A stretch of 64,000 nt of DNA from a virus: the IMG/VR virus record IMGVR_UViG_3300032893_000021, positions 25,287 to 89,286 of that record, one strand, 5' to 3'. Below, piece by piece: positions 1 through 64,000 of the stretch; position 1 is the first letter of the stretch, and each line of letters begins with the position of its first letter. The translations under genes were made by a program, and so were the position numbers. The notes below the pieces were generated by a model that had not been told where the DNA came from, made no database searches, and worked only from the letters and a program-made list of their open reading frames with translations.

Positions 1-2
1 AC

Positions 3-1418
3 CGGGCGCGCTCGATCCTGCGGGCCGGGTTCCTCGCGGCCCTGGTCGGCGGCGCCCGGGACGCCGCGGCCGAGGCGGGCGAGGACCCGGACCTATGGGG
101 CGAGGGCGACTTCGGGGACGAGGCGGACGCCCTCGTCGAGGGCCAGCACCACTGGATCGCCGGGCTGGCGTCGGTCCTCGCGCTCGGGCAGCTCACAGAG
201 GGGATGCTCTCGTCGCGGGCGGGGCTCTACGCGAGCGGCATGTACGGCGCGTACGAGTCCGGCTTCGCGGACGGCGTCGGGGCGTCACGGCCGGGCTGGA
301 CGGCCACGTGGAGGACGGAGGGCGACAAGGAGGTCTGCGAGCTCTGCGCCGACCGCGACGGGGCGTCCTGGCCCGCCGACGGGTCGTACCCGCTCCCCGG
401 CGAGGGCGGCTTCGGCGACCAGTGCGACGGAGGCCCGAACTGCCGGTGCGCGGTCGACTACACGTACGACGGCGACGCGGCCCAGGCCCCCGACGCCCCA
501 GAGGAGCCGCTCGACGTCGCGGCCGCCGCCACGGCCGACCTGCTGAAGCTCCGCGACGGCGCTATGTGGGACGAGTACTGGAACTCTAGGTCCCCGGCCA
601 AGGTCGCCGACCCGGACTGGACGGAGCTCCCGACCCCGACGCTGCTCCGGGTGGCGGCGGTCCTGCGCAAGTACAGCGAGGACCAGCCGCGAGTACCGGC
701 GGGCAGCGCAGAGGGAGGCGAGTTCGCGTCGGCCGGTGGCGAGTCGGCCCACCTCGCGGCCATGTCGAGGATGGACGCGGCCGGGGTCGCGGCGTACGTC
801 GAGGCCCACACGGGCACCAGGGTCGACTACTCCCGCACGGACAACTACGGTCACGCGATCCCCGACGCCAAGCCGAAGATGTCGTGGCTCCGCCCGGCGA
901 TGGCGCGGTTCGTCGCGCTCCACGAGCAGTTCCCAGGAGTGACCGTCACCAAGATCGGGTTCGGGACCGCGTCCGGCAAGAACGCGGGCAGCGTGCTCGC
1001 GTTCTGCACCAGGGACCCGTGGAACGGGACCTCGGAGATCACGCTGGTCACGACGTACTGGGCCGGGCACTGGGGCATCAATATGGCAGAGGGCTGGAAC
1101 GCGGCCGGGCCGAGCCCGGAGGCGATCATGACCCACGAGTTCGGCCACGCCGTCGACGCCGCCGCCTTCCGGGCGGCGGACCAGCAGACGGTCTACCCCG
1201 ACTCCGACCTCGGGTGGCGCCTCAACACCTTCATGAAGGCCCCGGCGATCTCGGGCTACGGGCGGTCGGACGACTCCGATCTCCGCAAGGAGAAGTTCGC
1301 CGAGCTGTTCGCGGCCGTGTACGCGCCGACGGGGAACCCACCGGCAGACCAGGAGGCCGGGCTGCGGGCGTACCTCGCGGCGGCGCTCGGGACCGCCAAG
1401 GCCGCGCTCGTCGGCTAG
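3..1418 (+). CDS. MuF-like (gpF/SPP1 gp7-like) minor head protein with C-terminal zincin metallopeptidase domain; 5' partial
   Basis: Frame is open from base 3. MuF-type C-terminal motif W..EGDKEVCELC..RDG...PLPG...CDGGPNCRC, then THEFGH (HExxH) and ISGYG...EKFAELFA typical of MuF-fused metallopeptidases. Confidence 0.8.
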   Translation, partial: RARSILRAGFLAALVGGARDAAAEAGEDPDLWGEGDFGDEADALVEGQHHWIAGLASVLALGQLTEGMLSSRAGLYASGMYGAYESGFADGVGASRPGWTATWRTEGDKEVCELCADRDGASWPADGSYPLPGEGGFGDQCDGGPNCRCAVDYTYDGDAAQAPDAPEEPLDVAAAATADLLKLRDGAMWDEYWNSRSPAKVADPDWTELPTPTLLRVAAVLRKYSEDQPRVPAGSAEGGEFASAGGESAHLAAMSRMDAAGVAAYVEAHTGTRVDYSRTDNYGHAIPDAKPKMSWLRPAMARFVALHEQFPGVTVTKIGFGTASGKNAGSVLAFCTRDPWNGTSEITLVTTYWAGHWGINMAEGWNAAGPSPEAIMTHEFGHAVDAAAFRAADQQTVYPDSDLGWRLNTFMKAPAISGYGRSDDSDLRKEKFAELFAAVYAPTGNPPADQEAGLRAYLAAALGTAKAALVG

Positions 1419-1490
1419 GGGTGCCTGGGGCTGGCCCTGCGGCCCGGCAGCGCCTAGAGTTGGGCCCTCGGTCCAGCTCGGGAGGCGAAG

Positions 1491-1892
1491 TTGAGAACCA
1501 GGATCGCGAGCATCCGGGTCGGGGTGGGCACCCCCGAGATCAAGCGCGTGCCAGAGCGAATAGGAGGCCCGACCGTGGCGTTCCAGATCCGCGACGACCA
1601 GCAGGTCACCCTGACCGCCTCGGCCCTCGACGACGAGGGCAACCCGGCGGCCGCCACCATCGCGTTCAGCTCGTCGGACGAGACGGTCGCCGCCGTCACC
1701 GACAACGGGGACGGCACGGCGCTGCTCGTGGCGTCGCCCGGCGAGGGCGGCCTCGGCACGGCGACCGTCACGGCGACCGTGACTGACCTGTCCGGCGACG
1801 CAGTCATCACCGGGACGTTCGACGTCGAGGTCGTGGCGGGCGACGCCGTGACCGTGAACATCACCCCCGGCGCGCCCGAGCCGAAGGCATAG
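1491..1892 (+). CDS. Ig-like (Big_2-type) virion decoration protein; alternative GTG start at 1575
   Basis: FSSSDETVAAV..NGDGTALLVA..G.GTATVTATV pattern; GGAGG precedes both TTG 1491 and GTG 1575. Confidence 0.7.
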   Translation: MRTRIASIRVGVGTPEIKRVPERIGGPTVAFQIRDDQQVTLTASALDDEGNPAAATIAFSSSDETVAAVTDNGDGTALLVASPGEGGLGTATVTATVTDLSGDAVITGTFDVEVVAGDAVTVNITPGAPEPKA

Positions 1893-1895
1893 CCG

Positions 1896-2255
1896 TCAGG
1901 GGCGGCGCCCCGTCATCTCCGAGAGCCGGGCGGCCGTCATCGGCCCGGCCGTCCGGCCAGAGCATCCCTGGCACCTCCCGCCCGGCGTCCCGGGCCGGAT
2001 CGTGACCATGCAGGACGGGGACAGGCACCGCCGCGTCTCGCGCTCGACCCAGGCGCGCGCCCGGGCGGTCGAGCGCGCCCCCACGTAGCCTCCGTGGACC
2101 CTGCAGACCCAGACGTCCGTCCGGCGGACGTACGGGCGCTCCGCGCGGGCCGCGGTCCCGGCCGGTACGACGCGCCACCACGGGGAGGCCGCGGGCCACC
2201 ACGCCGAGCAGGCGGCGCACCATCTGACCTCCCGGCCGCCGACCGTCCGCGTCAC
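1896..2255 (-). CDS. hypothetical Cys-rich (Zn-binding) protein
   Basis: CAAC, CRVH, CLSPSC, CQGC; last gene of an overlapping leftward operon. Confidence 0.45.
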   Translation of the reverse strand: MTRTVGGREVRWCAACSAWWPAASPWWRVVPAGTAARAERPYVRRTDVWVCRVHGGYVGARSTARARAWVERETRRCLSPSCMVTIRPGTPGGRCQGCSGRTAGPMTAARLSEMTGRRP

Positions 2256-2536
2256 GTCCGGGTCCCCGGCCGCCGGGACGGCTTCATCCAGACTGGGCGG
2301 CCGTACCGGGGCTCCGCCTCCCCCCCGGGCTCCGCCTCCCCGGGCTCCGCCGGGTCGTAGCCCTCGAGCCGGGCGAGCGCGCGGTACCGCTCCGGCAGGG
2401 AGCCAGCGTCGCCCGTGTCGAGGAAGCGGCGGATGGCCGCCGTCTCGGCCGGGGTATGGGCCCGGAAGGCCCAGCCGTGGACGACGCGGTTGCGGCGCCG
2501 CTGCTCCAGGGCGGCGGGCGAGCCCCTACCCGGCAT
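2252..2536 (-). CDS. hypothetical protein
   Basis: ATG at 2536 with upstream GAGGGAGG; overlaps both neighbours. Confidence 0.45.
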   Translation of the reverse strand: MPGRGSPAALEQRRRNRVVHGWAFRAHTPAETAAIRRFLDTGDAGSLPERYRALARLEGYDPAEPGEAEPGGEAEPRYGRPVWMKPSRRPGTRT

Positions 2537-2807
2537 CCCGGTCGCCTCCCTCGTCGTCCGGGTCGTCGGGGTCCGGCTGTCGGTCCGCCACCTCCTGCGC
2601 CCGAGCGAGCTGCGCGACGATCGGGTCGGGCCCCTCGGCCTCCCAAAGGCGCTGGCAGAGCTCCCACGCCTGGTCCTTGAGCCGCCCGGCGGCCTCGTTG
2701 CCGGGGCGGTTGTAGCCGCCGCGCCTCCATGCCTCGAGCCGCCGCCGCTGCCGGGCCTCGGCCCGGCGGGCGACGATCTGGAGGCGGCGCGCCGAGACCA
2801 TGTCCAT
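2526..2807 (-). CDS. hypothetical protein
   Basis: Strong SD GAGGAGGGGG before ATG 2807 (MDMVSARRL...). Confidence 0.55.
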   Translation of the reverse strand: MDMVSARRLQIVARRAEARQRRRLEAWRRGGYNRPGNEAAGRLKDQAWELCQRLWEAEGPDPIVAQLARAQEVADRQPDPDDPDDEGGDRDAG

Positions 2808-2823
2808 CGTCCCCCTCCTCCTT

Positions 2824-3633
2824 CTACCGGGCCAGGACGAACGCTCGGGCCTTGTTGACGACCAGCGGGAGGTCGTCGGGGCCCTTGACGTAGGGGCTGA
2901 TCCAGATCTGCCGGTGCAGGTTGAGCGTCGAGTACCACTGGTTCCGCCAGTGCCCGCCCACGATCCAGCGGTGGCTCCATTCGACGTGCCCGTGCTCGGG
3001 CTCGTGCTCCGGCCCCGCCGGTCGCCGGAGGCGGACCACCGTGACGTACTCGTGGGGCAGGCGAACCCGCTCCGCCCGGCGCAGATAGGCCCGCGGCGGG
3101 CGCTCCTTGGTCCAGACCGCCATGGTCTGGTTGAGCAGCCGCCAGACCGCCTGAACCTGCGTCTGGACCTTGAGGTGGCCACGGTTCGGGAGGCCCTCCG
3201 GGATCATCGCCCCGATGTCCCAGAGGACGGTGTGAGTCGGCACCCAGCGGCTGGCCCGCCGGGCCTCCCGGGCCGCCGCCGGGTCCTGCGCGTCGAGTTC
3301 ATCCGGGACGTCCTGATCGTGGTAGAGCGTCAGCATGACGCTGGCCCCGTTGGCCTGCCACGCGGCGACCGACCACGTCAGGGTGGCCGCCGGGACCTCC
3401 GAGCCGTCCACGCGGATGCGGACCTCGCCGGGCTCCGGTGTGATCGACAGCGGGCGGGGGAAGATGACGAGCCCGTTGCGGGTGATCAGGTCCTCCTCGA
3501 TGAGCGGCTTGGGCCGGAAGCCGTCGATCGCGGCCTCGACCACCTTCATCATCTCGGGCTCGACCCAGACCGGCTCCGCGTTGAACACCCGGGTGGCCTC
3601 GGACCGGGCCCACCAGTCGGCCATCCAGATCAT
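2824..3633 (-). CDS. conserved phage hypothetical protein (GHWRNQ...WIxPYVKG family)
   Basis: C-terminal HRWIVGGHWRNQWY...RQIWISPYVKGP motif that I recognise from phage hypothetical proteins; start uncertain. Confidence 0.65.
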   Translation of the reverse strand: MIWMADWWARSEATRVFNAEPVWVEPEMMKVVEAAIDGFRPKPLIEEDLITRNGLVIFPRPLSITPEPGEVRIRVDGSEVPAATLTWSVAAWQANGASVMLTLYHDQDVPDELDAQDPAAAREARRASRWVPTHTVLWDIGAMIPEGLPNRGHLKVQTQVQAVWRLLNQTMAVWTKERPPRAYLRRAERVRLPHEYVTVVRLRRPAGPEHEPEHGHVEWSHRWIVGGHWRNQWYSTLNLHRQIWISPYVKGPDDLPLVVNKARAFVLAR

Positions 3634-3758
3634 GCCCTCGCCGTCGACGTCCTGACCGCGGTGGCGGCCATCCATCTGCGGGCGAACCGCTCGCCCACGT
3701 CGCTCGCGAGGAAGTTGTAGATGTCGATCTGCACGTCGAGCGCGTCCTGCCAGCCCAT
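3630..3758 (-). CDS. small hypothetical protein or N-terminal fragment of the downstream gene
   Basis: MGWQDALDVQIDIYNFLASDVGERFARRW...; ATGA overlap with 2824-3633. Confidence 0.45.
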   Translation of the reverse strand: MGWQDALDVQIDIYNFLASDVGERFARRWMAATAVRTSTARA

Positions 3759-3761
3759 CGC

Positions 3762-4193
3762 CTACGTCCCCCCGCCCACGCTGCGGGCGCTGGCGGCGAG
3801 CAGCGAGGCCTCGGGCACCGGCGCGTTGGCGGCCGGGTCGTAGTGGTCGAGGTCGCCCGCGACGATCGCGGTGAGGTCGAACGCCGCCCCGTAGGCGGCC
3901 TCCGCCTCGCGGCACGCCGCCGAGTCGAGCCCGGCGTCCAGGAGCGCCATCGACGCCGCGATGTGCTTGCGGACGTCGGCAGCGGCCTTCCGCGCCTGCG
4001 CGCGGCGGTCCTTCCCGTTCTCCATCTCGTTCCTCCTCTGGCCGGGCCTCCCGGGCGCCAACGCCGTCGAGACGCGCGGCTCGCCCTGCTCGCCCGGGTC
4101 GCCGTCGGCGGCGTCGCGCACGAGCGCGTAGAGGCGCTCGCGCTCCTCCGGCGTGTAGGGCTCCTGCCCCGGCATCATCCCGTCTTCGGTCAT
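3762..4193 (-). CDS. hypothetical protein
   Basis: ATGA overlap with upstream gene; internal strong SD plus ATG at 4025 (MENGK) may be the real or a second start. Confidence 0.5.
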   Translation of the reverse strand: MTEDGMMPGQEPYTPEERERLYALVRDAADGDPGEQGEPRVSTALAPGRPGQRRNEMENGKDRRAQARKAAADVRKHIAASMALLDAGLDSAACREAEAAYGAAFDLTAIVAGDLDHYDPAANAPVPEASLLAASARSVGGGT

Positions 4194-4513
4194 CGGACCT
4201 GTCCCCCCCTCTCCGCGTCGCGCATCTCGGCGCGGTAGCGGCTGTCGTCCGGGGCCGCCCAGTAGGACTCGGGCGGCCCGTCCGGCTCGAACTCCGGCTC
4301 GGCGGGCTCGACGTCGAACCCGTCCGACCCGTCGCAGTCCGGGTCGTTGCAGTAGGCGATGACGCCCGTCGGGAACTCGCGGTGGGCCTCGTGGTCGAGG
4401 ACCGCCTCGACGCCGCACGTCGGGCACTCGCGGCGCTCCGTCCACTCGCGGTCGGCGCCGCCGATCTGGTACTCGCGCCCGGTCACGCCGGGCGGGTAGT
4501 TCGACAGGGTCAT
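4190..4513 (-). CDS. hypothetical Zn-ribbon protein
   Basis: MTLSNYPPGV N-terminus, CPTC...CNDPDC. Confidence 0.55.
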   Translation of the reverse strand: MTLSNYPPGVTGREYQIGGADREWTERRECPTCGVEAVLDHEAHREFPTGVIAYCNDPDCDGSDGFDVEPAEPEFEPDGPPESYWAAPDDSRYRAEMRDAERGGQVR

Positions 4514-4647
4514 CGCGCGGCCTTCCGCGCCAGCGCGAGAGCGAGCGCCAGGCGCCGCGTGATCGCGTCCGCGTAGGCCCGGCAGGCCGGGCACGTCGCG
4601 AGCGCGCCGCCCCCGTGGGGCTTGCCCGTGTGGCCAGATCCCATCAT
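4510..4647 (-). CDS. small hypothetical protein
   Basis: GGAGG SD, first gene after the leftward promoter; CPAC. Confidence 0.45.
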   Translation of the reverse strand: MMGSGHTGKPHGGGALATCPACRAYADAITRRLALALALARKAAR

Positions 4648-4689
4648 CGTCAACCTCCGTGACTGGGGCCTCCGCCCCGATCCGTCCAC

Positions 4690-4751
4690 AGCATAGCCGG
4701 TCCGCGGATCATTGTAAACCCCTTTACATAGGTTCCCAGACCGGCTATGCT
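4690..4751. promoter_or_regulatory. back-to-back sigma70-type promoter pair
   Basis: AGCATA-N17-TGTAAA-CCCC-TTTACA-N17-TATGCT, i.e. TTTACA-17-TATGCT on both strands, at the point of gene divergence. Confidence 0.85.
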
Positions 4752-4796
4752 CGCGACGGAGCCCGGCGAGGGCCGGGCGCTCGAGGAGGAAGCTGG

Positions 4797-5063
4797 ATGG
4801 GCGGCACGAGCCTCGGCCCCTGCGGGTGCGACCTGCTGGAGGGCCGCTGCGCCCGGCATCGGGCGATGATGGAGGCGATCCACGACGCGTGGTACGGCCT
4901 GGTTCCGATGAGCGGCACGACAGACGCGATCTGGGCCCTGAGCGACGGCTACGGGACGCCGGGCTTCGTGCCCGCCCAAGGCCACGACTGGAGCGGCATC
5001 CGGGACAGCTCGATCGGGGCCGTCGAGGCCATGTACGCGGCCGCCACGGGAGGCGCGCGATGA
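4797..5063 (+). CDS. hypothetical protein
   Basis: GAGGAGG SD, first gene after the rightward promoter. Confidence 0.6.
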   Translation: MGGTSLGPCGCDLLEGRCARHRAMMEAIHDAWYGLVPMSGTTDAIWALSDGYGTPGFVPAQGHDWSGIRDSSIGAVEAMYAAATGGAR

Positions 5064-5845
5064 GCGCGGCTGGCGGTCGCGATCCGCTCTGGCCCGCCGG
5101 GGACCGCCCGATGTGCGGCGAGTGCAAGGCGGTCCCGGTCTACATGGCCGGACTCTGCGGAAGCTGCTGGGCCGCGAAGGGCCGCGCCGCGGCTGCCGTG
5201 ACGTGCAGCGGGTGCGGCCACGCCCACCACTGGCGCGAGTGCCAAGCCGACGTGCTGGGGCTGCTGGGCACGGCCTACCGCTGCCCGTGCCGTAGACGCG
5301 GCCCGCGCGGGTCCGAGGGGCCGGAGGTCGGCGGGACGAGCATCCGCTCGACGCTCGGGGCAGCGGACGTGGTCCTCGGGGAGGTCGAGGAGCGCACCTG
5401 GACGGTCGTCCAGCACGAGGTCGACGGCTTCCCGGTCCCGGGCTCGACCGGCCGCCGGGAGGTCAGCCGCGAGGTGCGCTTCGCCTTCCGGCTCGAGGCG
5501 GAAGCCTGGGCCGAGGCGCAGCGCGCGGAGGGGTTCACCGAGTTCCACTTCAGCCACACCGCCTGCGGGTACTACGGGCCGACCGACTCGCTCGGGAACT
5601 GCTGGACCGCCACGGCGCGCCGCCGGATCGCCCGCTCGGGTGACCGGGTCGAGGTCGTTTGGCCCGGCAGCGCCTTCGAGGGGCGGACCGGGGTCGTCGA
5701 GCAGGCGTTCGACGAGACGGCCAACGTCGTCCTCGACTCGCCCGGCGTCCGCGAGCCACACATGAACTTCGGGCTCCAGGAGCTGCGGGTCCTCGACGAG
5801 GCCTGGGAGGACAACATGGAGAGGTTCGCGAGGGGCGACTCATGA
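5060..5845 (+). CDS. hypothetical protein with N-terminal Zn fingers and C-terminal KOW/SH3-like motif
   Basis: CGEC..CGSC, CSGC..H; GDRVEVVWPGSAFEGRTGVVEQ resembles KOW. Confidence 0.55.
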   Translation: MSAAGGRDPLWPAGDRPMCGECKAVPVYMAGLCGSCWAAKGRAAAAVTCSGCGHAHHWRECQADVLGLLGTAYRCPCRRRGPRGSEGPEVGGTSIRSTLGAADVVLGEVEERTWTVVQHEVDGFPVPGSTGRREVSREVRFAFRLEAEAWAEAQRAEGFTEFHFSHTACGYYGPTDSLGNCWTATARRRIARSGDRVEVVWPGSAFEGRTGVVEQAFDETANVVLDSPGVREPHMNFGLQELRVLDEAWEDNMERFARGDS

Positions 5846-5997
5846 CGGACACCCTGTTCGGCATCGCCGCCGTCGCGGCGATCGCGTACACCGTGACGGA
5901 CCTCGTCCGGCGGCTCGACCGCTGGCTCGACCGCAAGACCGGGATGACGGCGCGCTGGAGCCCGCCGCGGCAGGCGCACCGGGGACGGCGGAGGTGA
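5842..5997 (+). CDS. small membrane protein
   Basis: Hydrophobic N-terminus LFGIAAVAAIAYTV; overlapping start/stop codons. Confidence 0.45.
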   Translation: MTDTLFGIAAVAAIAYTVTDLVRRLDRWLDRKTGMTARWSPPRQAHRGRRR

Positions 5998-6236
5998 GCG
6001 TCAGCAGGTCCTGCGACCGCTGCCGCATGGCGCGCCAGCGCGTCCTGGACGGGCGCCCGGTCAGCGTCGTCCGGCGGTACACGATGTCGGTCCAGGTCCC
6101 CGGCGGCGGGGCCCGCTACGGCTTCGGCGCCATCGACCTGTGCGACGAGTGCTGGGAGGAGGTCTGCCAGCCGAAGCAGCGCCCGACGCGCGGGACGCCG
6201 CGCAAGCACCCGTCGATGCTGGGGGCCGGGCGATGA
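5994..6236 (+). CDS. small Zn-binding hypothetical protein
   Basis: CDRC...DLCDEC; GGAGG SD. Confidence 0.55.
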   Translation: MSVSRSCDRCRMARQRVLDGRPVSVVRRYTMSVQVPGGGARYGFGAIDLCDECWEEVCQPKQRPTRGTPRKHPSMLGAGR

Positions 6237-6487
6237 GCCGCCGCCCGCTCCCGCCGGTCCGCTCGACCCACACCGGGGTCGCCGAGGCGGACGCCGCCTG
6301 CTCCGACTGCCAGTTCACGGCCGAGGGCAAGAACGCGCTCGGCCTCGGGAACGTCCACGCGCGCCGGACCGGGCACGAGGTGGTCTGCTCCCAGACGATC
6401 GTCGCGGTCTACAACCGCAACGACGGAGCCGGGGCGCCCGAGCGCCGGGGCGCCGCGACGGACAGGCTGTTCGGAGACGTGCCGTGA
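6233..6487 (+). CDS. small Zn-finger hypothetical protein
   Basis: CSDC...HARRTGH. Confidence 0.55.
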   Translation: MSRRPLPPVRSTHTGVAEADAACSDCQFTAEGKNALGLGNVHARRTGHEVVCSQTIVAVYNRNDGAGAPERRGAATDRLFGDVP

Positions 6488-7230
6488 GGGTCCTCTGCGG
6501 CTGGACGGACCTTCAGCCCGAGACGCGCGCCGCGCTCGACTCCTCGGGCTACCCCGTCGAGTACGTCGACTGCCGTGGCGACCAGTCGCGCTACCACGGC
6601 GCGCTCGAGGCGGCGTGGAGGGTCGGCGGCGACCTCGCCGTGGTCGAGCACGACATCGTCCCGTGGCCCGGCGCCCTCGCGGAGCTCGAGGCCTGCTGGC
6701 GCTCCTGGTGCGCGTTCCCGTACGAGCTGTCGGTCGGCTACGGGTCGTGGCTCGGCTGCGCCCGGTTCTCGGCCAGCCTGCTCGACGCGGTCCCGGACGC
6801 GCCAGCGGCCGTCGACCGGCTGCGCGACGACGGGACGCCCCGGCGCTACTGGGCGCGCCTCGACACCCGGCTGGCCCAGGTCCTCGAGGCGAACGGGCAC
6901 CGGCAGCACCAGCACTGGCCAGCGGTCGGGCACCTCAACCCGGCCCAGAGGTTCCTCGGGGCGGTCAACTGCTCGGCATGCGGGGCGCCGGTCCCGCCCG
7001 AGCAGATGCGCCTCGGGCCGCCGCCGTACGCCTGCCGGTCCTGCGGCTGGACGCCGCGCTGCGCCGAGTCGGTCTACCGGCGCGGAGAGCGCCTGCCGTG
7101 CCCGAACAGGGCCCGTATGATTGCGCTCGGCTCGCCGGGCGCCGCATGGACTCCCCTCTGCGGGACCCACGAGAACACCGACCGCTGGGCCAACTACCCG
7201 GACATCGACTGGAGGCCCGTCACGGCGTGA
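6484..7230 (+). CDS. GT-A-like glycosyltransferase (ExD variant) with C-terminal Zn ribbons
   Basis: VVEHDIVPWPG, WCAFPY, LGCARF; clear paralog of 28913-29605. Confidence 0.6.
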   Translation: MRVLCGWTDLQPETRAALDSSGYPVEYVDCRGDQSRYHGALEAAWRVGGDLAVVEHDIVPWPGALAELEACWRSWCAFPYELSVGYGSWLGCARFSASLLDAVPDAPAAVDRLRDDGTPRRYWARLDTRLAQVLEANGHRQHQHWPAVGHLNPAQRFLGAVNCSACGAPVPPEQMRLGPPPYACRSCGWTPRCAESVYRRGERLPCPNRARMIALGSPGAAWTPLCGTHENTDRWANYPDIDWRPVTA

Positions 7231-7700
7231 GGATCGAGATAGGCGGCGGCGCCGTCCCCGTCGACGCGACCACGATGAACCTCGACCCCGTCCACGGGGA
7301 GGGCGAGTGGAGGCGTCCTGCCCAGGACGTCCCGTGGCCCTGCGAGGACGGGACGGTCGAGTCGGTCCGCGCCTCCCACGTGATGGAGCACGTCCCGGCC
7401 GCGGACCGGATCGCCGTGTTCAACGAGGCGTGGCGCGTCCTCCGGCCCGGCGGCTCGTTCGAGGTCGTCGTCCCGATCCTGTCGGCGTCGCTCGGGCCGT
7501 CCGGCCAGGTCTTGTTCGACTGGGGGGCGCTCGCCGACCCGACCCACGTGTCACTCTGGGTCCGGGAGTCGTTCGCCTACTTCACGGGCGCGATCCGCCC
7601 CAACGCCGAGTACGGCATCTCGCTCTGGCGCGAGCAGTCCTGGAGGGTCGAGCGCCAGCCGTTCGGCGACGAGGGGCACTGGACCGGGGTGAAGCCGTGA
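7227..7700 (+). CDS. class I SAM-dependent methyltransferase (Methyltransf_11-like)
   Basis: IEIGGG, WPCEDGTVESVRASHVMEHV, NEAWRVLRPGG, ADPTHVS. Confidence 0.85.
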   Translation: MRIEIGGGAVPVDATTMNLDPVHGEGEWRRPAQDVPWPCEDGTVESVRASHVMEHVPAADRIAVFNEAWRVLRPGGSFEVVVPILSASLGPSGQVLFDWGALADPTHVSLWVRESFAYFTGAIRPNAEYGISLWREQSWRVERQPFGDEGHWTGVKP

Positions 7701-8476
7701 CCGTGGCGGCCGTCTCGATGGTCAAGGACGAGGCCGACTTGATCGGGGCCGCCGTCCGGCACATGATCGACCAGGTCGACCTCGTCATCGTCGCGGACAA
7801 CGGCTCGACCGACGGGACGCGGGACGAGCTCTCCGACCTCGCCCGCGCCTACCCGGGCTGGCTGGAGGTCGTCGACGAGCCGCGGGCGGCGTACCTCCAG
7901 GCCGAGACGATGAACCGCCTCGCCGAGCGGGCCGCCGGGGCCGACTGGATCGTGCCGTTCGACGCTGACGAGCGGTGGGAGGCAGTCTCGTCCTGCTGCG
8001 TCTCGTCCCTCCTCGACGGGCTCCCGGAAGCAGTCCAGATCGTCGCGGCCGAGACGTACGACGTCGTCCCGGCGCCCGGGGCGGAGCCGTGGGGCGGACC
8101 TCTCCTCCACCGTCCGGGGTCGCTATGGGAGCTGCCGGGCCACGGCAAGGTCGCCTACCGGCCCGGGTCCGGGCGGCGCCTCGTCCAGGGGAGCCACGCC
8201 GTGGAGGGGCTCGCGACCCCGTCCCCGGACGGCTCGCTCCGCGTCCTCCACCTGCCGTTCCGGTCGCTCGAGCAGGCGCGGCGCAAGCTGCGCAACGGCA
8301 AGGCGGCCGTCGAGGCGGCCGGGGAGGCGCTTCCGCCCTCGTCCGCGTGGCACTGGCGCGAGTGGGGCGCGCTCGACGACGAGGCCCTCGCCGCGTGGTG
8401 GGCGGACTGGACCCGCCCGGAAGGCCTGGAGCCCGTCCCGTGGAGGGGGCCGCGCGAGCAGGAGGCGATGCCGTGA
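7697..8476 (+). CDS. glycosyltransferase family 2
   Basis: SMVKDEADLI, VIVADNGSTDGT, WIVPFDADE (DxD), GSH, HLPFRS. Confidence 0.9.
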   Translation: MTVAAVSMVKDEADLIGAAVRHMIDQVDLVIVADNGSTDGTRDELSDLARAYPGWLEVVDEPRAAYLQAETMNRLAERAAGADWIVPFDADERWEAVSSCCVSSLLDGLPEAVQIVAAETYDVVPAPGAEPWGGPLLHRPGSLWELPGHGKVAYRPGSGRRLVQGSHAVEGLATPSPDGSLRVLHLPFRSLEQARRKLRNGKAAVEAAGEALPPSSAWHWREWGALDDEALAAWWADWTRPEGLEPVPWRGPREQEAMP

Positions 8477-9039
8477 CGCCCGAGGTGATGGCCTTCGTCC
8501 GGTCAGCCCTGCCGGGCGACCTCGTCCGCGGCCGCGACGTCCTCGAGGTGGGGTCGCGGGACGTGAACGGCTCGCCGCGCCACTACCTCAAGTCACTCTC
8601 CCCGGCGTCGTACATCGGCGTTGACGCGGTCGACGGGGACGGGGTCGACCTGGTCCTCCAGGCCGAGGGCCTGGAGGCGCACTTCGGAGCGGACCGGTTC
8701 GGGGTCGTCGTCTCGACCGAGATGCTCGAGCACGCCGAGGACTGGAGGACGGCGCTCCTCGGGATGATGGCAGTGGCGGCCCCGGGCGGCGTCCTCGTCC
8801 TGACGACCCGGTCCCCCGGCTTCGACCGGCACGAGTGGCCTGGTGACTACTGGAGGTTCACGACCGCCGACCTCGCGGCCGCCCTCGACGGGTGGATCGG
8901 CGTCGTCTCGGTCCCGGACCCGTACTACCCGGGCGCGTTCGCCTCGGCCCGCAAGCCGGAGCCGTGGGACCGCGCCCGCGCCGCCGGGCGGCTCGAGTCC
9001 GTCCTGCCCAGCCCGGCCCCCGAGGAGGAGACGCCGTGA
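8473..9039 (+). CDS. class I SAM-dependent methyltransferase
   Basis: VLEVGSRDVNGS, YIGVD..GDGVDLV, STEMLEH, HEWPGDYWRFT. Confidence 0.85.
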   Translation: MTPEVMAFVRSALPGDLVRGRDVLEVGSRDVNGSPRHYLKSLSPASYIGVDAVDGDGVDLVLQAEGLEAHFGADRFGVVVSTEMLEHAEDWRTALLGMMAVAAPGGVLVLTTRSPGFDRHEWPGDYWRFTTADLAAALDGWIGVVSVPDPYYPGAFASARKPEPWDRARAAGRLESVLPSPAPEEETP

Positions 9040-9446
9040 AGATCCTATGGCACCCGACCTGCGGCGGGGTCGTCGCGCCGCCCGAGGACGGCGCCTGGGC
9101 CCTCTGCCGCTGCGGCAACAGCGCCATCCGGCTGGTCGACCGGACCCGCGTGGTCGCCGAGGCCGCCTCCCGAGACGGCTCGCGGGACGCCCGCATCATC
9201 GGCCTCCACAACGGGTACCTCAACGCCGGGGTCGGGGAGGCCCTCTCGGACCTGTCCTGGAGGACACGCTGGGCGCTCGCCCGCTCGATCACGCCAGACC
9301 ACTACTTGTACGCCAGGCGGGAGAGCCCGCTCGTCGTCTTCGAGCCCGGCGAGACGTACGACTCGTCGTGGAGCGAGTGGCCCGAGCCTGTCGCCCTGGG
9401 CCCACTGTTCTTTCCGTCGGATCCGGGCCGCGGACGAGTCCCTTGA
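9036..9446 (+). CDS. hypothetical protein
   Basis: GAGGAGGAG SD; CRCG and GLHN motifs; coupled on both sides. Confidence 0.55.
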   Translation: MKILWHPTCGGVVAPPEDGAWALCRCGNSAIRLVDRTRVVAEAASRDGSRDARIIGLHNGYLNAGVGEALSDLSWRTRWALARSITPDHYLYARRESPLVVFEPGETYDSSWSEWPEPVALGPLFFPSDPGRGRVP

Positions 9447-10117
9447 TCTCCTCCTACGCCGTCGCCACGCCCAGCCGCGGGCTGATCCACTCGCGGACGG
9501 TCGAGGCAGTGGCGCGCGAGTCGGCCGACACGCCCGGCTTCACGGGATGGGCGATCACGCACGACCTGCCGATACCGCTCGCCCACGAGCAGGCCGTCGC
9601 CTCGGCGATCGGGCGCTGGCTCCCGGAGGCGGTCATCATGGTCGAGGAGGACGTGATCCCGCCCGAGGGCTCGTTCGGGGCGCTGCTCCTCGCACTCGAG
9701 GCGGGGGCCGACGTCGCCGGTGTCGACTACCCGGTCGGAGAGGACTGGGGCTGCGCGGTCCGCGACGAGGCAGGGGCGGTCCTATGGGTCGGGACCGGCC
9801 TGGCGGCCCTGTCCGTCCCCGCCCTCGAGCGCCTAGAGCGGCCGTGGTTCAGGACGGACCGCCGCTGGCTCAGGGGCCCCGACGGCGGCTGGCACGACGT
9901 CCCGGCGGCGCCCGACGAGCGCGACCGCTTCGGCCAGCAGGACATAGAGCTCTGCCGCCGGGTCCGCGAGGCGGGCGGCCGCGTCTCGGTCGTCCCCGGG
10001 ATGACGGCCGCCCACGCCCAGGTCCGCGGGATGGGGCGCCAGGGCTCCAACGTCGGCTGGCACGACGTCCGCCTCAGGACCGAGATCCGCGAGCAGTACC
10101 CGGGGGACCGCGGATAG
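9443..10117 (+). CDS. GT-A-like glycosyltransferase (ExD variant)
   Basis: VATPSRG, MVEEDVIPP, VGTGLA, LERPWF, GQQDIELCRRVREAG; TTG start overlapping upstream stop. Confidence 0.7.
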   Translation: MISSYAVATPSRGLIHSRTVEAVARESADTPGFTGWAITHDLPIPLAHEQAVASAIGRWLPEAVIMVEEDVIPPEGSFGALLLALEAGADVAGVDYPVGEDWGCAVRDEAGAVLWVGTGLAALSVPALERLERPWFRTDRRWLRGPDGGWHDVPAAPDERDRFGQQDIELCRRVREAGGRVSVVPGMTAAHAQVRGMGRQGSNVGWHDVRLRTEIREQYPGDRG

Positions 10118-10186
10118 GCTGTACGCGCGCCCCCCGCCCGCGCTAGGCTCTGGCGCGACAGGCACCTGGGCGCGAGGAGGCTGGTA

Positions 10187-12802
10187 CTGGCGACGCGGGC
10201 CGGTAGGGGCGACGACATCGAGTACGGCTGGGTCCCGATCGTCAAGGTCGAGCGGGACCCGCTCGACCCGTCGGTCAGGATCGTCTACGGGAAGGTGACC
10301 GACGGGACGGTGGACTCGGACGAGCAGATCGTCGACCCCGAGTACGCCCGGAAGGCGATGGCCGACTGGTACGAGACGGCCGCGAACGTCCGACAGATGC
10401 ACAGCACGAACCTGCCACCGGCGGGCAAGGGCATCATGCTTGAGCACCGCGACGGGGACGGGGCCGAGGGCGGCGAGTGGGTCCGGTCCCGCGTCGTCGA
10501 GCCGACCGCGGTCAAGCTCTGCGACGAGGGGGTGTACGGCGGCTACTCCGTCGGGATCGCCCGGCCCCGGATCGTCCGTGACGCCCGGGCCCGCGGCGGG
10601 CGCATCGTAGGCGGGCGCATCGTCGAGATCAGCCTGGTCGACCGGCCCGCCAACTACAACGCCAAGTTCGCCCTGGCGAAGGCCGACCGGTCCGGCAGGA
10701 TGGCCTACGTCGGGAAGGTCGTCTCGCTCCGGCCCGCCGAGGTGGACCCGGCGCCGCGCGCGCCGCGCATCCGCGAGGGCTCGGTCATCAAGATCACCGA
10801 GGCCGACGGCTCAGTCGCCACGGGGCGCGTCGTCACGGCCGGGGCGCGCTGGGCGCGCATCGACACGCTCGGCTACGGCGGGACCGGGATCGAGCTAGTG
10901 GACCGGCGGGGCGCGAGCGTCGAGAAGTACAGCGACTCACAGGAGCGCGACGACCACGGGCGCTGGTCCGGAGGTGGCTCGGGCGAGGGCACCCGGTCAT
11001 GGCAGGACAGGGTCCCACCGGCCCACCAAGGGCGCGAGGGGCACGATGTCCACCTCGTCCTCAACGGCGGGGCCAACGTTCGCGGCACGGTGTCGTCGGT
11101 GACGCCCGACAAGACAGTCTTCCGGACGGGAGCCACGACGGCCGGGTCGAGCCCCGGCATGAGGACGAACGGGGATCCCCCCCAGACGTACGTCGACCAC
11201 TCGGAAGTGGCCCAGATCAAGGACTACACGACCAACGAGCGCGTGAGCCCGAACAACATCGTACTCGGCACAGTCAAGGCGCAGGCGGGGCCTAATCCGG
11301 CCGACATGGAGGACTCTGTGGCAGACGACGCGGACACCACCAAGGGGGCCGACCTCGCGTCTGCCGCCGAGAACATCGCCGACGCGGCGGACGACCTCAA
11401 GGACGCGGCCGGGGACCTCGGCGACACGGCCGGTGGGGACGACTCGGACGACGGGGACGACTCGGACGCCGACAAGGCGGCCAAGGGCAAGGTCCCGCCC
11501 CAGTTCCTGGAGCACCAGAAGCCGAAGGCTGGCGCCGACGCACCGGCCGACGGCGCTGCGGACGACGACTCCGCCGACAAGGCCGCGGGCCGCAAGTGCC
11601 CGTCCTGCGGCGGGATGTTCGGCGACTCGGACAAGTGCGTGAAGTGCGGCAAGGCCTGGACGACCGACGGCACCGACGACGCCGAGAAGGCCGAGCGCAA
11701 GGCGGCCAAGGCCGCGCGCAAGGCCGCCAAGGCCGCGGCGGCCAAGATCGTCGCGGCGCCCGGCGACGGCGAGGAGGTCTCCTACCTCGTCCGGCGCGCG
11801 CACGACGTCACCTGCGGAGCATACGGGACGGACGCGCTGGCGGCCGCCTACCCGTCCGTCGAGAAGAGGCTCGGGGACGCGCTCGGCGCGTCCGCCCGCG
11901 ACGCGGCCTACGCGGCCCTCGCGTCCGAGGTCCGGGAGGGCGGGACGCCAGCGGGCATCGTGGCGCTCGGCAAGGCCATCTCCGCCCTCGACGCCCTGTC
12001 GGGGCACGCCGAGGCGCTCGCCGCGGCCCGCGAGGGCCTCGTCGAGGCGTTCCGCGCGGCCAACAAGGACGCCGCCGAGCCGGTCGGGCTCCCGAGCCCG
12101 TCCGAGACGATCACGCCCGGCCAGTTCCGGCGCGGCTACATCTCGGAGGGCCACCAGGACCAGGGCGGCACGGGCCACCCGCACGCGACGATCCCGTCTG
12201 CCACCCACCCGCTGGACCCCGCCTCGATCGACCGCGGTCCGCTGACGGACGGGCACCAGCGCTACCTGGCCTCCAAGATGGCCGAGGTCCACGACGGCCT
12301 CGCCGACTGGAGGCCCGAGCTCTGCCTGATGGACGCCGGTGGCTCGAACGCCTTCGACCGGCAGCCGTACCCGTCGCCGTCCCAGAGGCCGCCCGCCCTG
12401 CCGTCGATCCCCAACCGGTCGGCGGACTCCGGCCCCGTCCCCGTGGTCGCCGTCCCGGCCGCGGCGCCCGTCGCCAAGACGTACACCCCCGAGGAGTTCG
12501 AGGCGGCCCTCTCGAAGGCCACCGCGCCCCTCGCCACCAAGATTGCCAACCTGGAGCAGGCGTACGAGGACCTCGCGTCCTCGCCTGACACGACGGCCGC
12601 CGCCCCGCGCGGGCTCCGGCAGCCGTCGGCCTCGGACAAGCTGGCCACCGCAGACGCCGCCAAGGCCGCGCGCAAGGCGCGGAAGGCGGAGAAGCGCTCG
12701 CGGCGCGCCGGTTTCTACGAGGACCTGGCAGGCTCCTCCGACCCCGTCACCCGGAACCGAGCGGTCGACTGGCTCGCCCGCCACGGCCGGTCCATCAACT
12801 GA
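10187..12802 (+). CDS. prohead maturation protease fused to cargo-like domains and scaffold
   Basis: VDSDEQIVD, NVRQMH, GGYSVGI, IVEISLVDRPAN (HK97/XkdF-like serine protease); acidic and Lys-Ala-rich scaffold; probable CTG start 6 nt after GAGGAGG. Confidence 0.85.
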   Translation: MATRAGRGDDIEYGWVPIVKVERDPLDPSVRIVYGKVTDGTVDSDEQIVDPEYARKAMADWYETAANVRQMHSTNLPPAGKGIMLEHRDGDGAEGGEWVRSRVVEPTAVKLCDEGVYGGYSVGIARPRIVRDARARGGRIVGGRIVEISLVDRPANYNAKFALAKADRSGRMAYVGKVVSLRPAEVDPAPRAPRIREGSVIKITEADGSVATGRVVTAGARWARIDTLGYGGTGIELVDRRGASVEKYSDSQERDDHGRWSGGGSGEGTRSWQDRVPPAHQGREGHDVHLVLNGGANVRGTVSSVTPDKTVFRTGATTAGSSPGMRTNGDPPQTYVDHSEVAQIKDYTTNERVSPNNIVLGTVKAQAGPNPADMEDSVADDADTTKGADLASAAENIADAADDLKDAAGDLGDTAGGDDSDDGDDSDADKAAKGKVPPQFLEHQKPKAGADAPADGAADDDSADKAAGRKCPSCGGMFGDSDKCVKCGKAWTTDGTDDAEKAERKAAKAARKAAKAAAAKIVAAPGDGEEVSYLVRRAHDVTCGAYGTDALAAAYPSVEKRLGDALGASARDAAYAALASEVREGGTPAGIVALGKAISALDALSGHAEALAAAREGLVEAFRAANKDAAEPVGLPSPSETITPGQFRRGYISEGHQDQGGTGHPHATIPSATHPLDPASIDRGPLTDGHQRYLASKMAEVHDGLADWRPELCLMDAGGSNAFDRQPYPSPSQRPPALPSIPNRSADSGPVPVVAVPAAAPVAKTYTPEEFEAALSKATAPLATKIANLEQAYEDLASSPDTTAAAPRGLRQPSASDKLATADAAKAARKARKAEKRSRRAGFYEDLAGSSDPVTRNRAVDWLARHGRSIN

Positions 12803-12828
12803 CGCATCCCCACAGGGGAGGAGAGTTT

Positions 12829-14622
12829 CTGGCAACCCTGTTCAGGGCGGGCGACTTCCGCCCGTCGTCCGGCAAGGCCCGGACCGAGCTGGCGACCCAG
12901 GCCGCCGAGCTCGTCAAGGGCGAGGGGTACGCCCGCGTCGGCGGCAACAGGCCGCTGCGGAGCACCTCGAAGATCATGGACCACGGCATGCGCCTCGCGA
13001 AGGCCATGCGGAGGGTGTCCGAGCGCTCCCGCCGGGACGGCGCCGACGCCTTCAAGTCGATGAACCCGTCGTTCATCACCGAGTTCGGCCGCTTCTACGC
13101 CGCCCAGCCGCAGCAGCAGGCGATGACCCAGCTGTTCGCCGCGGTCCAGGAGCTGGCCGCCTCCGTCGGCAAGACGATCTCGCTCTCGTCGCCGCTCTCG
13201 ACGGGCCTCGTCCCGTACGACCTCGTGGCCCCGAGCCGCCTGATCTACCCGGTCTACTCGCCCCTCCGCAACAAGCTCCCCAGGACCCAGGGCCAGGGCA
13301 CGTCCCGCCGGGTCAAGGTGTTCACCGGCATCTCGGGCTCGCACACAGGCGGCCAGTCCGTCCTGCGCTGGTCCATCCCGGAGTTCCCGGGCGGCGGCGG
13401 GCTCGCCGCGACGAACTGGCCCAACCAGCTCCCGGCCGCGGGCTCCCAGCACGCCGAGGACGTCACGATCCCGTACAAGTTCTTCGGGATCACCGAGGCC
13501 CTCTCGTGGCTCGCCCAGTTCAGCGGCCAGGGCTTCGAGGACATCTCGGCGCTCGCGAACCTGATCCTGCTGCAGGAGGCCATGCTCGCGGAGGAGCACA
13601 CGATCCTCCAGGCGAAGATCGACAACGTCTCGGCCCCGTCCGCGCCCACCGTCGCTGCCCGCACCGCGGCCACCGGCGAGACGGCCCTGTCGGGCGTCAC
13701 CACGGCGGTCTACGTCAAGGTGACGGCCACCACGTTCTTCGGCGAGTCCCTGCCGTCCTCGGCGGGCACGGCGAACTGGTCGGCCGGTCAGGTCTGCGAC
13801 GTCACGATCGTCCCGACCGCGGGCGCGGCCCAGTACAACATCTACGTCACGACCGGCACGGCCGCCGGGACGTACTACCTGATGGCCTCCGGCGTCGGCG
13901 GCCACAAGTACACCCTGCAGGGGGCGCTCCCGACGGGCGGCACCCAGCCCCCGACGGCCGACTCCGGAACCGGCAACTCCAACGACTACGACGGCCTGTT
14001 CCCGATCCTCGACGGGTCGACCCACACGGGCTCCTACCCGGCGTCCGGCTACAAGGCCGGGTACATCAACCAGTCCGTCGGCAGCCAGCTGACGATCGCC
14101 GTCCTCGCCGACATGTGGCGCGGCCTCTGGGACAACACGGCGTCGAACAACGCCTCGGACTCCGGCGGCTTCCGGGCCGACCCGGCCGAGCTGCTCGTCG
14201 AGGGCACCGACTCGGCGAACTTCGCCGAGAACATCCTCGCGCAGTCCTCGGGCGGCCAGCAGGCGTACCAGATCCGCATCGACATGGACGACGTCGGGAA
14301 CATCCGCGCTGGCGCCGCGGTCTCCCAGATCCAGAACCCGATCACGCGGTCGATGGTCGCCCTCGTCACCCACCCGTACATGCAGCAGGGCAACGCGCTG
14401 GCGCTGACCTACCAGCTGCCCCAGTCGTTCTCCAACGTCGGCAACGCCTGGGAGGTCACGAACGTCCAGGACTACGTCAGCATCAGCTGGCCGGTCATCG
14501 ACGTCACGTTCCGGTACTCGCTCTTCCAGTACGGCGCCCTCGTCGGCATCGCCCCGCAGTTCTCCGGCCGCCTCGGCGGCATCCAGAAGTCGGGCGACTC
14601 CACGAACGGCAACTGGGCCTAG
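12829..14622 (+). CDS. major capsid protein with inserted FN3/Ig-like domain
   Basis: Follows the protease; GLVPYDLVAPSRLIYPVYSPLRNKLPR, AEEHTIL, YDGL, THPYMQQG; probable CTG start after GGGGAGGAG. Confidence 0.85.
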   Translation: MATLFRAGDFRPSSGKARTELATQAAELVKGEGYARVGGNRPLRSTSKIMDHGMRLAKAMRRVSERSRRDGADAFKSMNPSFITEFGRFYAAQPQQQAMTQLFAAVQELAASVGKTISLSSPLSTGLVPYDLVAPSRLIYPVYSPLRNKLPRTQGQGTSRRVKVFTGISGSHTGGQSVLRWSIPEFPGGGGLAATNWPNQLPAAGSQHAEDVTIPYKFFGITEALSWLAQFSGQGFEDISALANLILLQEAMLAEEHTILQAKIDNVSAPSAPTVAARTAATGETALSGVTTAVYVKVTATTFFGESLPSSAGTANWSAGQVCDVTIVPTAGAAQYNIYVTTGTAAGTYYLMASGVGGHKYTLQGALPTGGTQPPTADSGTGNSNDYDGLFPILDGSTHTGSYPASGYKAGYINQSVGSQLTIAVLADMWRGLWDNTASNNASDSGGFRADPAELLVEGTDSANFAENILAQSSGGQQAYQIRIDMDDVGNIRAGAAVSQIQNPITRSMVALVTHPYMQQGNALALTYQLPQSFSNVGNAWEVTNVQDYVSISWPVIDVTFRYSLFQYGALVGIAPQFSGRLGGIQKSGDSTNGNWA

Positions 14623-14630
14623 CACTTCAC

Positions 14631-14668
14631 GCGGGGCGGGCGGTGCTCTCCCTCACCGCCCGCCCCGC
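14631..14668 (+). terminator. hairpin after capsid gene (terminator or mRNA stabiliser)
   Basis: Perfect 15-bp stem GCGGGGCGGGCGGTG/CACCGCCCGCCCCGC with 8-nt loop; no U-tract. Confidence 0.6.
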
Positions 14669-14689
14669 CGGGACCATAGGAGGCGCAAC

Positions 14690-14992
14690 GTGCCCTTGTT
14701 CCAGCTCCTCGGGGGCGCCCGGGGCCTCGACATGCCCGACGGGTCGTCCGTCCAGGCCGACAGGCATGGGCGGGTGGTCGTGCAGGACGAGGCGGCGGCG
14801 TCCATCCGCGGGAGCGCGGCCATGAGGCGCTACGACGCCATCGTCGAGATCGCTCCGGCGCGCTACTCCGCCGGGGCGGTCGACGGCCGGGAGTGCCCGT
14901 CCTGCGGGCGCTCGTGCTGGCCCTGGACAACCGAGTGCGGCAGGTGCGGCTCCGCCCTGGCGCCAAGCGACGGAGGCTCATTGAGGACATGA
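14690..14992 (+). CDS. small protein with C-terminal Zn ribbon
   Basis: AGGAGG SD; MPDG..V...GRVVV; CPSCG...W...CGRCG; paralog of 28641-28916. Confidence 0.7.
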   Translation: MPLFQLLGGARGLDMPDGSSVQADRHGRVVVQDEAAASIRGSAAMRRYDAIVEIAPARYSAGAVDGRECPSCGRSCWPWTTECGRCGSALAPSDGGSLRT

Positions 14993-15339
14993 CCGTCTAC
15001 CTCCAGCACACCTTCTACAGCATCGGCATCCCCGAGACGGGGCACGTGCACAACCGGAACGCGCCGCCCGAGGACGAGACGCCGACGGCGATCGACTGCG
15101 ATCTGTGCGAGCCGTACCTCGTCAAGAACGCCGGTGCCGTGTACGACACCCGCCTCCTGCCGCCGACGCAGGCCCAGGCCGAGCGCGCCGAGCGCGAGTC
15201 CGGCCAGGGCAGCACGGCGGCCGAGATCGGGGAGCGGATCGCCGAGGCGCTGGAGGGCCGCCCCGCGCGGCGCGGTCGCAAGGACAAGGCCGCGGCGGCG
15301 GACGGGCCGGAGGTCCGTGTCGTCGTCGACGGGGGCTGA
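14989..15339 (+). CDS. hypothetical head-associated protein
   Basis: ATGA overlap; GHVH...CDLCEPYL. Confidence 0.6.
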   Translation: MTVYLQHTFYSIGIPETGHVHNRNAPPEDETPTAIDCDLCEPYLVKNAGAVYDTRLLPPTQAQAERAERESGQGSTAAEIGERIAEALEGRPARRGRKDKAAAADGPEVRVVVDGG

Positions 15340-15345
15340 CCAGGG

Positions 15346-15537
15346 ATGGGGCGGCCGAAGCGGCTATGCCGCCTCTGCGCCCGCCCGGGCCAGTACACGG
15401 TAGAGAACTGCTCGGACTGCGGGCACCCGCACTGCAGCGAGCACATAGTCTGGACGGGCGACCGATGGCGATGCCGGAGGTGCGCCCGCCGGGCGACCGG
15501 TCGGGGCAACCAGGCCGGGGAGGCGGCGGAGGCGTAG
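15346..15537 (+). CDS. small Cys-rich Zn-finger protein
   Basis: CRLC, CSDC..HCSEH, CRRC. Confidence 0.55.
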   Translation: MGRPKRLCRLCARPGQYTVENCSDCGHPHCSEHIVWTGDRWRCRRCARRATGRGNQAGEAAEA

Positions 15538-15538
15538 G

Positions 15539-15658
15539 GTGGCGAAGGGCACGGTCAGTCCCAAGGGCGACCTCGGGATCGCGGTGCGCCGCGCCGAGCC
15601 GTCGCCGGTCCGGCGCCTCGCCGACGCCATCGCATCTCTCTTGAGGAGGACTTCCTGA
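15539..15658 (+). CDS. short ORF, possibly the separated N-terminus of the next structural protein
   Basis: GTG after GGAGG; MAKGTVSPKGDLGIAVRRA...; stop overlaps the next CTG (CTGA). Confidence 0.4.
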   Translation: MAKGTVSPKGDLGIAVRRAEPSPVRRLADAIASLLRRTS

Positions 15659-16524
15659 CCAGCATCCCGTCCATCCGCATCCCGCTCCTGGGCGGGAGGC
15701 TCGCCTACCTCGCGCGGCGCGAGGACGCCGCGATCACGGCCCAGCAGCTGTTCGCGACGCGCCTCTACGCGCTCCACCGCGACCGGCACGGGCACGTCAT
15801 CTCCGACAACCGCGACGACTTCGACCTCCTCCGCGGTCTGGGCTACGACCTCGGCTCCGGGGCGGTGACGAACGTCGGGGTCATGGCGATGGCCAACGAC
15901 TATGCGTGGTCGGCCCAGCTGAACCTGTCGACGATCGGCCTCGCCAACTACCACGCCTGGGGCACGAACGCGACCGCCGCCGCCGCGACCGACATCGCGC
16001 TCGGCACGCTCGCCGCGCCGACGACGACCACCGCCGTGACCGGGACGGCGTCGAACGTCTCGACGGCCAACTCCCAGCAGTACCGCACCGTCGCGACGAT
16101 CTCGGCTGGCGGCTCCCTTGCCATCACCGAGTGGGGCGTCCACTCCCTCGCGACCCTGACCTCGTCCACGGGCACCCCGTTCACGGCCACGTCGGCCACG
16201 ACATGGACGGACACGGGCTCCGCCCAGACCGCGTCCTCCGCGACCGTCCGCGGCCTCCAGCAGACCATCGTCAAGCCGGGCACCACGACCGTCTGGGGCC
16301 TGAACCTCTCGAACACGACCCACATCGGCACGCTCGCCGTCGGGGCGCTCGCGTCGGGCTGGTTCAAGGTCGCGGACGGCACGGGCGGCTCGACCCCGGG
16401 CGCCACCGAGGCGTTCACGATCCTGCCGGTCATGCTCGACCACAAGCAGTTCTCGGCGATCAACGTCATCAACGGCGACTCCATCCAGTTCACCTACACC
16501 CTGACGCTGAACTCCGGCGGGTAG
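15655..16524 (+). CDS. virion structural protein (fibre-base-like)
   Basis: VTNVGV, YHAWGT..TAAAATDIAL, AITEWGV, LDHKQFSAINVINGDSIQFTYTLT; Thr-rich; probable CTG start after GAGGAGGA. Confidence 0.7.
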   Translation: MTSIPSIRIPLLGGRLAYLARREDAAITAQQLFATRLYALHRDRHGHVISDNRDDFDLLRGLGYDLGSGAVTNVGVMAMANDYAWSAQLNLSTIGLANYHAWGTNATAAAATDIALGTLAAPTTTTAVTGTASNVSTANSQQYRTVATISAGGSLAITEWGVHSLATLTSSTGTPFTATSATTWTDTGSAQTASSATVRGLQQTIVKPGTTTVWGLNLSNTTHIGTLAVGALASGWFKVADGTGGSTPGATEAFTILPVMLDHKQFSAINVINGDSIQFTYTLTLNSGG

Positions 16525-16598
16525 CCCCGTCCGGGGGGGGAGCGCGAGCCGGGGGCGGGCGCCCGCGGGGCCCCGCCCCCACAGCGATCGAGGTGTAG

Positions 16599-17063
16599 GT
16601 GGCGAACAACGTCAAGATTCCCGCGACGGGCTCAGGCGACGCCACCCCGACGATCGCGTCCGAGGGGATCGGCTCGACGCCGGTCGTCCAGTACCAGCAG
16701 ATGAAGCTGGTCGACGGGACGGTCGGATCGACCACGCCCGTCGACGCGGGCCCCGGCGCCCCCGCCAACGGCCTCCGCGTCGTCGACGCCACGTCGTCGA
16801 CCCCGACCTCCACCAACGTGTCGGGAACCACGACATCCACGACCCTGCTCGCGGCGAACGCGAGCCGGGCGGGCGCGACGTTCTTCAACGACTCGACGGC
16901 CACCCTGTACCTCCTGCTCGGCTCCGGCACGGCCTCGGCGACCAGCTTCACGGTCAAGATCGCCTCGGGCGGGTACTACGAGCTGCCCTACGAGTACGAG
17001 GGCCAGGTGGTCGGCGTCTGGAGCGCGGCGGCCGGGGCGGTCCGGATCACCGAGCTCGTCTGA
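16599..17063 (+). CDS. virion structural protein
   Basis: QYQQMKLVDG; LLAANASRAGATFFNDS...YYELP...GVW. Confidence 0.65.
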   Translation: MANNVKIPATGSGDATPTIASEGIGSTPVVQYQQMKLVDGTVGSTTPVDAGPGAPANGLRVVDATSSTPTSTNVSGTTTSTTLLAANASRAGATFFNDSTATLYLLLGSGTASATSFTVKIASGGYYELPYEYEGQVVGVWSAAAGAVRITELV

Positions 17064-17065
17064 CG

Positions 17066-19369
17066 ATGGCCGCCGCGTACCGCAACAGGGCCGCGTCCGC
17101 CGGGTCGACGACCTCGATCACGGCGACCGTCCCGTCCGGTGTCGTCGACGGCGACGTCATGGTCCTCGTGGTGGCCACGGTCGGCCAGCCGACCTGCACG
17201 ACGCCGACGGGGTGGGCACCCCTGCTCAACAACCTCGCCGCGAACATCGGCCAGCGCTTGTTCTGGAGGGTCGCCGCGTCCGAGCCGTCCTCGTACTCCC
17301 TGACGCTCGGCAGCGCGGTGTACAGCGTGACGACGGTGGTCGCGTTCTCGGGCGTCGACCCGGTCATCCCCACGCCCTCGCAGTACGCCGGTCAGACGGC
17401 CTCCGCGTCGGCGAGCATCGTCTCGCCCGCGCTCGGGTCGTGGGCGTCGTGCAACGGCGTCGACGTGAACTTCGCCGCCTCCCGAGTCGGGACGGCGATC
17501 ACGCAGCCGGGCGGCTACTCGGACACCGGGAACACGAACTCCGGCGGCGCGGGTCAGCTGGAGGCCGAGGCCTCCTACTCGATCCTCAGCGGCGTCACCA
17601 CGGTCGGGTCGGTCACGGCGACGACGTCCGGCGGCGACTACAACTCGGGCCAGCACGTGTTCCTCCGCTCGTCCGGGTCGGTCGGTACGGCCTACGCGGC
17701 CGCCGCCGCGAAGACGACGTCCCTGTACGCGGCCCGCTTCGACTCGGGCTCCGGCTTCGGGGCGGCCTACTCGTCGCCGTCGTCGCCGTCCTCGTACCCC
17801 GCCACGCTCGCCTCGCCGGACAGGGCGACCGCCGTCATCATGGGCGAGTCGTCGCCCGGGTACGACGCGGCGGCGTTCCCGTTCCTGGTCGCCTCCGGCT
17901 GGGGGACGCGCTACGGGAACGCGCCCGGCGCGGTCAACTACCCCAACGGCCTCGCCGCCGTCAGCGGCGCCGTCGCCATGTCGGGGAGCACGACGCCGTA
18001 CCTCGAGGCGTGGCCGTGGAGCGCTGGCTTCGGCTCCAAGTACGCCGACCCGGGGACGCTGCCCGAGGCCGACTGCTACAGCATCGCGTTCACGCCGTCG
18101 AAGGCCGCCGTCATCGTCGGCATCAACGCCTCTCCGTACATCGGGGCGTGGCACTTCGCCTCCGGCTGGGGGTCCAGGTACTCGAACCCGGCGTCGCTCC
18201 CGACCCTGATGGGCAACGCACTGGCCGTGTCGCCGGACGGCAAGGCCGTGATCGCCGGTGACTCGTCGGCGTCGTTCCTGAGCGCGTACCACTGGGACGA
18301 CTCGACCGGCTTCGGGTCCAAGTACTCCGCCCCCGGCACGGCCCTCCCGGGGAGCCCCAACTCGATCGCGTTCAGCCCCGACGGGTCGGTCGTCCTGTTC
18401 GCGCTGAACTCCTCCCCGTACGTCTCGGCCTACGCCTTCAACAGCACGACCGGCTTCGGCTCCAAGTACGCCGACCCGGTGATCGGCCCGGGGGTGGTCG
18501 TCTACGGCGCGGCGTTCACGCCGGACGGCAAGGCGGTCGTGCTCGGGATCTCCGGCTCGCCGTACATGGCGGCGTTCCAGTGGGTTCCCGGCACCGGGTG
18601 GGGATCGCGGATGAACTCCCCGCTCTCGTCGCCCGGCGCGGACATGGGGTTCCCGGTCATCATGGCCTCGCCGCCCGACCAGTACGACCTGTCGGTGCTC
18701 TCCGACTCGCCGCTCGCGTACCTGCGGCTCGACGAGTCGAAGGGCTCCGTCCCGGCCGACTCGTCCGGCAACACGAGGACGTGGGTGTACGGCGGGACGG
18801 TGCGTCAGGGGGTCCAGGGGATCGGGGTCGGGGGCGGCGCGCTCGGCCTCGACGGGTCGACGGGCTACGTGGGCGACACGGCCGACAACTTCATGCCGAC
18901 CGGCAACGGGTCGTGGACCGCCGAGGCGTGGGTCCGGGTCCCGGCGTCGGCGAACGCGCAGGCCGTCGGGTGGGGGGCCTACTCCGCGAACCAGTCGTGG
19001 TTCCTCGGCTGGGACTCGTCGGGGCACATGTACGCGGTGCTCTACGGCGGGTCGAACAACTTCCTCGACACCGCGTCGAACGTCTCGGACGGGGCCCTCC
19101 ACCACATCGCGGCGACCTGGGACGGGACGCACCTCGTCGGCTACCTCGACGGGGTCCGGGGGTCGGGCGGCATCCTGACGCCGGGGATCACGGGGGCCGT
19201 CCCCGCGTCCCAGTCGATCTACGTCGGGGTCTGGTCCGCCTACATGGGCGGGTCGATCTCGCGCGTGGCGCTGTACGGGACGGCGCTCTCCGCCGCGAGG
19301 ATCGCCGAGCACTACGCCATCGGCGCCGCCGTCCCCGGCGTCCGGCTCGTCCGGCACAGGTCGGTCTGA
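17066..19369 (+). CDS. multidomain adhesin/receptor-binding protein (beta-sandwich, beta-propeller, LamG/ConA-like)
   Basis: Repeated GFGSKYxxP/IAFxPDG blades; C-terminal SPLAYLRLDE, WTAEAWV, HHIAATWDG, ISRVALYGTALS. Confidence 0.8.
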   Translation: MAAAYRNRAASAGSTTSITATVPSGVVDGDVMVLVVATVGQPTCTTPTGWAPLLNNLAANIGQRLFWRVAASEPSSYSLTLGSAVYSVTTVVAFSGVDPVIPTPSQYAGQTASASASIVSPALGSWASCNGVDVNFAASRVGTAITQPGGYSDTGNTNSGGAGQLEAEASYSILSGVTTVGSVTATTSGGDYNSGQHVFLRSSGSVGTAYAAAAAKTTSLYAARFDSGSGFGAAYSSPSSPSSYPATLASPDRATAVIMGESSPGYDAAAFPFLVASGWGTRYGNAPGAVNYPNGLAAVSGAVAMSGSTTPYLEAWPWSAGFGSKYADPGTLPEADCYSIAFTPSKAAVIVGINASPYIGAWHFASGWGSRYSNPASLPTLMGNALAVSPDGKAVIAGDSSASFLSAYHWDDSTGFGSKYSAPGTALPGSPNSIAFSPDGSVVLFALNSSPYVSAYAFNSTTGFGSKYADPVIGPGVVVYGAAFTPDGKAVVLGISGSPYMAAFQWVPGTGWGSRMNSPLSSPGADMGFPVIMASPPDQYDLSVLSDSPLAYLRLDESKGSVPADSSGNTRTWVYGGTVRQGVQGIGVGGGALGLDGSTGYVGDTADNFMPTGNGSWTAEAWVRVPASANAQAVGWGAYSANQSWFLGWDSSGHMYAVLYGGSNNFLDTASNVSDGALHHIAATWDGTHLVGYLDGVRGSGGILTPGITGAVPASQSIYVGVWSAYMGGSISRVALYGTALSAARIAEHYAIGAAVPGVRLVRHRSV

Positions 19370-19379
19370 GGAGGCGGCG

Positions 19380-19928
19380 ATGGCGTACTACGCGCCCGAG
19401 GTCATGCCGATCGGCGGGATCATCCTGTGGTCCGGCTCGATCGCCTCGATCCCCTCCAACTGGCAGCTGTGCGACGGCACGAACGGGACGCCCGACCTGC
19501 GCGACAAGTTCGTGGTCGGCGCGCGACAGGACAACGCGGGCGTCGCCAACACCAACCTGACCGGGTCGCTCACCCAGTCCGGCGCGGCGGCCGCCTCGAG
19601 CCACTCGCTCTCCACGAGCGTCGCGGTCAGCGCCCATACGCTGTCCACGAACGTCTCGCTCTCGAGCCACACCCTGACGACCAACGTCGCGATCGCGGCC
19701 CACACCCTCAACACGTCGTCGACCTTCCGGACCTCGTCCGCCTCGACCTCGGCGGCCGTCACGGGGCCGACCAGCCTGACGCACACGATCACCCAGCCCG
19801 TGGTTGGAGACCACTCGATCACCCAGCCGGTCGTCTCCGCCCACTCGATCACCCAGCCGGTCGTCGCCGACCATACGACCGCCTGGCCCGGCTACTATGC
19901 GCTCGCGTACATTCAGCGAATCGCGTAG
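19380..19928 (+). CDS. tail collar-domain fibre protein
   Basis: PIGGIILWSG...WQLCDGTNGTPDLRDKFVVGA and C-terminal YYALAYIQR; internal His-led 10-11 aa repeats. Confidence 0.85.
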   Translation: MAYYAPEVMPIGGIILWSGSIASIPSNWQLCDGTNGTPDLRDKFVVGARQDNAGVANTNLTGSLTQSGAAAASSHSLSTSVAVSAHTLSTNVSLSSHTLTTNVAIAAHTLNTSSTFRTSSASTSAAVTGPTSLTHTITQPVVGDHSITQPVVSAHSITQPVVADHTTAWPGYYALAYIQRIA

Positions 19929-19943
19929 AGGGGAGCATGGCCG

Positions 19944-20213
19944 ATGAAGGCGAAGGTCTTCGAGGAGGAGGTCGCGCGCCTCCGGGAATCCCTGCCGGAC
20001 GGCTGGGCATGGACCGGCCTCAAGCTGCACGACGAGACCACGGACGAGATGCACGGCGAGATGTGGACCGCGACCGTCCGCTCCAGGCTGCCGCCGCTCG
20101 ACGGGTCGGGCGGCGTCATCCTCTGGGAGCGGGAGGGCCCTCCGAGGGCGACCCCGGCCGACGCGCTGGACGCCGTCAGGGGGGAGATCAGGAAGCAGGC
20201 GCGCCGTGGGTAG
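19944..20213 (+). CDS. hypothetical protein
   Basis: ORF in operon, overlapping the next gene. Confidence 0.5.
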   Translation: MKAKVFEEEVARLRESLPDGWAWTGLKLHDETTDEMHGEMWTATVRSRLPPLDGSGGVILWEREGPPRATPADALDAVRGEIRKQARRG

Positions 20214-20952
20214 GGGGAAGGCCTCGAAGGCCGGGACCGCCCCCGCCGCCGTGCAGGACCCCCCGCCCGGGGACGTGTTCGTCGCCGAGGCCCCCGTCCC
20301 GGACCGCGAGGACTCGGTCCTGATCGGCTGCCCGACGTACAAGGGCCTCGCCCCGATCCTGAAGGAGTGGCTCGAGCACGTCGCCGCCCTCCACTGGAAG
20401 AACCGCCGGACCATCCTGGTTGACAACACGGCCGACGGCGGGAAGTACGCCGACCGGGTCAGGCGCAAGTGGACGAAGGTCTACGGCGACCTCGACGTCC
20501 GCCACGTCGAGCCCTCGAAGGACTGGGAGGATACGTTCTACCGCTCGTGGAGGGTGATCGCGGACCACGCCGAGTTCAACGGGTACGACTGGGTCTGGAG
20601 CCTCGAGCAGGACGTGATCGTCCCCGAGCTGACGCTCGACACGCTCCTCAACGTGGCTGGCTACATCAAGGCCCCGTTCGTGACCCACACCTACCCGTAC
20701 CATAACGGCCGCCCGGGGTACTACCAGGGCCTCGGGTGCACCCTGATGAAGATGGAGCTCCTGATCGGGGCCCTCGGGATCGCGTACAAGCGGGTGCCGC
20801 TGGTCGAGGGAGCGGTCTACGACGTCGCCAAGCGCGGCACGCACGCGTCGCTCCACGAGGTCCTCGCGATCGAGCACCGCGACAACGACGGCCGGTACTG
20901 GCAGTTCGGCACCCTCGACGGCGAGGAAGCCGCCGTCCGCATCGAGCCGTAG
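20206..20952 (+). CDS. GT-A/GT2-like glycosyltransferase (ExD variant)
   Basis: VLIGCPTY, ILVDNT, WSLEQDVIVP, GLGCTLMK. Confidence 0.75.
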   Translation: MGRGKASKAGTAPAAVQDPPPGDVFVAEAPVPDREDSVLIGCPTYKGLAPILKEWLEHVAALHWKNRRTILVDNTADGGKYADRVRRKWTKVYGDLDVRHVEPSKDWEDTFYRSWRVIADHAEFNGYDWVWSLEQDVIVPELTLDTLLNVAGYIKAPFVTHTYPYHNGRPGYYQGLGCTLMKMELLIGALGIAYKRVPLVEGAVYDVAKRGTHASLHEVLAIEHRDNDGRYWQFGTLDGEEAAVRIEP

Positions 20953-20962
20953 CCGGGGCTGA

Positions 20963-23900
20963 TTGAGCCTCCTCACACTCCTCCACGGGGCGTCGACCGG
21001 CGGCGGGACGACCTACACCTCGACCCTGACCGCCAGCATGTCCCCGGCCGCCTCGTCGTTCTCAAGGGCGTCGAAGCGCGCGCTGACCGCCACGGAGGGT
21101 CCAGCCGGGGCGCTCGCCCGCCTGTCGGCCAGGGCGATGGCCGCCTCCGTCACCCCGTCCGGCTCGGCCGCCCGCCGCACGGCGCGCTCGCTGGCGGCGT
21201 CCGTCAGCCCGGCCGGTGTCCTCCTGCGGGCCCTTCCGCACTCGATGACCGCCTCAATGGGCCCGGCGGGCGCCGCCGCCCGGCGGACGGCCCGGGCCCT
21301 TGCGGCGTCCTCCGGCCCGGCCGGTTCGCTCGTCCGCACCGGGATGCCGGTCAGGATGACGGCCTCGGAGTCCCCGTCCGGGTCGGCGGCCCGGCGGACG
21401 GCCCGCGCCCTCGCGGCCTCCGTCACCCCGGCCGGGGCCCTCTCGCGCTCGGCTTCGAGGGCCCTGTCGGCTACCATCTCGCCTGCGGGGTCGGCGGCCA
21501 AGCGGGCGGCGCGCTCGCTGACTGCGGCCGAGGGTCCGTCCGGGTCGCTGCTCCGCTTCACGACGCGAACGCTCGCCGGGTCCATCGGCCCGGCTGGCGC
21601 TGCCGCTCGGGCGTTCCCCCACGCCCTCGCCGCCTCGATCGGGTTCGGCCCCCCAGGCTCGTCCGGCCTCGGCGCCCTGCTCGGCGCCGCGGTCCCCGGC
21701 TCGACCGTCCTCGGCTCGTACGGCGCCGCCGCGACCGACGCGCTGACGAGGTCGACCAGGCGCGCCCTCGCGGCCGCGGCGTCCTCGTCTGGGGCGCTCG
21801 GAAGGGCCGGGATGCCGGTCCGCCTGACGGCGGCGATCGGGCCCGCAGGGGCCGCCGTGCGCTCGACCGCCAGGAAGCTCTCGGCCTCAGTCACCCCGGC
21901 CGGGACGGTCCTCCGGGCGTACGTCCGGGCCCTCGCGGCCTCCGTCGCACCGGCCGGTGCGCTGGCGCGCGCATCCGCAGTCCCGCTCTCGGCCTCGATC
22001 TCGTCGGGCGGGGCGTACGCTCGCCGCACCTCGAGGGCGCTCGCGGCCGCCGTCTCCCCGTCCGGCGCGGCGGCCAAGGCCGTTGCGAGGGCGCTGGCCG
22101 CCTCGGTCACCCCGACCGGGACGGTCCTGCGGGCCCAGGTCCGCGCCCTCTCGGCCTCCGTATCCATGTCGGGGTCAGTCTCGCGGAGCGCCGCCCGGTC
22201 CCTCGCGGCGTCGATCGGACCGGCTGGCGCCGCCGTCAGGTCGACCGCACGGGCCCTCGCCGCGTCCGCCTCGCCGTCCGGCGTCCTCGGCCGGGCCGGG
22301 ATGCCGGTCAGGATGGCCGCCTCGGTCACGCCAGCCGGGGCCGCCGCCCGCCGCACGGCGAGGGCGCTTGCCGCCGCCGTCGCCTCCTCGGGCGCCCTCG
22401 CGCGCTCGGGGATGCCGGTCAGGATGACGGCCACGATCGGCCCGGCCGCCTCACTCACCCGCTCGTTCCCGTACCGCCTCGCCGCGTCGATCGGCCCGGC
22501 CGGGACTCTCGCCAGGTCCGCCGCGCGCCAGCTGGCCGCGTCCCTCTCGCCCGCCGGGGCCGTCCTCCGGGCGCAGGTCAGGACCCTGGCAGCGTCCGTC
22601 ACCCCGTCCGGGGCCGCGTCCAGGAGGACGGCGCGCCCCATGCCAGCCTCGCTGTCGCCAGCCGGGGCGGCCGCCCGCGCCGTGGCAAGGGCGCTCGCCG
22701 CGTCCGTCTCGCCCGCCGGGGCGATCGGCCGGGCCGGGATGCCGGTGCGGATGACGGCTGCCCTCGCGGCATCCGGCGCCGCCGCCCGGCGGACGGCCCG
22801 CGCCCTGATCGCCTCCGCGTCCCCGGCCGGGGTCCTCGTCCGCACCGGGATGCCGGTCCGCCTGACGGCGGCCGTCGCACCGGCCGGTGCCCTGCTCAGG
22901 GCGTTCCCCTACCGGCTCGCGGCGTCCGTCGCGCCAGCCGGTGCGATCACCAGGTCGACTGCCCGCGCCCTGTCCGCGTCGCTCTCCGCGGCCGGTTCGG
23001 CCTCGCGCGGCTTCCCGTACAGGATGACGGCCTCGGTCAGCCCGGCCGGGACGGTCCTGCGGGCGTTCCCGTACCGGCTGGCCGCGTCGGTCACCCCGGC
23101 GGGCGCCGCGGCCCGGCGGACGGCGCGCCAGCTGGCGGCCTCGGCCTCGCCGTCCGGCGTCGTCTGGCGCTCCTTCCCGTACCGGCTCGCGGCCGCGTCA
23201 CTCTCTCCTGCCGGGGCCGTCCTCCGGGCGCTCCCGCACACGATGTCGGCAGCCGTCTCCCCGGCCGGGTCCGCGGCCCGCCTGACGGCGCGCAGGCTGG
23301 CGGCGTCCGTCGGCCCGTCCGGCTCGATCGCCCGGGCGGCCTCCAGGGCCCTGTCCGCGTCGATCGGCCCCGCGGCCTCGCTCGCACGCCTGGCGGCCCG
23401 GGCCCTCGCGGGTGCCCTGTCGCCCGTCGGGTCCCTCGAGTCGTCCGGCGGCAGGTTCGTCTACCTGACGGCCGCGATCACGACGTCCGCGTCGGTCGCC
23501 ATGTCGACCTCGAGGAGGCTCGCCGCCGCCCTGCCACCGGCCGGTGCGCTGGCCAGGGCGCGCCTCGTCTCGCTCGCGGCCGCCCTATCGTCGTCAGCCT
23601 CGCTGGCCCGGCGCACGGCCCGGGCGCTGGCCGGGGCCTCGTCACCCGCCGGGGCGGCGTCCCTCAGGACCGGCGTCCCGCTCGCCGGGACCGCCTCCCC
23701 GGCCGGTTCGGCCTCGAGGTCCACCGCCAGGAAGCTCTCCGCCTCGGCCTCCCCGGCCGGTTCGCTCGCCCGGGCGGCCTCCAGGCAGCTCGCGGCCGCC
23801 GTCTCCGCCTCGGGCGCCCTCACCCGGCGCACTGGCCGCCTCCTCGCCGCGTCGGCCTCGGCGTCCGCCTCGCTGGCGCGGGCGTCCTCGAGGGCCCTGT

Positions 23901-24589
23901 CAGCCGCGCTCGACGCGGCCGGGTCACTCGCGTGGTCCCATCTCGGGCCGACCCTGGTCGATCTGGCCGCGTCGCTGTCCCCGTCCGCCGCGCTGGCCAG
24001 GACGACCGCTCGCGGGCTGGCCGGGGCGGCCTCACCGGCCGGTGCCCTGTCGCGCGTCGGGACGAGGGCGCTGGCCGCGTCGGTCTCGCCAGCGGGCGCC
24101 GCCGTCCGCAGGACGGCGCGGAGCCTCGCCGGGGCACTCGGGGCGGCCGGGGCGGCCTCGAGGTCCACCGGCGTCCCGCTCGCGGCCTCGATCGCCTCGG
24201 CCGGTTCGATCCTGAGGACGAGGCCGGTCCAGCTCGCCGCCGCCCTCACGTCCGCCGCCGCCCTCGCCCGCTCGACGGCTCGGTCCATGACGGCCTCGAC
24301 GCTGCCCTCGGGGGCGATCGCGCGCCGCGTCTCGGTGGCCCTCCGGGCGGCCCTCGGCCTCCTCGGCTTCCTCGCGTCCCAGTTCAGGCCGAGCATCCGG
24401 GCCGACCGCGTCTCCGCCGCCGACTACGCCGCCTTCTCGGCCGCGGCGTCCGACGCGGCGGCGGCTACCGTCGCGACGGCCGATGGGGTAGCCTTCGGCG
24501 TGGGGACGGCGGACTCCGCCGGGCACGCCGTCGCCCAGGCAGCCTCGGCGACGTACGCCGTCGCGGTGTCGGACGCCCTGACGGACTGA
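20963..24589 (+). CDS. 1208-aa Ala/Ser/Thr/Arg-rich repeat fibre protein
   Basis: Dozens of ~18-19 aa repeats of the type RALAASVTPAGAAARRTA. Confidence 0.75.
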   Translation: MSLLTLLHGASTGGGTTYTSTLTASMSPAASSFSRASKRALTATEGPAGALARLSARAMAASVTPSGSAARRTARSLAASVSPAGVLLRALPHSMTASMGPAGAAARRTARALAASSGPAGSLVRTGMPVRMTASESPSGSAARRTARALAASVTPAGALSRSASRALSATISPAGSAAKRAARSLTAAEGPSGSLLRFTTRTLAGSIGPAGAAARAFPHALAASIGFGPPGSSGLGALLGAAVPGSTVLGSYGAAATDALTRSTRRALAAAASSSGALGRAGMPVRLTAAIGPAGAAVRSTARKLSASVTPAGTVLRAYVRALAASVAPAGALARASAVPLSASISSGGAYARRTSRALAAAVSPSGAAAKAVARALAASVTPTGTVLRAQVRALSASVSMSGSVSRSAARSLAASIGPAGAAVRSTARALAASASPSGVLGRAGMPVRMAASVTPAGAAARRTARALAAAVASSGALARSGMPVRMTATIGPAASLTRSFPYRLAASIGPAGTLARSAARQLAASLSPAGAVLRAQVRTLAASVTPSGAASRRTARPMPASLSPAGAAARAVARALAASVSPAGAIGRAGMPVRMTAALAASGAAARRTARALIASASPAGVLVRTGMPVRLTAAVAPAGALLRAFPYRLAASVAPAGAITRSTARALSASLSAAGSASRGFPYRMTASVSPAGTVLRAFPYRLAASVTPAGAAARRTARQLAASASPSGVVWRSFPYRLAAASLSPAGAVLRALPHTMSAAVSPAGSAARLTARRLAASVGPSGSIARAASRALSASIGPAASLARLAARALAGALSPVGSLESSGGRFVYLTAAITTSASVAMSTSRRLAAALPPAGALARARLVSLAAALSSSASLARRTARALAGASSPAGAASLRTGVPLAGTASPAGSASRSTARKLSASASPAGSLARAASRQLAAAVSASGALTRRTGRLLAASASASASLARASSRALSAALDAAGSLAWSHLGPTLVDLAASLSPSAALARTTARGLAGAASPAGALSRVGTRALAASVSPAGAAVRRTARSLAGALGAAGAASRSTGVPLAASIASAGSILRTRPVQLAAALTSAAALARSTARSMTASTLPSGAIARRVSVALRAALGLLGFLASQFRPSIRADRVSAADYAAFSAAASDAAAATVATADGVAFGVGTADSAGHAVAQAASATYAVAVSDALTD

Positions 24590-24600
24590 GGAGGCGCTCA

Positions 24601-24927
24601 GCGAGCGAACCGCCCAACCGGTACACCGTAGGGAATGCCGTCACGGTCTCCGGGACCTACACGAACAAGAAGACGGGCTCCACGGTCGACCCCGACGTGG
24701 CATGCGTCGACGTGGTCGACCCGACCGGCAAGACGACGACGTACCGCACGGACGACGTCGGGTCTCCGATCGTCCGCGCCTCGTCCGGCGTCTACACCCT
24801 CGACGTCGACACGTCCGCGAAGCCGGGCCGCTGGCAGTACCGCTGGTGGTCTCCGCCCGGCGGCTCGGTCCAGACAGCCGGGGCGGGCGAGTTCCTCGTC
24901 TCGGCCTTCCCGGCCCCGGTCCCGTGA
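24601..24927 (+). CDS. small Ig-like virion protein (start codon unclear)
   Basis: VDP..V..PTG...Y...IVR.SSGVYTLDV...GRWQYRW; GAGGAGG SD but GCG at the expected start position. Confidence 0.6.
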   Translation, partial: ASEPPNRYTVGNAVTVSGTYTNKKTGSTVDPDVACVDVVDPTGKTTTYRTDDVGSPIVRASSGVYTLDVDTSAKPGRWQYRWWSPPGGSVQTAGAGEFLVSAFPAPVP

Positions 24928-25283
24928 CGGAGCAGTACGCCAACGGCGCCAGGACGACCGTCGCCTCGCCGGTCGGGAGCGGCGACGGGACGGTGTCCGT
25001 GGCGAGCGCGACCGGGTTCCCGACGTCCGGGAACTTCCGGCTCCTCGTCTGCCGCGCCGACCTGACGAACGCCGAGCTGATGCTCGTGACCTCGGTCGCC
25101 GGGACGACCTTCACGGTCTCGAGGGCGGCCGAGCCGTACGGCGGCGCCCAGAGCGCCGTGTCCCACGCGTCCGGGGAGGTCGCGGCCCACGTCCTGACGG
25201 TCGCCTCGCTCCCGACCGGCGGGGCGGCCCCGCCCGCGGTCACGGCGGCTGCGCTCCTCTACGCCTACCAGAACATGAGGTGA
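24924..25283 (+). CDS. virion structural protein
   Basis: YANGARTT, SVASATGFP, ELMLVT...FTVSRA.E...H.SG..V.H.LT (fibre N-terminal type). Confidence 0.65.
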   Translation: MTEQYANGARTTVASPVGSGDGTVSVASATGFPTSGNFRLLVCRADLTNAELMLVTSVAGTTFTVSRAAEPYGGAQSAVSHASGEVAAHVLTVASLPTGGAAPPAVTAAALLYAYQNMR

Positions 25284-25287
25284 CCTG

Positions 25288-25710
25288 ATGGCTGCCGGGA
25301 CGAGCCCCATCTTCTACGCGACCCCGAAGACGGCCGCCGTTCAGTTCGCGAACGGCGACGGCACGTCCCTGAAGACGCTCCTCACCGCTGGCTCGAACGG
25401 CAGCCTCGTCCTGGGCGTCGAGGCGACCACGACCGACACGGCCGCCAACGACGTGGGCCTCTACGTCCAGATCGGCGGGTCGGGCACCAACTACCCGATC
25501 GGCGGCAAGCGGGTCCCGGCCGGGTCGGGCGACGCAACCGCCTCCAACCCGACCGCGGCCGTGCAGGTCCTCGACGTCGGCCAGTTGCCGTTCCTGCTGC
25601 CTGACGGCACGCTCCAACTCGGCGCGGGCGACGTTCTGAAGGCCGGTGTGCAGGCGGCCGTGACCTCGGCCAAGACGCTCACGCTGCTCGCCCAGTACGG
25701 CGACTTCTAG
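25288..25710 (+). CDS. virion structural protein
   Basis: GAGG SD; PIFYATP...LLTAGSNGS...QYGDF. Confidence 0.6.
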   Translation: MAAGTSPIFYATPKTAAVQFANGDGTSLKTLLTAGSNGSLVLGVEATTTDTAANDVGLYVQIGGSGTNYPIGGKRVPAGSGDATASNPTAAVQVLDVGQLPFLLPDGTLQLGAGDVLKAGVQAAVTSAKTLTLLAQYGDF

Positions 25711-26427
25711 GTGTCGAGGGTCCTCGTCCCGAGCAAGCACGCAGGGGTCCCGAGGCAGCAGGCCGTCCCGTTCCCGGGCGCCTCCAAGTGGTCCAACCCT
25801 GTCTGGATGCGGCCTGGGCTGTCGAGCCCCTACGCCCGCGACTTCACGGCCATGCCGGGCCGGGCGTCCCTCGACCGCGTCGTGCGCAACCGCGGCTTCT
25901 CCACGCCGTCGACCAGCATCCTCGTGCCGGGCGGAGGGCAGCCGGTCGAGGTGTACTTCGACACGCAGGGAGCCGCGGTCTACTGGCAGGCCCCCCCTGG
26001 CGACTGGGAGATCGTCGTCGAGTTCAGCGGCTACTCTGCTGGCAATGGCGGAATCGAGATGGTCGGCCCGTTCACCGTCGACGCCTCCGGCACGGGGCAG
26101 GCGTGCACCCAGTACAACAACCCGGCCGGAGTCGTCAACTGGGGCCTGTCGAGCTGGGCGTACGCCTCGTCCGGCAACACCGCGACGTGGACCGGCGGTC
26201 CATTCAACGACCAGCGCCGCATGTGGCAGACCCTGAGGAAGTCCGGCACGGCGTACACCGGCAAGCACAGCGACGACGGGTCGACGTGGACGTCGTACCA
26301 GACGGCCAACACATGGGCTGGCACGCCGGTCTGGATCGGCGTGGGCCGGTTCTACACCGCGATCCAGTTCTGGTGGCGGCTGTGGCGGGTCACGGTCTGG
26401 CCCGGCCCGACGTTCTTCCCAGGCTGA
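25711..26427 (+). CDS. putative ConA-like lectin/receptor-binding protein, copy A
   Basis: PPGDWEIVVEF, LRKSGTAYTGKHSDDGSTW; Trp-rich beta protein. Confidence 0.6.
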   Translation: MSRVLVPSKHAGVPRQQAVPFPGASKWSNPVWMRPGLSSPYARDFTAMPGRASLDRVVRNRGFSTPSTSILVPGGGQPVEVYFDTQGAAVYWQAPPGDWEIVVEFSGYSAGNGGIEMVGPFTVDASGTGQACTQYNNPAGVVNWGLSSWAYASSGNTATWTGGPFNDQRRMWQTLRKSGTAYTGKHSDDGSTWTSYQTANTWAGTPVWIGVGRFYTAIQFWWRLWRVTVWPGPTFFPG

Positions 26428-27125
26428 TGTACGCGAAGCAGCAGCGCCGGTCCGCCTACCCGACCCGGGTGCCGCAGGTCGGCGTCCCGTTCAACCAGCG
26501 GACGTGGTCCAACCCCGTGCGCTACCGGATGTCGTCCTACGGCCGCGACTTCACGGCGTTGCGCAACCGGCCGGACCTCGACCGGCGCGTCGCCAACCGC
26601 GGCTTCAGCGCGCCCGCGGCGAGCATCCTCGTCCCGGGCGGCGGGCAGGGTGTCGAGGTGCTGCTAGACGCATCGGCCGCGGCGCTCTACTGGCCTGCTC
26701 CGCCCGGCGACTGGGAGATCGTCGTCGAGTTCGCTGGCTACACGGCCATCGCCAACACCGAGATGGCCGGGCCGTTCGCCGTCGACTCAAGCGGCACCGG
26801 CGTCGGCGCCTCCCAGTACAACAACTCAGCCGGGATCTACTGTTGGAACCTCGTTTCGTGGGCCTACAGCAGCACGGGCGGGTCGGCCGCGTGGTCCAGC
26901 CCGATCACACGCCAACACATGTGGCAGACGCTGAAGAAGTCGGGCACGACCTACACAGCCAGGCACTCCGACGACGGCTCGACGTTCACCGCCTACACGG
27001 CCAACACCACGTGGGCCGGGACGCCCGCGTGGATCGGCTTCGGCCGGTTCACCGCTGGCACGATCGGCTGGTACCACCTCTACCGGCTCAACGTCTACCC
27101 GGCACCGGCCTTCTTCACCGGCTAG
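26427..27125 (+). CDS. putative ConA-like lectin/receptor-binding protein, copy B
   Basis: Full-length paralog of 25711-26427; TGATG coupling. Confidence 0.6.
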   Translation: MYAKQQRRSAYPTRVPQVGVPFNQRTWSNPVRYRMSSYGRDFTALRNRPDLDRRVANRGFSAPAASILVPGGGQGVEVLLDASAAALYWPAPPGDWEIVVEFAGYTAIANTEMAGPFAVDSSGTGVGASQYNNSAGIYCWNLVSWAYSSTGGSAAWSSPITRQHMWQTLKKSGTTYTARHSDDGSTFTAYTANTTWAGTPAWIGFGRFTAGTIGWYHLYRLNVYPAPAFFTG

Positions 27126-27175
27126 GCAGCGGCAGGCCCGAGGCGCTAACCTCTCCATAGGAGGAACGGACCCGA

Positions 27176-28138
27176 GTGACGACAGGGCTGACACCGTACA
27201 TCACGCCCAAGGTCCTGCTCGCGACCAACTACGGCGTCGACTGGAAGTCGTTCCCGCGCCAGGGCGCCTCGTCAGAGGACCAGCTGGCGGCGCAGCTCGA
27301 CGCCTGCTGGAAGGCGACGTCGGAGGCGGACGCGGTCGCGAACCAGTCGCTCAGGGCCGGGGTCGACACGGAGACGGAGTTCGGGCCCGACCTCGCCGTG
27401 ACCGTCCCCGGCAACGGCTGGGCCAGGATGAGGATGACGAGGTCCCCGGTCCTCCGGGTCGTCGGGGCCGCCGCCGGTCCCGCGGCCGCCACGCCGCCGG
27501 TGGCCCTCTCGCCGATCCCGGCCACGTCACTCGTGGTCGAGCACGGTGGGCAGCACCAGACCGGGACCATCGTCCCCGCGGGCGGGTCCCCGTCGCCGAC
27601 CACCATCCTCGTCGCGCCCGGCTACGTCTCGTGGGCCCTCGGGCGCAACGGCTACATGCTGCAGGTCACCACCGTCTCCGGGTTCCCGGTCGCCGGGATC
27701 GACGCCGCCGCGGCCGCCGGGGACACCGAGATCCACGTCGACGACGTCTCCGGGTGGTGGGACCCGGACCAGGGGCTCGGCGCGGCCGGGACGGTGGCCG
27801 ACCCGCCGACGCGCGAGGACGTGTCCGTGTCGGGCATGACGCCCGACGTCCCGGGCGCCATCTCGGGGCCCGGGACGCTGACGCTGGCGGCGCCCCTCCA
27901 GTTCCCGCACGTCCCGCTGGTCGGCGGCCTGACCGGGCCCGACCAGCGCGTCCTCCTGACGGCGATGCCGCAGACCCTCCAGAACGCCGTCCTCTACTTC
28001 GCGACCTACTTCGGCCTGATGCGCGGCTCGGCCGCGCTCGCCCCCCAGCAGGCACGCGGCGCGATCGGCGGCGTGGCCCGCCAGGACTGGTACGAGCGAG
28101 GGGAGAAGGCCGTCGCCCGGTTCGCGAGGACCTGGTGA
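27176..28138 (+). CDS. putative head-tail adaptor protein
   Basis: AGGAGG SD; TPYITP..L, ATSEAD..NQSLRA, MPQTLQNAV; first of the connector genes. Confidence 0.55.
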   Translation: MTTGLTPYITPKVLLATNYGVDWKSFPRQGASSEDQLAAQLDACWKATSEADAVANQSLRAGVDTETEFGPDLAVTVPGNGWARMRMTRSPVLRVVGAAAGPAAATPPVALSPIPATSLVVEHGGQHQTGTIVPAGGSPSPTTILVAPGYVSWALGRNGYMLQVTTVSGFPVAGIDAAAAAGDTEIHVDDVSGWWDPDQGLGAAGTVADPPTREDVSVSGMTPDVPGAISGPGTLTLAAPLQFPHVPLVGGLTGPDQRVLLTAMPQTLQNAVLYFATYFGLMRGSAALAPQQARGAIGGVARQDWYERGEKAVARFARTW

Positions 28139-28644
28139 GCATCTACTCGGTCGAGCACTGGGCGGCGGACGGCCTCAGCGGCCTTGAGTCGCCGGGCCTC
28201 GACCCGGTCCAGTCATGGGTCGCCCCGCCCCCGCCCGGGTCGGCCTTCATGACCACGCCGCAGGCCTTCGTCTGGGGCGGCAGGGGCCGCGAGACGAGAC
28301 TCACCCTCCCGCGCGCGCGCTCGGCCGCCGACGCCGCCGCCGGGCGGGCCGGGCAGCGGCAGGCGAGACACCAGCTGACGGTCTGGGTCATGTGGGCGTC
28401 GGACGTCTCGATCTCGGTCCAGGACCTGTTCCCGGTCCTCCTGCGGACCGTCCTCGACTTCTTCCGGTACGCCGAGCTCGGCCAGACGATCGCCGACCCG
28501 ACCGACGGCTCGACGTCCGTCCTCCAGACCGTCGGCGAGGACATCGAGTGGCGGTACGGCCCGCCCGTGGCGTCGGGGGACGGCCTCTACCTCTACCACG
28601 CCGCCGAGCTGACCGTCGCCGCGGTCGAGGCCTGGCAGTCATGA
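28135..28644 (+). CDS. putative tail terminator/completion protein
   Basis: Position and size between adaptor and tail tube; alpha/beta pattern. Confidence 0.45.
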   Translation: MSIYSVEHWAADGLSGLESPGLDPVQSWVAPPPPGSAFMTTPQAFVWGGRGRETRLTLPRARSAADAAAGRAGQRQARHQLTVWVMWASDVSISVQDLFPVLLRTVLDFFRYAELGQTIADPTDGSTSVLQTVGEDIEWRYGPPVASGDGLYLYHAAELTVAAVEAWQS

Positions 28645-28916
28645 GGGTCGCCGTCGACAGGTCCGTCCGCGAGGTCGTGATGGCGGACGGGACCTCCTAC
28701 CCGGTCGGGGCGTCCGGCCGTGTGGTCGTCACGGAGCCATCCCACGTCGAGGAGCTCCGTCGGCGCGGCCCGGTGGACGGCCGGGGCTCGACGAGGGGTG
28801 ACTACGCCGCCGAGGTCAAGGCGCCCCCGCGCGGGTCCGGCGGCTGGACCTGCGCCTGCGGCTGGGACGGCTGGGAGTGGACGAGGCGCTGCGGCCGCTG
28901 CGGGGCGCCCCGGTGA
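28641..28916 (+). CDS. small protein with C-terminal Zn ribbon
   Basis: MADG..Y...GRVVV; CACGW...W...CGRCG; paralog of 14690-14992. Confidence 0.65.
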   Translation: MRVAVDRSVREVVMADGTSYPVGASGRVVVTEPSHVEELRRRGPVDGRGSTRGDYAAEVKAPPRGSGGWTCACGWDGWEWTRRCGRCGAPR

Positions 28917-29605
28917 GCTGGCCGCCGGACCCGCTGGTGTACGTCCCGTACGTCCCCGGCATGCTCAGGCCGGAGACGGAGGCCGCCCTCGCGCCCCACA
29001 ACCCGGTCCATGCCGTGCTCGACCCGGAGGACCCGGCCGCCTACTGGGGCCTGCTCTCGGGCGTCTGGGCGGACGGCCTGACGTTCGCGGTCGTCGAGCA
29101 GGACGTGGTCCCCGAGCCCGGGACGGTGGAGGGGTTCGCGGCCTGCCCGCAGGGGTGGTGCGCGGTCCCGTACCTCTGGGGCGACCTGCCCCTGACGGCG
29201 TTCGGGTGCGTGCGCTTCCGCGACTCGTTCATCGCGCGGCACCCGGACGTGTTCTGCAGGATCCCCGAGGCGCAGCGCGACTGGAGGTCGCTCGACTCGA
29301 TGGTGATCGGCGAGCTGCACCGGCGCGGCGAGTCCGAGCACGTCCACGGGCCCAGGGCCCTGCACCTGCGCGACCCCGAGCCGAAGGCGGCCAGGCTAGC
29401 GTTCCGGGGCCCCGTGCGGCTACGCTGGGTCGGGGACGGGCGCCGCCGCCTCGACGGGGTCCCGGCCGCCGACACGGAGCTGGGCGACCCGGCGATGGTC
29501 GCGATAGCGCTGGAGTCCGGCCTGTACGTGCGGGCCGGTGGAGACGACGAGCCCCGGCGAGCCCGGGCGACGGCGCCCGAGGATGCGCCGAGAGGAGGTA
29601 CTTGA
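28913..29605 (+). CDS. GT-A-like glycosyltransferase (ExD variant)
   Basis: LRPETEAAL, VVEQDVVPEPG, WCAVPY, FGCVRF, WRSLD; paralog of 6484-7230. Confidence 0.6.
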   Translation: MSWPPDPLVYVPYVPGMLRPETEAALAPHNPVHAVLDPEDPAAYWGLLSGVWADGLTFAVVEQDVVPEPGTVEGFAACPQGWCAVPYLWGDLPLTAFGCVRFRDSFIARHPDVFCRIPEAQRDWRSLDSMVIGELHRRGESEHVHGPRALHLRDPEPKAARLAFRGPVRLRWVGDGRRRLDGVPAADTELGDPAMVAIALESGLYVRAGGDDEPRRARATAPEDAPRGGT

Positions 29606-30831
29606 CCACCGGATACGGCAGCATCCCGCTGTCCTCCCTCCAGGCCTTCACGGAGGCGGCGCGGGTCTCGGCCACCAACCTCAACCCAGGCTACACGACG
29701 CTCGCCGCGGCCGTCACCGGCACCGGCGGGACCTCGATCAGCGTGACCTCGGCAGCCGGGTTCCCCGGCTCGGGACCGTTCTACGTCATGATCGACGCCG
29801 AGCAGATGCAGGTCACCGCTGGCTTCGGGACCACGTCCTGGACCGTCAGCCGCGGCGCCAACGGGACCACGGCGGCGACGCACGCCAGCGGCGCGCTCGT
29901 CTTCCAGTCCGCCACGTCGCTCATCCCCATCGAGCCGATCATGTTCGAGCCGATGGTCGACCGCTACATGCCCGCCCTGATGCGGAACTCGTTCGTCGCC
30001 TTCTACGAGTCGATGATCGTCTCGGAGCGCTCCGAGCTGAAGGGGCTCAAGATGCCCCAGACGTTCGAGGTCCTGCCGAACCTCCTCGGCTTCGCGGTCA
30101 AGGGCGGCGTCGTCCCGTCACAGAGCCCAACCGGGGTCTACACCTGGGACTTCTCCCCGACCCTCGCGGCGGACGACATCTCCGGGCTAGGCGCCGAGAT
30201 GGGCTCCGACACGGCGTTCTACCACATCGCCGCCCTGTACTGCGACCAGCTGGTCCTCGAGTTCGTCCGCGGGACTGACGCGGCCCAGGCCACGGTCGAC
30301 TTCATCGGGCAGATGGCCTTCCAGATGGGCGCCCGGACCCCGGGCCTGACCCGCCTGGACCTGAACATGATCAACCCGGCGTACACGTCCACGTTCATCG
30401 ACTCGGCGACGATCGGGACGACGCCGTTCAACGACATGTCCAGCGCGAAGGCGACCCTCAAGAACGGCATCCAGCAGCTCTACTTCCTCAACGGGAAGCT
30501 GTACTCGACCGCGATCGCCCGCCCGACGCGCGCGCTCGATGTCGAGCTGGTCCAGTGGTTCGACGACTCGACCGAGCTCTCGAACGCCATGAACGCGGTC
30601 GGGAACGGGGTCGAGCGGAAGCTGAGGCTCGCCGCGACGGGCACGCAGATCGCCTCGACCGGGGTCAACCGCTCGCTGACGCTCGACGCGTACCTCTACT
30701 GGAGGACGTTCCCCTTCAAGGCCGAGAACGAGACCTGGCGGGTGACGTACACCGGCACGACCGTCTACGACGACACGGCCGGGCGCGACTGGAAGATGAC
30801 GCTCGTCAACGACCTCGCCGCGGCGGCCTGA
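29602..30831 (+). CDS. major tail (tube) protein with inserted N-terminal domain
   Basis: TTG after GAGGAGG; GVYTWDFSP and terminal KMTLVN; precedes gp10-like, chaperone and tape-measure genes. Confidence 0.7.
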   Translation: MTTGYGSIPLSSLQAFTEAARVSATNLNPGYTTLAAAVTGTGGTSISVTSAAGFPGSGPFYVMIDAEQMQVTAGFGTTSWTVSRGANGTTAATHASGALVFQSATSLIPIEPIMFEPMVDRYMPALMRNSFVAFYESMIVSERSELKGLKMPQTFEVLPNLLGFAVKGGVVPSQSPTGVYTWDFSPTLAADDISGLGAEMGSDTAFYHIAALYCDQLVLEFVRGTDAAQATVDFIGQMAFQMGARTPGLTRLDLNMINPAYTSTFIDSATIGTTPFNDMSSAKATLKNGIQQLYFLNGKLYSTAIARPTRALDVELVQWFDDSTELSNAMNAVGNGVERKLRLAATGTQIASTGVNRSLTLDAYLYWRTFPFKAENETWRVTYTGTTVYDDTAGRDWKMTLVNDLAAAA

Positions 30832-30832
30832 C

Positions 30833-31261
30833 ATGGGCGCCTGGGAGGACGCGTGGCAGAGGTTCGAGGCGGAGGCGGGGCCGGTCCTCTCCTCCGCCCT
30901 GTCCGACGCCGCGCCGTACTCCACAGGGGAGCTCGCGGCGAGCATGACGTGGGAGGACCAGCAGGGGCGGCTGACGGCCGGGTCCTCCGACGCCCGCGGG
31001 CCGATCGCGGCCTACGTGACGCGGGGGACGGCGCCCCACGGGATCGATCCCGTCTACGCCTCCGTCCTCCACTTCTTCGCGGGCGACGGCACCGAGGTGT
31101 TCGCGTCCCACGTCGATCACCCCGGCACGGCCGCGAACCCGTTCCACATCGACGCCTGGGGGGCGGCCCGGGACGGCGTCCTCGCCGCGTTCCGGCGAGA
31201 GATGCCGGGCGCGGCGCTCTCCTACCTCAACCCGTGGCGCAACAGGACGCTGGAGGTGTAA
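30833..31261 (+). CDS. HK97 gp10-like tail component
   Basis: APYSTGELAASM, YVTRGTAPHGI, VDHPGTAANPF. Confidence 0.75.
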   Translation: MGAWEDAWQRFEAEAGPVLSSALSDAAPYSTGELAASMTWEDQQGRLTAGSSDARGPIAAYVTRGTAPHGIDPVYASVLHFFAGDGTEVFASHVDHPGTAANPFHIDAWGAARDGVLAAFRREMPGAALSYLNPWRNRTLEV

Positions 31262-31265
31262 TGGC

Positions 31266-31796
31266 ATGGGGTTCCTCTCAGGCTTCGAGCATGTGACGAT
31301 CCGGTTCAACGACCGGTTCCAGGTCGACGAGGCCGGGAAGTGGTGGGTCCGGGTCCAGACGTCCCTCGAGCGCAAGGCGTTCCGGCGGGCGCAGGCCAAG
31401 CTGATGACGCCGGTCATGGTGGCCAAGGGCAAGGACGTGTCAACGACGGCGAACGTCTCGTCGGCCGAGTACGTGGACGAGCTCGTGTTCGCCGCCGTCC
31501 TCGACTGGAACTTCACGGACCGGGAGGACAAGCCGCTCCCGCTCGCCCCCGACGCCGCCAAGCGCGAGAGCATCGACGCGCTCCCGGAGGAGGTCGTCGA
31601 GGCGATCCACAAGGCGGTCCGGGACGGGACGCCCGGGGCGGACACCTCCGAGGACGGGCTCAAGGGGGACGAGGCCGAGCGCGAGCGCTTTCCGGAAGGC
31701 GGTCAGGGACGTCCTGATGTTCCCGTCGCGGGAGAGGGACCCCGAGGCGGAGCAGACCCTGGCGGAGATCCAGGCGGCCCGGCTGATGTGGCGTGA
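31266..31796 (+). CDS. tail assembly chaperone (G-like)
   Basis: VLDWNFTD...LPL...IDALP; lies before the tape measure gene. Confidence 0.75.
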   Translation: MGFLSGFEHVTIRFNDRFQVDEAGKWWVRVQTSLERKAFRRAQAKLMTPVMVAKGKDVSTTANVSSAEYVDELVFAAVLDWNFTDREDKPLPLAPDAAKRESIDALPEEVVEAIHKAVRDGTPGADTSEDGLKGDEAERERFPEGGQGRPDVPVAGEGPRGGADPGGDPGGPADVA

Positions 31797-31956
31797 GCTC
31801 GGCGTCCCGGCGACGGCCGACGCCGACGGCTGGACAGTCTCGCGCTGGGAGCGCGTCCTGACGGCCCTGCCGGAGATCGTCACCTTCGAGAACACCGAGG
31901 CCAGGGCCCGGGCCGAGTCGGACGCGAGGGCCCACAGCCAGCAGAGAAGGCGGTAG
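31690..31956 (+). CDS. tail assembly chaperone extension (T-like), probably reached by +1 frameshift; own ATG at 31717
   Basis: Overlapping +1 frame entered at CGC-TTT-CCG (TTT 31689-31691). Confidence 0.6.
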   Translation, partial: FRKAVRDVLMFPSRERDPEAEQTLAEIQAARLMWRELGVPATADADGWTVSRWERVLTALPEIVTFENTEARARAESDARAHSQQRRR

Positions 31957-31960
31957 GGTA

Positions 31961-34900
31961 CTGGCGTTCGACGAGGAGTACGTCGTCCTCCTCGCCCTGG
32001 AGGCGCGCGAGAACGCGGTCCGGGCCGTCGAGTCGGTCGACCGCTCCCTCAACAAGCTGGCCGGGTCGTCCGGGCGCGCCAGGCGCTCCCTCGAGGGGAT
32101 GTCCGGCGCCCAGAAGGCGCTCGGGATCGGCCTCGGGGCCGTGGCCGCCGGGGTGGCGACCTACTTCGTGGCCGCGGAGCACTCGGCCGCCGAGCTCCAG
32201 ACGGCGATGGCGACCGTCCAGGTCAACGCCAACCTGACCGGGGACGCCGCGGCCGCGATGGGGCAGCAGATCGAGGAGGCCGCCGTCGGCACGACCGCCT
32301 CGGCGACCGACATGGCCCGCGCCCTCGGGCCGATCGCCGGAGAGCTGAGGAGGATCCAGGGCGGCTCGCTCGACGCCGCGTCCGCGACCGAGGTCCTGTC
32401 CTCGGCCCAGGACCTGGCAGCCGGGTCGGGGACCTCGCTCAGGTCGACCACCAAGGCGATCACGGACCTCCTCCTCGTCTACCACAAGCACGCCGAGGAC
32501 GCGGCCTCCGTCTCGGACTCGCTCCAGCAGGCCCACGCCGACCTCGGGATCGGCGTCGACCGGCTGGCGATGATGCTCCAGCGGCTCCAGCCGAGGATCG
32601 CCGGGTCCGGCGTCGACATGCAGCACCTGCTCGGCATCGTCCGCGAGCTGGCCCCGGCCGTCGGCTCCGGCCAGCGGGCGATGATGATGGTCGGGAACAT
32701 CCTCTCGATCCTCCAGAACCCGTCGAAGGCGGCCCAGTCCGCGCTCGCCTCGCTCGGCGTCACGCTGACCGACTCGACCGGGAAGTTCGTCGGGTTCTCG
32801 AAGGCGGTCGACCTGATCAAGGGGGCGTACGACCAGCTCCCGGCCGCGGTCGGCAAGACGGCCGCGTCCCAGCGGCTCGCCAAGGACGAGGCGATGCTCG
32901 CCAAGCTGGCGACCGAGGCGTCCTCGAAGGCCGTCACCGCCCACAAGAACGCCCTGACTGCCGACGTCAAGGGCCTCCTCGCCCACGGGGCCCAGCTGAC
33001 CCAGAACACCCTGCTCCAGGCCCTGTTCGGCAGGCAGGCCAACATCGCGTCGTCGCTCATCACGGGCGGGTCCGCCGCGATCGAGGACAACACCACGGCG
33101 CTCGCGAGGAACATGACGGCCGCGCAGGCGGCCGCGACGACTGACGCGACGGTGTCCGGGCAGCTCGAGGTCCTCCACAAGATGCTGTCCACCGTCTCGG
33201 CCGCGATCGGGTCGGTGTTCATCCCGGCCACCGCGTCCGCGCTCCACGCCGTCGTGTCGATCCTCCAGCCGATCGCGGCCTGGATCGTCGCGAACCCCCA
33301 GATCGCGACCACGGCCCTCGCGGTCGCGGGCGCCGTCGCCGGGCTGGGGGCGGCCCTGGTGTTCGTCAAGCCGCTGGTCATCGGGGCGGCGGAGGAGCTC
33401 ATCGGGCTCCTGGGCCCGGCCATCGCGCTCGCGGCCCCGGTAGCGCTCGTGGCCGCCGCGGTCCTCGGGCTCAGGACCGGCATCGGCCCGGTCGACTCCG
33501 CCCTCGACTCGCTGAGGCACGGGATCGACCTCGTCGTCCCGCCGTTCGCGGCGTTCGCGTCTGCGCTGGCGGCGCTCCTGTCTGGCTCTGGCTCCGTCGG
33601 GTCGGTCGCGAACGCGGCCGAGGGCCTCGGGCGCACGCTCCTCGGCCTGGCGTCCGCCGCCTCCGCCTGGGCCGTCGCGGCGGTCCAGAACGTCATGCCG
33701 CAGGTGATCGACACGCTCGAGCAGGTCGGCGCCGCGGCCGCGGCCTGGGTCGCCGACCAGGTCCCGAAGTGGGTCGCGACGGCCCAGGGCTGGATCGGCG
33801 CCGCGGCGGACTGGCTCCAGACGACCGGAGTCCCGCTGTTCGTCAACGCCGTGGGCGTCCTGATCGACAAGGCCGTCGGGGTCATCGGGGACGGCAGCAC
33901 GATCACCGCGGTCGTCAAGCAGCTGTCGCAGTGGGCAACCGCGCTCGCGGCGTGGGCCATCACCGCCGGGGCCGAGGCGGCCGCGGCCCTCGTGGCCTGG
34001 ATCACGGCGACCCTCGTCAGCAAGGGGCCCGAGATCATCGGCGGCCTATGGACCCTCGCCTCGAGCATCGTGTCAGGCCTGGTCCAGGGCATCCTCGCGG
34101 ACCCCGGCAAGGTCGCCCAGGCCGTGCTCGTCCTGCTGACCGGCGCGACGGTCGTGCACATGGTGGCGGCCGCGGCGGGCGTCCTCGCCGAGGCGTTCAA
34201 CGCCGCCTACGCCGCCGCCGTGGCGGCCGGGCAGATGCTGGTGGCCGCCCTGCGCGGGCTGCTCCTCGGGACCGCCGTGACGGAGGTCGCGGCCGAGGCG
34301 GGCGCCGAGATGGGCGACGAGCTGATGGCGTCGTTCATGGCCGTGGCGGCGGGGCCCGCGGCGGCGGCGGAGGCCGCCACGGCGGGGGAGGCGCTCGCGA
34401 GCGGGGTCGGGGCCGGGATCGCGGGCGGGGTCGGAATCGGGGCGATCGCCACCGGCCTCGGGACGGCGCTCGTCGCCGCCATCCCGATCGCGCTCCTCTG
34501 GGCCGCCTCGAAGGCCAAGTACACGGACACCACCGCGGCCCAGAAGGCCATCATCTCGGCCGCCACGAGCACGGGCCACCGGTACGCCATGCCAGCCGGG
34601 TCCTCGGGATCGCCGGTCATGATCGAGACGGGCGGCGCGAGCGCGGCGGACATGGCCGTCTCCGCGACGACGCGGGCGGTCGACAAGCTGACCGGCTCGC
34701 TGGGCGCCGAGGCCAACGCGTGGTCGTACTCGGCCGAGGCGGTCCAGGCGGCCCAGAACGCCTTCCGCGAGGGCGAGCGCTCGGCAACCGCGAGCGGCAA
34801 CGCCATCTCGGCGTCGGCGTCCGACTGGAGCAACGTCTGGATCGACTCGATCCACGGCGCGGTCCAGGTCTCGAACGCGGCAGCGTCCAGCCTCGGGCGC

Positions 34901-35761
34901 CCAATCTCGTCGGCGATCCAGCGCGCGCACGACATCGCCGTGCGGATCGCCTCCTCGACGCCCGGCGACGTCGCCAGCGCGATCAAGGACGGCGCCGCCG
35001 CCGTGACCTCCGCCATGGGCCAACTGAACGCGGACCTGGCCAAGATCGACCCCAAGACGGGGAAGCTCAAGGCCGGGAAGGCGGGCGCCGGTGTCATGCC
35101 CAACTACGCCGACCAGATCCGGCAGCAGCAGACGGCGGTCGAGGCCGCGACCGGGCAGCTGACGGCGGCCCAGATCGCGGCGATCCAGAAGGGCCACGAC
35201 AAGTTCGCCCAGGCCGGGCTGGCGAACGGCGTCGCGATCGCCCACGGGCTCGGCTCGTCATACGACCAGATCAAGGCCGACGCCGGGGCGGCGCTGCAGG
35301 GCGCCCAGGACCAGCTGACTGCGCTCCAGGCCGCGGCCGGTGCGAACGGCTACAGCACCGGCGTCACCTACGCCAACAACCTCGCCAACGGAATCGCGAC
35401 CGGTGAGGTCTCCGTGAAGGCCGCGCTGCGGAACATCGGCCAGCTGCTGCACGCCGAGAGCCCGCCCGGGCCGCGCAGCCCGCTCCACGAGATCGACCTA
35501 TGGGGCGCCCGGACCGGCCAGGCGTTCGTCGACGAGTTCGCCAGGTCGCTGTCCGGCCTGTCCGCCGCCGCCGCCGCACCGCTGTCCGGCGCCGCCTCGG
35601 CGATGGCCGCCCCGCTCGCGGCCCCAGCCTCCGCCTCCGGGCGGCGCGGCGACGTCCACGTCTACCTCGACGGCAAGCGCGTGTCGGGGGCCGTCAGCCA
35701 CCTGCTGTTCGACGAGGAGCGGACCTACGGCGGGGCGGCGAACCCGCTGAGCCCGTTCTGA
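31961..35761 (+). CDS. tail tape measure protein
   Basis: Long Ala-rich helical protein, LASLGVTLTDSTGKF, ALFG, C-terminal SPPGPRSPL and VYLDGKRV; probable CTG start at 31961 (first ATG 32099). Confidence 0.9.
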   Translation: MAFDEEYVVLLALEARENAVRAVESVDRSLNKLAGSSGRARRSLEGMSGAQKALGIGLGAVAAGVATYFVAAEHSAAELQTAMATVQVNANLTGDAAAAMGQQIEEAAVGTTASATDMARALGPIAGELRRIQGGSLDAASATEVLSSAQDLAAGSGTSLRSTTKAITDLLLVYHKHAEDAASVSDSLQQAHADLGIGVDRLAMMLQRLQPRIAGSGVDMQHLLGIVRELAPAVGSGQRAMMMVGNILSILQNPSKAAQSALASLGVTLTDSTGKFVGFSKAVDLIKGAYDQLPAAVGKTAASQRLAKDEAMLAKLATEASSKAVTAHKNALTADVKGLLAHGAQLTQNTLLQALFGRQANIASSLITGGSAAIEDNTTALARNMTAAQAAATTDATVSGQLEVLHKMLSTVSAAIGSVFIPATASALHAVVSILQPIAAWIVANPQIATTALAVAGAVAGLGAALVFVKPLVIGAAEELIGLLGPAIALAAPVALVAAAVLGLRTGIGPVDSALDSLRHGIDLVVPPFAAFASALAALLSGSGSVGSVANAAEGLGRTLLGLASAASAWAVAAVQNVMPQVIDTLEQVGAAAAAWVADQVPKWVATAQGWIGAAADWLQTTGVPLFVNAVGVLIDKAVGVIGDGSTITAVVKQLSQWATALAAWAITAGAEAAAALVAWITATLVSKGPEIIGGLWTLASSIVSGLVQGILADPGKVAQAVLVLLTGATVVHMVAAAAGVLAEAFNAAYAAAVAAGQMLVAALRGLLLGTAVTEVAAEAGAEMGDELMASFMAVAAGPAAAAEAATAGEALASGVGAGIAGGVGIGAIATGLGTALVAAIPIALLWAASKAKYTDTTAAQKAIISAATSTGHRYAMPAGSSGSPVMIETGGASAADMAVSATTRAVDKLTGSLGAEANAWSYSAEAVQAAQNAFREGERSATASGNAISASASDWSNVWIDSIHGAVQVSNAAASSLGRPISSAIQRAHDIAVRIASSTPGDVASAIKDGAAAVTSAMGQLNADLAKIDPKTGKLKAGKAGAGVMPNYADQIRQQQTAVEAATGQLTAAQIAAIQKGHDKFAQAGLANGVAIAHGLGSSYDQIKADAGAALQGAQDQLTALQAAAGANGYSTGVTYANNLANGIATGEVSVKAALRNIGQLLHAESPPGPRSPLHEIDLWGARTGQAFVDEFARSLSGLSAAAAAPLSGAASAMAAPLAAPASASGRRGDVHVYLDGKRVSGAVSHLLFDEERTYGGAANPLSPF

Positions 35762-35762
35762 C

Positions 35763-37682
35763 ATGGCGACCGGGATCCTCGTCACCATAGCGTCGGTCGA
35801 CCGGACGCAGTCAGCCCCGCTGTCGACCGCGCCGGACGGGAACCAGAGCTGGATCACGATGACGGAGCAGGTCCCCGGGACCTCGACCGCGCGCATCCTC
35901 CTCTACGACCCGGACAACTCGATCTGGGTGGACCGGCTGTCCCTGATCACCGTCAGCGACCTGGCGAACCCCGGCAAGAACGTGTTCAACGGCTACGTCA
36001 ACAGGCGCGAGATCATCGTCGTCGCGACCTACCGGTTCTGGCAGCTGGACTGCGTCGATCTGAACGCGGTCCCGGACACGACGAACGTCGGCGTCCCCAA
36101 CGGGACGGCCTGGCAGCTCGACCAGTCGGGCCAGTACATCCCCGTCGACCCCAACGCGATCGTGATCGGCGGGTCCGACTCCGAGAACGTCCAGCGCCTG
36201 TTCGCGGCCTACTGGGCCGGTCCGGTCGACGTGGACACAACGACGTACGTCGACACGATCTCGCCGGACCTGGGCCTCGTCGAGCCGGTCGTCTGGAACA
36301 GGGTCTCGCTCCGGAACGCGCTCGACGACATCGCGACGCTGGCCGGGCCGTACACGCGCTGGTGGATCGACGCAGACGCCTTCCTCCACTGGACGTCGGT
36401 CCCACAGGCCGGGGCCCCGTCCGGCGGCGGCGGCGTGACCGGCTCGCTGCCGATGCTCTTCCCCCAGTCGGACGCCCCGCTATGGCCGCCCGCCCCGTAC
36501 GCCGTCTCGGACTCCCCGGACGGCGTCACCTCCATCTCGTACGAGAACTTCAAGTACGTGATGGACGACACGGGTGCTGCCGCCAGCCTCTACGCGAACG
36601 GCGCGACGGACTACACGATGGCCCTCAACCCGCGGCCCACGCCGGACGGTGTGGTGGCCGCGGTCGACGTCCCGCCGCCGGTCCGGCCGAACAACGGCTC
36701 CGACTACGTCGTCTACCTGACCGCCGCCGTCCAGGTGTACGGGGTGGACTGGTCGGATCCCGACAACCCGGTGAGGCTCGACACGACGACGCCCTACGGC
36801 TCGGCCGGGACGTTCGTGAACACGACGTACGAGTCGATCCCCTCCTCGGACGGGACGGTCAAGCAGTACTACGTGATCCACACCGACGGATCGCTGGTGT
36901 TCCCGGACGGCTACGCGATCTGGTCGGGCCTCGTCTCGATCCGCATCTACCCGTACACCTCGAACCCCAACCACAAGGGGGCGGACCTCGGGGTCGGCGG
37001 CACCGGCTGGGTCCAGGACGGCGACCCGTCGTGGCTGTCGAGGTACATCGACCTGCCCTCGGCGTCCTCCCAGGCGGCCCGCGACACGCAGGGCGGGACC
37101 GCCCTCGACTACGCCTCCGACTCGCTGATCCGCGGGTCGTGCGACGTGGTCTACCCGTCCGTCCTGTTCCGGGCCGGGATGGGCCTCGAGGTCACCAGCG
37201 CCCCGGCCGGTCTGGACGCCGAGACGTTCATGATCACCAAGGTCACGACGACCTTCCTGTCCGGCACGGACCTGCGGCGCGCGGCGCTCGAGTGGGGGAC
37301 CGGCCCCTTCGGGACGCTGGGGATGCGCGAGCAGGCGAAGCGCAAGGCGGCGAAGAAGCTGGGGGCCACGATCCACCGGGTCTGGTTCACGAACGCGAAC
37401 CCGTCGCCCGGGTCGACCGTGACCGCCAAGACGCAGCTCTGCAACCACGCCGGGGAGCCGTGGCACATCCGCGGGAAGCCGGTCGACTGGTCGGTCCAGG
37501 TCTTCGACCGCCACGGCAACGACGTGACGGCCGCCCAGAAGCGCCGGACCTCCTTCGCCCACGGCTGGAAGCTGTCGGCCACGTCGTCGCTCACCGACCA
37601 CTACGGCAGGGCGTCCACCCGCCTGACGCTCTCGACCTCGAAGGGCCTACAGTACTTCATGACGGCGACGACGCCGGACTAG
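35763..37682 (+). CDS. minor tail/hub protein
   Basis: Follows the tape measure; VFNGYV, ALDDIATLAG..WWID...LHW, FMITKVT. Confidence 0.7.
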   Translation: MATGILVTIASVDRTQSAPLSTAPDGNQSWITMTEQVPGTSTARILLYDPDNSIWVDRLSLITVSDLANPGKNVFNGYVNRREIIVVATYRFWQLDCVDLNAVPDTTNVGVPNGTAWQLDQSGQYIPVDPNAIVIGGSDSENVQRLFAAYWAGPVDVDTTTYVDTISPDLGLVEPVVWNRVSLRNALDDIATLAGPYTRWWIDADAFLHWTSVPQAGAPSGGGGVTGSLPMLFPQSDAPLWPPAPYAVSDSPDGVTSISYENFKYVMDDTGAAASLYANGATDYTMALNPRPTPDGVVAAVDVPPPVRPNNGSDYVVYLTAAVQVYGVDWSDPDNPVRLDTTTPYGSAGTFVNTTYESIPSSDGTVKQYYVIHTDGSLVFPDGYAIWSGLVSIRIYPYTSNPNHKGADLGVGGTGWVQDGDPSWLSRYIDLPSASSQAARDTQGGTALDYASDSLIRGSCDVVYPSVLFRAGMGLEVTSAPAGLDAETFMITKVTTTFLSGTDLRRAALEWGTGPFGTLGMREQAKRKAAKKLGATIHRVWFTNANPSPGSTVTAKTQLCNHAGEPWHIRGKPVDWSVQVFDRHGNDVTAAQKRRTSFAHGWKLSATSSLTDHYGRASTRLTLSTSKGLQYFMTATTPD

Positions 37683-37694
37683 AGGAGCCGCCCA

Positions 37695-38918
37695 GTGGGC
37701 AACCCCGATTACCCCTCGAACGGGCAGGCCGAGAGGGTCGACGCCCTCGTCGGCATCGATGACACAGCGCGCCTGAAGCTGGGCCTCGGGGACGTCGCAG
37801 TGCCGGGCGCCTCGACCGACGCCGCATGGCACGCGGCCGGGACCCACCTGTCCGGAGACGTCCTCGGGACGACGTACGGCGGCGACGACGCCGTCTCGCT
37901 GGGCGCCGTCTCGTCCGGCGGCTCCGTGGTCCCGCTCGCGGGCGACGCGGCGGGCGGGGCGCACTCGGCCGTCCTGGCGCCCGCACCGTCCGGCCTCCAC
38001 CTGGCGCAGGCGTCCGGCACGCTCTCGGCCGGGACGTACGGCTACCGGGTGACGGCCAAGACGGCGGCCGGGGAGTCCCTCGCCTCCGTCGAGGCGACCC
38101 TCGGCATCTCGGCGTCCCACGGCGTGGCGCTGACGTGGTCCCCGGTCCCGGGCGCCGTCCGGTACGGCGTCTACGGGAGGACCGCCGGGTCCGAGCAGTG
38201 GCTCGCCGACACGGCGGGCCCGGTCACGTCGTACACCGACGACGGGTCCGGCTCGCCGTCCGGCGCGCTCCCGTCGGCCTCGACCGCCTTCACCGGCCTC
38301 GCGGCCGGATGGGACGGCTCCGAGCCGAGGGCCATCGCGGTCGACGCCGCTGGCCGGGCCGCTGTCTCCGCGGCGGGCGCCTGGGCCGGGTCGGCCTACG
38401 CGGTCCCGGTGGCCGTCGACGCGAACGGCAACGTGATGACGACGCGCCTCGCGCCGTCCGGCGGCCTCGCCTACACCCTGGCGAAGTCGGGGATGGCGGC
38501 CACCGCGGCCGGGCAGCTCCTCGTCGTCGAGGGCCCGTCCGGGGAGAGCGCGTTCGTGACACGGGTGACGATCTGGAACCCAGGCATCCAGACGACCCCC
38601 GGCATCACCGAGTTCGCGGTCCGCAGGACGACGACCACGGGGACGGGCGGGACGCAGACACCGGCGGCCCACGGCGCGTTCGGGTCGTACGGCGGCGTCT
38701 GCCGGTCGCTCCCCTCGCCGGGCGGGACGCTCGGCGACACCCTGGCCCCGCTCTCGGCCTACGTCCCCTCGGCCGCCGCCGGTTTCGCGCCGCTCGTCGT
38801 GGACTTCTCCGACGCCCCGGTCGAGATCGTGTCCGGCGCCGGTCTCGCGCTCTACTCGCCGGGCGCGGCCGGTTCGGCCGGGATCTCGGCCTCGATCGAC
38901 TTCTTCACGATCACGTGA
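37695..38918 (+). CDS. minor tail/fibre protein with FN3-like domain
   Basis: GTLSAGTYGYRVTA...GES...LTWSPVPGAVRYGVYGRT...SYTDDG. Confidence 0.65.
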   Translation: MGNPDYPSNGQAERVDALVGIDDTARLKLGLGDVAVPGASTDAAWHAAGTHLSGDVLGTTYGGDDAVSLGAVSSGGSVVPLAGDAAGGAHSAVLAPAPSGLHLAQASGTLSAGTYGYRVTAKTAAGESLASVEATLGISASHGVALTWSPVPGAVRYGVYGRTAGSEQWLADTAGPVTSYTDDGSGSPSGALPSASTAFTGLAAGWDGSEPRAIAVDAAGRAAVSAAGAWAGSAYAVPVAVDANGNVMTTRLAPSGGLAYTLAKSGMAATAAGQLLVVEGPSGESAFVTRVTIWNPGIQTTPGITEFAVRRTTTTGTGGTQTPAAHGAFGSYGGVCRSLPSPGGTLGDTLAPLSAYVPSAAAGFAPLVVDFSDAPVEIVSGAGLALYSPGAAGSAGISASIDFFTIT

Positions 38919-39217
38919 GCATCGAGGGGACGTCGCCGCCCGCCACGGACTCCGGCGACCTCGGGGGAGCCACCGGCTACGGGACCTCGGGCGGCGCGAC
39001 GGTGGAGGTCGAGATCGCGGGCGGCGAGCTCGCGATCGTCGGGTGGTCGTCCCCGAGCGGGCCGCCCGTGATCGAGGCCGTCTCCGGCCCGGCCCCGGTG
39101 ACCTCCCTGGCGTCGACCGGGTCCGGCGGGTCCGGCTGGTTCACGGGCGACGGCGTCTACGCCGTCACCCAGGACGTGGGAGCCGCGTGGATCGTGGTCG
39201 CGGGAGCCGGGTCGTGA
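38915..39217 (+). CDS. small Gly-rich tail-associated protein (paralog 1)
   Basis: N-terminal SIEGTS; GWFTGDG.Y.V. Confidence 0.6.
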   Translation: MSIEGTSPPATDSGDLGGATGYGTSGGATVEVEIAGGELAIVGWSSPSGPPVIEAVSGPAPVTSLASTGSGGSGWFTGDGVYAVTQDVGAAWIVVAGAGS

Positions 39218-39525
39218 GCATCACGGGGACCTCGGCAGCCGCGACGGCAGGAGACGGCGGCGAGGGCGGCGGGGCGGCCGCCTACGCGGGCGTCGTCGTC
39301 TCGGCCACGGTCGAGCCCGGCCAGATCGGCCTGTTCACGGCGGTCGGGGCCGCGGACGATTTCTCGGCGACCGGAGCCTTCTCGGGCCTGTACGCCTCCT
39401 ACGGCGGGGGCACGTGGATCGGCTACCTCTGGGTCGACGACGCGGACCAGGGCGGGACGGTGTCCCTGTCTGCCGAGGGCCAGATAACCCTGGTCGTCGC
39501 CGACCTCGGCGTCCACCTGGCCTGA
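39214..39525 (+). CDS. small Gly-rich tail-associated protein (paralog 2)
   Basis: N-terminal SITGTS; V.PG.I.L; C-terminal LVVADLG. Confidence 0.6.
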   Translation: MSITGTSAAATAGDGGEGGGAAAYAGVVVSATVEPGQIGLFTAVGAADDFSATGAFSGLYASYGGGTWIGYLWVDDADQGGTVSLSAEGQITLVVADLGVHLA

Positions 39526-39528
39526 GGG

Positions 39529-39858
39529 ATGCCGATCACCGGGACATCCGCACCGGCCGACGTCTCCGGCTCGGCCGGGGGCGGGGGAGCCACCGGCCAC
39601 GGGTCCGTCGCGATGGCGATCGACATCGACGTGGCTCCTGGCGAGGTGGCGCTCGTGATGTCGGCTGGCTTCGAGGCGCCGTCCGTGACGGCCAACTCGG
39701 GACCGGGCCCGGAAGTCGTCATCGCGTTCACGCCCGACGAGTTCGACAGCGGGATCGCGGCCGGGTGGTTCACCGGCGACGGCAACTACCACGTCTCGGC
39801 CCCCGGCTCCCTGACGGTCCTCGTCGTCGCGCTCGGGGCCGTCGCGGGGGGGACGTGA
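39529..39858 (+). CDS. small Gly-rich tail-associated protein (paralog 3)
   Basis: N-terminal PITGTS; GWFTGDGNYHV. Confidence 0.6.
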   Translation: MPITGTSAPADVSGSAGGGGATGHGSVAMAIDIDVAPGEVALVMSAGFEAPSVTANSGPGPEVVIAFTPDEFDSGIAAGWFTGDGNYHVSAPGSLTVLVVALGAVAGGT

Positions 39859-40231
39859 GTCCAGAGGCGATCTCCGCCCTGATCGCATTCCTGATCGCTG
39901 GCCTCAGCGGGCCGAGGACGCGGACGACCACGGCCATCGGCGCCTGGAGCGACCCGCCGCCCGGGCCCCGGTAGTCGGGGTCTGGCTCGACCAGGCCGAC
40001 CGGGTCGACCTCGTACACCCAGCCGCCGAGCGCGGCCGGGTAGAGGGCCGCGAACAGATCGGCGACCATCGGGTCCTCCGTGAAGTACACCCGGTCGCGC
40101 CGGACGAGCTCCGCCCCCGGCGTCCCGGGCCTGACGTAGTCGACCGCAGCCCTGTGCCCGGTCGCGGTCGGAGGGAGGAGGTCCTGGCCGAGGCGCAGCC
40201 CGGGTGCCCCGCCGTGGTAGTACGCGGTCAC
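39770..40231 (-). CDS. Arr-like (rifampin ADP-ribosyltransferase family) ADP-ribosyltransferase
   Basis: YYHGG...L..G..LLP, RVYFT, VYEVDPVG.VEPDPD. Confidence 0.75.
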   Translation of the reverse strand: MTAYYHGGAPGLRLGQDLLPPTATGHRAAVDYVRPGTPGAELVRRDRVYFTEDPMVADLFAALYPAALGGWVYEVDPVGLVEPDPDYRGPGGGSLQAPMAVVVRVLGPLRPAIRNAIRAEIASGLTSPPRRPRARRRGPSGSRGPRRGSCRRR

Positions 40232-41277
40232 GGGCGCGCCCCCGCGGCGCCGTCTCTGGCCACCCCGAGCATGTCAAGGAGCGCGGCGGTGACGCTTTCG
40301 AGCATGTAACGGCGCTTCAGGGCCATCTCGTCGGGCGGCTCCACTGCCGCATCGGCCTCGTCGAGCGCGTCGAGGACCGCATCGGTGATGTACAGCGTCA
40401 GCGCGGCGCGCCCTGTGCCGCGCTTGACCGTGGGGCCCTTGCCGTTCTGCGCGATCCGCAGTCCACGCGCCGCCCTCATCGCCTGCGCGTGGCGGGTCAG
40501 CGTCCGGAGCACCGCGTCGGCCACGAGTTCGCGCCTCGCCTCATGATCAATCGCGGGCCTCCGCTCGCTCTCCAGCGGCGCGGGGGCGGACGCCTGCGCC
40601 TCGATCTGGAAGACGAGGTCGATGGGCTCGTTCGCCGTCCGCGGGATCTCGCGCCCCGTCAGCATGTCGTGCAGCCGCCGCCCGGCCTCGGTCAGCGGGT
40701 CGGGCCACTTCGCCGCAACTGTGGGGTCCAGCGGCGCGGCGGGGGCGGGCGTGTAGACCTGACCGTCCGGCGTGGTGACACGCGCGACAGGCGGCTCGTA
40801 CAGTCCGGCCCCCGGCGTCGGGCAGGGCGTCATGCCGGGTCCGATGCGCTGGCCGCAGTCCACGCACATGATGTCGTGGTCGAGCGGAGACGCCTCGGGC
40901 CGCAGCATCCCGTCGTCGTTGTAGTCGTCGAGGAACGGCGCGGGCTTGATGATGTCCGGCGCGTTGTGCTCCGTCATCGTGATGCCGAGCCTCGCCGACG
41001 ACTCTCGGACGGACGGGACCCGCTCCATCCGGTGACCCTCGCACCCGTCGCCCACCCAATGTTCGCGGTCCAGCGGCGCGGCGGGGGCGGCTGCGGCGTC
41101 GAGGACTCTGCTCGGCTCGGCAACCCTACGTGCGAGCAGGCCGCGGGCGAGGTCGTCGAGCGCCCGCTCGCTGATGACCGGCTCGCCGTGCGTCGCGGCG
41201 CCGACCAGTTCCAGCGCGTTCGCCCGGAGCGTCTCGCGGATGACCTCCCTCATCTCGTCAACGGGGTCGGGGGTCAT
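40228..41277 (-). CDS. modular hypothetical protein with repeated PAAPLD linkers
   Basis: GGAGG SD; three A/PAAPL[D/E] linkers encoded by near-identical DNA. Confidence 0.6.
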   Translation of the reverse strand: MTPDPVDEMREVIRETLRANALELVGAATHGEPVISERALDDLARGLLARRVAEPSRVLDAAAAPAAPLDREHWVGDGCEGHRMERVPSVRESSARLGITMTEHNAPDIIKPAPFLDDYNDDGMLRPEASPLDHDIMCVDCGQRIGPGMTPCPTPGAGLYEPPVARVTTPDGQVYTPAPAAPLDPTVAAKWPDPLTEAGRRLHDMLTGREIPRTANEPIDLVFQIEAQASAPAPLESERRPAIDHEARRELVADAVLRTLTRHAQAMRAARGLRIAQNGKGPTVKRGTGRAALTLYITDAVLDALDEADAAVEPPDEMALKRRYMLESVTAALLDMLGVARDGAAGARP

Positions 41278-41467
41278 GTGGGCACCTCCAGCGCGGCGAG
41301 CCAGCGGAGCCGCTGCGCTCGTAGGGGTGGTTGACGTGATACTGCGGGTGCCGCGGGTTCGGGCAGCCCTGCTCGCTGTGGCACGACTCTGGGGAGGGGC
41401 AGCAGGCGCCCGGCGGCTGCGGCCTCGCGGGCGCCATGCGCGGAGACCCGTCCTTGCGGGCGCTCAT
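41258..41467 (-). CDS. small Cys/His-rich hypothetical protein
   Basis: ATG immediately after the upstream stop; CCP..CH..CP..H. Confidence 0.35.
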   Translation of the reverse strand: MSARKDGSPRMAPARPQPPGACCPSPESCHSEQGCPNPRHPQYHVNHPYERSGSAGSPRWRCPHDPRPR

Positions 41468-41773
41468 CTAGTCCCTCCCGAACCCGCGCGGCAGGTCCAC
41501 GCCCTCGACCTCGTCGAGGAGGGCCTCGATGTCGCCGAAGACGTCCACGTCCACGTCGTCCAGGCCGAGGTTGGTGACCTCCTCCAGCTTCTCCTCGGTG
41601 GCCGTGCCGCGCGCGACGTCGGCCAGGTTGTCGAGCCAGTCCTGGTACTCGGACTGGAGGTCCCTCAGGGTGTCGAACGCGGCCTCGATGTCGCTCCTGG
41701 CCGTGTCGATCGCCGAGCGCGCCTCGGCTGCGGCCGCCGCCCAGCGGTCCGGCCTGCTCAGTGTCCTCGCCAT
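41468..41773 (-). CDS. acidic helical hypothetical protein
   Basis: AAGGAGG SD; LQSEYQDWLDNL...DLPRGFGRD. Confidence 0.7.
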   Translation of the reverse strand: MARTLSRPDRWAAAAAEARSAIDTARSDIEAAFDTLRDLQSEYQDWLDNLADVARGTATEEKLEEVTNLGLDDVDVDVFGDIEALLDEVEGVDLPRGFGRD

Positions 41774-41821
41774 CTCGTCTGCCCTCCTTGGCGGCCCGGC
41801 CTCCCGGGCCCCGCTGGCGAC

Positions 41822-41883
41822 ACCATACCAGGTCGGCAGGACGTTGTAAAGCCCTTTACAATCCCCGGCATGACTGCTATGGT
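41822..41883. promoter_or_regulatory. back-to-back sigma70-type promoter pair
   Basis: ACCATA-N17-TGTAAA-GCCC-TTTACA-N17-TATGGT at the second divergence point. Confidence 0.85.
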
Positions 41884-41929
41884 GGCCCCAGCGCCGGGGC
41901 GGACCCGGCAGCAAAGGAGGCTAGGGCTG

Positions 41930-43087
41930 ATGGGAGTCAAGAAGGTCAAGGAGGCGCTGCCCGCTGGCGCCACCCCGGAGACAAGGCCGGACCTGTTCGG
42001 GACGCGCGGCCAGTTCGCACGCGACCAGGACGGCGGGATGATCACGTTCGTCAACGACGCCGACAAGCCGGAGTACGCGACCCCCGAGGCGTCCGGCGTC
42101 GAGCGCGGGTTCTACGTCGCGGACCGCGGGCTGCCCTGGCACGTGGCTCTCTCTCGCACGCTCGGGACGCGCGAGCTGATGGAGGGGCGCGACTCCCTGC
42201 TGGGGGTCGACGAGGCCTGGGAGGCGCTGGGCGGCATCGAGATCGCCAAGGTCCCGGTCCTCACCCCGGACGGGGTCCCCGTCCCCGGCTGGGTCGCGAC
42301 CGTGGACGCCAAGACGGGCGCCCCCACGGGCGGCGTCGTCTCGCCGCGGTACAACGTGTTCCAGGAGCGGGACCTGATCCAGCTGGCAGTCGACCTGGTC
42401 GACGCGGGCGCGATCATCGAGACGGGCGCACACATGGCCGGGACCTCCAGGTTCTGGGTCAGCCTCGAGCTCCCCTCGCTGGAGGTCAGCGTCCCGGGCG
42501 ACGAGTCCGGCCTCCAGTCGTACCTGCTCCTCCGGAGCGGCCATGACGGCGGCATGAAGGCGCAGGCGTACATCACGCAGGTCCGCTCGGTCTGCGCGAA
42601 CACCGAGAACCTGGCGATCGACCGATCGAAGGCGGTCTGGATGCTCTCGCACCGCTCGCGGCTCGAGGGCCACATCGAGGAGGCGCGCCGCTCGCTCGGC
42701 ATCGCGTTCAAGCAGTCCCAGGAGGTCAAGGCGCTGACGACCATCCTCGCCCGCAAGCGGCTCGTCGACGACCAGGTCCGGGAGATCCTCGAGAAGGCCG
42801 TCTGGCCGGTCTCCGGCGACTCGGGCAAGGTCAGCCGCCACGCCGCCGCGGCGTACGAGGACTACCTCGAGAGCCCGACCCTGGACGGCATCCGGGGGAC
42901 GGCCTGGGGCGCGTACAACGCGGTCACGGAGTACCTCGACCACGTCCTCGATTACAAGGACGCGGCCCGGCGGACCGAGGGGCGCCGCCAGCCAGCCGAC
43001 GAGGTCAGGGCCGAGTACCTGATCGACGGCCGGGGGGCCGAGGTGAAGAACCGGGCGCTGCGCGCCCTGGTCACGGCTGCCAAGTAG
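41930..43087 (+). CDS. DUF932 (phage/plasmid-like TIGR03299-type) protein
   Basis: PWH, VSPRYNVFQ, ETGA, YLLLRSGHDG, RSVCANT, GTAWGAYNAVTEYLDH. Confidence 0.85.
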   Translation: MGVKKVKEALPAGATPETRPDLFGTRGQFARDQDGGMITFVNDADKPEYATPEASGVERGFYVADRGLPWHVALSRTLGTRELMEGRDSLLGVDEAWEALGGIEIAKVPVLTPDGVPVPGWVATVDAKTGAPTGGVVSPRYNVFQERDLIQLAVDLVDAGAIIETGAHMAGTSRFWVSLELPSLEVSVPGDESGLQSYLLLRSGHDGGMKAQAYITQVRSVCANTENLAIDRSKAVWMLSHRSRLEGHIEEARRSLGIAFKQSQEVKALTTILARKRLVDDQVREILEKAVWPVSGDSGKVSRHAAAAYEDYLESPTLDGIRGTAWGAYNAVTEYLDHVLDYKDAARRTEGRRQPADEVRAEYLIDGRGAEVKNRALRALVTAAK

Positions 43088-43096
43088 GACGGGCGC

Positions 43097-43138
43097 CGAC
43101 CCGGCCGGGGCCCTCGCGAGGGGGTCCCGGCCGGGTCG
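43097..43138 (+). terminator. intergenic hairpin
   Basis: CGACCCGGCCGGG...CCCGGCCGGGTCG inverted repeat just after the stop codon. Confidence 0.55.
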
Positions 43139-43157
43139 CAACCGGAGGGAGGTCTCA

Positions 43158-44297
43158 ATGAACACGAAGGGCCGCGGGCACGTCACCCCCGCGATGATCG
43201 AGGCGATCCGGCGCGGCGGGTCCGAGGGCTTGAGCAGGGACGCCATCGCGGCCCGCCTGGGGCTCGCGCCGACCACGGTCGGGGCCTACCTGGCGGACCC
43301 GGCCCGCTACGACGCGACGGTCGTCAGGATGCTCCGGGACGGCGTCACGCAGGCCGAGGTCATCGCCTCGACCGGGCAGGCGCAGGAGTACGTCTCGAAG
43401 GTGAACCGCTCGCTCGAGGGCGAGGCGGCGGCGCGCAGGGTCCTGGCAGGCGGCGCGCGAGACGACGACGGGCCGTTCAAGGTGGAGGCGGCCGCCGCGG
43501 AGCCCCCGGAGGCCAAGGACGAGGGAGGCATCCGGGCCCGCGTCCTCCGGGTCCTCGCCAGGCACGGCCAGCAGCGCGACACGGACAAGCTGCTCTACGA
43601 GTTCAAGCGCGACGGCGGGAACGTGCGGACAGGCCTCCACGAGATGCAGCACGTCGTCCGCTCCCTCGGCAAGCAGGGGCTCGTCGAGTTCACCGAGACG
43701 CGCCGCGGGACGAACCAGACCATCCTGGCCAACATCGCGCTGACGGCATCGGCCGTCGCCGAGGCCAAGGCGATCAAGGCGGCGGCGCACGTCGGCGGCG
43801 TCCGCGCGGGGACCGGCGTCGGGATCGCGGCCCGGGTCGACGAGGAGCACGAGGGGCCGTCCGGCGAGCGCGTCATCGACAAGGCGACGCTCGTCGAGGT
43901 GTCGCTGGTCGCCCACGACTGCCCGTCCTCCGGGCCCGGCAAGGTCTGCGAGCACGGGGTCGGCCGTGCCACGGCCGTCGACACCGACGACGTCGTCCGC
44001 GCCCGAGAGATCGAGGGCGTCAAGTCCAGCGGCTGGGTCACGCCGGACGCCGTGGTCCTCGTCCCGACCGAGCCCGCCCCCGAGCCGGACCGCTACCCGC
44101 TCCTCGCCGAGCTGATCCGGCGGTCCAGCCGCGGGGCGGAGCGGGGCCGCCTCCTGCGGGCGGCCGCCGAGCTGGCCGACGACGACGGGCAGCGCCAGGA
44201 GATCGAGGTGCTGGCCCTCGAGGCCGAGCAGCCGCGGCTCAGCGCGCTGGAGCTCGAGTTCATCGCATACGCCAGAGAGCACAGGAGGACCGCATGA
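43158..44297 (+). CDS. HTH DNA-binding protein
   Basis: GLSRDAIAARLGLAPTTV and GVTQAEVIASTGQAQEYVSKV tandem HTHs plus a winged-helix-like segment. Confidence 0.65.
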   Translation: MNTKGRGHVTPAMIEAIRRGGSEGLSRDAIAARLGLAPTTVGAYLADPARYDATVVRMLRDGVTQAEVIASTGQAQEYVSKVNRSLEGEAAARRVLAGGARDDDGPFKVEAAAAEPPEAKDEGGIRARVLRVLARHGQQRDTDKLLYEFKRDGGNVRTGLHEMQHVVRSLGKQGLVEFTETRRGTNQTILANIALTASAVAEAKAIKAAAHVGGVRAGTGVGIAARVDEEHEGPSGERVIDKATLVEVSLVAHDCPSSGPGKVCEHGVGRATAVDTDDVVRAREIEGVKSSGWVTPDAVVLVPTEPAPEPDRYPLLAELIRRSSRGAERGRLLRAAAELADDDGQRQEIEVLALEAEQPRLSALELEFIAYAREHRRTA

Positions 44298-44623
44298 CGG
44301 CCTGCGTCGGCTGCGGGGCGGAGGCCACCGGCCTCCGCTGCCGGGCCTGCAACATCAAGGAGCAGAGGCGGCTCTCGCTCGCCGAGTCGGCCGCCCGGGA
44401 CCGGGACCTGATCGCGTCGGTCGAGTCGGAGGGGCTCAACTCGACCCGGCTGGCCAACAGGCTGGGCGTCTCGCGGGTCGCCGCCGCCCGGCGGATCCGC
44501 GACGCGCGGCGCCGGGAGCAGGAGCGCGCCGAGGCCCTCGAGGCGGCCTCCGTCGGCGACGTCGTGCCGTCCCTCGGGGGGGACGGCGAGTCCGAGGTCG
44601 TCTCGGCCTGGACGCGCGCGTAA
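44294..44623 (+). CDS. small Zn-finger plus HTH protein
   Basis: CVGC..CRAC; GLNSTRLANRLGVSRVAA. Confidence 0.6.
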   Translation: MTACVGCGAEATGLRCRACNIKEQRRLSLAESAARDRDLIASVESEGLNSTRLANRLGVSRVAAARRIRDARRREQERAEALEAASVGDVVPSLGGDGESEVVSAWTRA

Positions 44624-44657
44624 CCCCTTTACAGGTATTCGCCGACGGGCGTATGAT
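44624..44657 (+). promoter_or_regulatory. early promoter
   Basis: CCCC-TTTACA-N18-TATGAT. Confidence 0.75.
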
Positions 44658-44703
44658 CGGGGGGAGTCCCAGCACGCGCTGGGCCACCGTTCAGGAGGAT
44701 TCG

Positions 44704-45414
44704 ATGGGAGCCAAGGGGATGACGCTCTACAAGGTCACGGCCCCGGACGGGACGCCGATCCACGGCGGGAGCGGAGCCTGGCCCCTCCCGTCAGTCGACC
44801 GCCTCGGGCGGCACCGCCGGGGCCGCTGGCGAGCCGTCCCGGACGGGCCGCCGCTCGACCCGTGCGCCTTCGGGCTGCACCTGACCGACGCCGAGCATCT
44901 CCTGGGATGGATTCCGCGCCACTCCCAGTTCTCGGTCTGGGAGGCCGAGACGTCCGACGCGGCCGCAATCGACGCCGGTGACAAGATCGTCGTCAGGCGC
45001 GCTCGGCTCGTCAGGCTGGTCGGGACGATCGGGCCCGAGCGAGTGAAGGACTGGGAGGGCTACCGGCGCGTCCGGGCCCCCGCGCCCGGCGCCGGGCTCT
45101 TCGCCGACTTCGAGGACCACCTCGAGAAGATGGAGGCAGCACGGCTCGCGGCGGCCGCGCGGGAGGAGGAGCTCGCCGAGACGGACGCCCTCCGGGCCGC
45201 CGCCCGGGGCCGCCGGATCGTGTTCGGCAAGCACAGGCTACCGGCGGACCAGGCGGTCTGCCAGGCGTGGCCGACTGGCCAGCAGTGGGAGCGGACGATG
45301 CGCGCGCGGACGGACGCCCTCACGCGCTCGATCCTCGGGGTCACCAGGGCGATGGAGCGGCTCGCCGCCCACTCCCCGGAGATGGCGTCGATGGTGTTCG
45401 GGGTGAAGCGATGA
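44704..45414 (+). CDS. phage hypothetical protein (LYKV...CxxGLH family)
   Basis: AGGAGG SD; LYKVT..DG..HGG.G.W...PCAFGLHL...KIVVRRARL; paralog at window end. Confidence 0.65.
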   Translation: MGAKGMTLYKVTAPDGTPIHGGSGAWPLPSVDRLGRHRRGRWRAVPDGPPLDPCAFGLHLTDAEHLLGWIPRHSQFSVWEAETSDAAAIDAGDKIVVRRARLVRLVGTIGPERVKDWEGYRRVRAPAPGAGLFADFEDHLEKMEAARLAAAAREEELAETDALRAAARGRRIVFGKHRLPADQAVCQAWPTGQQWERTMRARTDALTRSILGVTRAMERLAAHSPEMASMVFGVKR

Positions 45415-46469
45415 TGACAGAGGACGAGCCCGCCGGGGCCGGGACGCGCGGCTTCGACGCCACCGCGGCGTTCGAGGCGGAGCGCGCCCACTCGATCGGG
45501 TCGACCGACTCGCCCGCGATCCTCGGGCTGTCGCGCTGGGGGTCGATGCTGACCGTCTGGCGCCGCCTGACGGGGCGGGAGGAGCGGCGGTCGTCCTCGC
45601 TCCCAGCCTGGATCGGGACGCGCATCGAGGGTGTTGTCGACGAGATGTACCGGACCTCGACCGGGAACCCGACGAGGGCCGACAACCTCTGGCACCCGCA
45701 CCCGACCATGCCCGGCATCGGATGCCACATCGACCGCAGGGTCGTGGGCGAGCCGATCGTCGTCGAGCTCAAGACGCGGGCCGGGACGCGCGGCTTCGGG
45801 GACGACGGGTCCTCGGCCGTCCCGCCCGACATCTTCTGCCAGGTCCAGCACCAGATGATGTGCCTCCCGGCCGTCCGCGAGGTCCACGTCGCCGTCCTGT
45901 TCGGCCTGGGCTTCGACTTCCGCGTGCTGCGCGTCCAGCGCGACCCGGAGTTCATCGCCGAGCTGGAGCGGGCGCTGGCCGAGTTCCAGGCCGTGTACCT
46001 CGAGACGGGGGTCGAGCCCCCGGCGGGCGCCACGGAGGCAGACGCGGAGGCGGTCAAGGTCGAGCAGGAGGGCGAGGGGGTCCTCTCCGCAACACCCGAG
46101 CAGGCCGAGGCCCTCGCCGGGCTCCGGGCGGCGGCGCGCGTCTACGCGGCCGCCGCGTACGACCTGGCCCGCGAGAAGAACAGGGCGGTCCAGATGATCG
46201 GGACGGCGGCCGGGATCGTCGGGCCGTTCGGGGTCGTCACCAACAAGGAGCAGGCTGGCCGCCCGGCCCACGCCCGGATCGCGGAGGAGTACAAGGCCGC
46301 GCTCGCCGGGGCGCTGGCGGCCTGGGACGCCCCGCTCGACCCGTCGGCGCCGCTCGCGATCGAGCAGGCCAGGAACACCCTGGAGACGGCCGCCGCCCGC
46401 AACACGGGCCGCCCGTTCCGGGTCCTCAGGATGCAGTGGAGCGACGAGCAGGAAGAGGAGGGCGAGTAG
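45411..46469 (+). CDS. YqaJ-like (lambda exonuclease family) recombination nuclease
   Basis: IGSTDSPAILGLSRW, GTRIE, CHIDR, VELKT, QVQHQM. Confidence 0.9.
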   Translation: MMTEDEPAGAGTRGFDATAAFEAERAHSIGSTDSPAILGLSRWGSMLTVWRRLTGREERRSSSLPAWIGTRIEGVVDEMYRTSTGNPTRADNLWHPHPTMPGIGCHIDRRVVGEPIVVELKTRAGTRGFGDDGSSAVPPDIFCQVQHQMMCLPAVREVHVAVLFGLGFDFRVLRVQRDPEFIAELERALAEFQAVYLETGVEPPAGATEADAEAVKVEQEGEGVLSATPEQAEALAGLRAAARVYAAAAYDLAREKNRAVQMIGTAAGIVGPFGVVTNKEQAGRPAHARIAEEYKAALAGALAAWDAPLDPSAPLAIEQARNTLETAAARNTGRPFRVLRMQWSDEQEEEGE

Positions 46470-46470
46470 A

Positions 46471-47502
46471 ATGGCACGACCGGAAGCGGGCGCCCCGCCC
46501 GTCAGGTCCTCGGCGGTCGCGACGCGGCCGAGGGACTCCCAGATCGAGACGTACAGGTCGATCGCCGACCTGATGAGGCGCCCGGACCGATGGGCGGACC
46601 TGGTCGCGATGACCGGCTCCGTCGAGGCCGCCGAGCGGTTCCTCTCGGTCGCGATGTCGTACATCGCGTCCGGCCGGGACCTCCTCGACTCGACGCCCGA
46701 GTCGCTCATCCAGGCGATCAAGGACGCCGCCGTCCTGGGCCTCGAGCCGACCGGCGTGGCGGGAGAGGCGGCCATCGTCACCTACGCCGGGGTGGCCCGC
46801 CTCCAGCCGATGTACCGGGGAATCCTCAAGCGGGTCCGCAACACCCAGCAGGTGGACTTCATCGACTGCCCGCCGCCGGTCATGGAGGCCGACGAGTTCG
46901 AGTACGGCTGGACCGAGCGCGGCTTCTGGTTCCGGCACAACCCGGACAAGCTCGACCTCGGGGCGGCCCCGGACGGGACGCCGCGCGGCCGGGGCGGATA
47001 CGTCAAGTTCTACGCCTACGCCGTGATGCCCTCGGGCTACGTCCACGGCGAGGTCATGGCCGACTCCGAGGTCCGCGAGGTCCGGGACCAGTACTCGAGG
47101 GCGTACCAGAGATGGCTCAGAGACCAGACGAAGGAGCCGCCGCCCTGGGTCAAGTCCTACGCCGAGATGGGACGCAAGACGGTCCTCCTCAGGATGGGCA
47201 AGCGGATGCCCCAGTCGGCGTTCGACCAGCGCCTGCTCGAGCTCGACGCGATGGCCGAGCGGGCAGCCGACGACGCGACGGCGACGGTCCGCAGGATCGA
47301 CGTGACGAGCGCCCGCCAGCGCGCCATCGAGGCGGCCCGCGGCCTCCCGGCCCCGGCCTCGAGGCAGCTCCCGGCCGGGGAGGCGGCCGCCGCCGAGGCC
47401 CAGGCAGCGCAGACGGAGGAGGAGATGCTCGCCGACGCTCGTGCCGCGACCGAGGTGGCGGCACGGCCCGACCAGGGGCAGGAGGAGCCGCTCGACTTCT
47501 AG
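46471..47502 (+). CDS. recT: RecT-family ssDNA annealing protein
   Basis: TPESL..A...AA.LGLEP, MYRG, YAYA, W...YAEMGRKTVL.R..K.MP; follows YqaJ. Confidence 0.9.
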   Translation: MARPEAGAPPVRSSAVATRPRDSQIETYRSIADLMRRPDRWADLVAMTGSVEAAERFLSVAMSYIASGRDLLDSTPESLIQAIKDAAVLGLEPTGVAGEAAIVTYAGVARLQPMYRGILKRVRNTQQVDFIDCPPPVMEADEFEYGWTERGFWFRHNPDKLDLGAAPDGTPRGRGGYVKFYAYAVMPSGYVHGEVMADSEVREVRDQYSRAYQRWLRDQTKEPPPWVKSYAEMGRKTVLLRMGKRMPQSAFDQRLLELDAMAERAADDATATVRRIDVTSARQRAIEAARGLPAPASRQLPAGEAAAAEAQAAQTEEEMLADARAATEVAARPDQGQEEPLDF

Positions 47503-47710
47503 CGCGACCGCCGCGCGCCCGCGCCGCCCGGGTGGTAGGATGGGCGGACCGCCTGCGCCGTCCCCGCGAGGGACGCCCCCGGCGGCGCGTGGAAACGGGC
47601 GCGATAGCGGGTCCGGTGCTGACACCGCCGGGCCCGCACCGTCTCCGCCCCTTGTGTCAGGAGGGAACGATGGACCACTCGACCCCAGGCGCCACGTCAG
47701 GGCGCGTCCC

Positions 47711-48646
47711 GTGAGCCAGTACGACCCCGTGGAGGTGGCCACGGTCTACATCGCCATGTTCGCCGCCCGCCTCGACGACCACGCCTTCTGGCGCCCCACG
47801 CCGGACGGCGAGGCGGAGGGCCACTGGGAGCGGGCCCGGCGCCCGCTGACGCCCGAGGCGGCGCTCGGCGGCCTGCGCGGGGACAAGCCCGTCTCGTCCT
47901 ACATGGAGGACGCCGTCGGGGCGACCCACGTCGGAGCCGTGGACTTCGACACCGAGGACGGCTACGCGCGGGGCCTCGAGGTCGCTGGCGTGATGGCGCG
48001 CGCCGGGGCGTACCCGATGCTCGAGAGGTCGAGGCGCGGCTGCCATCTCTGGGTCGTCATCGACGACCAGGTGCCGGGGCAGGCCATGCGGCTCGCGCTG
48101 CGCTGGTGGACCGGTCAGGCGAACGCCCACTGGGCCCGTGACCCGAAGGTCGAGATCCTCCCGAAGCGGCTCGAGCAGCGCGGCCCGGACACGGTCGGCA
48201 GCCCGCTCCGCATGCCGATGATGCCGCACCCGGTGGCAGGGCGCCGCTGGCCCCTCCTGAGGGCCGACGGGACGCGCCTCGGCGAGTCCGTCTCGGCGAC
48301 CCTCCTCGCGGTCGACCAGACACCGGCCGGTCTCGTGCGCGAGGCCGCCGAGCGGGCCCCGCTGCCGCCGGACGAGTGCAGGATTCCCGCCTGGGCCAGG
48401 CCGGTGGCCCGCGAGCCCGGCGACTGCGTCCAGGTCCTCGAGGCCGCCGGGGTGGCCCGCGCGGTCCCGGGACGCGGCTGCCGATGCCCGCTCCACGACG
48501 ACCGGGTCGCGTCCCTCTCGATCGCCCGGGACGGCGAGCGCGTCTGGTGCAAGTCGCCGTCCTGCGTCGCCTACAACAACGGCCGCGGCCTGGGGGCCGA
48601 CCAGCTCGCCCGGGCGCTGGGCGAGCTGGCGGCGGCACCGGCATGA
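47711..48646 (+). CDS. AEP-superfamily primase with C-terminal Zn finger
   Basis: AVDFD, LERSRRGCHLW, VEILPK, GSPLRMP; CPLHDDRVASLSI...WCKSPSC. Confidence 0.8.
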   Translation: MSQYDPVEVATVYIAMFAARLDDHAFWRPTPDGEAEGHWERARRPLTPEAALGGLRGDKPVSSYMEDAVGATHVGAVDFDTEDGYARGLEVAGVMARAGAYPMLERSRRGCHLWVVIDDQVPGQAMRLALRWWTGQANAHWARDPKVEILPKRLEQRGPDTVGSPLRMPMMPHPVAGRRWPLLRADGTRLGESVSATLLAVDQTPAGLVREAAERAPLPPDECRIPAWARPVAREPGDCVQVLEAAGVARAVPGRGCRCPLHDDRVASLSIARDGERVWCKSPSCVAYNNGRGLGADQLARALGELAAAPA

Positions 48647-49617
48647 CCACCACGACGCTGGCGGCCGCCAACCCGGTCATCGCCTCGTCGGTCGCGTTCC
48701 GCGACATGCGGCGCGCGGACCTCGAGCGGCACTACGCCGCCGTCCCCTGGACGACGCCGCGGTTCTACCAGAGCCCGACGGTCCTGGCTGGCGGCGGCTC
48801 GCAGTACAGGGCGGCGTTCGTCGAGGGCTGCCTCGCGATCCTCAAGTGGAAGCAGTTCTACTCCCAGCTCGTGGCGTACGCCTTCCTCCCGCCCATGTCA
48901 CCGACCGGCGACGCCGCAGACGAGAGGCGGGCCCTCGCCGAGCTCCGGGCCCGCGGGTTCGGCGTCATGCTCACGGCCGAGGACGGGCGGCGCCTGGACG
49001 TGCCCGCGTCCGACCTCGAGCCGGTCCCGTGGAACACCGAGTACATCTACCGGGCGTCCCATCTGGCGAGGCTCGAGGGCGGCGACTGGGCGAAGCTCAG
49101 GACGTACCGCAACCGGGCCCACCGGGACGGCTACCGCTGCGAGGACTCGCCCGCGGCCTCCACCGGCAACGAGGACATCCTCCGCCTGACGAAGGACTGG
49201 GTGGCGTACCGCCGCAAGGGCGGCGCGATGACGGGCTACATCAGGGCCCTCGGCTGGTGGCCCGCGACGCGCGTCTTCCGGATGTACGACCGCGACGGGG
49301 GCCTGGCCGCGTTCTCCTACACCGAGGACCTCGGCCCGGCGGGCACCGTCATCACCGGGCGCCTCCGCGACTACGCGCGGACCCTCATCCACGACCCGAT
49401 GCAGCTGATCGCCCACCACGAGGCCCTATGGGAGCTCGAGAACCGCGGCGACCGGCTGATGAACCTGGGGGCGGCGGACCCCGTCGGGGGCCCCGGCCTC
49501 CGCTACCACAAGATCGCCCTCAACCCGGTGTCCACCCAGCAGATATACCGCCTCGCGGCGACCGGCGACCCCGGCGCGGAGCCCGGGGCCGGAGAGGAGC
49601 AGATGGCGCTATGGTGA
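48643..49617 (+). CDS. DUF2156 / MprF C-terminal-like GNAT-fold transferase
   Basis: EYIYRASHLARLEGGDWAKLRTYRNR and MNLG...GLRYHKIALNP match the DYxY..L..L.G....KR..N and N...GLR..K...P signatures of DUF2156. Confidence 0.7.
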   Translation: MTTTTLAAANPVIASSVAFRDMRRADLERHYAAVPWTTPRFYQSPTVLAGGGSQYRAAFVEGCLAILKWKQFYSQLVAYAFLPPMSPTGDAADERRALAELRARGFGVMLTAEDGRRLDVPASDLEPVPWNTEYIYRASHLARLEGGDWAKLRTYRNRAHRDGYRCEDSPAASTGNEDILRLTKDWVAYRRKGGAMTGYIRALGWWPATRVFRMYDRDGGLAAFSYTEDLGPAGTVITGRLRDYARTLIHDPMQLIAHHEALWELENRGDRLMNLGAADPVGGPGLRYHKIALNPVSTQQIYRLAATGDPGAEPGAGEEQMALW

Positions 49618-50150
49618 CGGTCAGGGTGTCCGGCGCCCAGTTGCGGCAGCGGTTCGACGGCTGCCAGCCGGACTTCGTGGCGAACGTCTGCCACGGCATG
49701 TGCTGCTGCCCGACCAAGGGACCGGCGATGCCGGTCATCGTCGTGGCGCGGATCGGGGCCGGGACCTGGAGGCGGACGCCGGGGGAGGACGACATCCGCA
49801 TCACGCGGGACGCCTTGTGCCCGCACTTCGTCGACTACCGGTGCGGCCTCCACGGCGACCCCGAGAAGCCGATGGGCTGCCTCGTCGCCCCGTTCTACAT
49901 CAGCGAGCACGGCCTCCTCGGGGTGCGCAACAGGTACAGGCGGTTCCCGTGCTTCAACGGCGGCGCTCGCCTGCCCGCCTACGTCGCCTTCAGGTCCGGG
50001 CTCGACAGCATCTTCGGGCGCGAGGCGGCCCAGGGGGTCGCCGACGCCGCTGAGGCCGGGGTGGGTATCTTCACGGCCGAGATTCCCGACGGGGCCTACG
50101 CCGCCCTGAAGGAGGTCCAGAGGATCGAGAGTTCCCCGTGGGTCAGATGA
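49611..50150 (+). CDS. YkgJ/CxxCxxCC-like Cys-cluster (Fe-S or Zn) protein
   Basis: C...CHGMCCC...CPHF..RCGLH...KP.GC..APF. Confidence 0.7.
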   Translation: MVTVRVSGAQLRQRFDGCQPDFVANVCHGMCCCPTKGPAMPVIVVARIGAGTWRRTPGEDDIRITRDALCPHFVDYRCGLHGDPEKPMGCLVAPFYISEHGLLGVRNRYRRFPCFNGGARLPAYVAFRSGLDSIFGREAAQGVADAAEAGVGIFTAEIPDGAYAALKEVQRIESSPWVR

Positions 50151-51064
50151 CGATGTCGCTCGAGTCGCCGGGCCGCGGGCCCTGGGTCTGCGAGCGCTGC
50201 GGGAAGTCCGTCCCCGCCGGTCCGGTCGTCCCGAGCCGCGCCGACAAGGGCCTCGCGCACGGCCAGTGCTACGCCTGCGACGACGCCACGCGCTGGCGCC
50301 GGGCCGAGCCGCTGACGCCGGTCGAGCAGTACGGCGAGTTCTACGTGAAGCGCGACGACGCCTACGAGCGCGCGGGCGTCCGGGGCGGCAAGGTCAGGAC
50401 CTGCTGGCGGCTCGCCCAGGGCGCGGTCGGGCTCGTCACGGCCGGGAGCAGGAGCAGCCCGCAAGTCAACATCGTCGCCCACATCGCCCGGGAGCTCGGA
50501 GTCCCCTGCAGGGTCCATACCCCGCAGGGCGAGCTGTCCCCCGAGGTCGCGGACGCGGCCGCCTGCGGCGCCGAGGTCGTCCAGCACCCGGCCGGGTACA
50601 ACAGCGTCATCACGGCGCGGGCCCGGGACGACGCGGCGTCCCTCGGCTGGACCCTGATCCCGTTCGGGATGGAATGCGAGGAGGCGGTCCGGGCGACGGC
50701 GTCCCAGGCCGACCTGCCGCCCGGCGTCCGTCGGGTGATCGTCCCGGTCGGGAGCGGCATGACGCTGGCGGGCATCCTGACCGGGCTGGCGCGCCATGCC
50801 AGCAGGACGCCGGTGGTGGGGGTCTCGGTCGGGGCCGACCCGACGGCCCGGCTCCAGCGCTGGGCGCCCGACTACCCCGGGCTCGAGATCGTCCCGCCCT
50901 CGTCCGACTACCACGCCCCGGCGCCGTCGCGCGTCTCGATCGGGGGCGCCGACCTCGTCCTCGACCCGCACTACGAGGCCAAGGCGGCCGCCTGGCTCGG
51001 GCCGCGCCTGGAACCGGGCGACCTCCTATGGGTGGTCGGCATCCGGAGGACGGCCGAGGGATGA
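50147..51064 (+). CDS. fold-type-II PLP-dependent enzyme (ACC deaminase/D-cysteine desulfhydrase-like)
   Basis: LTPVE, YVKRDD...GGKVR, VPVGSGMTLAGI, LDPHYEAK. Confidence 0.85.
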   Translation: MTMSLESPGRGPWVCERCGKSVPAGPVVPSRADKGLAHGQCYACDDATRWRRAEPLTPVEQYGEFYVKRDDAYERAGVRGGKVRTCWRLAQGAVGLVTAGSRSSPQVNIVAHIARELGVPCRVHTPQGELSPEVADAAACGAEVVQHPAGYNSVITARARDDAASLGWTLIPFGMECEEAVRATASQADLPPGVRRVIVPVGSGMTLAGILTGLARHASRTPVVGVSVGADPTARLQRWAPDYPGLEIVPPSSDYHAPAPSRVSIGGADLVLDPHYEAKAAAWLGPRLEPGDLLWVVGIRRTAEG

Positions 51065-52467
51065 CGGACAAGCCAGCGATCCCCGAGGGGCTCTCCGAGT
51101 CGCCGTTCGGGCTGCGCTACCACGTCCCCGAGGTCAGGGTCCTCGTCGAGATCATCGACCTCCGCCGGAAGTCGGGCGAGCTATGGGGCGAGATGACCGT
51201 CCGCTGCAACCTCGAGGGCGTCCGGGCCCAGCTCGACGGCAACCGCCTCAGGCAGGGGAACTTCAACTTCTCGTCCGTCTCGACCCGCAAGATATGGGCC
51301 AACGCCCTCGACGACATGACGGGCGAGGCCTTCCGCAAGACGGGCTGGCAGTGGGCCAACCTGATGGAGCGCATCTGCCAGTCCGTCCTCGACCACGAGC
51401 GCGAGGGGACCGTCCGCGGCGGGTTCATCACCGGCGAGAGGATCGCGGCCGGTGGGCGGCCCTGGGCGGCGTTCCCGATCGTTCCCCACGGCGAGATGGC
51501 CACGCTCTTCTCGCGCGGCGGGTCGGGGAAGACGCAGCTGGCGTACTGCCTGGCCTTCGGCATGGCACTCGGCAGGTCCGTCATCGAGGGGGTGCGGGTC
51601 GACCGCCCGTACCGGGTGGCCATCCTCGACTGGGAGACGAGCAAGGAGACGGCAGACGACATCTGGGGCATCATCTCCGAGACCACCGGGATCCGCGTCC
51701 CGGAGGGCATCTGGTACGAGCCGATGGACACGCCGCTCGAGCGCGGGCTCCCCAAGATCGCGACGGTCCTCGAGCGCTCCCGGGCGAACCTGGTCATCGT
51801 CGACTCGGTCGAGATGGCCCTGCTGTCCTCGTCCGAGGGGGCCGGGGACCCGGCCGACTCGATCACCCGCGTCTACCAGAGCCTCCGGCGGCTGGGGACC
51901 TGGGGCCTGATGATCGACCACGTGACGGGGGGCGACCTCAGGTCCCGGAAGGTCGCCCTCAAGGCGTACGGCAGCATCTTCCGGATGAACCTCGCCCGCC
52001 ACGCGATCGCGCTGCACGTCGGCCAGCGGTCGGGGGACACCTCCGAGGCGTACCTCGTCTGCGTCAAGTCGAACCTCTACCGCGACCGCTGGGCTATGCC
52101 GGGGACGCTCCTGCGGTCCGACGACGAGCTCTCGTGGTCCTTCGGCGACGCCGACTACGGCCTCTACGACCGCCTCCTGTCGTCCGGCGACACGACCGCC
52201 TCCGACGCCCCCGTCGGGGAGGGTGCGTACCAGGGTACGATGAGCGCCGGTGACAGGTTCCTCCGCGTCCTGCTCGACGCCGGTCCGGCCGGTCTGACCA
52301 TCGCCGGGATCTCAGAGCAGGCGCGCTACAAGTCGACGGCGTACATCCGCAAGGTCATGAATTCGTACGAGGGCATGGGGCTGGTCAGGGCCTACGACGG
52401 GCCAGGGCCGACCAGGGAGAAGCTCTGGACGCTGACGCCGGACGGCGTCTCGGCGATCGGCGAGTGA
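51061..52467 (+). CDS. RecA-fold/AAA replicative helicase with C-terminal winged helix
   Basis: Walker A GGSGKT, ILDWE, Walker B LVIVDS, IDH, YGS. Confidence 0.85.
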   Translation: MTDKPAIPEGLSESPFGLRYHVPEVRVLVEIIDLRRKSGELWGEMTVRCNLEGVRAQLDGNRLRQGNFNFSSVSTRKIWANALDDMTGEAFRKTGWQWANLMERICQSVLDHEREGTVRGGFITGERIAAGGRPWAAFPIVPHGEMATLFSRGGSGKTQLAYCLAFGMALGRSVIEGVRVDRPYRVAILDWETSKETADDIWGIISETTGIRVPEGIWYEPMDTPLERGLPKIATVLERSRANLVIVDSVEMALLSSSEGAGDPADSITRVYQSLRRLGTWGLMIDHVTGGDLRSRKVALKAYGSIFRMNLARHAIALHVGQRSGDTSEAYLVCVKSNLYRDRWAMPGTLLRSDDELSWSFGDADYGLYDRLLSSGDTTASDAPVGEGAYQGTMSAGDRFLRVLLDAGPAGLTIAGISEQARYKSTAYIRKVMNSYEGMGLVRAYDGPGPTREKLWTLTPDGVSAIGE

Positions 52468-52477
52468 CAACGATGGA

Positions 52478-52660
52478 GGGTACGCACCCGGGTACGAAGC
52501 GGATGATTCACGGGCTGGTTGAGGGGCCATCGTACCCATCGTACCCAGGGTACGTACCCCTCCTGCCCGCCGGGGCCCCGCCTCGTGCGCGCGTGCGCGA
52601 CGGGAGAGGGTATATACCCTGGCCACCCCCTTTCAGGGGGTGTGGCCCTGGGGTACGTTG
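52478..52660. repeat. cluster of GGGTAC/GTACCC repeats and palindromes; probable replication origin
   Basis: GGGTAC at 52478, 52490, 52651; GTACCC at 52532, 52541; palindromes GGGTACGTACCC (52548) and GGGTATATACCC (52608); directly after the helicase. Confidence 0.6.
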
Positions 52661-52792
52661 GGATCGAGTCGGCTCCTGGGGCTGTCGGCTGGCCCGACTC
52701 GGCTTGTTGCCGGGAACGGGAGCCGACTCGGCCCAGCAGGGCCGGTCGGCGCTCTGTCGAGGAGAGAGGTAGGATGGATCGGATGGGAGAGC

Positions 52793-54106
52793 ATGCCTGA
52801 CGAGTTCGACCCCCGGATGGGGATGGAGAAGGCCGAGGGCTTCGGGGTCGCCCGCAACCAGATCAGGGACCTCAACTACATGGCGAAGCGGGAGGCCGCC
52901 AGGCGGGCCGAGGAGGGCGCCGCCGCGAAGGCCGTGTTCGGCGAGCCGGAGACGTTCACCAGCCGGGCCGGGGCGATCGTCACCAGGTACGCCGCGCCGC
53001 CCTTCTCGGTCCTCGACACACGGCAGGGCTACTGGCAGGAGAGGCGCCGCAAGTGGCTCGCCCTCGGGATCAAGTCGGAGCTCGGCCGGGGCGAGGCCGG
53101 TGCCCTGAAGATCAGCAAGGCGGTGTCCGACACGGCCGGGCTCGACATCCACCCGTCGATGGCGCCCGGCTCGGCCCGGGCGTTCGGCGTCGACCTGATG
53201 AGGGGCGAGACGGACGGGCGGGACGCGGGCTACAACTACGCGGCCCACAAGCGCCGGGCGCCCGGGACCGGGGCGATCCCCATGACCGGGCTGGCGGGCG
53301 ACTGGAACAAGGACATGCGGGCCGGGCCCGAGGCCGACCCTACGATGCCGATGGACGGCGCGGACGAGGTGGAGGGCCCGTCGGCGCCGGGGACCAGCAT
53401 CTTCGACCCGGTCCTCTGCGAGCTCGCCTACCGCTGGTGGTGCCCGCCCGGCGGGGCTGTCCTCGACCCGTTCGCGGGCGGCTCGGTCCGCGGCGTGGTG
53501 GCCGCGATGCTGGGCCACCCGTACACGGGGATCGACCTGTCCCGGGCCCAGGTCGAGGCCAACCGCGAGCAGGCGGCCCAGATCGTCCCGCCCGGGCTGC
53601 CGATGCCGACCTGGATCGTGGGGGACAGCCACCTCGTCCTCGAGTCGCTCGGGGAGGACGAGTACGACGCGGTGTTCACGTGCCCGCCGTACTACGACCT
53701 CGAGGTCTACTCGGACGACCCGGCCGACCTCTCCAACCTCCCGACGTACGGCGGGTTCGCGGTCCGGTACCGGGAGATCCTCGAGAAGGCGGCGGCCCGC
53801 CTCCGGACCGGCCGGTTCGCGACCGTCGTCGTCTCCGAGGTCCGCGACAAGACGGGCGCCTACGTGGGGCTCGTCCCGGACACCATCCGGGCCCTCCAGC
53901 TCGCCGGGCTCAGGTACTACAACGAGGCTGTCCTCGTCAACGTGGCCGGGTCGCTGCCGCTGAGGGTCCAGGGCCAGTTCGAGGCCGGGCGCAAGCTCGG
54001 CCGGATGCACCAGAACGTCATCTCGGCCGTCAAGGGGGACGCCCCGCGCGGCTGGGACCACGCACGGGAGGAGCCGCCCGACCCGCAGATGGGCCTGGGG
54101 CTGTAG
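52793..54106 (+). CDS. DNA amino-methyltransferase (N6A/N4C-type) family protein
   Basis: PPFSVLD...W..R...W, SIFDPVLCE, VLDPFAGGSVRG (motif I), FTCPPYYDLEVYS (motif IV). Confidence 0.85.
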   Translation: MPDEFDPRMGMEKAEGFGVARNQIRDLNYMAKREAARRAEEGAAAKAVFGEPETFTSRAGAIVTRYAAPPFSVLDTRQGYWQERRRKWLALGIKSELGRGEAGALKISKAVSDTAGLDIHPSMAPGSARAFGVDLMRGETDGRDAGYNYAAHKRRAPGTGAIPMTGLAGDWNKDMRAGPEADPTMPMDGADEVEGPSAPGTSIFDPVLCELAYRWWCPPGGAVLDPFAGGSVRGVVAAMLGHPYTGIDLSRAQVEANREQAAQIVPPGLPMPTWIVGDSHLVLESLGEDEYDAVFTCPPYYDLEVYSDDPADLSNLPTYGGFAVRYREILEKAAARLRTGRFATVVVSEVRDKTGAYVGLVPDTIRALQLAGLRYYNEAVLVNVAGSLPLRVQGQFEAGRKLGRMHQNVISAVKGDAPRGWDHAREEPPDPQMGLGL

Positions 54107-54116
54107 GAGGCGCGAG

Positions 54117-54731
54117 ATGGGCGAGACGATGATGGTCCGGGCGGGGGTCCCGGAGGGCGACGCGGTGATCGTCGTGGCGGACTCGAGGAGGGCCGAGGTC
54201 TACGTCGCCCTCGCCTACGGCGGCACGACGCTGGAGCCCGGCAACCCGGTTGGAGACGTCGAGCTGCCGATCGGCGGCTGGCGGGTCTGGAACGTCAAGA
54301 GCGTCCCGGATCCGCGGGCCCGCTTCGTCAACGGGGGCGAGCACCGGCCGGTGTGCGACGTGATCGTCGTGTCCCGGAAGCCGTGGACCGTCCTCGGGAT
54401 GATCCGGCGCGAGCAGTGGGCGTACGGCGTCCCGGTCGTCCCCGGCCGCCGCGCCCAGGCGTGCTGGAACGTCCCGAGGGCAGCGGTCCTGCCAGCCCCG
54501 CCGCGGCGGATGGTGGTCGGCTACGACGACCCGGCGCTCTACGAGATGACGTGGGACGACCTGCTCCACGCGGACTGGAACGACCGGGGGCGGCGCCGCC
54601 GGGCCCGCGAGACCGAGGGGCAGCCGGAGCCGCTGCCCGGCATCGGCGAGCGCCAGGCCCACCCGACCGGGCTCGCCCTGCGCAGCGGGCACGCGCCCGG
54701 CAAGGACAACTGGAGGCGGCGCAGGCCGTAA
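54117..54731 (+). CDS. hypothetical protein
   Basis: AGGAGG SD; 204-aa ORF. Confidence 0.6.
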   Translation: MGETMMVRAGVPEGDAVIVVADSRRAEVYVALAYGGTTLEPGNPVGDVELPIGGWRVWNVKSVPDPRARFVNGGEHRPVCDVIVVSRKPWTVLGMIRREQWAYGVPVVPGRRAQACWNVPRAAVLPAPPRRMVVGYDDPALYEMTWDDLLHADWNDRGRRRRARETEGQPEPLPGIGERQAHPTGLALRSGHAPGKDNWRRRRP

Positions 54732-54734
54732 TAC

Positions 54735-54768
54735 CCCCCTTTACAACTTCTGGGCCCGAGGGTATGCT
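54735..54768 (+). promoter_or_regulatory. early promoter
   Basis: CCCCC-TTTACA-N17-TATGCT. Confidence 0.8.
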
Positions 54769-54823
54769 CGGGGCGTGGGCCGGGGCCCCCGCCCGGGGGC
54801 CGGGCCCCGAGGAGGGCAGCGAG

Positions 54824-55123
54824 ATGATGGCGTACACCCCCGTGGACGGGGTCTTCGTCAGCAGGCCGCCCTGCGCCCGATGCGGCGCGGCGGCGCGCCT
54901 CCACATGCTGAGCCGCAGCGGCGAGCTCGGCCCCTGCCCGACCGCGTGGCGGCCCGGGACGGCGGCCGAGGCCGAGGCGGAGCTCCGGTCCGCCCTGGCC
55001 TCGGGCGACGAGGCCAGGGTCTTCGCGGCCCGCGGCAACCTCCAGCGCCTGACCGGGCGCTGCATCGAGTGCGGCCTGCCGCGCGCGGCCGGGGAGGCGT
55101 GCTCGTGCCCTCCGACGCGATGA
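54824..55123 (+). CDS. small Zn-finger hypothetical protein
   Basis: GAGGAGG SD; CARC...H..C, CIEC. Confidence 0.55.
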   Translation: MMAYTPVDGVFVSRPPCARCGAAARLHMLSRSGELGPCPTAWRPGTAAEAEAELRSALASGDEARVFAARGNLQRLTGRCIECGLPRAAGEACSCPPTR

Positions 55124-55341
55124 CGGCCTACCTCGACGAGCACCCCGAGTACCGCCTCTGCGACGAGTGCCGCCACGCCGCGGACGCCCATCTCCTGGCA
55201 TGGGACTACATGCCGGGCAGCCCGGCGCGGGCCTACGTGTTCGAGCACGCGACCTGCTGGGCGGAGGACATCTGCCCCGAGTGCGACCCCGAGGCGCACG
55301 CGGCCGCGCTGGCCCTCGCCCCGGCGCCCCCGCTGGCGTAG
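55120..55341 (+). CDS. small Zn-binding hypothetical protein
   Basis: ATGA overlap; CDEC..H, CPEC. Confidence 0.55.
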   Translation: MTAYLDEHPEYRLCDECRHAADAHLLAWDYMPGSPARAYVFEHATCWAEDICPECDPEAHAAALALAPAPPLA

Positions 55342-55510
55342 ACTGGGCGGCGGACGGCGTCGCGCTCACGGCACCGAACGCCGGGAATGGCACAGGTGCC
55401 GACCGGAGAGCGCGCCGGGTGCCGGTCCGGGGTATCCCATCCCCCGCCCGGCTGAACAACCCGGCGCGCGGTGACACGGCCTAACCGGCGCGGCCCGGCC
55501 GCCGTCCTAA

Positions 55511-55545
55511 CCCCCCTTTACACGCGGGCGGCGTCCGCGTATGAT
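55511..55545 (+). promoter_or_regulatory. early promoter
   Basis: CCCCCC-TTTACA-N17-TATGAT. Confidence 0.8.
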
Positions 55546-55583
55546 GTCCATGGCGGGCGAAGGGCCCGCAAGGAGGCAGCGAG

Positions 55584-56327
55584 ATGGGAGTCACCAACGT
55601 CCTCGAGCTGGCAAGCGAGTACGACCTCGCGGCCGCCGACGGATCTCGCGACAGCGTCACGGAGTTCTACTCCTACCGTCCACGGACGGTCACGCTGGGC
55701 GGGACGGCCTACCGGACGTCCCAGGACGTCCTCGACCGCGTGGCGGCCGGGGAGGCGCGCTTCGCCGAGTACGGCGGGCGCTGGCACCTCGTCGAGTACG
55801 AGGGCGCCACGCTCGGCCCGGCGAGCATCCAGGTCATGTCGGACGTCTGGGAGGCCGGGGCGCGGGTCTGGGACGGCAAGCGGGTCCGCGAGGTCCTCGG
55901 CGGCTGCGCGGAGGACGCGACGCCGGAGGTCCTGGCGGCCGTCCGGGCCGTCTCGGCGGAGGCCGAGTACCGGGCCGCGCGGGCGGCCGAGGAGCGGGCC
56001 TGGCTGGCCGACGCGCAGGAGGCCTCGTCCCGGACGCGCCCGGGGGCCCGGGTCCGCGTCGCCAGGGGGCGCAAGGTCCCGATCGGGACGGAGGGCGAGG
56101 TCTTCTGGACGGGCGAGGGCTACCTCGGGCGCGGGACCCGGGTCGGGCTCCGCGACGCCGGGGGCGGGGTCCACTGGACGGACGCCGGGAACCTCGACCC
56201 GATCGTCGACCCGGACGACATCCCGGCGCTCTCGGAGTACCGGGCCCCGGAGGCCGACCTCCGCGCTGCGGCGGCCGAGCGGGCCGCCCGGTCCTGGCCC
56301 GCGCCCCGGGCGGCGGCCGCCGCATGA
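55584..56327 (+). CDS. phage hypothetical protein with SH3/KOW-like C-terminal domain
   Basis: AAGGAGG SD; GARVRVARGRKVPIGTEGEVFW...RVGL...W. Confidence 0.7.
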   Translation: MGVTNVLELASEYDLAAADGSRDSVTEFYSYRPRTVTLGGTAYRTSQDVLDRVAAGEARFAEYGGRWHLVEYEGATLGPASIQVMSDVWEAGARVWDGKRVREVLGGCAEDATPEVLAAVRAVSAEAEYRAARAAEERAWLADAQEASSRTRPGARVRVARGRKVPIGTEGEVFWTGEGYLGRGTRVGLRDAGGGVHWTDAGNLDPIVDPDDIPALSEYRAPEADLRAAAAERAARSWPAPRAAAAA

Positions 56328-56533
56328 GCGGCAAGCCCGCCGGTCACGAGGCGTACCGCTCAGTCGCGGCCGAGATGTACGAGCCGGGCGAGACCGGCTA
56401 CAGGAAGCCGGGCGAGGTCCTCGCGGACCTCGAGCCGTCAGTCGTCGAGGAGGCGAAGTCGTACGCCAAGCGAGCCCACAAGCGATGGCCGCCGCGCCCC
56501 GAGTGCGACGTCCCGATGCTCCGCACGTTCTAG
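56324..56533 (+). CDS. small hypothetical protein
   Basis: ATGA overlap; plausible codon usage. Confidence 0.5.
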   Translation: MSGKPAGHEAYRSVAAEMYEPGETGYRKPGEVLADLEPSVVEEAKSYAKRAHKRWPPRPECDVPMLRTF

Positions 56534-56537
56534 GGCG

Positions 56538-56945
56538 GTGGCGCGCCGCCGCGGGCTGCCGCTGACGCCCGACGAGTACCGCCGGGCCGTCGCGGGGGCC
56601 GAGTCCGAGGACGACCTGCTGACCGACGTCCTCGGCCTGCTGCGCTCGCTCGGCTGGCGCGCGGTCCACTACCGCAACTCGCGGGCCGCCGTGACGCAGG
56701 GCGACCGCGGCCTGCCCGACGTGACCGCCGCTGGCCACGGGCGCGTCCTGTACGCGGAGCTCAAGCGCGAGGGGGAGCAGCCGACCAGGGACCAGATGGC
56801 GTGGCTCGACGCGCTCTCGCAGGGCGGGGCGGAGTGCTACGTGTGGCGACCGTCCGACTGGCTCGACGGCAGCATCGAGAGGATCGTCGCGGCTGGACCG
56901 TCGTCGGCCGAGCCGTCAAGGTGGGGGGAGAGGGAGGAGAGATGA
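56538..56945 (+). CDS. VRR-NUC domain nuclease
   Basis: SE..L, GW..H, GLPD, AELK...PTRDQ..W, VWRPSDW. Confidence 0.85.
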   Translation: MARRRGLPLTPDEYRRAVAGAESEDDLLTDVLGLLRSLGWRAVHYRNSRAAVTQGDRGLPDVTAAGHGRVLYAELKREGEQPTRDQMAWLDALSQGGAECYVWRPSDWLDGSIERIVAAGPSSAEPSRWGEREER

Positions 56946-57262
56946 AGGGCGACATGGTCCGCGTCTACACGCGGGCGGGCTCGTCGGCGTCCGTGACGGC
57001 GGCGGCCCAGGGGCGCTCGGTCGCCGAGAGGCACCGCGGCCCTTGGCTGGACTTCGACGAGGTGACGAGGTCTGGATCCCCGACCGGAGTCCGCATCAGG
57101 GTCCGGGTCGAGGACCTGGCGATGATCGAGGAGGTGCGTCGTGACGATGACGGGAAGAGGCCCGCGTCCGGGCCCGGACCCACTCGCCCCCGCGTTCGGG
57201 CCGCGCGCGGGGGTAAGGCTCCCGCCGAAGCCCCGTCGCCGGACGCTGCGGCGCCCGAGTGA
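56942..57262 (+). CDS. hypothetical protein
   Basis: GGAGGAG SD; ATGA overlap. Confidence 0.5.
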   Translation: MKGDMVRVYTRAGSSASVTAAAQGRSVAERHRGPWLDFDEVTRSGSPTGVRIRVRVEDLAMIEEVRRDDDGKRPASGPGPTRPRVRAARGGKAPAEAPSPDAAAPE

Positions 57263-57263
57263 C

Positions 57264-57512
57264 CTGACCGCGTTCGTCCACTGGGCCCGCTGGTCCAGGG
57301 ACGAGCCGCGCTTCCGGGGCTCGCTCGACGCGCTCGACCCGGGCCCCGGCGCGCCGGTCGCCGCGCTCGCGCGGTCCATCTCGGCGTCCTCCGGCCCGCT
57401 CGACGACGTCCCGGCGTACCGGCAGGTCGAGCCGGAGTGGGCGCGCCCGATCGTCGCGCTGTACGCGCTCAAGGCAGTCTGGGACGTCTACGTCCGGGAG
57501 CCCCGGCTGTGA
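57264..57512 (+). CDS. hypothetical protein (start uncertain: CTG 57264 or GTG 57141)
   Basis: Coding-like frame filling the gap between neighbours. Confidence 0.35.
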   Translation: MTAFVHWARWSRDEPRFRGSLDALDPGPGAPVAALARSISASSGPLDDVPAYRQVEPEWARPIVALYALKAVWDVYVREPRL

Positions 57513-58099
57513 GGCGCGCGATGGCCCCGCTCGCGCTCGCCGCGACGATGGCCGCCGCCACGCTGCTGGCCGGGATCGCGCCGCGCGCGTCGGCGGTGCG
57601 CGAGTCCGCCTGGTCGCCGGAGCCCCCGGCGCTGTTCTCCCCAGTCCCCTCCCCGCCCGCCTCCCAGCCGACACCGGCCCTGGCGAGGCGGCCCACGGAG
57701 CCGACCGATGCCCCACCAGCCGCACCATCGACGAGTCCTGTGCCACCTCGCGTCCGGCAAGCCCCTGGTCCTGCTCACCCCCCGCTCCCCCGGCAAGTCG
57801 CACCGCGTCCTCGCCCTGCTCTGGGCGGCGGCCCTGTCCGAGGCGTCGCGACGTGGTACTGCGAGCCCGGCGTCTCAGTCTGCACCGCCGGGTACGACTG
57901 GCGGGGGGCCTACGGTGCCGCCGGGCCCGCCCTCCGGGCCGCCCTCGGGCCCCGATGGCGCGGACGGACCGTCTACGTGAACGGCGTCGCGGTCCGGCTC
58001 GTCGACTGGTGCGCGTGCGGGGGCGGCCACGTGATCGACGTCTACCACGCTACGTGGCTCCTGATCCCGCACCCCTCCGAGGCGGTGGTGACGTGGTGA
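57509..58099 (+). CDS. secreted RlpA-like double-psi beta-barrel protein
   Basis: Signal-peptide-like N-terminus, Pro-rich linker, GVATWYC...AAGPALR...WRGRTV.V...V.LVDWC.C...VID. Confidence 0.7.
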   Translation: MRRAMAPLALAATMAAATLLAGIAPRASAVRESAWSPEPPALFSPVPSPPASQPTPALARRPTEPTDAPPAAPSTSPVPPRVRQAPGPAHPPLPRQVAPRPRPALGGGPVRGVATWYCEPGVSVCTAGYDWRGAYGAAGPALRAALGPRWRGRTVYVNGVAVRLVDWCACGGGHVIDVYHATWLLIPHPSEAVVTW

Positions 58100-58488
58100 G
58101 CCTGTTCCGCCGCAAGCGCCGCCCGGTCCGAGTCGGCGTGAGCACGCCCCCGGGCCGCCCGCGCTACCTGCCCGGCGACTTCGCGTTTGGGCGCGGGTAC
58201 GACCCCGCGGTCGCGGAGGCCCGCATCCGGCGCGAGCAGGGCGCGGCGCGCGAGATCGCCGAGCGGTACGTCTGCCGCCACGTCGACGACAAGACGGGCG
58301 TCCACGAGGGGTGGCACGAGCTGCTCCACGACCTGATCTGGGCGGGGGCGCCGCGGTCGCTGCAGGACAAGGCGACGAAGCGCGTCCGCGACATCGAGCG
58401 CGACGCGATCGCGTGCTTCATCCAGAGCCAGTGGCAGGACGGCTGGGCGCCGGTCCTGCCCGAGGAGGAGAGTCATGTCCGCGAATAA
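58096..58488 (+). CDS. hypothetical protein
   Basis: GTGA overlap within operon. Confidence 0.5.
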   Translation: MSLFRRKRRPVRVGVSTPPGRPRYLPGDFAFGRGYDPAVAEARIRREQGAAREIAERYVCRHVDDKTGVHEGWHELLHDLIWAGAPRSLQDKATKRVRDIERDAIACFIQSQWQDGWAPVLPEEESHVRE

Positions 58489-58801
58489 CTGGGCCGTGTG
58501 CCCCCGTTGCCGCGCGCGCGCCGAGGACGAGAAGGCGGGCCAGCAGGCAGCCGTCGCGGAGGCGTACGGCAAGGTGCCAGTGGAGGAGTTCGACGCGCTC
58601 CGGGCCGAGGCGTCCAAGACGGTCGACCTAGAGGGGCTGCGGACGTTCCGCGAGGACTGGGATCTCGGCGTGTTCACCGGGGGCGACGACGTCGAGGTCC
58701 ACTACACGGGCGGCTGCACAGTCTGCGGCCTCAAGGCGAAGGTCGATACCCGCCACCCGCTGATCGACGAGTTCGGGAAGGCCTGGGCCCCCGGTGCCTA
58801 G
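58475..58801 (+). CDS. conserved phage Zn-binding hypothetical protein
   Basis: MSANNWAVCPRC...YGKVP..E...TFRED...Y.G.C..CG. Confidence 0.7.
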   Translation: MSANNWAVCPRCRARAEDEKAGQQAAVAEAYGKVPVEEFDALRAEASKTVDLEGLRTFREDWDLGVFTGGDDVEVHYTGGCTVCGLKAKVDTRHPLIDEFGKAWAPGA

Positions 58802-59237
58802 AGACGACGGCGCCGACCCCGGCGCGATCCTCTCCGCCGACGACTGGGCCGGGGTCTGGTTCCGCGAGCGCACCGGCCCGAGGCCGAAGCAGCGCCCGCC
58901 CCGCGTAGAGGTCGGGCCGTGGCACCGGGTCACGGGCATCGAGGACGGATTCCGGCGGCCCGTCGCGGCGTGCCTCGGACCGGCGCGCTCCAGGACGTGG
59001 CCGAGCGGTGGCCTAAGGTGGGAGGTCGCCCGGCCGCTCGCGGCGTGGTACGGCGACACGCCCGACCACTACCTCCCGGGCGCGGTCTGCCCACGCTGCC
59101 TCGCGGCCGCCCCCGACGTGGAGAGGGAGGTCGCCGTGGCCGAGGTCGTCGTCGACCCGCTCGACGCGCTCGTGGACCGCGTCCTCGACCGGATGCGCGA
59201 GCGCGCCGAGGCGAAGATCGGGGGCCGCCGTGGCTAG
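58794..59237 (+). CDS. hypothetical protein
   Basis: Overlaps upstream gene; WH...C...CPRC. Confidence 0.5.
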   Translation: MPRDDGADPGAILSADDWAGVWFRERTGPRPKQRPPRVEVGPWHRVTGIEDGFRRPVAACLGPARSRTWPSGGLRWEVARPLAAWYGDTPDHYLPGAVCPRCLAAAPDVEREVAVAEVVVDPLDALVDRVLDRMRERAEAKIGGRRG

Positions 59238-59247
59238 CCGCATCCAT

Positions 59248-59757
59248 CTAGGCACCGCGCTCCTCGACGTATCGGACGGCGGCCCGGAGTCGCTCGACGT
59301 CGTCGCCGAACGATCCGAGGCCCATATTGCAGGTATTGCAGAGGGTCCCGCGATAGAGCCCCGTCTTGTGACTATGATCCCAGCGGAGCCCTTCGGTCGC
59401 GCCGCATATCTCGCAGGCATCCGTCATCCCCGCACGCTTCCCGGCCCGGTAGGCGCGCTTGTACAGACGACCGCGCTCGGCGCTGTCCGGGTCGACGCAG
59501 CGCCAGCCGGAAGTCCCTTCGCCGCGTCGGCCGCGCCGACGGATACGCGTAGGGCCGCACGTGGCACAAACCGCAGTCCGGGTAGCCGGGTCGTCCTGAC
59601 TAAGCCGGTGCTTCCACCGACGGGTCGGTGTGCCCGACTCCAGATCGCCGTGGCGCAGTTTCCGGTAGTAGCAGGCTACGCAGAAACCCCGGGCCCTAGT
59701 CGGCTTCCCGCATCCCGGTTCGGAGCAAATACCGCCGTCGAGTGGGGGTGTGTCCAT
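59248..59757 (-). CDS. endonuclease VII-family (His-Me finger) nuclease, inverted in the operon
   Basis: CEICG...L.WDHSHKTGLYRGTLCNTCNMGLGSFGDD..RLRAAVRY; locally more AT-rich. Confidence 0.85.
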   Translation of the reverse strand: MDTPPLDGGICSEPGCGKPTRARGFCVACYYRKLRHGDLESGTPTRRWKHRLSQDDPATRTAVCATCGPTRIRRRGRRGEGTSGWRCVDPDSAERGRLYKRAYRAGKRAGMTDACEICGATEGLRWDHSHKTGLYRGTLCNTCNMGLGSFGDDVERLRAAVRYVEERGA

Positions 59758-59782
59758 GTCGAGTAGTCTACCCGTTGTAAGC

Positions 59783-60277
59783 GTGCCGAAGCGTATTCAA
59801 AGGCAACGCACGAAGGGCTGGAGGCTTCCGGCGAATACCGTGATCGTCTCTCGACCGTCGCCGTGGGGCAACCCGTTCACGTGGGAGGGCGACCGGGCCG
59901 TCTGGTTCGCCCTCGCCGTCGGGGAGCGCGCCGACGAGGCGGGCCGCCGCGCGATGGCGGTCACGATGTTCCGCTGGTGGATCGCGGGGGCGCGGGCGGA
60001 GGACTTCCCGATCTCCGTCACGTGGCCGGAGCCGCGGGTCCCGGGGATGCCCAAGTCGGAGGTCGAGTTCAGCGACGGGACCCGGCGGCCGATCGCCGAC
60101 CTCGTCGCCGGTCTGGGGCTCGTGATCGCGCTCAAGGACCCGCTGGTCATCCCCCAGCGCCCCGACCTCGCGCCCCTCCGCGGCCGCGACCTCGCGTGCT
60201 GGTGCCCGCTCGACGCGCCGTGCCACGCCGACGTGCTGATCGAGTTGGCGAACGAGGACGGGAGGCAGGAAGGCTGA
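59783..60277 (+). CDS. DUF4326 family protein
   Basis: PKRIQRQRTKGWRLP...VSRPSPWGNPF...LRGRDLACWCPLDAPCHADVL. Confidence 0.9.
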   Translation: MPKRIQRQRTKGWRLPANTVIVSRPSPWGNPFTWEGDRAVWFALAVGERADEAGRRAMAVTMFRWWIAGARAEDFPISVTWPEPRVPGMPKSEVEFSDGTRRPIADLVAGLGLVIALKDPLVIPQRPDLAPLRGRDLACWCPLDAPCHADVLIELANEDGRQEG

Positions 60278-61149
60278 TGGGCACCAAGATCGAGTGGGCC
60301 GACGAGGTGTGGAACCCCGTCACCGGGTGCTCGAAGGTGAGCCCGGGCTGCGCGCACTGCTACGCCGAGCGCCTCGCGACGACGCGGCTCGTCGGCAAGC
60401 CGGGGTACACGGGCCTCCCGTGGACGCCGGAGAACGCCGCCGTCAACGTCGTGCTCAGGCCAGACCGGCTCGACCAGCCGCTCCGCTGGCGCAAGCCCTC
60501 GCGCGTGTTCGTCAACTCGATGTCGGACCTGTTCCACGAACTCGTGCCGTACCAGTACCTCGACCGCGTGTTCCTCACGATGGCGCTCGCCAGCCACCAC
60601 CGGTTCCTCGTGCTCACGAAGCGGCCGGAGCGGATGCGCGGCTACCTCTCCGACCCGGCCACGCTCGGGCGCCTGATGCTCCGGCTGGCCGAGGCGGCCC
60701 GGATGACCGGCATGGAGATGCGGTCGGAGTTCGCCGACGACGGGCTCGACGGCGTCCGCCTCCGGAACGTCTGGCTCGGCACGTCGGTCGAGAACCAGCA
60801 CTGGGCGGACGTCCGGCTCCCCCCGCTCCTCGACACCCCGGCGGCCGTCCGGTTCCTCTCGGTCGAGCCGCTGCTCGGGCCGATCGAGTTCTCGGACGCG
60901 ACCAACGCGCCGGACCTCCGGGAGCGGCTGGGCAGGCCAGCGCTGGAGGGGATCGACTGGATCATCGTCGGCGGCGAGTCCGGGCCGGGGCGCCGCGAGA
61001 TGGACCCGGCGTGGCTCGCGTCGATCGCCGCGCAGGCCGACGCCGCCGGGGTCGCGCTGTTCGTCAAGCAGGACTCGGGGCCGCGCTCCGGCCTCCGGGG
61101 CCGCATCCCGGACGCCCTCTGGGCGAGGAAGGAGTACCCCCGTGCCTAA
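60277..61149 (+). CDS. DUF5131 (phage Gp37/Gp68) family protein
   Basis: TKIEW...WNPVTGCSKVSPGCAHCYAE, FVNSMSDLFH, LTKRPE, SVEPLLGP, WIIVGGESG, FVKQ. Confidence 0.92.
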   Translation: MGTKIEWADEVWNPVTGCSKVSPGCAHCYAERLATTRLVGKPGYTGLPWTPENAAVNVVLRPDRLDQPLRWRKPSRVFVNSMSDLFHELVPYQYLDRVFLTMALASHHRFLVLTKRPERMRGYLSDPATLGRLMLRLAEAARMTGMEMRSEFADDGLDGVRLRNVWLGTSVENQHWADVRLPPLLDTPAAVRFLSVEPLLGPIEFSDATNAPDLRERLGRPALEGIDWIIVGGESGPGRREMDPAWLASIAAQADAAGVALFVKQDSGPRSGLRGRIPDALWARKEYPRA

Positions 61150-61300
61150 GACGATCGCCCAGCAGGAGGCGTGCGGCCACCGCGGCGCCCAGCCGACGGA
61201 CCGGGTCTGCGCGGAGTGCGGCGGCATCCTCCGGCGGTGCTGCCAGAGCACGGTCCTGACCAGCCACGTCGCCGGGTGCCCGGAGGTAGCGAAGCGGTGA
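61142..61300 (+). CDS. small Cys-rich protein
   Basis: AAGGAG SD; CAEC, CC, H..C; bridges neighbours by overlaps. Confidence 0.45.
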   Translation: MPKTIAQQEACGHRGAQPTDRVCAECGGILRRCCQSTVLTSHVAGCPEVAKR

Positions 61301-61620
61301 ACGAGTTGCAGCAGGCCGTCTGGAAGGCCGTCCACGACCTGACGTGCGACGAGGGCGGGCCCCACGAGTGGACCGCGCACCTCCCGTGGGACGGCCCCGA
61401 CGCCGAGCGGGACGCCGAGGCGTGGGCCGACGCGATCATCGCCGCGGTCCGGGGGCACGTCCCGGGACCGGCCCGAGAGGAGGAGTTCGAGCTGGCCCGC
61501 CGCAACCCGGCGAGCGGCGCGTGGGTCGCGACCCCCCTCCCCTCGGACGGGGCGATCACGATCACGCGCTGGCGGTTCCTCAAGGACGGCCGCCTGATGG
61601 TCACGAGGCGCGTCCCGTGA
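61297..61620 (+). CDS. hypothetical protein
   Basis: GGAGG SD; GTGA overlaps. Confidence 0.5.
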   Translation: MNELQQAVWKAVHDLTCDEGGPHEWTAHLPWDGPDAERDAEAWADAIIAAVRGHVPGPAREEEFELARRNPASGAWVATPLPSDGAITITRWRFLKDGRLMVTRRVP

Positions 61621-61970
61621 GCGAGCCGACGTTCGATGCGGACGGATACCCGACGGAGGCGACGCTCCGGGCGGTCCGGCGCTGGCCGGTCAAGACGCCC
61701 GACGACTGCACGGCGCTGCTCGCGTACGTCGGCCGGGCGTGGCACTGGCCCGACATGTTCCAGGCCGCCCCGAGGCTGAGCCGCCCGTTCCGCGGGTCGC
61801 GCACGCTGGAGCGCCGCTACCGGCTCGTGACCGGCGGCTGGTCGGGGAACGAGTCGCTGGTCGCGGCCCTGGACGGGAACCGGATGTTCACGATGCTCTG
61901 CTGGCGGGAGTCGCACCGGGGCGGCCTGCACGTCTACGCGGTCCCGGAGCGGATCGAGGAGCCGAGGTGA
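61617..61970 (+). CDS. conserved phage hypothetical protein
   Basis: DADGYPTE..L...W; TGGWSGNESLVAAL..N.MF...CW..S.RGG. Confidence 0.7.
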   Translation: MSEPTFDADGYPTEATLRAVRRWPVKTPDDCTALLAYVGRAWHWPDMFQAAPRLSRPFRGSRTLERRYRLVTGGWSGNESLVAALDGNRMFTMLCWRESHRGGLHVYAVPERIEEPR

Positions 61971-62377
61971 AGGCGCTGACCCTGACCCAGCCGTGGGCGT
62001 CGCTCGTGGTCCTCGGCGTCAAGCGCGTCGAGACTCGCTCGTGGCGGCCCCGCATCATCGCGGAGACGCGCATCGCGGTCCACGCAGCGAAGGGCTGGAC
62101 GGCGTACGACCGGGAGCTGGCGGCCGACCTGCACCTGCGCGGCGTCCTCCCGGTCCCCCCCGACTCCCTCCCACGCGGCGCCGTGATCGGGGAGGTCACG
62201 GTGACCGGGTGCCAACCGACCCAGGAGGCAGTCTGGAAGCTCGCGGCGCTGGAGTTCGAACTCGGCGACTACTCCTCGTTGCGCTGGGCGTGGCACCTCC
62301 GCGACCCGGCCGCCTACCCGGAGCCGGTCCCGGCCCGCGGGTCCCTCGGGCTCTGGGAGTGGGAGCCCGCTCCGTGA
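61967..62377 (+). CDS. ASCH domain protein
   Basis: KALTLTQPWASLV..G.KRVETRSW, IAVHAAK, P.GAVIG, PVPARGSLGLW. Confidence 0.9.
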   Translation: MKALTLTQPWASLVVLGVKRVETRSWRPRIIAETRIAVHAAKGWTAYDRELAADLHLRGVLPVPPDSLPRGAVIGEVTVTGCQPTQEAVWKLAALEFELGDYSSLRWAWHLRDPAAYPEPVPARGSLGLWEWEPAP

Positions 62378-62661
62378 CCGTCTACGTGGACGACATGCGC
62401 GCCCCGCTCGGGCGGATGGTCATGTGCCACATGATCGCGGACACGACCGGGGAGCTGCTGGCGATGGCCGACCGGATCGGGCTGAACCGGCTCTGGCTCC
62501 AGAAGGCCGGGACGCCGCACGAGCACTTCGACATCTCCCTGGCGAAGCGTCGCGCGGCGGTCGCCGCCGGTGCCCGCGAGGTGACGATGGACGAGCTCGG
62601 CGCGATCCTGCTCGCGCGGCGCCCCCGCTCTACCGCTGGCGGCCCGGGGGCCGTAGGATAG
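62374..62661 (+). CDS. DUF4031 family protein
   Basis: VYVDD...MCHMIADT..EL..MA.RIG...W.Q...HFDI...KR..AV..GA. Confidence 0.9.
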   Translation: MTVYVDDMRAPLGRMVMCHMIADTTGELLAMADRIGLNRLWLQKAGTPHEHFDISLAKRRAAVAAGAREVTMDELGAILLARRPRSTAGGPGAVG

Positions 62662-62662
62662 C

Positions 62663-62908
62663 GTGGTGAACGACTCCAGGATCGCCGCCCTCAGGGCGAT
62701 GGCCCACGCCGACGAGTCCCCGTTCGAGCGGGACGCCGCCCGGGCCAGGCTGGCCGAGGCGGGCATCCCCGTGGACCCGCCCCGCCCGCCCGCGCCCCCG
62801 GCGGCGCCCGCGCCCGGCCCGGGCCCGCGGTGGTGGACTGCGACGGCAACGGTCAACGTCGCGTGGGTCCACGTCGCGTGGGCGTCGGACGGCGTCAACA
62901 ACCTGTAG
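62663..62908 (+). CDS. small hypothetical protein
   Basis: RIAALRAMA...SPFERDAARARL. Confidence 0.45.
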   Translation: MVNDSRIAALRAMAHADESPFERDAARARLAEAGIPVDPPRPPAPPAAPAPGPGPRWWTATATVNVAWVHVAWASDGVNNL

Positions 62909-62927
62909 GAGGCGCGCGAGGCAGCCC

Positions 62928-63644
62928 GTGGCATCCCCGAAGTGGACCCAGGAGCAGAAGGCGGAGGCCGTCAGGCTCTGCTTCAGCGTCGGTGCCAAGG
63001 CGGCCAGCGAGGCCACCGGCATCCCCGCCGGGAGCATCAAGGCATGGGCCAGGCTGGTGTCCGCGGTGGCGTCCGCCCAGGGGGTCGACCCGCTGACGGT
63101 GCCGGTCCGGGGCGAGCCGCCGGACAAGTTCGACGACCCCGTGATCGACCCCGACGACCTGCGGTGGGAGCCCGGCTCGCTGGAACCGGTCCCCTCGCCG
63201 GACGCCAGGGATATAGCCGCGGCCCTGTCGCGCGCGAGGCTGCCCGCGCTGCCCGAGGGCGAGTGGACGCGCAGGCGGGAGATCGCGGTCATGGGCGCGA
63301 TCGCGCGGGCATCGAACGCGGCGGCCCTTCGGGCGGCCGTCCGGCAGAAGTTCCTCGAGGTCGCGATGGACGCCCTCGACCGCGTGCACCTGCCGCACGT
63401 GGACTTCGTCGGCCAGGACGCGGACCGCGTCGTGTACCCCGAGGCCCCGGCGCGCGACTGGCTCTCGTACATGCGGACGGCGGCGCTCGGGCTCGACAAG
63501 TACCGGCTCGAGGTCGGGGAGTCGACGGACCGGACCGAGGTCATGCTCCGGCAGCGCCTCGAGCGCCTGTCGGTCGAGATCGGGGTGCCGGTCGACGAGC
63601 TCCTCCGGGACGCCCGCCGGATCGCCGGAGAGGCCGCCGAATGA
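62928..63644 (+). CDS. putative terminase small subunit / HTH protein
   Basis: AGGAGG SD; WTQEQKAEAV...ASEATGIPAGSIKAW HTH; C-terminal DKYRL..GESTDRTE. Confidence 0.5.
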   Translation: MASPKWTQEQKAEAVRLCFSVGAKAASEATGIPAGSIKAWARLVSAVASAQGVDPLTVPVRGEPPDKFDDPVIDPDDLRWEPGSLEPVPSPDARDIAAALSRARLPALPEGEWTRRREIAVMGAIARASNAAALRAAVRQKFLEVAMDALDRVHLPHVDFVGQDADRVVYPEAPARDWLSYMRTAALGLDKYRLEVGESTDRTEVMLRQRLERLSVEIGVPVDELLRDARRIAGEAAE

Positions 63645-63703
63645 GGCTAGAACTCCCGGGACCCGGTGCGCTACGATGGGGCAGCCCTCAACAGGAGTGA
63701 TCG

Positions 63704-63847
63704 ATGGGGACTCTGCGGGACCTGGCCACGATACTGCTGGCGCTCGCCGCGATCGCGCTGATGTCGCTCGCCGTGGCGGCGGCCGCCGGGGTCGCGGCCC
63801 ACGCGCTCGCCTACGCCTTCGCGGCCGGGTGGGCCTGGGCATGGTGA
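63704..63847 (+). CDS. small membrane protein
   Basis: AGGAG SD; long hydrophobic stretch. Confidence 0.45.
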   Translation: MGTLRDLATILLALAAIALMSLAVAAAAGVAAHALAYAFAAGWAWAW

Positions 63848-64000
63848 CGGGGCGGGGCGGCGTGACGCTGTACAAGGTGACCCGCGAGGACGGCCGCTCG
63901 ATGCACGGCGGCACGGGCCGCTGGACGCCGGGACGCTGGCGCAGCGTGTCGGGGCCCCTCGTGCCCTGCCGCAACGGCCTGCACCTCTGCCGCCCGCAGG
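63844..64000 (+). CDS. paralog of 44704-45414, 3' partial
   Basis: TLYKVTREDGRSMHGGTGRW...PCRNGLHL. Confidence 0.6.
   Translation, partial: MTGRGGVTLYKVTREDGRSMHGGTGRWTPGRWRSVSGPLVPCRNGLHLCRPQ

Follow-up and report, generated by a model that had tools for sequence, protein, structure and literature searches.

In the window, the 64,000-nucleotide stretch of viral DNA analysed here, four enzyme genes lie on the plus strand in and beside a replication operon (Table 1). They encode a soluble DUF2156-like transferase, a Cys-cluster protein, a PLP enzyme and a DNA-methyltransferase-type enzyme, and each is of coding type, with GC3 values of 0.96-0.98. The record (CheckV completeness ~82%) belongs to an uncultured high-GC wetland phage; no tRNA gene is found in the window. 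An overlap-coupled chain opens with the primase-like gene, whose stop shares ATGA with the DUF2156 start, and runs through the DUF2156, Cys and PLP genes to the helicase-like gene, with 4-nt start/stop overlaps (ATGA or GTGA) at 48643, 49614, 50147 and 51061. These overlaps confirm the coupling of enzyme genes between primase (47711) and helicase (51061) described in an earlier sequence-only reading, with both flanking genes now termed '-like'. The helicase-like gene separates the PLP gene from the methyltransferase gene, which is preceded by a 325-bp gap (52468-52792) devoid of codon bias. The iteron cluster in this gap is probably an origin or operator, making it plausible, as had been proposed, that the methyltransferase gene follows a probable origin.

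Table 1 Features of the four-gene locus and its surroundings in the window.
Feature	Position	Strand	Evidence
Primase-like gene (context)	47711..48646	+	AEP-TOTE (Pfam) E 9.1e-6, 25.9 bits, below cut-off 27
Soluble DUF2156-like tandem-GNAT transferase, 324 aa	48643..49617	+	Pfam LPG_synthase_C E 7e-12, 45.4 bits vs cut-off 27.5
Beta-clamp-binding-like tail QMALW of DUF2156-like protein	49600..49614	+	C-terminal pattern match
Cys-cluster protein, 179 aa	49611..50150	+	Divergent CxxCxxCC/DUF3109 superfamily member; invariant Cys/His columns
Zinc-ribbon + fold-type-II PLP enzyme, 308 aa	50138..51064 (alternative start ATG 50147)	+	PALP E 6.6e-16, 58.9 bits vs cut-off 35 (Pfam)
AAA_25 helicase-like gene (context)	51061..52467	+	Pfam AAA_25 E 9.3e-10, 38.9 bits
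GGGTACG/CGTACCC iteron cluster	52478..52657	.	7/17 window copies within 180 bp; direct + inverted repeats
DNA-methyltransferase-type enzyme, 437 aa	52793..54106	+	phrog_12517 3.5e-94; phrog_498 'DNA methyltransferase' 1.3e-66
Beta-clamp-binding-like tail QMGLGL of methyltransferase	54086..54103	+	C-terminal pattern match

In the methyltransferase, the SAM motif I reads DPFAGGS (residue 225) and motif IV reads TCPPYY (residue 297); its match to PDB 2zie is permuted in order and pairs TSPPY with TCPPY. Against Pfam N6_N4_Mtase it scores 22.7 bits, below the cut-off of 26.7. The PLP enzyme contains CxxC pairs at residues 18 and 44 and the Schiff-base Lys85 in a GGK motif, and this Lys is retained in all 37 viral homologues that cover its position. 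Besides phrog_3650 (1.6e-36) it matches phrog_7093 (1.2e-11), which it shares with M6 gp52 (BLASTP E 2e-4), and it aligns with ViI gp226 (E 6e-8) such that its GGK meets the GSK of gp226. Lee et al. (2021, PMC8989533) showed that both of these relatives decarboxylate amino-acid:base conjugates in DNA. Thus, the closest characterised relatives are decarboxylases, which does not bear out the original assignment of an eliminating or deaminating enzyme.

The Cys-cluster protein has no Pfam match at E 0.01, and its AF2 model (pLDDT 86) has no solved-fold match. Its motif reads C18-x8-C27-x3-C31-C32, followed by C70, C78, H81, C90 and C114, and the protein probably binds Fe-S or Zn. Among its 263 representative relatives, the stand-alone ones match PF03692 in 20 of 74 cases and DUF3109 in 11 of 74. 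The NCBIfam FliB model gives no significant match to the Cys domain (best E 0.2, in a relative), so the similarity to FliB is at the superfamily or motif level only. The DUF2156-like protein, modelled by AF2 at pLDDT 70.8, finds as top Foldseek matches 2HQY (E 2.4e-12, TM 0.61), MprF/A-PGS/L-PGS, FemX and Sbb17/Sba18. Structure prediction thereby bears out the GNAT fold of the DUF2156/MprF-C type that had been read from the sequence, and the protein is indeed soluble, with no flippase part. As its activity we predict transfer to an amine, either of the aminoacyl group of an aminoacyl-tRNA or possibly of an acyl group. Its close homologues number only 2 among 5.8 billion clusters.

Viruses elsewhere repeatedly fuse three of the four proteins, the PLP enzyme, the Cys domain and the methyltransferase. 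In 36 of 38 viral PLP loci, the PLP enzyme sits within or next to an (S/T)CPPY methyltransferase: in 22 its match has a methyltransferase piece on either side, and in 12 it is adjacent. Gene 70 of phage Pam4 likewise holds a PLP insertion in the methyltransferase, and gp1/gp2 of mycobacteriophage Vincenzo encode methyltransferase and PLP enzyme as an adjacent pair. The Cys domain likewise sits within or next to the same methyltransferase in 24 of 26 viral Cys loci, and 47 of 57 long Cys relatives contain methyltransferase pieces, with the Cys domain inserted at the same site (29), N-terminal (8), C-terminal (7) or in truncated proteins (3). The 38 PLP loci yield no Cys match and the 26 Cys loci no PLP match, and Cys-PLP fusions number 3 among the 57 long relatives; in viral loci the two domains are usually alternatives. 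Comparison shows the methyltransferase, the PLP enzyme and the Cys-cluster domain to act as a physical unit. All four genes occur in one related metagenome contig (L003), overlapping in the order PLP, DUF2156, Cys, methyltransferase, which is unlike that of the window, with no helicase-like gene among them and with proteins 49-65% identical to their window counterparts. The earlier claim of a single module gains from this arrangement. The zinc ribbon, N-terminal on the PLP enzyme in the window, is found at the methyltransferase C-terminus in L003.

The DUF2156-like protein and the methyltransferase also end alike. The C-terminal pattern Q[LMVI]x[LFMIV]x?[LFWM], picked after the tails had been seen and built on what we take to be the beta-clamp consensus, occurs in these two proteins only among the 81 predicted from the record. 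Homologues of the DUF2156-like protein end in QLEFVL and QLEMVL, and the L003 methyltransferase orthologue has DPQVSLW at the equivalent place; a clamp-like end is found in 0 of 59 other methyltransferase-family loci. These tails would keep both enzymes on newly replicated DNA, which fits the operon position between primase-like and helicase-like genes.

Taken together, the four genes around the DNA-methylase-like hub probably specify a base mark beyond methyl on newly copied DNA. We tentatively favour, at somewhat less than an even chance, a reading of the four proteins as one post-replicative DNA base-modification module with the (S/T)CPPY methyltransferase-fold enzyme as its hub; to the chemistry of the mark, a SAM-derived amino(carboxy)propyl group that is then aminoacylated, we give the same guarded preference. 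As a plausible mechanism, the methyltransferase-fold enzyme would flip the base, whose exocyclic amine would receive the 3-amino-3-carboxypropyl group of SAM or, if SAM is first decarboxylated, its aminopropyl group, and not methyl alone. The PLP enzyme, acting as a decarboxylase like ViI gp226 and M6 gp52, would strip the carboxylate from the DNA-bound group or from SAM, leaving a three-carbon arm with a primary amine. On this amine the soluble DUF2156-like transferase would place an amino acid from aminoacyl-tRNA, as Sbb17/Sba18 and FemX do on other amines, and the Cys-cluster protein, probably an Fe-S protein like the distantly similar SAM-dependent FliB, would carry out a further SAM-dependent step or support the complex. 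A class-I methyltransferase fold may be able to transfer an aminopropyl group from decarboxylated SAM to an amine, as in spermidine synthase. In Croceibacter phage P2559S, gp66, an SCPPY methyltransferase of the window family, overlaps gp67 (AdoMet_dc 2.1e-19), which Li et al. (2023, PMC9992855) proved to decarboxylate SAM. AdoMet_dc is found in 0 of 50 other methyltransferase-family records, so P2559S is a single case. Also counting against the favoured reading are the lack of a tRNA gene in the window and the usual alternation of PLP and Cys in viral loci.

One rather unlikely explanation makes the (S/T)CPPY enzyme a conventional DNA methyltransferase of the N6-adenine or N4-cytosine kind, with the PLP, Cys and DUF2156 proteins working off DNA, where they might tune SAM/SAH or amino-acid pools, act as regulators of the enzyme or oppose a host defence. 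Neither PLP nor Cys lies within 6 kb in 74 of 80 loci of close methyltransferase relatives, and (S/T)CPPY is kept in 79 of the 80, so the core may simply methylate; moreover, its PDB and Pfam hits fall among ordinary beta-class amino-methyltransferases, and Enterococcus phage records label relatives 'DNA adenine methyltransferase'. However, the PLP enzyme inserted in the 22 methyltransferases is complete, in frame and retains the invariant Lys, and the Cys domain occupies the same insertion site in 29 of the 57 long relatives; a pool-adjusting role hardly explains such insertions. Also against plain methylation, the closest tested PLP relatives work on DNA-bound amino acids, and the tail of the DUF2156-like protein is of the same kind as that of the methyltransferase.

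Less probable still, DNA modification would be the work of the methyltransferase and PLP enzyme, Cys included or not, while DUF2156 and Cys are passengers, the former sitting in the early operon with a target elsewhere, e.g., host lipid, a cell-wall precursor, a protein or a small molecule. PF09924 matches 0 of 114 viral records carrying relatives of the other three genes. The gene joins the module only in this virus and in L003, a relative of it, so its link rests on lineages that are not independent; the characterised DUF2156/Fem members act, per their entry titles, on lipids, peptidoglycan precursors or antibiotics. Set against this, in L003 the DUF2156 gene retains 4-nt overlaps between PLP and Cys despite the reordered module, the 324-aa protein has no membrane part, and clamp-like C-terminal tails are conserved in 3/3 DUF2156-like homologues. 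A lead, from its label only, is one Atlas cluster that comprises 84 bacterial proteins and is named a PF03692-PF09924 fusion. Co-occurrence, which the sequence-only reading had proposed as a check, thus holds for PLP, Cys and methyltransferase and fails for DUF2156, which does not co-travel outside this lineage. Its broader proposal, that the set attaches and tailors an amino-acid-derived group on DNA, keeps its footing in gene linkage (L003 and the fusions) and is weakened by the chance of plain methylation and by the DUF2156 distribution.

That the target is instead RNA (tRNA or rRNA) or a replisome protein, modified through the shared methyltransferase fold, is very improbable: (D/N/S)PPY-type enzymes methylate RNA and protein glutamine too, and FliB, with a similar Cys motif, methylates protein, but the nearest solved and named methyltransferase relatives are DNA methylases, ParB N-terminal DNA-binding domains occur on relatives (6 of 57 long Cys relatives; also Vincenzo gp1), and the PLP relatives act on DNA.

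The module that we favour resembles the thymidine hypermodification of Salmonella phage ViI and Pseudomonas phage M6 (Lee et al. 2021, PMC8989533) in tailoring an amino-acid-like group on the base after replication, in a PLP enzyme detectably homologous to their decarboxylases and in the placement of genes in a replication module. In contrast, the 89-kb record, searched by tblastn with the M6 and ViI proteins (all E > 0.4), lacks homologues of the 5-hmdU kinase, the aGPT-Pplase-type amino-acid:DNA transferase, the dUMP hydroxymethylase or the rSAM isomerase, extending to the whole record the absence of the first two that had been noted from the window. The window hub is instead a methyltransferase-fold enzyme, and the amino acid would come from SAM and/or aminoacyl-tRNA, whereas the known pathway loads a free amino acid onto phosphorylated 5-hmdU. 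With the logic of SAM decarboxylase plus aminopropyltransferase, known from spermidine synthesis and paralleled by P2559S, where the SCPPY enzyme gp66 is paired with a proven AdoMetDC, the window differs in having a PLP enzyme, not a pyruvoyl AdoMetDC, and in an acceptor that would be a DNA base.

Wang et al. (2021, PMC8598068) report a CX4CX3CC motif and a [4Fe-4S] cluster in the flagellin lysine N-methylase FliB, which converts SAM to SAH and MTA. Cx3CC ends the N-terminal Cys motif in both proteins, whereas the first spacing is x8 in the window and x4 in FliB, and the window-type Cys domain differs from the FliB/PF03692/DUF3109 superfamily in being fused to DNA methyltransferases, not standing alone. 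With the beta-class N4/N6 DNA amino-methyltransferases (N6_N4_Mtase; 2zie TTHA0409, CcrM), the hub shares the SAM motif I and the PPY catalytic loop, aligning locally with 2zie and CcrM, and ParB-fused relatives add to the likeness. However, its motif I precedes motif IV, unlike 2zie, its family has Cys in motif IV where the beta class has Asp, Asn or Ser, its whole-protein Pfam score falls under the cut-off, and window-type enzymes host inserted PLP or Cys-cluster domains. The DUF2156-like protein shares the tandem-GNAT fold (Foldseek E 2.4e-12 to 1e-6, TM 0.5-0.6) with the aminoacyl-tRNA-dependent DUF2156/Fem transferases, i.e., the MprF C-domain, stand-alone 2HQY, FemX and Sbb17/Sba18, the last of which, per their entry titles, show that this fold can aminoacylate a soluble amine. 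It differs from them in lacking a membrane domain, in its clamp-like tail and in a gene that lies in a phage replication operon and overlaps those of the methyltransferase partners; this four-gene form is the novel part of the module.

The window forms the final 64 kb of the 89,286-bp IMG/VR virus record, which is ~82% complete, and has a GC content of ~73%. Past a RecE/RecT pair, and ahead of later genes, the plus strand carries a chain of genes joined by stop/start overlaps of 4 nt (ATGA or GTGA), beyond which lies a methyltransferase-type gene. The sequence-only reading had placed here, among replisome genes, a DUF2156-like transferase, a Cys-cluster protein, a PLP enzyme and an amino-methyltransferase, and our analysis confirms all four genes, with Pfam and PHROG agreeing with the domain calls; the helicase-like protein has no match in NCBIfam. 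All chain genes have a GC3 of 0.96-0.98, a codon bias absent from the next 325 bp. In this non-coding gap, 7 of the 17 window copies of GGGTACG/CGTACCC fall within 180 bp (52478-52657) as direct and inverted repeats, forming iterons and palindromes, and the gap is likely an origin or operator. Elsewhere in the window, a 637-aa protein with a C-terminal DUF932 domain (41174-43087; E 1.3e-38) is encoded upstream of the recombination genes, and a 428-aa protein (59863-61149) matches DUF5131 (Gp37/Gp68 family; E 2.5e-77) and, weakly and far under the cut-off, the NCBIfam 'radical SAM mobile pair protein A' (6.6e-13). The virus sequence is present in wetland metagenomes, for which three DNA runs, one of them possibly the source, and no RNA run are listed; two of these yielded only small contig fragments of low depth and, at 85% likeness, false joints, with nothing informative on arrangement or modification.

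Gene order around the candidate DNA-modification module (window coordinates)
Gene	Position	Strand	Place
Primase-like	47711-48646	+	first in overlap chain
DUF2156-like	48643-49617	+	second in chain
Cys-cluster	49611-50150	+	third in chain
Zinc-ribbon + PLP enzyme	50138/50147-51064	+	fourth in chain
AAA_25 helicase-like	51061-52467	+	last in chain
Methyltransferase-type	52793-54106	+	after 325-bp gap

The methyltransferase-type enzyme is the hub of the module. At residue 225 it carries SAM motif I (DPFAGGS), which lines up with the motif I sequences of 2zie, 8urk and CcrM and is conserved among the enzyme's relatives. The canonical catalytic motif IV of N4/N6 DNA amino-methyltransferases is (D/N/S)PP(Y/F/W); here the corresponding motif, downstream of motif I, is the non-canonical TCPPY, which aligns with TSPPY of 2zie and has a Cys at the D/N/S position. 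Across 80 related viral loci, we find SCPPY in 50, TCPPY in 29 and SCLPY in one, and judged from these loci (S/T)CPPY (79/80) is a hallmark of the family, which also occurs in the cultured phages Pam4, vB_EliS_R6L, Vincenzo and P2559S. In the alignment with PDB 2zie, enzyme residues 276-350 correspond to 2zie residues 26-100, and residues 202-268 to 218-283; because the order of the segments is swapped, the enzyme is best described as a permuted relative of the beta-class amino-methyltransferases. At 22.7 bits, the match to the Pfam N6_N4_Mtase profile falls short of the 26.7-bit cut-off, with only profile positions 178-218 matched.

We hold it to be very likely that the methyltransferase, PLP and Cys-cluster proteins are linked. 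Searching with the PLP enzyme returned 38 viral loci (identity 36-66%), with the methyltransferase type present in 36: the PLP domain lies between two methyltransferase pieces in 22, near residues 265-270 and so between motifs I and IV, and it is adjacent in 12, cut by the contig end in one and at 4 kb on the opposite strand in another. The other two loci have no methyltransferase match. Among cultured phages, gene 70 of Pseudanabaena phage Pam4 has the PLP domain inserted in the methyltransferase, gp1 of mycobacteriophage Vincenzo joins ParB to the methyltransferase and gp2 is the PLP enzyme (phrog_3650, 2.7e-106), and gp1 of Erythrobacter phage vB_EliS_R6L holds an insert of 0.7 kb whose similarity to PLP is weak.

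The PLP enzyme itself carries a PALP domain (58.9 bits, cut-off 35), and its Schiff-base lysine, K85 (GGK), kept in all 37 homologues covering the position, aligns with the lysines of the D-cysteine desulfhydrase GNK motif and of the GSK motif of gp226 from phage ViI, the latter named K92 in the available text of Lee et al. (PMC8989533). By BLASTP, ViI gp226 is matched at E 6e-8, lysine against lysine, and M6 gp52 at E 2e-4, at an identity of only 22-24%; by PHROG, the enzyme matches phrog_3650 (1.6e-36) and phrog_7093 (1.2e-11), the latter also matched by M6 gp52 at 2.2e-159. These matches indicate that it is a remote yet recognisable homologue of the two phage proteins, both of which, according to the same portion of Lee et al. 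(PMC8989533), decarboxylate amino acids already on thymine in DNA. Its sequence relatives of solved structure are desulfhydrases and dehydratases. At the PLP N-terminus in the window (50189-50278) we also observe a CxxC…CxxC zinc ribbon with a weak phrog_1581 match (E 5e-4), and a counterpart, 49% identical over 43 aa, sits at the methyltransferase C-terminus in a related metagenome contig, L003 (3232-3360); this ribbon appears to be a small mobile domain within the module.

The 179-aa Cys-cluster protein, with 263 representative relatives, has no Pfam match at E 0.01 and none in NCBIfam. When family profiles were run on 74 aligned relatives, PF03692 was matched in 20 (best 3.5e-7) and DUF3109 in 11 (best 3e-9), and its feature and structure neighbours in the Atlas carry PF03692 or PF11307, which suggests that the domain belongs, at a distance, to the CxxCxxCC/DUF3109 superfamily. 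Nine Cys/His positions are conserved across the 74 sequences, C27, C31, C70, C78 and C114 being invariant and C18, C32, H81 and C90 kept in at least 90%. Its AF2 model is confident (pLDDT 86); Foldseek against the PDB returned nothing at E 1e-3 or better and the best VIA-align match reached only Z 2.4, so that solved folds are not recognised for the model, which by itself does not prove a novel fold. A motif ending in Cx3CC resembles that of FliB, which the available part of PMC8598068 describes as a SAM-dependent lysine N-methylase with a [4Fe-4S] cluster that converts SAM to SAH and MTA. NCBIfam gave no significant FliB match for the Cys-cluster protein, and the likeness may serve as a functional lead, not as a sign of family membership.

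Long relatives of the Cys-cluster protein, namely the 57 above 300 aa among the 150 best-scoring ones listed, show how the domain is joined to the hub. They carry N6_N4_Mtase (44, at E 1e-3 or better), CxxCxxCC (8), ParB_N (6), PALP (3) and Asp_Arg_Hydrox (2) domains. Local phmmer comparison with the window proteins places the Cys-cluster domain between methyltransferase pieces in 29, at the insertion site of the PLP domain, and N-terminal to the methyltransferase in 8 and C-terminal in 7; another 3 are truncated. A further three (P0008, P0054, P0132) are Cys-PLP fusions, and 7 have neither partner; for P0008, a search of viral contigs gave no locus. The methyltransferase is fused or adjacent in 24 of 26 viral Cys-cluster loci. 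These placements indicate that the Cys-cluster domain is a second insert of the same methyltransferase, as frequent as the PLP domain. In five relatives (P0027, P0116, P0068, P0112, P0090), the Cys-cluster domain is also fused to Asp/Arg-hydroxylase-type (n = 2), XkdF-type protease (n = 2) or HTH (n = 1) domains, one of the protease fusions also with a D12-class methyltransferase, which suggests a versatile partner in phage polyvalent proteins.

A second kind of decarboxylase accompanies the family in Croceibacter phage P2559S (L152, 3386-5027), where the SCPPY gene gp66 overlaps gp67, an AdoMet_dc protein (2.1e-19), by 38 nt. The available text of Li et al. (PMC9992855) establishes gp67 as a genuine SAM decarboxylase by complementation; in that text, which concerns polyamines, the neighbouring methyltransferase is not mentioned and the word 'methyltransferase' is absent. 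AdoMet_dc is found in 0 of 50 other methyltransferase-family records, and P2559S is a single case. That a single methyltransferase type has two unrelated decarboxylases as neighbours points to aminopropyl or aminocarboxypropyl transfer. Plain methylation, with the PLP and Cys-cluster proteins as accessory domains, nevertheless stays a serious rival, because 74 of the 80 close methyltransferase loci have neither partner within 6 kb, yet the hallmark motif is kept in all but one of the 80, because PLP and Cys-cluster domains are usually alternatives, and because the enzyme resembles ordinary methylases.

The DUF2156-like protein matches PF09924 at residues 77-236 (45.4 bits, cut-off 27.5, E 7e-12; 45.3 bits in the genome search) and has no match in NCBIfam. 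Its AF2 model, built on a 3-row alignment, is of moderate quality (pTM 0.74, pLDDT 70.8) and has 2HQY as its top Foldseek match (E 2.4e-12, TM 0.61/0.66, 314 columns), with a tandem GNAT fold. Further matches are the MprF, A-PGS and L-PGS C-domains, FemX, and Sbb17/Sba18, which are aminoacyl-tRNA-dependent peptide synthases; by analogy with other tandem GNATs matched, the donor may instead be an acyl-CoA. Because the protein has 324 aa, there is no room for a membrane part. Only two close homologues (P0002, P0003) were found in a large protein collection. We obtained no match by tblastn against 50,697 phage records and no related locus in viral contigs, whether searched with the single protein or the alignment, or in genome contigs; a search for longer relatives, weak evidence on this point, returned no fused form.

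The DUF2156 gene probably belongs with the methyltransferase, PLP and Cys-cluster set, although it could be a passenger. The first basis of the tie is the 4-nt overlaps in the window. In L003, PLP (truncated by the contig border), DUF2156, Cys-cluster and methyltransferase genes are four consecutive overlapping genes with no helicase between them, at identities to the window of 64%, 64%, 52% and 49%, respectively. A Cys-rich ORF (…ATCWAE(D/N)IC(P/R)ECDP…) follows the methyltransferase in both (window 54775-55341, L003 3545-4150); because this ORF is also common to both, L003 is a syntenic relative and not an independent lineage. Only the DUF2156-like protein (QMALW, 49600-49614) and the methyltransferase (QMGLGL, 54086-54103), among the 81 predicted record proteins, end in clamp-like tails, by a pattern picked post hoc with the tails already seen and based on the bacterial beta-clamp-binding consensus. 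The tails of the two DUF2156 homologues read QLEFVL and QLEMVL, and the L003 methyltransferase carries DPQVSLW in the corresponding position; none of 59 other methyltransferase family loci has a clamp-like end. In the Atlas, one cluster of 84 bacterial proteins bears the label of a PF03692-PF09924 fusion. The predicted complex of the Cys-cluster and DUF2156-like proteins scored 0.02 (mark 0.32) and was counted neither for nor against binding. PF09924 is found in 0 of 114 viral records with relatives of the other three genes (0/38, 0/26 and 0/50). The proposal of a new pathway embedded in the replisome genes is upheld in part: fusions and adjacency bear out the methyltransferase, PLP and Cys-cluster linkage, but this absence counts against the DUF2156 component.

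As a plausible chemistry, SAM or its aminocarboxypropyl end is the only amino-acid-bearing substrate in sight, since in most carriers the PLP domain has the methyltransferase as its sole companion and the ViI/M6 substrate-making enzymes are absent. At the replication fork, the methyltransferase-fold enzyme would load an ordinary base of duplex DNA with SAM's amino-acid end, as an aminocarboxypropyl or aminopropyl group, and no modified nucleotide precursor would be needed. The primary amine of this arm would presumably be the type of acceptor aminoacylated by Fem/DUF2156-fold enzymes, and a tRNA-dependent transferase could lengthen the arm with an amino acid, giving a peptide-like side chain on DNA from SAM and aminoacyl-tRNA; an Fe-S FliB-like protein would be another partner that uses SAM. 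For the proposed mechanism in outline, we put the chances slightly below even, and the full SAM-plus-aminoacyl-tRNA route, with its peptide-like side chain and Fe-S FliB-like partner, seems unlikely. We also considered whether the PLP enzyme provides sulfur or ammonia by acting as a D-cysteine desulfhydrase or an ACC deaminase, and rejected this: matches to such enzymes are weak (E ~2e-4), and decarboxylation is what the assayed phage relatives carry out. If true, the proposed mechanism would account for the widespread methylase fusions with PLP (36/38 viral loci) or Cys-cluster (24/26) domains, bear on phage escape from restriction and other defences, and offer new enzymes for site-specific DNA labelling.

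Our literature searches turned up no publication that connects phage DNA methyltransferases with PLP enzymes, CxxCxxCC domains or DUF2156. New in this analysis, and not found in published work, are the module split into four genes, the second methyltransferase insert represented by the Cys-cluster domain, the fusions of Cys-cluster and PLP domains, the DUF2156 member and its clamp-like end, and the pairing with a proven SAM decarboxylase in P2559S. The ViI and M6 pathways contain enzymes that make the decarboxylase substrates, whereas this virus, in a record ~82% complete, has none of them: when the 89-kb record was searched by tblastn with M6 gp51, gp53, gp54 and gp58 and with ViI gp243 and gp247, the best hits had E values of 0.49-5.9. 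The absence of known starter enzymes noted for the window (5-HMUDK, amino-acid:DNA transferase) thereby extends to the record, where the dUMP hydroxymethylase is lacking as well. To our knowledge, the hypermodifications described so far in phage DNA begin with a modified nucleotide, e.g., 5-hmdU, 5-hmdC or 7-deazaguanine; the route proposed here, if true, would represent a new logic of DNA decoration that starts from an ordinary base, with a methyltransferase fold adding SAM's amino-acid end and aminoacyl-tRNA following.
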